Position numbers and translations under genes: made by a program
Notes under the pieces: generated by a model
What the model saw: only the letters and a program-made list of their open reading frames with translations
The model's database searches: none
What the model was told of the DNA's origin: nothing
Shown here: positions 1 to 32,000 of the stretch, piece by piece
Layout: every line of letters begins with the position of its first letter
Position numbering within the stretch: the stretch's first letter is position 1
Origin: Yersinia enterocolitica subsp. enterocolitica
Lineage (GTDB): Bacteria > Pseudomonadota > Gammaproteobacteria > Enterobacterales > Enterobacteriaceae
Assembly: GCF_901472495.1 (NCBI RefSeq)
Contig: NZ_LR590469.1
Coordinates: 3,372,993-3,404,992 of the forward strand
Direction: 5' to 3'
Length of the DNA: 32,000 nt

Positions 1-297
1 TACAGTGTGGTGCCAACCGTGAGGGTGCCCGCTCGGGATGCGCTTATCGGCGCACTGGTTGCTGCATTATTTTTCGAGCTTGGTAAGAAAGGATTCACGA
101 TGTACATCACACTGTTTCCATCTTATCAGCTGATTTACGGGGTACTGGCCGTTATCCCCATTTTATTTCTTTGGGTTTATTGGAGTTGGTGCATTGTGTT
201 GTTGGGAGCAGAGATTACGGTCACCTTGGGTGAGTATCGCGCACAACGCCATCAGGCCATTACAGAGAAGAGCCCGAGTCAAAGTCAGGAGATTTAA
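1..297 (+). CDS. yihY: YihY/BrkB (formerly RNase BN) family inner-membrane protein, C-terminal fragment; the gene starts upstream of the window
   Basis: The frame is open from base 1. The hydrophobic C-terminus ([18 protein letters not shown]...[27 protein letters not shown]) matches the remembered YihY family. It lies directly upstream of dtd, as in E. coli. Confidence 0.8.
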
Positions 298-303
298 GGC
301 ATT

Positions 304-741
304 ATGATTGCGTTGATTCAACGGGCGCTTAGCGCCAATGTGGTGGTTGATGGGGAAGTGGTGGGCGAGATAGGGCCTGGGTTACTGATATTACTCGGTG
401 TTGAACAGCAGGATACCGAGCAAAAAGCACAGCGCTTATGTGAAAAGGTGCTGGGTTACCGGATTTTTGGTGATGAGAACGACAAAATGAACCTGAATGT
501 TAAGCAGGCTGGGGGTAGTGTGCTGGTGGTTTCACAATTTACACTGGTTGCCGATACCCAAAAGGGCATGAGACCTAGTTTTTCTCGTGGAGCATCCCCA
601 GCAGAAGCTGACAGGCTTTATCAGTATTTTGTTGCCCAGTGTCGTGAGCATGGTGTAAAAACGGAAACGGGATTATTTGCAGCGGATATGAAAGTTAGCC
701 TGGTAAACGACGGCCCAGTGACGTTCTGGTTACAAATTTAG
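304..741 (+). CDS. dtd: D-aminoacyl-tRNA deacylase
   Basis: 145 aa, collinear with E. coli Dtd (MIALIQR...SQFTL.ADT.KG.RPSF...[13 protein letters not shown]). Confidence 0.95.
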
Positions 742-771
742 ATACGGGATTTCACCCAAGATTGAGGGTTA

Positions 772-962
772 TATACCCGCCATACTTCAAGCTGCATCTG
801 CGTTGGCTGCTCTCATTCACCCCCTGAATAAGCTTATCGGGATTAATGAGCTTCGTCCCTGAGGCTCACCCTGCGGGCTAGCATAAGTGCTGTTCAAATC
901 GGTTCCCGACTGATTTGTTACTCAACTGCCGCCGTCTCGCAACTCGAATTATTTAAGGTATA
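772..962. repeat. ERIC/IRU (enterobacterial repetitive intergenic consensus) element, enlarged variant of about 190 bp
   Basis: The left end TATACCCGCCATACTTCAAGCTGCATCTGCGTTGGCTGC...TCACCCC and the right end ...CGCAACTCGAATTATTTAAGGTATA match the remembered ERIC termini. The element lies in the dtd-yiiD intergenic region. It is longer than the canonical ~127 bp, implying an internal insertion. Confidence 0.7.
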
Positions 963-997
963 GATTTTATTGATAATTTTAACGAGAGAATGCTCCT

Positions 998-1921
998 ATG
1001 TATCACTTGCGTGTACCCACAACAGAACAAGAACTTAAAGATTATTATCAATTTCGTTGGGAAATGTTACGCAAGCCGCTACATCAACCGATAGGTTCTG
1101 AAAAAGATGCTTATGATGCAATGGCCCATCACCAAATGGTGGTGGATGAGCAGGGTAAACCTGTCGCTATTGGCCGCTTATATATTAATGCCGATAACGA
1201 GGCCGCGATTCGCTTTCTGGCGGTAGACCCATCAGTGAGATCAAAGGGGTTAGGGACGTTAGTTGCAATGACATTAGAGTCAGTCGCGCGTCAGGAAGGG
1301 GTAAAGAGGGTAGTGTGTAGCGCCCGTGAAGATGCGGTTGATTTCTTTTCTAAGCTGGGTTTTGTCAGTCAGGGGGAAATAACCGCGCCGCAAACTACGC
1401 CTGTTCGTCATTTCTTAATGATTAAGCCGGTCGTGACCATGGATGATATTTTGCATCGTCCGGATTGGTGCGGTCAGTTGCAGCAAGCCTGGTATGACCA
1501 TATCCCCCTTAGCGAAAAAATGGGGGTGCGCATCAGCCAATATACTGGCCAGCGTTTTGTCACGACCATGCCGGAAGCCGGTAATCAGAATCCTCATCAC
1601 ACCTTATTTGCTGGCAGTCTTTTCTCATTGGCGACCCTGACGGGCTGGGGCTTGATTTGGCTATTACTGCGCGAACGCCATTTAGGCGGCACTATTATTC
1701 TTGCTGATGCCCATATTCGCTATAGTGCACCTGTTACTGGGCGGCCAAGAGCAGTTGCAGAGTTAAGTTCGCTCAGTGGCGATTTGGATAGATTGGCTCG
1801 TGGTCGTCGTGCCAGAGTACAACTGGATGTAAATTTATTCGGTAATGAAGAGGCTGGTGCTGTATTTTCAGGAACCTATATGGTTTTACCCGTCGATGCT
1901 GAGGGTGATGGGGTTAACTAA
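998..1921 (+). CDS. yiiD: GNAT acetyltransferase fused to a thioesterase-like YiiD_C domain (YiiD/FabY)
   Basis: 307 aa, collinear with remembered E. coli YiiD from MYHLRVP ([16 protein letters not shown]..., [27 protein letters not shown]). Confidence 0.85.
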
Positions 1922-1932
1922 TTTTTATTATG

Positions 1933-1959
1933 CCCGTTCATTAATAACTAATGAGCGGG
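1933..1959 (+). terminator. Candidate Rho-independent terminator after yiiD
   Basis: Hairpin cccgttcatt / aataact / aatgagcggg with one G-U pair. The following T tract (tagtttggtg) is weak. Confidence 0.4.
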
Positions 1960-2256
1960 TAGTTTGGTGAGTCATATATTCCTTTCTTTAGTTAATATAA
2001 AGACGATGATATATGTATTCTATATTCCCTAAGATTTCAGGTTTATTTCTTAAATTCTTTCCCAATATATTCTGTAGTAGATCGAGTAAATAATACACTA
2101 GACTACATGAGGGAATAGTTATTTAATCACTCACCACCACTGTTAACATTTAGAATGTTAACAAGTAATGTATTGTCTCATATTAATATTGGTATTTAAT
2201 TTTCAGATTATACAATTGAATGATATTTGTAACCTTATAAATTAAGGAGAATTTAA

Positions 2257-2502
2257 ATGAATAAAGATTGGCATAGACAAGAAATATTAGCTGCTATACG
2301 TAAAAGGAAAGGCTCACTTTCAGCATTATCAAGAGACAGTGGTCTATCCTCAGGAACACTGGCTAATGCATTAACTCGGCCATGGCCAAAAGGTGAAATG
2401 ATTATCGCCGAAGCGATCGGTATTACACCACAAGAAATATGGCCAAGTAGGTTTATTGATTATCGAGGATGTAGCATTATTAGAAGAATAAGGAAAAATT
2501 AA
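2257..2502 (+). CDS. Ner/Nlp (SfsB) family HTH DNA-binding protein
   Basis: 81 aa. DWHRQEILAAIRKRKGSLSALSRDSGLSSGTLANALTRPWPKGEMIIAEAIG..P..IWPSR closely parallels remembered E. coli Nlp/SfsB and phage Mu Ner. A strong SD (aaggag) lies 8 nt upstream. Confidence 0.8.
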   Translation: MNKDWHRQEILAAIRKRKGSLSALSRDSGLSSGTLANALTRPWPKGEMIIAEAIGITPQEIWPSRFIDYRGCSIIRRIRKN

Positions 2503-2514
2503 ATAGGAGGTATA

Positions 2515-3201
2515 ATGGAAGCGTCACTATTCAATTCACTTAAAATGCTAATAAAATTCTGGGAATGCAGTTCCGAACCTTGGGGAGTAAAAGACAACCA
2601 ATCAAGATATGTTTATGCAAATAATAGGTTACATAAGTTATTTACTTTACCTGATAAATTTAGTATGGAAGGACGAACAGATGGTGAGCTTCCTACTCCT
2701 ATATCAGAATTCGAACTTGAATTTCAGGAGCATGACTGTAAAGTTAAACTACTACAAGACCGTGTAACTTCGGTTGAAATACATGCGTGGAATGGGCATT
2801 CATATTACCAACCTTATTTTTTTGATAAATATCCACTTATAGATGAGCATGGAGTATCTCAAGGTATCATTTCTCATAGTAGACCAGTAGAAGATGTAGT
2901 ATTAACACATCTAAATAAGATAAAAGTACCAATATCACTTATTTTGACCCCGCCATCTGACTTGTTTTCAAAAAGAGAGTGGGAGGTGTTATTTTATATT
3001 TTACACTCATTCTCAAGCATGGAAATTGCGACAAAACTTCATCTGTCATCAATAACGGTCGATAACATCATACAGAAAATATATAAGAAGATAGGTATTT
3101 CCGGCAGACAACAGTTGGTGGATTATTGCTATGAAAATAAAATTAATAATTATGTTCCGCAGAGCTTTTTTGAATACTCAGGTTCTTTTCCGTTGGTATA
3201 A
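2515..3201 (+). CDS. LuxR-family solo regulator, paralogue 1 of 5 (N-terminal sensor domain, possibly PAS_4-like, plus C-terminal LuxR HTH)
   Basis: 228 aa. The C-terminal motif KREWEVLFYILHSFSSMEIATKLHLSSITVDNIIQKIYKKIG is a LuxR/FixJ-type HTH. SD is aggagg. No luxI-type synthase is adjacent. Confidence 0.8.
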   Translation: MEASLFNSLKMLIKFWECSSEPWGVKDNQSRYVYANNRLHKLFTLPDKFSMEGRTDGELPTPISEFELEFQEHDCKVKLLQDRVTSVEIHAWNGHSYYQPYFFDKYPLIDEHGVSQGIISHSRPVEDVVLTHLNKIKVPISLILTPPSDLFSKREWEVLFYILHSFSSMEIATKLHLSSITVDNIIQKIYKKIGISGRQQLVDYCYENKINNYVPQSFFEYSGSFPLV

Positions 3202-3230
3202 GGATAAATTAAATGTAACAGGAGAATGTC

Positions 3231-3917
3231 ATGGATAAACCCCTAAAGAACCAATTGGAAATATTGATAAGGTTTTGGGAGCGTAGTTCAGAGCCTTGGG
3301 GGGCAAGAGATAATCAATCAAGATTTATTTATTCAAATGATCGACATCATAAATTATTGGGGTTATCAGATAAATACAATTTGGAAGGGCGATTAGATAG
3401 TGAATTACCTTCACCAACAGCCGCGTTTCAAATGGAGTTTCAGGCTCATGACCGTAAGGTAGAGTTATCGCAGGAGCGGATAACTTCAGTTGAAATACAT
3501 GAGTGGGATGGACTTTCATATTTAAAGCCGAATTTCTGTGATAAATATCCGTTAATAGATGAAAGTGGGGTGTCTCAGGGCATTATTTTCCATGTAAGAC
3601 CGGTGGAGGATATCATTCTGTCTCGCTTAACTAAAATAAAAGCACCTACGTCATTGACATTCACTCCGCCATCAAAATTATTCACAAAAAGAGAGTGGGA
3701 AGTCTTGTTTTATATTTCACACTCATATTCAAGTAAAGATATTGCCAAAAAACTTCACTTATCACCCAGGACAGTCAGCAATATTACTCAGTGTGTCTAC
3801 AGAAAAGCAGGCGTCTCTAACAAGCGGCAGATAGTCGATTATTGCTATGAAAATAAAATTAATAACTATGTTCCGCAAAGCTTCTTTGAGTACTCAGGAT
3901 CTTTCCCGTTAATATAA
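3231..3917 (+). CDS. LuxR-family solo regulator, paralogue 2 of 5
   Basis: 228 aa with the same architecture. The C-terminal ~95 aa are near-identical to copies 3-5. SD is aggaga in a conserved 28-29 bp spacer. Confidence 0.8.
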   Translation: MDKPLKNQLEILIRFWERSSEPWGARDNQSRFIYSNDRHHKLLGLSDKYNLEGRLDSELPSPTAAFQMEFQAHDRKVELSQERITSVEIHEWDGLSYLKPNFCDKYPLIDESGVSQGIIFHVRPVEDIILSRLTKIKAPTSLTFTPPSKLFTKREWEVLFYISHSYSSKDIAKKLHLSPRTVSNITQCVYRKAGVSNKRQIVDYCYENKINNYVPQSFFEYSGSFPLI

Positions 3918-3945
3918 GGATAATTTAATGTAATAGGAGAATGTC

Positions 3946-4632
3946 ATGGATAAACCCCTAAAGAACCAACTGGAAATACTAATAAGGTTTTGGGAGCACA
4001 GTTCAGAACCTTGGCAAATAAAGGATAGTCAATCAAGGTATATTTATGCAAACCCTAGATCTCATAAATTATTATCCTTACCGGCTAAGTATAATATGGA
4101 AGGGCGATTAGATGGCGAGCTTCCTTCACCAATATCTGAATTTCAAGCGGAATTTCAGCGACAGGACAGGCAGGTAGAATTATTACAAGACCGTATTACT
4201 TCGGCTGAAATACATATAGTTGATGGGAAATCCTATTTAACACCTTTTTTCTGTGATAAATACCCACTAATAGATGAAAACGGTATATCTCAGGGAGTTA
4301 TTTGTCATGCCAGGCCAGTTCATAATTTAATGTTAACTCGTTTAAATAAAATAAAAGCACCTACGTCATTGACATTCACTCCGCCATCAAAATTATTCAC
4401 AAAAAGAGAGTGGGAAGTTTTGTTTTATATTTTACACTCATATTCAAGTAAAGATATTGCCAAAAAACTTCACTTATCATCCAGGACAGTCAGCAATATT
4501 ATTCAGAGTGTCTACAGAAAAGTCGGTGTTTCAAACAAGCGACAGATAGTGGATTATTGCTATGAAAATAAAATTAATAATTATGTTCCACAGAGCTTCT
4601 TTGAGTACTCAGGATCTTTCCCGTTAATATAA
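3946..4632 (+). CDS. LuxR-family solo regulator, paralogue 3 of 5
   Basis: 228 aa with the same architecture and spacer as copy 2. Confidence 0.8.
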   Translation: MDKPLKNQLEILIRFWEHSSEPWQIKDSQSRYIYANPRSHKLLSLPAKYNMEGRLDGELPSPISEFQAEFQRQDRQVELLQDRITSAEIHIVDGKSYLTPFFCDKYPLIDENGISQGVICHARPVHNLMLTRLNKIKAPTSLTFTPPSKLFTKREWEVLFYILHSYSSKDIAKKLHLSSRTVSNIIQSVYRKVGVSNKRQIVDYCYENKINNYVPQSFFEYSGSFPLI

Positions 4633-4660
4633 GGATAATTTAATGTAATAGGAGAATGTC

Positions 4661-5347
4661 ATGGATAAACCCCTAAAGAACCAACTAGAAATATTGATAA
4701 GGTTTTGGGAACGTAGTTCAGAGCCTTGGGCGATAAAAGATAATCAATCAAAATTTATTTATGCAAACAGGAGAGTTTATAAATTATTTAATTTACCTAA
4801 TAAATATACCCTTGAAGGGCGGTTGGATGGTGAAATCCCAACACCATCTGCGGATTTTCAGGATGAGTTTCAGCAGCAGGATCGTCAGGTGGAATTATCT
4901 CAGGATCGAGTGACATCCGTTGATATACAGCTATATGATGGGTTCTCATATTTCACTCCTTATTTTAGCGATAAATATCCATTAATAGATGAAAATGGCG
5001 TATCTCAGGGTGTTATTTGTCATGCCAGGCCAGTGCAAGATATAATGTTAACTCATTTAAATAAGATAAAAGTACCAACGTCACTCATTTTCACCCCACC
5101 ATCAAAATTATTTACAAAAAGAGAGTGGGAAGTTCTATTTTATATTTTACACTCATATTCAAGTAAAGATCTTGCCGAAAAACTTCACTTATCACCCAGG
5201 ACAGTCAGCAATATTACTCAGAGTGTCTACAGAAAAGCCGGCGTCTCTAACAAGCGGCAGATAGTGGATTATTGCTATGAAAATAAAATTAATAATTATG
5301 TTCCTCAGAGCTTCTTCGAATACTCAGGTTCTTTTCCATTAATGTAA
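4661..5347 (+). CDS. LuxR-family solo regulator, paralogue 4 of 5
   Basis: 228 aa with the same architecture and spacer. Confidence 0.8.
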   Translation: MDKPLKNQLEILIRFWERSSEPWAIKDNQSKFIYANRRVYKLFNLPNKYTLEGRLDGEIPTPSADFQDEFQQQDRQVELSQDRVTSVDIQLYDGFSYFTPYFSDKYPLIDENGVSQGVICHARPVQDIMLTHLNKIKVPTSLIFTPPSKLFTKREWEVLFYILHSYSSKDLAEKLHLSPRTVSNITQSVYRKAGVSNKRQIVDYCYENKINNYVPQSFFEYSGSFPLM

Positions 5348-5376
5348 GGATAATTCAAAATCGACAGGAGGATATC

Positions 5377-6063
5377 ATGGACGAAACTCTAAAGAACCAA
5401 CTGGAAATACTAATAAGGTTTTGGGAGCGCAGTTCAGAACCTTGGGGGGCAAGAGATAATCAGTCAAGATTTATTTATGCAAATCCCAGTTATCATAAAT
5501 TACTTGCCTTACCTGATAAATACAGCCTTGAAGGGAGATTTGATGGAGAAGTTCCTTCACCAACCTCGGAGTTTCAAGATGCTTGGCAAGAGCATGACCG
5601 CAAAGTAGAGTTGTTACAGGATCGTATTACCAATATTGAAATACATGCGTGGAGTGGACGTAATTATTTCCAACCCTATTTCAGTGAGAAATATCCATTA
5701 ATAGATAATAATGGTGTCTCTCAAGGTGTTATTTTTCATGGTAAACCAGTGAATGAAATAATGTTAACGCATTTAAATAAGATAAAAGTACCAACGTCAC
5801 TCATTTTCACCCCACCATCAAAATTATTTACAAAAAGAGAGTGGGAAGTCTTGTTTTATATTTTACACTCATATTCAAGTAAAGATATTGCCAAAAAGCT
5901 TCACTTATCACCCAGGACAGTCAGTAATATTATTCAGAGTGTCTACAGAAAAGCCGGCGTCTCCAGTAAGCGACAGATAGTGGATTATTGCTATGAAAAT
6001 AAAATTAATAATTATGTTCCTCAGAGCTTCTTCGAATACTCGAAATCTTTCCCCCTTATGTAG
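5377..6063 (+). CDS. LuxR-family solo regulator, paralogue 5 of 5
   Basis: 228 aa with the same architecture. The spacer is slightly diverged (acaggagg). Confidence 0.8.
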   Translation: MDETLKNQLEILIRFWERSSEPWGARDNQSRFIYANPSYHKLLALPDKYSLEGRFDGEVPSPTSEFQDAWQEHDRKVELLQDRITNIEIHAWSGRNYFQPYFSEKYPLIDNNGVSQGVIFHGKPVNEIMLTHLNKIKVPTSLIFTPPSKLFTKREWEVLFYILHSYSSKDIAKKLHLSPRTVSNIIQSVYRKAGVSSKRQIVDYCYENKINNYVPQSFFEYSKSFPLM

Positions 6064-6074
6064 AAGTCTCTTTA

Positions 6075-6106
6075 CGCCGATTACGTTATATTTCACGTGA
6101 TCGGCG
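6075..6106 (+). terminator. Candidate terminator closing the LuxR array
   Basis: A 12-bp stem cgccgattacgt / loop tatatttc / acgtgatcggcg (one mismatch), followed by gtttgtgtt. Confidence 0.5.
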
Positions 6107-6159
6107 GTTTGTGTTCAGAGTCATTGCTGACAAAGCTTGGCAGCACTGTTTATGTTCGC

Positions 6160-7869
6160 TTACTGCCCCGCTACGCCATGCACCTCGCCGTTTTGCATCG
6201 TTTGATTAACTTGCTGCCCGTGGCTGTCAGTGGCTTGTAGAGAGCCATTAATGGTGGGTTTCAATGGCTTATCTGCTGTTAGGTTACCTGATATCCGTAA
6301 TTTCAGATTACCAAGCCCTTGTAACGGTAAAGCTGGCCAGCCCCAGTTTTGTAAGATATTAAGATCGACAGATCGGCCAGTCAGCGCAAGGGATAACGCT
6401 CTGCCTGGTGTTTGATCAATAGTAGCGGTGGCTTCCAGTAACCCCTCTTTGGTGAACGTACTCAAATCACTCACCGTAATCTGCTGTTCATTGGCGCTCA
6501 GAGCCAATGATGGGCGACGGACATCATTTTTATTAAAAGTCGCATTCCCAGCATTTAGCATCAATGAGCCGGACCACACTCCCCATTGGTGATTTTTAGC
6601 CAGCAGCAAATTAGTCCCCGCAGCATCCAGCGACGTAATTTGGAACGGGAAGTCCGGGCTGATATCAATCAATAAGTTACGGTTAGCATTCAACTTACTG
6701 ACATAGACCTCAGACAACCAATTTGGCAGCGTTTGTTGCCATTGCTGCTTCCAGTCTGTGGGTAGGGTATAAACCAGTGCCACCAGTGTTAGCTCATCGA
6801 GTTGTAGGCGGTGGTTATCACGCAGCCAGTTACCTTGAGCTCTTAACAGACCATCCTGCCAACGAGTGGAGAACTGATTGATTGCCACCCCAGCCGGTGA
6901 CAATGTAAATGTCGCGATTGGGTCAATCAGATGAATATTACCTTTAATAATGTCTCCAGCATTAAGGGATAATTCGCCTTCGTCACTTTGCCAGTCGCCT
7001 TGCTTAAACGTGATATTTTTCAGCGTGAGATCTAAATCATTAAATGCCCAGTTTTTCCCTTCAACACGGGCATCAATTAAATCAAATCGTTTTAGCGTGA
7101 TAGGAGGGAGCTGTAAAAATGTATTCCAGACATCTTCTAATGTCGCGGGAGTTTGTAGACGGATATTACTCAAGCGCAGGCGGTCGACCAGCCAACTTCC
7201 GTCAGCCGATTGACTGGCATTTCCAGTCAGTTCCCCTTGCGCAATATCAGCCCCAAAATTACTCAAAGTCAGGGCGTTTTTCTGTATAGAGCCTTGTAGA
7301 TAAAGTTTTTCGGCTGTGATGCCATTAATAGTCAAAGAGCCGGCACTAAACTGAAATTGAGCATTTTCACCCAGGCTATTACCGGGCAGTGGCTGCCAAG
7401 GGATCAATCCACCAGTGACTTGCTGACCTGTCACTTTCCACTGACCTGCCTTATTTTGCGGTTCAATAGTGGTATTCAGCGCCATATTGGTCAGCCTCAA
7501 AGTATCAGCCTGCAACGGTAGCGGTGAGGTGCTGTTATTGAGTGTTAAGCTTCCATTTTGCAAATTAAGGCTGCGAAAATGACGAGGCTCAGTCAGTTGC
7601 CGCCAACTCAGACCCAATACGGCCTGCTGGGCAATAAGAAACGCGGGTTGCTTGGCCCGGCCTAGCGTGACATCAGTAAAGCTGACTTGCCCAGGTTGGG
7701 ACCATGAGTGATCTATTTTCCCCAGAGAGAGGCGATATTCGCTGTTATCACTCACCCAGCGGCTTAGCCAACCGGCAGCCCAGCTGGTCTGAAGCAGCAC
7801 ATAGCACAGCACTATCGACAGCACTAGTAGCAGTAATAACGTTAGCAGCACTTTCCCGAGAAATTTCAT
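6160..7869 (-). CDS. yicH: AsmA-family protein YicH
   Basis: Collinear with remembered E. coli YicH. The start is set at the internal MKFLGKVLL (ATG at 7869), giving 569 aa, the same length as the E. coli protein. The ORF-track start at 7941 adds 24 non-conserved residues. Confidence 0.85.
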   Translation of the reverse strand: MKFLGKVLLTLLLLLVLSIVLCYVLLQTSWAAGWLSRWVSDNSEYRLSLGKIDHSWSQPGQVSFTDVTLGRAKQPAFLIAQQAVLGLSWRQLTEPRHFRSLNLQNGSLTLNNSTSPLPLQADTLRLTNMALNTTIEPQNKAGQWKVTGQQVTGGLIPWQPLPGNSLGENAQFQFSAGSLTINGITAEKLYLQGSIQKNALTLSNFGADIAQGELTGNASQSADGSWLVDRLRLSNIRLQTPATLEDVWNTFLQLPPITLKRFDLIDARVEGKNWAFNDLDLTLKNITFKQGDWQSDEGELSLNAGDIIKGNIHLIDPIATFTLSPAGVAINQFSTRWQDGLLRAQGNWLRDNHRLQLDELTLVALVYTLPTDWKQQWQQTLPNWLSEVYVSKLNANRNLLIDISPDFPFQITSLDAAGTNLLLAKNHQWGVWSGSLMLNAGNATFNKNDVRRPSLALSANEQQITVSDLSTFTKEGLLEATATIDQTPGRALSLALTGRSVDLNILQNWGWPALPLQGLGNLKLRISGNLTADKPLKPTINGSLQATDSHGQQVNQTMQNGEVHGVAGQ

Positions 7870-7961
7870 TCGGTATTTCCACGCCTGTCTGTATACGGAA
7901 CTCTGTTTATGCCGCAAATTGTCCATTAGCTCAATAGACAATCAGTTATCGAAGCATAAAA

Positions 7962-7993
7962 AAATGGCCGGTGTCATTTACGGCCGGCCATTT
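7962..7993 (-). terminator. Rho-independent terminator of xanP
   Basis: A perfect 10-bp stem aaatggccgg/ccggccattt. On the minus strand it is followed by a T7 run (A run at 7958-7964 on plus). Confidence 0.6.
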
Positions 7994-8015
7994 CAACGAC
8001 GTGTTAACGCAAAGA

Positions 8016-9401
8016 TTATTTTTCTTGTGGGAAGATGAGGTTAAGTACGATGGCAGTAATACCACCGGCAGCAATCCCGGAAGAAAGCAGGGTTTTGATC
8101 CAATCTGGTGCAAATTGCAGAATCAGTGGTTGCTGCGCCACGCCCATCCCAACCGCTAGTGACAATGCCATAATCATAATCGCGCGACGATTAAGGGTTT
8201 CGCGTGACACGATACGCACACCGGAAGCGGCAATTGTTCCGAACATCACGAGAGTGGCACCCCCCAGCACCGGCTCTGGGATATGTTGTACGAACCCAGC
8301 GACGGCTGGGAACAAGCCCAGTACAATCAGCATCAGTGCGACAACAAAACCGACATAGCGGCTGGCAACACCGGTTAATTGGATAACCCCATTATTTTGG
8401 CCGAAGCAGGAGTTAGGGAAGGTATTGAACACGGCTGATAGCATGGAGTTCAAACCATTCGCCAAAACACCACCTTTTAAGCGCTTCATATACAGCGGGC
8501 CATGAACGGGTTGCTCTGATACATCCGAGGTCGCCGTGATATCCCCGATAGTCTCAAGTGAGGTCACCATGAAGATAAGCATTAATGGCACCAGCAGGTT
8601 CCAGTCAAAAGATAAGCCATAGTATAGCGGCGTCGGGATGGTGATCAGTGCGGTGTCAACGACAGGGCGGCTTTCGGGCAGCATACCCAGCGTCCACGCT
8701 AACAGATAGCCCACAGCCATGGCGATAACCAGTGAGGCGACACGCAGATACGGGTTGCGCTGGCGGTTTAATAAGATAATGACCACGAGTACTGCGCCCG
8801 CCAACATGAGGTTTTTAGGTGAACCAAATGTATGGTCGCTCATCGCACCATAACCGCCACCAATAGATGTCAGCCCAACCTGAATCAATGACAGGCCGAT
8901 AATCATCACCACAATACCGGATACCAGTGGAGTGATAATGCGCCGCGCCAGATGCAGGAAACGGGATAATATAATTTCAGTACAAGATGCGACCATCAAG
9001 GTACCGAACAGGGCTGCCATCATGGTCGGGATATCCGCTCCGCCATTTTTCAGTGCCAAACCGCCCATAATCAGTGGAGAAACAAAGTTAAAACTGGTGC
9101 CCTGAATGGATAACAGGCCAGAACCAACCGGCCCCCAGGTTTTAATTTGTAGCAGTGATGCCAGACCAGAGGCAAACAGTGACATGCTGATAATTCGTTG
9201 AGTATCTTCCGCTGGTAGCCCTAGCGCCTGACAAATCAGTAAGCCAGGAGTTATCACTGCAACAAACATAGCCAATAAATGTTGGCATGCAGCAAACAGA
9301 GTTTGAGCGAGTGGGGGGCGGTCTTCTAAACGATAAATTAATTCGCTAGGGCGAGTGGTTGCCTGCTGTGGTGTATTAAGTTCGGCGGATTGCGTAGACA
9401 T
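8016..9401 (-). CDS. xanP: Xanthine/proton symporter (NCS2 family)
   Basis: Near-collinear with remembered E. coli XanP/YicE ([33 protein letters not shown]...). The start is set at MSTQSAEL (ATG at 9401) rather than the upstream ORF-track Met. Confidence 0.9.
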
Positions 9402-9639
9402 GGAGTGGCATTCCCGGATCGGCAAAGAGGGCATTTTAATGATCCGCTTCACAAAAGCAATCGGTTGCGCTGCATTTTTTTAAATATTTATGCCCATGCT
9501 TGTTCATGTTTTTCTATTACTAAACTTGTAATTAGTGGCATTTTTTTTTCTAATCCACCCTCTTACTGCTTTGGCGTTTATTAAGGAACTGTCTAACGTC
9601 ATATTTTTATTCGATATTTCAATCGCATGGAGTACCAAG

Positions 9640-10854
9640 ATGTTTCATCTCGATACCTATGGCACGCTAGTCGCGGCCTGTTTGGTTTTATTGTTAGGCC
9701 GAAAACTTGTACAAACTGTCCCTTTTCTAAAAAAATATACCATTCCTGAACCGGTTGCAGGTGGTCTGCTGGTGGCTTTTATGATGCTGCTGATGCAAAA
9801 GACCCTCGGTTGGGAAATCAGTTTTGATATGTCGTTGAAAGATCCTTTGATGCTGGCATTCTTTGCAACAATCGGCTTGAATGCCAACCTGGCCAGTTTA
9901 CGTGCTGGCGGCAAGGCCTTGAGTGTGTTTGTCTTTGTGGTCGTCGGCCTGCTACTGATGCAGAACGCGATTGGTATTGCTCTCGCGAAACTGATGGGGT
10001 TAGACCCGCTAATGGGTTTATTAGCCGGTTCAATTACATTATCAGGTGGGCACGGCACGGGGGCGGCGTGGAGTAAAGTGTTTGTTGAGCGCTATGGCTT
10101 TGAAAATGCAACCGAAGTGGCTATGGCCTGCGCAACATTTGGTCTGGTACTGGGTGGGTTGATTGGCGGCCCGGTAGCTCGCTATTTGGTAAAACACTCT
10201 TCCACACCGGATGGCACCCCAGAGGATAGCGAAATCCCTTCTGCTTTTGAAAAGCCCTCTGCTGGCCGTATGATCACCTCATTGGTATTGACCGAAACTA
10301 TCGCCATGATCGCGATTTGCCTCATGGTTGGCCAAGTGATCTCTGCCGGGTTGCAGGGCACGATGTTTGAATTACCGACTTTTGTTTGTGTGTTATTCGT
10401 TGGGGTTATTCTCAGTAACACGCTGTCGGCAATCGGCTTCTATAAAGTGTTTGATCGCGCAGTCTCGGTGCTGGGTAATGTCAGTTTGTCTCTATTCCTG
10501 GCAATGGCTTTGATGAGTCTAAAGTTGTGGGAGCTGGCGTCATTGGCATTGCCGATGTTGGTGATTCTGTCGGTACAGGCATTGGCGATGGCACTGTACG
10601 CTATCTTCGTTACTTACCGGTTGATGGGCAAAAACTATGATGCGGCAGTGTTAGCTGCGGGGCATTGTGGTTTTGGTTTAGGCGCGACACCGACGGCTAT
10701 TGCCAATATGCAGGCCATCACTGACCGTTTCGGCCCATCGCATTTAGCCTTCCTGGTGGTGCCAATGGTTGGTGCGTTCTTTATTGATATCGTCAATGTG
10801 ATCGTGATTAAGCTATATCTGTTGCTGCCAATCTTCCCAGCAGTTGTGGGATAA
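9640..10854 (+). CDS. gltS: Sodium/glutamate symporter
   Basis: Collinear with remembered E. coli GltS from MFHLDT. A GGAG lies 8 nt upstream of the ATG at 9640. The ORF-track start at 9535 adds 35 non-conserved residues. Confidence 0.95.
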   Translation: MFHLDTYGTLVAACLVLLLGRKLVQTVPFLKKYTIPEPVAGGLLVAFMMLLMQKTLGWEISFDMSLKDPLMLAFFATIGLNANLASLRAGGKALSVFVFVVVGLLLMQNAIGIALAKLMGLDPLMGLLAGSITLSGGHGTGAAWSKVFVERYGFENATEVAMACATFGLVLGGLIGGPVARYLVKHSSTPDGTPEDSEIPSAFEKPSAGRMITSLVLTETIAMIAICLMVGQVISAGLQGTMFELPTFVCVLFVGVILSNTLSAIGFYKVFDRAVSVLGNVSLSLFLAMALMSLKLWELASLALPMLVILSVQALAMALYAIFVTYRLMGKNYDAAVLAAGHCGFGLGATPTAIANMQAITDRFGPSHLAFLVVPMVGAFFIDIVNVIVIKLYLLLPIFPAVVG

Positions 10855-10893
10855 TTCTGTTGTAAGATCATTCTGTTGTAAGATAATAGTTTT

Positions 10894-10917
10894 AAGGGGC
10901 GGTTTTATCCGCCCCTT
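10894..10917. terminator. Bidirectional hairpin terminator between convergent gltS and recG
   Basis: aaggggcgg / ttttat / ccgcccctt, flanked by T- or A-rich sequence on both sides. Confidence 0.6.
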
Positions 10918-10922
10918 ATTCA

Positions 10923-13004
10923 TCAAGCATTTGTATAACGCGTGCGCTCTGGTAGCCAGCGTTCTATCAATGCCTGCGCATGTTCGGGATATTGTTGATG
11001 TAGGTGGCGAGCTACCCGTTGCACTTCTGGGATCATTGCTTGGTCACGCAGTAAATCAGCCACTTTAAACTCGGCACTGCCGGTCTGACGTGTGCCTAAG
11101 AGCTCGCCGGGGCCACGTATTTCCAAATCCCGCTGAGCAATAACAAAACCGTCATTACTGTCGCGCAACACTTGCAAACGCATCTGAGCCGTTTTACTCA
11201 GCGGCGTTTTATACAGCAGAACACAGTGTGAAGCGACAGCACCACGGCCAACACGGCCACGTAACTGATGTAATTGCGCTAATCCTAATCGCTCTGGGTT
11301 ATCGATAATCATCAAACTGGCATTTGGAACATCAACCCCAACTTCAATGACTGTGGTGGCAACCAGTAACTGCAATTCACCTTGCTTAAAGGCTAACATA
11401 ACAGCCTGTTTTTCTGGCCCTTTCATCCGTCCATGAACCAAACCGACTTTAATCTCCGGCAAGGCGATTTTCAGCTCTTCGCAGGTGACTTCAGCAGCCT
11501 GAGCTTCTAACAGTTCAGATTCTTCAATTAAGGTACAAACCCAATAAGCTTGCCGCCCCTCTTCTAAACAGGCATTTTTGACCCGTTGAATAACATCACT
11601 GCGGCGGGTATCCGGAATTGCCACTGTCGTGACCGGAGTTCTACCCGGTGGCAGTTCATCGATTACTGAGGTATCAAGATCAGCATAGGCAGTCATGGCC
11701 AATGTTCGGGGAATGGGTGTTGCGGTCATAATCAACTGGTGCGGATGGAAGCCTTGCTCCTCGCCCTTTTCCCATAATGCGAGCCGCTGATGAACACCAA
11801 AACGATGCTGCTCATCAATAATAACGAGAGCTAATCCAGAGAATTGTACTTGTTCCTGAAACATGGCGTGAGTCCCCACGACCATAGAGACTTGGCCACT
11901 AGCGACCGCTTCTTGTTGTGCCAGGCGCGCCTTGCCTTTTTGTTTCCCAGCCAACCAGCCAACTTCCAAGCCTAAAGGCTCCAGCCACTGGCGGAAAGTA
12001 TTCGCATGCTGTTCAGCCAGTAATTCAGTCGGCGCCATCAATGCAACCTGCTTACCGTGCGCAATAGCGCGCAGTGCAGCCAGTGCGGCAACCAGTGTTT
12101 TGCCAGAACCCACATCCCCTTGAATCAGCCGCATCATGGGGTAGCTATGCGTCATATCTTGTTCGATTTCCGCCACGACCCGCTGCTGGGCATGGGTTGG
12201 CGTGAAGGGCAATGCCGCAAGAAAACGTCGTTTAAGTTGTTCTTCGGGTAACAGTGGTAGCGCCCGATAGCTCTGCGCTCCCGCTCTGACTGCCAGCATA
12301 CTGAGGTTATGGGCTAGCAATTCTTCCATTATTAGGCGCCGCTGTGCGGGATGTTTGCCCTGCTCTAAATCAGCTAGTTGAATATCTGCTGGTGGACGAT
12401 GCAAAATATGAATAGCTTCTGGCAAGCTGATCAGTGAGCGGCTTAATTCAATCGGTAGCAATTCGGCAATAACACTGGAGTCCAGCATCGCCAGTGCTTG
12501 ATCAATCAGTTTACGCAATGTTGCCTGACGAATACCTTCCGTGGTGGGGTAAACGGGGGTCAATGACTCCTGCAATTCAACACCAATATTTTCGCCATGC
12601 ACCCGATATTCTGGATGAATGATTTCTGGGCCGGTATTACCCCGTTTAGCTTCACCATAGGCAATCACATGCTTGCCTGGAGATAAGCTATTTTTCATCG
12701 CGGCATTGAAGTTGAAAAAGCGCAGGGTAAGCACACCGCTACCATCGCTGATTTGGCAGGTCATCATACGGCGGCGGCCAAAACTGATATCTGAACGGAG
12801 AACTTCACCTTCAACAGTGACCGACAGTCCGGGCAACAGATCGCCAATTCGGTATAACCTGGTGCGATCCTCATAACGTAACGGAAGGTGAAGCAACAGA
12901 TCTTGAATGGTTTCCAGCCCCATCTTCGCCAGCTTTCCAGCCTGACTGGCACCAACACCGGAAAGTGTACTCAGGGGTACGGCATCCAGTAGGCGACCTT
13001 TCAT
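10923..13004 (-). CDS. recG: ATP-dependent DNA helicase RecG
   Basis: 693 aa with helicase motifs (GDVGSGKT, DEQHRFG) and the E. coli length. It sits in the conserved spoT operon position. Confidence 0.97.
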   Translation of the reverse strand: MKGRLLDAVPLSTLSGVGASQAGKLAKMGLETIQDLLLHLPLRYEDRTRLYRIGDLLPGLSVTVEGEVLRSDISFGRRRMMTCQISDGSGVLTLRFFNFNAAMKNSLSPGKHVIAYGEAKRGNTGPEIIHPEYRVHGENIGVELQESLTPVYPTTEGIRQATLRKLIDQALAMLDSSVIAELLPIELSRSLISLPEAIHILHRPPADIQLADLEQGKHPAQRRLIMEELLAHNLSMLAVRAGAQSYRALPLLPEEQLKRRFLAALPFTPTHAQQRVVAEIEQDMTHSYPMMRLIQGDVGSGKTLVAALAALRAIAHGKQVALMAPTELLAEQHANTFRQWLEPLGLEVGWLAGKQKGKARLAQQEAVASGQVSMVVGTHAMFQEQVQFSGLALVIIDEQHRFGVHQRLALWEKGEEQGFHPHQLIMTATPIPRTLAMTAYADLDTSVIDELPPGRTPVTTVAIPDTRRSDVIQRVKNACLEEGRQAYWVCTLIEESELLEAQAAEVTCEELKIALPEIKVGLVHGRMKGPEKQAVMLAFKQGELQLLVATTVIEVGVDVPNASLMIIDNPERLGLAQLHQLRGRVGRGAVASHCVLLYKTPLSKTAQMRLQVLRDSNDGFVIAQRDLEIRGPGELLGTRQTGSAEFKVADLLRDQAMIPEVQRVARHLHQQYPEHAQALIERWLPERTRYTNA

Positions 13005-13697
13005 CTAAGACTCCGTGGATTGCATGGCAGACCACCATTGCGCATCGGCAATAACCTGACCCTGCTCATCAATATAAGGCTGAGGAAGCCCTTTACGTTT
13101 AGCCACTTGTGCCAGCACTGGGTAGCCACCTTCAAATAATAGCCGCTGTTGCTCATCTTCTGACAAAACACTCTGAGTTCGCTGATACATACCGGCATTC
13201 TGTCGTTGGCGCTGCGCTTCATATAAAATTAGCGCTGAAGCGACTGATACATTCAGTGATTGCACCATCCCGATCATCGGAATAATGATGTCTTTATCTG
13301 CCATGGCCAAGGCTTCTTTAGATATACCGGTTTTTTCCTGCCCCATTAAAATACAGGTTGGGCGGGTATAATCAATTTCACGGAAATCTACTGCTTTATC
13401 AGACAGATGAGTCGCGAGTATTTGCATGCCCTGCGACTTCAGATGAGTAATGGCATCGGTAATATGAGAGTGTGTTTTTACCTGAACCCAACTGTTGCTA
13501 CCGGCAGCCGAAGAGAGCCGAGTGTACATTGCAGGGGTAGGCCAAATCGCATGAATCTGATGAATACCGACGGCATCAGCAGTGCGAATAATCGCGGATA
13601 CATTATGAGGTTTATGTACTTCTTCCAGGCAAACCGTTAAGTCCGGCTGCCTGGTCGCAAGCATTTCACAAATCCGCGCATAGCGTTGAGGATTCAT
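13005..13697 (-). CDS. trmH: tRNA (guanosine18-2'-O)-methyltransferase (SpoU/TrmH)
   Basis: 230 aa SPOUT-family sequence located between spoT and recG, as in E. coli. Confidence 0.93.
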   Translation of the reverse strand: MNPQRYARICEMLATRQPDLTVCLEEVHKPHNVSAIIRTADAVGIHQIHAIWPTPAMYTRLSSAAGSNSWVQVKTHSHITDAITHLKSQGMQILATHLSDKAVDFREIDYTRPTCILMGQEKTGISKEALAMADKDIIIPMIGMVQSLNVSVASALILYEAQRQRQNAGMYQRTQSVLSEDEQQRLLFEGGYPVLAQVAKRKGLPQPYIDEQGQVIADAQWWSAMQSTES

Positions 13698-13702
13698 AGG
13701 CG

Positions 13703-15805
13703 TTAATTACGGTTACGGCTGACTTTGACCACATCTGGCATGATACGAATTTTACGCATAATGTTAGCCAGATGGACTCGGTCACGAGTAGTCAGGCGAA
13801 TAAAGGCGCTGTATACCCGGCCATCTTTCTCTTCAGTATTCAGGCTTTGAATATTAGATTCCGCCGCATTAATCGCTGCGGTCAGATTTGCCAGGGCACC
13901 TTGCTGGTTGAACATATCGACTTTTATTTCAGCAATAAACTCTTGCTCAGTCTCTTGGTCCCATTCAACCGCCATAAACTTCTCAGGCTCTTTCTGGTAG
14001 CCACGGATATTACGGCAGGATTCATGATGGATAACCAAGCCTTTACCCGGACTGATATGGGCGATAATGGGGTCACCAGGAATCGGACGGCAGCACTTGG
14101 CAAAAGTAATAAGGACACCATCGGCACCTTTAATTGCCAGATTACGTGTGCCAGAAGTTGCCAGTGTGGATGGGTCACCCAGCAGGTTTTTAGCCACCAC
14201 CACACTCATTGCATTACCCAAGCCAATTTCCGCCAGCAAATCATCCAGCGTCGCCAGCTTCATGCGATCTAGCTCATGTTTGATATTTTCTTCAGGAATA
14301 TCAGACAGTTTTCGACCATTCCCTAAAGCATGATTCAGTAATCGGCGGCCAAGACTTACCGACTCATCACGTTTCAGGTTTTTCAGCAATTGACGAATTT
14401 TGGCGCGTGCTTTAGAGCTGACAACAAAATTCAGCCAAGCGGCATTAGGTCTTGCACCTGGAGCGGTAATTATCTCAACAGTCTGACCACTGCTCAGTGG
14501 CTGAGAAAGTGGATAGGGCTGGCGGTCAACACGCGCGCCGACACAGGCATGACCAATATCGGTATGCACGGCATAAGCAAAATCAACAGGCGTTGCACCG
14601 GCAGGGAGTTCAACAATGCGCCCTTCCGGAGTGAAAACGTAAATCTCATCGGGGAACAAATCAGATTTTACACTTTCAATAAATTCAAATGAGCTGCCCG
14701 CGCTTTGCTGTAACTCCAGCAAACTTTGCATCCAGCGCTGAGCGCGGATCTGTGCGGTGGTGCCAGACTCACCTTGCTCTTTATAAGCCCAGTGTGCAGC
14801 AACCCCCATTTCGGCCATTTGATCCATATCTTCAGTACGGATCTGTACCTCAACCGGAACCCCATGAGGGCCGATTAATGAGGTATGTAACGATTGATAG
14901 CCGTTAGCCTTAGGGATAGCGATATAGTCTTTCACTCTACCGGGCCGTGGTTTGTACAGGCTATGAGCCTGACCTAACACGCGGTAGCAAGTATCAACTT
15001 CTTTGACGATAACCCGAAAAGCATAGATATCCATGATGGAGTGAAAGCGCTGCTCTTTCAGATTCATCTTGCAATAGATGGAATAGAGATGCTTTTCTCG
15101 ACCACTGACACGGCAAGGTATCCCCGCCTCCGTCAGACGCCCTTCAATCTCCGCCAGAATTTTTTGAATCATCTCTTTGCGGTTACCACGAGCAGCTTTC
15201 ACCACTTCTTTAATCACGCGGTAGCGATTGGGGTAGAGCGCTTCAAAACCCAGCTCTTCCAGCTCGGTTTTTAAATGATGAATACCCAGCCGGTGGGCCA
15301 ACGGGCTATATATTTCAAGGGTTTCGCGGGCAATACGACGACGCTTATCCGGGCGTAAGGAGCCCAGAGTTCGCATATTATGGGTGCGGTCAGCCAGCTT
15401 GATCAAAATGACGCGGATATCCTGCACCATCGCCATGATCATTTTGCGGAAGTTTTCCGCCTGGGCTTCTTTCTTGTCACGGAAGTTCAGTTTATCAAGT
15501 TTAGAGACACCCTCGACCAGCTCGGCTACGCTTTTCCCAAACAACTGCTCCATATCTTGATATGTGGCAGGAGTATCTTCAATGACGTCATGTAACAGCG
15601 CCGCCATTAAGGTTTCGTAATCGAGCCGCATCTCCGCGAGAATACAGGCCACAGCAACCGGGTGAGTGATATAAGGCTCACCACTGGAGCGTGTCTGACC
15701 CTCGTGAGCATCACGCGCGACAAGATATGCCTGTTTGAGGCGCTTAATCTGCTCCTCTGGCAGGTAACGTTGAATCAGCAGATTCAGGCTTTCAAACAGG
15801 TACAA
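13703..15805 (-). CDS. spoT: Bifunctional (p)ppGpp synthetase/hydrolase SpoT
   Basis: 700 aa, near-identical over long stretches to remembered E. coli SpoT (MYLFESLN..., HD domain, TGS and ACT regions). Confidence 0.97.
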   Translation of the reverse strand: MYLFESLNLLIQRYLPEEQIKRLKQAYLVARDAHEGQTRSSGEPYITHPVAVACILAEMRLDYETLMAALLHDVIEDTPATYQDMEQLFGKSVAELVEGVSKLDKLNFRDKKEAQAENFRKMIMAMVQDIRVILIKLADRTHNMRTLGSLRPDKRRRIARETLEIYSPLAHRLGIHHLKTELEELGFEALYPNRYRVIKEVVKAARGNRKEMIQKILAEIEGRLTEAGIPCRVSGREKHLYSIYCKMNLKEQRFHSIMDIYAFRVIVKEVDTCYRVLGQAHSLYKPRPGRVKDYIAIPKANGYQSLHTSLIGPHGVPVEVQIRTEDMDQMAEMGVAAHWAYKEQGESGTTAQIRAQRWMQSLLELQQSAGSSFEFIESVKSDLFPDEIYVFTPEGRIVELPAGATPVDFAYAVHTDIGHACVGARVDRQPYPLSQPLSSGQTVEIITAPGARPNAAWLNFVVSSKARAKIRQLLKNLKRDESVSLGRRLLNHALGNGRKLSDIPEENIKHELDRMKLATLDDLLAEIGLGNAMSVVVAKNLLGDPSTLATSGTRNLAIKGADGVLITFAKCCRPIPGDPIIAHISPGKGLVIHHESCRNIRGYQKEPEKFMAVEWDQETEQEFIAEIKVDMFNQQGALANLTAAINAAESNIQSLNTEEKDGRVYSAFIRLTTRDRVHLANIMRKIRIMPDVVKVSRNRN

Positions 15806-15823
15806 GGCAGACTCGCTGTCTAA

Positions 15824-16099
15824 TTAACGACGACCTTCAGCAATAGCGGTTACCGCTTGGATCTCTGCGGCTTCCTGCTCTTGCTGTTCTTGGCGTTCAC
15901 GCACATCGAGAATCTGATTAGTAATCAGGCCTTCTTCGATTTCACGCAACGCAATCACAGTAACTTTATCGTTTTCTTCTGGAACCAGTGCGTCTTTACC
16001 GCCGGACTGGATTTGACGTGCCCGACGAGCAGCGACCAACACCAGGTCAAAACGGTTACCAATTTTCTCTACAGCGTCTTGAACAGTTACGCGTGCCAT
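15824..16099 (-). CDS. rpoZ: RNA polymerase omega subunit
   Basis: 91 aa, [29 protein letters not shown]..., matches RpoZ. Confidence 0.97.
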
Positions 16100-16153
16100 A
16101 ATTCTGCTACTCCACAGGTGACGAAATGACTGGGCATGATACTGAAACTCTGT

Positions 16154-16786
<633 letters not shown>

Positions 16787-16963
16787 TCAGTTGATTAGGT
16801 TGATATGTAGAAAGCAGAAGTGTGAATCTCCGCACAGTATACACGGCTGCTACGCGTCATGCAGCGTTACAACGCATTTCACCTGAATGTTTCGCTCATA
16901 AACAGCACGTTTTTATGATTTTGCGGGAAGCATTGCGTAATTTCGGCTTGTTTCAGCAAGTGA

Positions 16964-18769
<1,806 letters not shown>

Positions 18770-18774
18770 TTGGG

Positions 18775-19392
18775 TTAATGTTCAGAATGCTCATACTTGA
18801 ATACTGGTAAGCCAAGCCGAAATCTCAGTGCCAGCAATCGAGCACTCAAGCCAGTGACTAACGTAATAACAACAACCCAGTTATGAGATAGTGGCGTGTA
18901 TTGTAGGGCGATATAGATCCACGCGGCAGCAAATGAGATACCGGCATAAATTTCTTTCTGAAATACCAGAGGGATACAATTACAGAACATATCGCGCAGG
19001 ACACCGCCAAAGACACCGGTAATTACAGCAGCTATGGCTGCAATGATAGTACTGTGCCCCATATCGAGAGCAATTTGTGCGCCAATAATAGAAAAAACGA
19101 TCAGCCCGATAGCATCAAGTACTAAAAATAGATGACGCAAGTGCTTCATTAATGGTGCCATCCATGTTGTGACAATAGCAGCAACAGCGACAATCACGAT
19201 ATATTCAGGATGCTTAACCCATCCAAGCGGATAGTGACCCAGTAGCATATCTCTGACTGAACCGCCACCAATAGCAGTTGCCGATGCAATGATGATGACG
19301 CCAAACATATCCATCTGACGGCGACCAGCAGCCAGTGCACCGGTCATGGCTTCAGCGGTGATACCGATAATATAAAGAACACTGAGTAGCAT
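18775..19392 (-). CDS. yicG: UPF0126/TRIC-like inner-membrane protein YicG
   Basis: 205 aa polytopic membrane protein with an internal two-fold repeat (GGGSVRDML / GGVLRDMF). It has the same length and position as E. coli YicG. Confidence 0.85.
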
Positions 19393-19698
19393 ATTGAATG
19401 TAATTTCTTAAGGGCGACAAAGGCGGCAGAGTAGCCATTAATCAAAGTTATCACGACTGAGATTTTCTAAACCATAAATTTCGGATTATTTAATCTAATC
19501 AAAATATTTATCACCCACTTAAAATACCTCAATAAAAAAACAATAATAGGATTACAAACCATTAATAAATCTAGGGTAAAAATCAATTATTGAGATGAGG
19601 TTAGCAAGTATTTGATGATAATCCTACCTGATTGCAGAGTGACTCATCCAATGGTAGCTTTTATCTCTATTTCATCTTTTATTTCAGTGGGATTCTTC

Positions 19699-20163
19699 AT
19701 GAGTCAGTGTATTCAATCGTTCCAATATCGTGCGGTGCTCTTGGCTGGCATCGCAGCGGTTGGAGTATTACTCAGCGGTTGCGTTGATAGAACGGGTCAG
19801 GCAAACACAGCAACGATTAAAGCTTCCCCTTCCACCTGTATTAAAGGTGAGCCGATGACACAAACGACGCTCTATTTTGGTTTGAACCGGCCTCATGGCC
19901 CGGTTATTTCAGCCACTGAATGGCAGTCTTTTGTTGATAATGATGTGACCAGCCGTTTTAAAGATGGCCTGACAGTTATTGATGCTAAAGGGCAATGGTT
20001 AGGCAATGATGGCACTGTAGCTAAAGAAAACAGTAAGGCATTGGTACTTATCCATAAAGCTGACAAAGAAACTGCTATTGAAACCTTACGCGCCCGCTAT
20101 AAACAACAGTTTGCGCAAGAATCGGTTATGCGGGTTGATGCTGCTGTTTGTGTTGATTTCTAG
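19699..20163 (+). CDS. Lipoprotein, DUF3574-like
   Basis: The start is set at MSQCIQSF, giving a signal peptide with lipobox LLSGC. The motif LYFGLNRP.G.VIS..EWQ.F....V...F.DGLTVIDAKGQW resembles the remembered DUF3574 family. Confidence 0.6.
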   Translation: MSQCIQSFQYRAVLLAGIAAVGVLLSGCVDRTGQANTATIKASPSTCIKGEPMTQTTLYFGLNRPHGPVISATEWQSFVDNDVTSRFKDGLTVIDAKGQWLGNDGTVAKENSKALVLIHKADKETAIETLRARYKQQFAQESVMRVDAAVCVDF

Positions 20164-20188
20164 CGGCGAGTATTGGATTAGAATTTTT

Positions 20189-20221
20189 GGCCTTTTATCT
20201 CCTGATTAGAGGTAAAAGGCC
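20189..20221. terminator. Bidirectional terminator between the lipoprotein gene and nupC
   Basis: A 13-bp stem ggccttttatctc / ctgatta / gaggtaaaaggcc (one mismatch), with a T run upstream on plus serving as the minus-strand tail. Confidence 0.6.
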
Positions 20222-20258
20222 GGTGATATTATTGATTTTATTCAGTCAGAGTGAGCTT

Positions 20259-21443
20259 TTACAAAACAAGCCCGGCAATGGTTGCAGAAAGTAAACTAAC
20301 TAAAGTTGAACCATACACTAGCTTTAATCCAAATCGTGAAACCACATTACCCTGCTGTTCATTCAGACCTTTAATAGCTCCCGCGACAATCCCAATAGAA
20401 GCAAAGTTAGCAAAAGAGACTAAAAATACAGAAAGAATACCCAAACCTCGTGGAGATATTTCGGCAGCCACTTTTTTCAGCTCAATCATGGCAACGAACT
20501 CATTTGCTACCAGTTTGGTCGCCATAATACTTCCTGCATGCAACGCATCTTGAGTTGGTATGCCAATTAATAGCGCCAGTGGATAAAATAGATATCCCAG
20601 CACTCCTTGGAAACTGATATGGAATAAGGTGCTAAATAAAGCATTAATCGCTGAAATAATGGCAATAAACCCGATTAACATTGCGGCTATTATCATCGCG
20701 ATTTTAAATCCCGCCAGAATATATTCCCCAAGCATTTCAAAAAAGCTTTGGTCTTCATGCAGGTTATTTAGTTTTAACTCAGGTTCCTCTGTTACGGGGT
20801 AAGGATTAATAATTGAAAGTACAATAAAAGTACTAAACATATTCAGTATGAGTGCTGTTACAACAAATTTTGGTTCTAGCATGGTCATATAAGCACTAAC
20901 AATTGACATAGAGACTGTCGACATTGCTGTGGCTGCCATGGTGTACATTCTGCGTGGCGATATATCGGCGATAATGCCTTTATAGGCAATGAAATTCTCT
21001 GATTGCCCCAGAATCAACGTACTCACAGCATTGAATGACTCTAGTTTACCCATGCCATTTACTTTGGATAGCAGGGTGCCTATCACCCGTATGATGAGGG
21101 GTAATATACGAAAATGCTGCAAAATACCAATCAATGCTGATACGAAAATAATTGGGCAAAGAACGTTGAGGAATATAAATGCCAGGCCTTGCTCATTCAT
21201 CCCGCCAAAAACAAAACTGGTGCCGATTGAAGCAAATTTCATCAAAGATTCGAATAATCCAGCAAAATACTTTATTGCACCTAACCCACTTTCCGAGTGT
21301 AAAAAGAAATAAGCCAGAGCAATCTCTATAATCAGTAGCTGAAAAATATAACGAAGTTTGATGTTTTTCCGATCATGGCTAGCCAGTAAAGCCAAAACTG
21401 CTATAGCAATCAATGCCAAAAGAAAATGCAGAATCTGCAACAT
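20259..21443 (-). CDS. nupC: Nucleoside:H+ symporter, NupC family
   Basis: 394 aa, collinear with remembered E. coli NupC ([44 protein letters not shown]). Confidence 0.9.
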
Positions 21444-21728
21444 AAGAAATCCGTCAGGGATGAAATTCAGTCAGCATTTTATCCATATCAGAAGATTTTT
21501 TTCATCTGAAATTCAATCCTCTTAAGAATATATATTCTACCGATTCTTTAATCGTGCGCTAAAGATGCCAGTTGTTTAAATTTTCACTGTTTTACTCATC
21601 ATTTATCCATTGGGTGACTCACTATTTATCTGCCAGCTTAATTGCCGTCATTAAGGAAAATTTAGCGCTTCCTCAAGGAGGATTAGGCGATAGGGCTACT
21701 TGTGTTTAACTCACTCATTGGATGGAAT

Positions 21729-22595
21729 ATGAATATGATTAATCTGCCTAGCTGCCGTTCATTTACCGAAGCCGGCCATTTATCTCAAATATCTGCTTAT
21801 TACGAAGAAGGTCGCAATACTTTATGGATGTTACTTCGTGCCCATCCACGGCCTTGTTTTAACCTGGAGTTAATTGAAAATATTATGACATTGGCTCAGG
21901 CTGCTAAGGAGTCAAAATTACCGATAGATTTTTGGGTAACAGGCTCAGTCGTACCCAATATGTTTAATGTGGGGGGCGATCTAAACTTTTTCGCCCAAAT
22001 GATTAAGAATCGTAAGCGCGAAGCGCTAATGGCATATGCTCGTGCTTGTGTCGATTGTGTTCACGCCGCTTCTCGCGGATTTGATACCGGTGCTATCTCT
22101 ATTGCGATGATTGAAGGCAGCGCATTAGGTGGGGGATTTGAGGCGGCATTGGCTCATCATTTTGTGTTGGCACAGACAACCGCTAGGATGGGTTTTCCGG
22201 AGATTGCATTTAATTTATTTCCTGGCATGGGGGGGTATTCACTAGTCGCCAGAAAGGCAGGTATGAGGGTGGCAGAACAACTGATTTGGACCGGGGAATC
22301 TCACGCGGCTGAGTGGTATGAGAGCCGAGGGTTAGTTGATAAGCTATTTCAGCCTGGGGATGCTTATATTGCGACACGCACATTTATAGACACTATCAGG
22401 CCTAAGCTAAATGGTATGAGGGCGATGGTTCGAGTCCGGCAGCGCGTTTTACAATTAACACGATCTGAATTAATGGACATTACAGAAGACTGGGTTGACT
22501 CTGCATTTTCTATTGAGCCGAAAGATATCGCCTATATTGAAAGGCTGGTTATGCTGCAAGATAGGCATACTTCGGGGATGCCAAAAGCGATATAG
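21729..22595 (+). CDS. rpfF: Crotonase-fold DSF-family signal synthase (RpfF-like enoyl-CoA hydratase/thioesterase)
   Basis: Crotonase motifs GGGFEAAL and FPEIAFNLFPGMGG carry the two Glu positions typical of RpfF. The gene is convergent with a PAS-GGDEF-EAL gene, as in the Burkholderia/Cronobacter rpfF-rpfR locus. The start is uncertain: GTG at 21702 or ATG at 21729. Confidence 0.65.
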   Translation: MNMINLPSCRSFTEAGHLSQISAYYEEGRNTLWMLLRAHPRPCFNLELIENIMTLAQAAKESKLPIDFWVTGSVVPNMFNVGGDLNFFAQMIKNRKREALMAYARACVDCVHAASRGFDTGAISIAMIEGSALGGGFEAALAHHFVLAQTTARMGFPEIAFNLFPGMGGYSLVARKAGMRVAEQLIWTGESHAAEWYESRGLVDKLFQPGDAYIATRTFIDTIRPKLNGMRAMVRVRQRVLQLTRSELMDITEDWVDSAFSIEPKDIAYIERLVMLQDRHTSGMPKAI

Positions 22596-22620
22596 TTTTA
22601 TATCTAATTAGTTTTTACAT

Positions 22621-32000: not shown

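Follow-up and report, generated by a model that had tools for sequence, protein, structure and literature searches.

Within a 32,000-nucleotide stretch of Yersinia enterocolitica subsp. enterocolitica DNA (the window, to which all positions refer), five open reading frames of exactly 687 bp (228 aa) follow one another on the + strand: copy 1 at 2515–3201, copy 2 at 3231–3917, copy 3 at 3946–4632, copy 4 at 4661–5347 and copy 5 at 5377–6063. The spacers between them measure 29, 28, 28 and 29 bp (period 716/715/715/716 bp) and each carries AGGAG 7–8 nt 5′ of the ATG, which confirms exactly the five 687-bp genes and the 28–29-bp spacers with a conserved SD given in the initial annotation. Tandem Repeats Finder did not detect the array because its maximum period is 500. 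In the window, as in all the Yersinia loci inspected, the array is directly preceded by a gene for an 81-aa Ner/SfsB-like HTH_35 protein (2257–2502, + strand; Pfam HTH_35 8e-31; NCBIfam SfsB 2e-28, under the curated cutoff), which is likely the first gene of the operon since it ends only 12 bp before copy 1. No terminator-like site was found on the + strand between the copies, a terminator-like hairpin with a 12-bp stem (6075–6106, + strand) lies between copy 5 and a convergent gene (6160–7941) that has no Pfam match, and the Ner-like gene and the five paralogues most likely constitute one operon. With a GC content of 0.357, against 0.452 elsewhere in the window, the locus is an AT-rich chromosomal island between yiiD and the convergent gene.

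A sigma-70-like promoter match (TTGGTA-16-TACAAT; 2189–2216, + strand) with 9 of 12 consensus positions lies 5′ of the Ner-like gene. Intergenic alignment showed a further upstream block, GAGTAAATAA-N25-TTATTTAATC (2084–2128, + strand), an inverted repeat with 90% complementarity that is conserved in all 8 of the compared Yersinia loci and represents a candidate promoter/operator element of the operon. A perfect 23-bp palindrome, TGTTAACATT-AGA-AATGTTAACA (2141–2163; 10-nt arms, 100% complementary), is centred about 37 bp 5′ of the -35-like hexamer; it is conserved in part only, in the closest relatives (L001–L003), TGTTAACA has no second occurrence in the 32-kb window, and the palindrome is put forward with low confidence as a candidate operator.

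According to Pfam, each of the five copies combines an N-terminal PAS_4 domain with a C-terminal GerE/LuxR HTH, and the PAS_4-LuxR architecture first proposed is also borne out by the PAS fold of an AF2 model. PAS_4 (PF08448) scored 29.0–41.0 bits in copies 1, 3, 4 and 5 with respect to a cutoff of 23.1 (E 2.4e-10 for copy 3) and 21.5 bits (E 2.8e-4), slightly under that cutoff, in copy 2, whose protein is 67–81% identical to the other four; PF00196 scored 45–51 bits in all five (aa 150–204, cutoff 23.5). The model of copy 3 (pLDDT 78) shows a PAS fold connected to a 4-helix HTH through a linker (aa 127–142) of low confidence. Each paralogue would be a one-component receptor of the PAS_4-LuxR-solo/VqmA family, with a predicted order of N-terminal helix, PAS ligand-binding core, flexible linker, four-helix LuxR-type DNA-binding domain and conserved tail. 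The AHL receptors and solos LuxR, TraR, SdiA and YenR share with these proteins the C-terminal GerE/LuxR HTH and the one-component ligand-to-transcription logic, but have an N-terminal Autoind_bind (PF03472) fold where the array proteins have a PAS fold. In agreement with the initial annotation, which noticed neither an AHL-type domain nor luxI, Autoind_bind gave no match in the five copies at E up to 1 and no luxI or other autoinducer synthase was found among the 26 ORFs of at least 150 aa in the 32-kb window.

[quoted passage not shown] Strain variation had also been noted, since YE0039 is missing from strain W22703 (PMC3079665). As far as the literature searched shows, concerted evolution, the cassette-block layout, deletion junctions and orthologous sensor lineages are not described in PMC2266911 or PMC4235431, and no functional study of these genes was found.

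Among characterised proteins, those closest to the array proteins are VqmA of Vibrio cholerae and VqmA of phage VP882, both DPO receptors, a relationship overlooked in the initial annotation. When a profile built from 80 homologues was searched against the PDB, it matched VqmA of phage VP882 (7DWM) at 6e-30 and of V. cholerae (6UGL, 6KJU, 6IDE) at ~6e-24, in both cases over the full length (profile positions 9–224), whereas SdiA, RhlR and CviR were matched via the HTH only. By tblastn, copy 3 showed 29.8% identity to phage VP882 over 91% (E 3e-21). Foldseek with the copy 3 model placed only VqmA chains in ranks 1–8 (E 3.5e-15 to 3.5e-13, probability 1.00), and the first match beyond these drops to 1e-6; TM-scores to the VqmA chains are about 0.5, which may be due to a differing domain orientation. 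By these profile and model comparisons the array proteins are full-length VqmA relatives, sharing the fold and part order (N-terminal helix, PAS, linker, HTH, tail) at about 26–30% identity; the tail bears a V/I-P-x-x-L/F motif in both, and the array proteins have an N-terminal helix in the same place as the dimer-crossover helix of VqmA. VqmA homologues were described as confined to Vibrio and phage VP882 in the VqmA papers; contrary to this restriction, the matches obtained here extend across Enterobacterales. A 2019 review had already classed VqmA among the LuxR solos, noting its PAS4 domain. Unlike VqmA, a single gene adjoining its target sRNA gene vqmR, the array consists of five tandem copies after a Ner-like gene, and no vqmR is indicated beside it, since no Rfam family gave a match in window positions 1–9000 at E up to 1.

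With pocket roles taken from the VqmA literature (F67, F99 and K101 contact DPO), the equivalent of K101, which anchors DPO, is K105, a lysine in 150 of 152 sequences, D71 corresponds to D74 (aspartate in 152/152), and the F67 equivalent is aromatic in every sequence (F/F/F/F/W across the five copies). The equivalents of Y36, H97, F99 and F116 vary among the copies, position 39 (= Y36) ranking 1 of 107 for residues conserved within and variable between sensor lineages; the pocket positions as a set are only mildly enriched in lineage-specific variation (0.88 vs 0.61). The F99 equivalent (F/C/C/S/S) is not conserved, so that DPO itself (3,5-dimethylpyrazin-2-ol), the VqmA ligand, is not implied here, and with these four positions variable the array ligand need not be DPO.

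Between copies 2–5, nucleotide identity calculated over 60 nt at a time is 0.85–0.90 at nt 1–90, 0.63–0.80 at nt 91–390 and 0.86–0.96 from nt 391 to the gene end, whereas copy 1 shows 0.55–0.82 to the others throughout and 0.91 in the last ~90 nt. The N-terminal 23 aa are identical in copies 2 and 4 and differ by one residue in copy 3 and two in copy 5, and the C-terminal motif quoted in the initial annotation is present; the near-identical ends of copies 2–5 and the diverged copy 1 were correctly recognized there. The sensor cores (nt 70–390 of copy 2) correspond to 3300–3620 in copy 2, 4015–4335 in copy 3 (the source of the structure model), 4730–5050 in copy 4 and 5446–5766 in copy 5, and are separated on the + strand by three homogenised blocks. 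Block 1 (3621–4014) runs from the last 297 nt of copy 2 through the spacer into the first 69 nt of copy 3, with identities of 0.86–0.96, a C-terminal dS of 0.20 between copies 2 and 3 and a 72-nt exact repeat of these two; block 2 (4336–4729) joins in the same way the 3′ end of copy 3 to the 5′ end of copy 4 and is associated with a 54-nt exact repeat (3918–3971/4633–4686); block 3 (5051–5445) joins copies 4 and 5 and contains the longest exact inter-copy repeat, of 80 nt (5054–5133 = 5770–5849).

Synonymous divergence among copies 2–5 is 0.20–0.56 in the 3′ 300 nt compared to 0.98–1.49 in the sensor core, where synonymous sites between paralogues are saturated. Informative sites along the gene favour 24|35, then 25|34, then 23|45, that is, three incompatible topologies in consecutive segments (runs test P = 5e-5; longest run 11 sites, P = 2.5e-4), and permutation tests on the longest identical tract gave P = 0.0004–0.006 for four copy pairs. 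The comparison was extended to nine genomes (32 C-terminal halves and 32 sensor cores): sensor cores pair with orthologues, a paralogue of the same genome being nearest in only 6 of 32, as opposed to 22 of 32 among the C-terminal halves, and C-terminal halves were closest to same-genome neighbours in 7 of the 9 genomes. Orthologues show the reverse of the paralogue pattern, with C-terminal dS above core dS, as in copy 2 against copy 2 of Yersinia sp. HM-2024 (core 0.17, C-terminal 1.25, flanking genes 0.17–0.38). Thus dS, incongruent sites and the orthologue-versus-paralogue comparison lend strong support to the initial proposal that the ends undergo concerted evolution or gene conversion, and copies 2–5 evolve by segmental concerted evolution.

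For every core type of the window, the closest relative lies in a different Yersinia genome. The copy 2 core shares 95.6% identity with that of HM-2024 copy 2 and 98% with the third copy of the 3-copy array that is common in Y. enterocolitica; the orthologues of the copy 3 and copy 5 cores are copies 2 and 3 of Y. artesiana respectively, and the nearest core to copy 4 is Y. aldovae copy 5. Orthologue dS is similar to that of flanking genes for four of the five types, copy 4 having distant counterparts only. The nearest relatives of copy 1 are orthologues in all three segments, and 6 of the 15 positions of its recognition helix depart from the consensus of copies 2–5. Copy 1 has an N-terminus and a DNA-binding domain lineage of its own and escapes homogenisation except in its last ~90 nt.

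It could be argued that whole alleles or cassettes were imported from other Yersinia by transfer and homologous recombination at the blocks or flanks, and not produced by conversion within the array. Copy 1 is 11% diverged from its counterpart in a same-species genome with flanks only 1.5% diverged, a sharp step from the 1.6% of the Ner-like gene, and vertical descent and intra-array conversion alone are insufficient to explain it. Additionally, the common Y. enterocolitica lineage carries a sensor type missing from the window, the island is AT-rich and family members occur on plasmids and phages. However, import alone fails to explain why C-terminal halves are nearest to their same-genome neighbours in most genomes, and is improbable as the sole process; import and intra-array conversion are compatible and probably both operate.

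On a reading along the lines of the initial annotation, copies 2–5 would be young duplicates, with their age given by the ends, whose cores had split fast under positive diversifying selection for new ligands. The pocket-equivalent residues that differ among copies would fit this, and ancient episodic selection may have acted on a few core sites. Nevertheless, dN/dS is low in every part of the genes, with core values of 0.17–0.27 between paralogues and 0.04–0.23 between orthologues, and neither the saturated core dS of about 1.0–1.5 nor the flank-like distances of four core types to other species agree with recent duplication, which makes this reading very unlikely. Active diversification of the cores was therefore not upheld: the sensor region has the expected PAS-like fold (Pfam, AF2, Foldseek) but lacks the excess of non-synonymous change. 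Their low dN/dS, saturated synonymous sites and closest relatives in other Yersinia genomes show the sensor cores to be old lineages maintained by purifying selection, and the active process is the homogenisation of the ends. For programmed variation the array gives no evidence.

A further explanation, that the ends are conserved solely through purifying selection acting on the dimerisation helix and the DNA-binding domain, with all copy parts equally old and no conversion, would agree with the strong protein-level conservation of HTH and tail in the 80 homologues and with the generally low dN/dS. It is contradicted by a paralogue dS that drops 3–5 fold from the core to the ends, by the successive incompatible topologies, by the grouping of C-terminal halves by genome and by the orthologue dS, whose excess in the C-terminal part means that its synonymous sites are not constrained; this explanation is highly improbable.

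Copy number varies from 2 to 7 between Yersinia species and from 3 to 5 within Y. enterocolitica, and deletion junctions fall inside the homogenised blocks. The 4-copy variant L010 carries a chimera, of copy-4 type to nt 393 and copy-5 type from nt 474, with the crossover in the 80-nt exact repeat of block 3, although the 4-copy variants are short-read draft assemblies, in which an assembler that skips a repeat loop could produce what looks like a clean deletion. The copy-number instability and assembly trouble anticipated in the initial annotation are evident in public assemblies, since copies vary and contigs break inside the array (in L012; the 806-bp contig L013 is a single copy). These breaks and the four-copy drafts notwithstanding, the five-copy array is not an assembly artefact, an explanation that hardly deserves credence for the array or its variants: each copy has a unique 320-bp core, no exact repeat shared by two copies exceeds 80 nt, the five-copy arrangement was seen in L009 (9 differences from the window over 12.7 kb) with 13 further similar places, the exact copy-3 protein is found on 21 contigs, of which six groups exceed 1 Mb, and closed chromosomes carry the 3-copy form.

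The overall explanation that we consider quite probable is that of a Ner-like gene and five VqmA-like receptors, with old sensor cassettes, homogenised ends and several inputs to a common output. The array alternates ~320-bp sensor cassettes, old and separate lineages preserved by purifying selection, with ~395-bp blocks (3′ 297 nt, spacer and 5′ 69 nt) in which gene conversion within the array or unequal crossing-over has repeatedly homogenised copies 2 to n. Crossovers in these blocks also delete whole units, so that copy number and cassette content vary between species and within-species lineages, and copy 1 is a stable anchor of vertical descent. The retained Lys and Asp and the variable lining suggest a VqmA-like pocket that accepts a different small molecule in each paralogue. 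Copies 2–5 probably act on the same operator(s) because their recognition helices are near-identical; many inputs and one output for these copies is a plausible and reasonable reading of the alignments.

A more elaborate scheme, in which copies 2–5 form a combinatorial receptor bank, is speculative and rather unlikely. Selection would keep the homogenisation, with a shared crossover helix and DNA-binding domain permitting heterodimers that integrate pairs of different ligands on one operator; the blocks would act as recombination arms by which Yersinia lineages swap, lose and gain cassettes, and the conserved Lys would anchor ligands of microbiota or invertebrate-host origin, either DPO-like pyrazinones or other small heteroaromatics.

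Segmental concerted evolution is known from bacterial multigene families such as tufA/tufB. The array of old cassettes and homogenised blocks shares with such families paralogues closer than orthologues in the converted segment, tracts bounded by diverged sequence and unequal crossovers that alter copy number; unlike them, it is homogenised in the dimerisation and DNA-binding modules only, which spares the ligand-binding module. The regular mosaic of the Yersinia array is absent from the two sampled Photorhabdus arrays and is therefore not general to the family.

PAS4-LuxR solos are a large receptor class without known ligand, and the cause of their clustering and redundancy has explicitly been termed unknown (PMC4235431). 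Concerted evolution, purifying selection on the cores, copy-number variation and the VqmA homology are added here to the 2008 description. It is predicted that copies 2–5 have one operator in common, which copy 1 would not use. Each sensor type is a conserved lineage, so that a single screen would be applicable across Yersinia, and the VqmA pocket alignment points to the residues and to a first chemical class (DPO, Ala-AA, pyrazinones). Short-read assemblies break at the array or drop units, and strains of the same species carry different sensors, which matters when insect- or host-related phenotypes of Y. enterocolitica biotypes are compared.

The five tandem PAS_4-LuxR genes lie on the forward strand at 2515–3201, 3231–3917, 3946–4632, 4661–5347 and 5377–6063 (copies 1–5), each as a 687-bp ORF encoding 228 aa, and are separated by spacers of 29, 28, 28 and 29 bp with AGGAG ahead of the ATG in each. 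In 60-nt windows, nucleotide identity among copies 2–5 is 0.85–0.90 over nt 1–90, 0.63–0.80 over nt 91–390 and 0.86–0.96 over the rest of the gene from nt 391; copy 1 shows 0.55–0.82 identity to the others throughout, save in its last ~90 nt (0.91). The initial annotation had thus described the five-gene array and its mosaic well. An assembly artefact is rejected, since exact repeats between any two copies reach 80 nt at most, the identical copy-3 protein occurs in 21 contigs (including six groups above 1 Mb) and five copies are also found in L009, a locus of another assembly with 9 differing positions over 12.7 kb; 13 further places were classed as similar. Tandem Repeats Finder gave no result for the array because its period limit is 500.

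All five proteins comprise a PAS_4 domain (aa ~16–127) and a GerE/LuxR HTH (aa 150–204). None carries an AHL-binding domain and no autoinducer synthase was found among the 26 ORFs of at least 150 aa in the window, in agreement with the earlier remark that luxI is missing and that the N-terminal domain is not of the AHL-binding type. The NCBIfam search returned HTH-level matches only, well under cutoffs. A profile of 80 homologues matched, over nearly the full length, VqmA of the vibriophage VP882 (7DWM, E=6e-30) and VqmA of Vibrio cholerae (6UGL, 6KJU and 6IDE, ~6e-24). The AlphaFold2 model of copy 3 (pLDDT 78) begins with an N-terminal helix, followed by a PAS core of five strands, a linker (127–142) modelled with low confidence, an HTH of four helices and a tail likewise of low confidence; in a Foldseek search of the PDB with this model, the first eight places went to VqmA chains (E 3.5e-15 to 3.5e-13; 1e-6 for the ninth match), which confirms the PAS fold. 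From profile and model together, the nearest characterised relatives of copies 1–5 are the VqmA proteins, receptors for DPO (3,5-dimethylpyrazin-2-ol).

Concerted evolution or gene conversion of the gene ends, as initially proposed, is borne out by three lines of evidence. The first is a contrast in dS among copies 2–5, which is 0.98–1.49 in the sensor core (aa 24–130) and 0.20–0.56 in aa 131–228. The second is topological incompatibility: the parsimony-informative sites of copies 2–5 support 24|35 at nt 34–63, mostly 25|34 at nt 73–369 and 23|45 at an unbroken series of eleven sites in nt 395–453 (runs test P=5e-5; longest run P=2.5e-4), and a GENECONV-like permutation test, a check put forward with the original proposal, was significant for four copy pairs (P=0.0004 for copies 4–5, 0.0014 for 3–5, 0.003 for 2–3 and 0.006 for 2–4). 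The third, and the decisive control, is the comparison of orthologues with paralogues in the window and eight further Yersinia genomes having the same locus and flanks, with 2 to 7 copies each. The sensor core of every copy in the window was nearest to a gene of another genome: copies 1 and 2 to copies 1 and 2 of Yersinia sp. HM-2024 (nucleotide distances 0.118 and 0.044), copies 3 and 5 to copies 2 and 3 of Y. artesiana (0.125 and 0.106) and copy 4 to copy 5 of Y. aldovae (0.187). The C-terminal halves of copies 2–5 were nearest each other (0.061–0.071), with a best match of 0.13–0.18 in other genomes; over the whole set, the nearest neighbour was a paralogue of the same genome for 22 of 32 C-terminal halves and 6 of 32 cores.

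Similar ends could also reflect simple constraint on the HTH, but the dS pattern between orthologues is the reverse, being higher in the C-terminal half than in the core: 1.25 against 0.17 for copy 2 and its HM-2024 counterpart, and 1.79 against 0.51 for copy 5 and Y. artesiana copy 3, with flanking-gene dS of 0.17–0.38 and 0.29–0.53 for the same two genomes. For copies 2 and 5, these values show vertical descent of the core at a normal rate and replacement of the C-terminal half within each genome, because of which simple constraint is ruled out. The homogenised blocks of ~395 bp (3621–4014, 4336–4729 and 5051–5445), each made of the 3' part of one gene, the spacer and the 5' part of the next, alternate with cores of ~320 bp. 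For copy 1, each of the three segments groups with its orthologues.

The diversification of the sensor cores that had been suggested did not hold at region-wide resolution, where dN/dS shows no excess of non-synonymous change (0.17–0.27 between paralogues and 0.04–0.23 between orthologues), the outcome that the initial annotation had itself named as refuting. Positive selection on the sensor is rejected at this level; episodic selection at a few core positions may have occurred. At 75% amino-acid identity, the cores of 152 Yersinia sequences make up at least 21 groups, and they are old, conserved sensor types. They may be protected from homogenisation by selection, or conversion may simply fail between cores that differ by more than 25%.

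The copy-number instability foreseen for the array was found in both closed and draft genomes. Among assemblies with the identical copy-3 protein, one has four genes; the last of these follows copy 4 as far as nt 393 and copy 5 beginning at nt 474, and the switch interval is exactly the 80-nt exact repeat. Other assemblies lack copy 2, with the junction within the spacer and 5' block, and some contigs end inside the array, one being a single 806-bp unit. As these are draft assemblies, such variants may arise from repeat-loop skipping in assembly. In the common Y. enterocolitica lineage, closed chromosomes harbor a three-copy array: its first gene is copy-1-like (89% identity overall), the second joins a sensor type that the window lacks to a copy-4-like C-terminal half, and the third is a chimera in which a copy-2 core (98% identity) is combined with an N-terminus resembling that of copy 5 and with a different C-terminal half. 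From the closed chromosomes and draft variants together, copy number and cassette content vary within the species. In the closed chromosome CP139460.1 (locus L014), the third array gene (7432–8292) is annotated with 286 aa rather than 228, has an altered C-terminal part and overlaps the downstream convergent gene. In Y. aldovae ATCC 35236 (locus L007), two of the seven array members (4573–5256 and 8158–8835) are frameshifted and could be pseudogenes or draft-assembly errors.

Copy 1 and its counterpart in the closed genome of the same species (L014 6001–6687) are 11% divergent, whereas divergence is 1.6% for the Ner-like gene 12 bp upstream and 1.5% for the other flanks. Such a sharp boundary suggests allele import besides intra-array conversion, or an old polymorphism.

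In VqmA, N-terminal residues 7–15 cross over and stabilise the dimer, DPO is held by F67, F99 and K101, the preference for DPO over Ala-AA is set by Y36 and promoter choice is set by the DNA-binding domain. Pocket residues were mapped onto the array by sequence alignment alone, with HMMER and MAFFT concordant. The equivalents of K101 (position 105) and D71 (position 74) are Lys and Asp in all five copies and in 150 and 152 of the 152 Yersinia sequences respectively, and that of F67 (position 70; F/F/F/F/W in copies 1–5) is always aromatic. Variable positions across the 152 sequences are those of Y36 (position 39; L/H/S/V/Y), H97 (101; Y/N/F/Y/Y), F99 (103; F/C/C/S/S) and F116 (120; S/F/C/C/F). 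Among 107 positions, position 39 scores highest for constancy within sensor lineages combined with differences between them; as a set, the pocket positions show a weak trend to lineage-specific residues, from which position 39 alone stands out. By analogy with VqmA, the paralogues would share an anchoring mode and differ in pocket lining, so that their small ligands would be related without being the same. Homogenisation falls on the stretches that encode the dimerisation helix and the DNA-binding domain, and in the recognition helix (aa 179–193) only four positions vary among copies 2–5, while copy 1 departs from their consensus at 6 of 15. Copies 2–5 would thereby converge on the same operator(s); speculatively, the homogenised helix and DNA-binding domain also leave room for heterodimers among copies.

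The gene order is rbn, dtd, yiiD, a Ner/SfsB-like HTH_35 gene (2257–2502, forward strand, ending 12 bp before copy 1), copies 1–5, a convergent gene without a Pfam match (6160–7941) and a xanthine/uracil permease gene. A promoter-like consensus match (2189–2216) and the sole forward-strand terminator-like hairpin, just 3' of copy 5 (6075–6106), suggest that the Ner-like gene and the five copies form a six-gene operon. GC content is 35.7% in the Ner-like gene and array, 45.2% in the rest of the window and 26.6% in the upstream intergenic region, consistent with an island that was acquired and may be silenced by H-NS; the array flanks are 98.4–98.5% identical to the closed 4.55-Mb chromosome CP139460.1, and the best protein matches bear the name Y. 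enterocolitica, both of which place the window in the Y. enterocolitica group. An Rfam scan of 1–9000 detected neither a vqmR-like RNA nor any other family. Two candidate regulatory sites of the putative operon lie upstream: a block, GAGTAAATAA-N25-TTATTTAATC (2084–2128), kept in all eight Yersinia species compared, and a perfect 23-bp palindrome, TGTTAACATT-AGA-AATGTTAACA (2141–2163), occurring once in the window. The palindrome is conserved solely in the closest relatives and, by a rough estimate allowing all spacings, is near chance expectation, and is a low-confidence candidate operator. An HTH_35 (Ner-like) gene also adjoins a PAS4-LuxR gene in the Photorhabdus locus L021 (WSFB01000011.1, 1241–1453), so the pairing may predate the Yersinia array. 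Elsewhere in the window, a PAS-GGDEF-EAL protein (c-di-GMP turnover; 22621–24423, reverse strand) is encoded ~16 kb from the array. A 500-aa protein (26701–28203, reverse strand) is recognised both by the PADLOC dCTP-deaminase anti-phage model (E=8e-179) and by Pfam dCMP_cyt_deam_1, and is encoded next to a 295-aa ORF (28237–29124) with a weak TIR-effector match (2e-5); the stretch at 26.8–29.2 kb is AT-rich (GC 0.31–0.33), and 26701–29124 is probably a small defence island.

Relatives form 316 clusters (50% identity; E up to 1e-10) in a representative library; ten from among the top-scoring clusters were looked up, and those named belong to Erwinia, Pantoea, Serratia, Photorhabdus, Enterobacter and the insect symbionts Fukatsuia and Arsenophonus. 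Others lie on 164 plasmids (53 of Arsenophonus, 26 of Enterobacter, 19 of Yersinia, and others) and on the phages VP882 and Sodalis phiSG1. The VqmA papers confine homologues to Vibrio and VP882, a limit that is too narrow given the Enterobacterales clusters, plasmids and phiSG1; a 2019 review had already placed VqmA with the PAS4 LuxR solos. In the two Photorhabdus loci sampled (L021 and L022; the large plu0918-0925 and plu2001-2019 clusters lie outside this sample), directly adjacent tandem copies are diverged over their whole length, unlike those of Yersinia. Two L021 genes 8 kb apart (2142–2822 and 10747–11427) have C-terminal halves 92% identical (dS 0.32) and sensor cores 69% identical (dS 1.35), a module-specific homogenisation as in the Yersinia array.

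The array as a system is already known. The Y. enterocolitica cluster mentioned in the initial annotation was indeed published, as ye0035-0039, with a proposed role in sensing insect hormones (Heermann and Fuchs, 2008; PMC2266911); YE0039 is listed as one of the genes that strain 8081 has and strain W22703 lacks (Fuchs et al., 2011; PMC3079665), and the class was named PAS4-LuxR solos, with the function of clustering and redundancy stated as unknown (Brameyer et al., 2014; PMC4235431). A literature search found no functional work on ye0035-0039, one 2026 record bearing these locus tags being left unassessed, and nothing on Plu2018/Plu2019 function beyond the 2014 review. Three results are new here: module-specific concerted evolution is demonstrated quantitatively, there is evidence that copies are lost by way of the homogenised blocks, and a link to VqmA is made at the level of residues. 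The result does not reveal a new kind of system; it sharpens the experiments that can be made on a long-orphan class of receptors.
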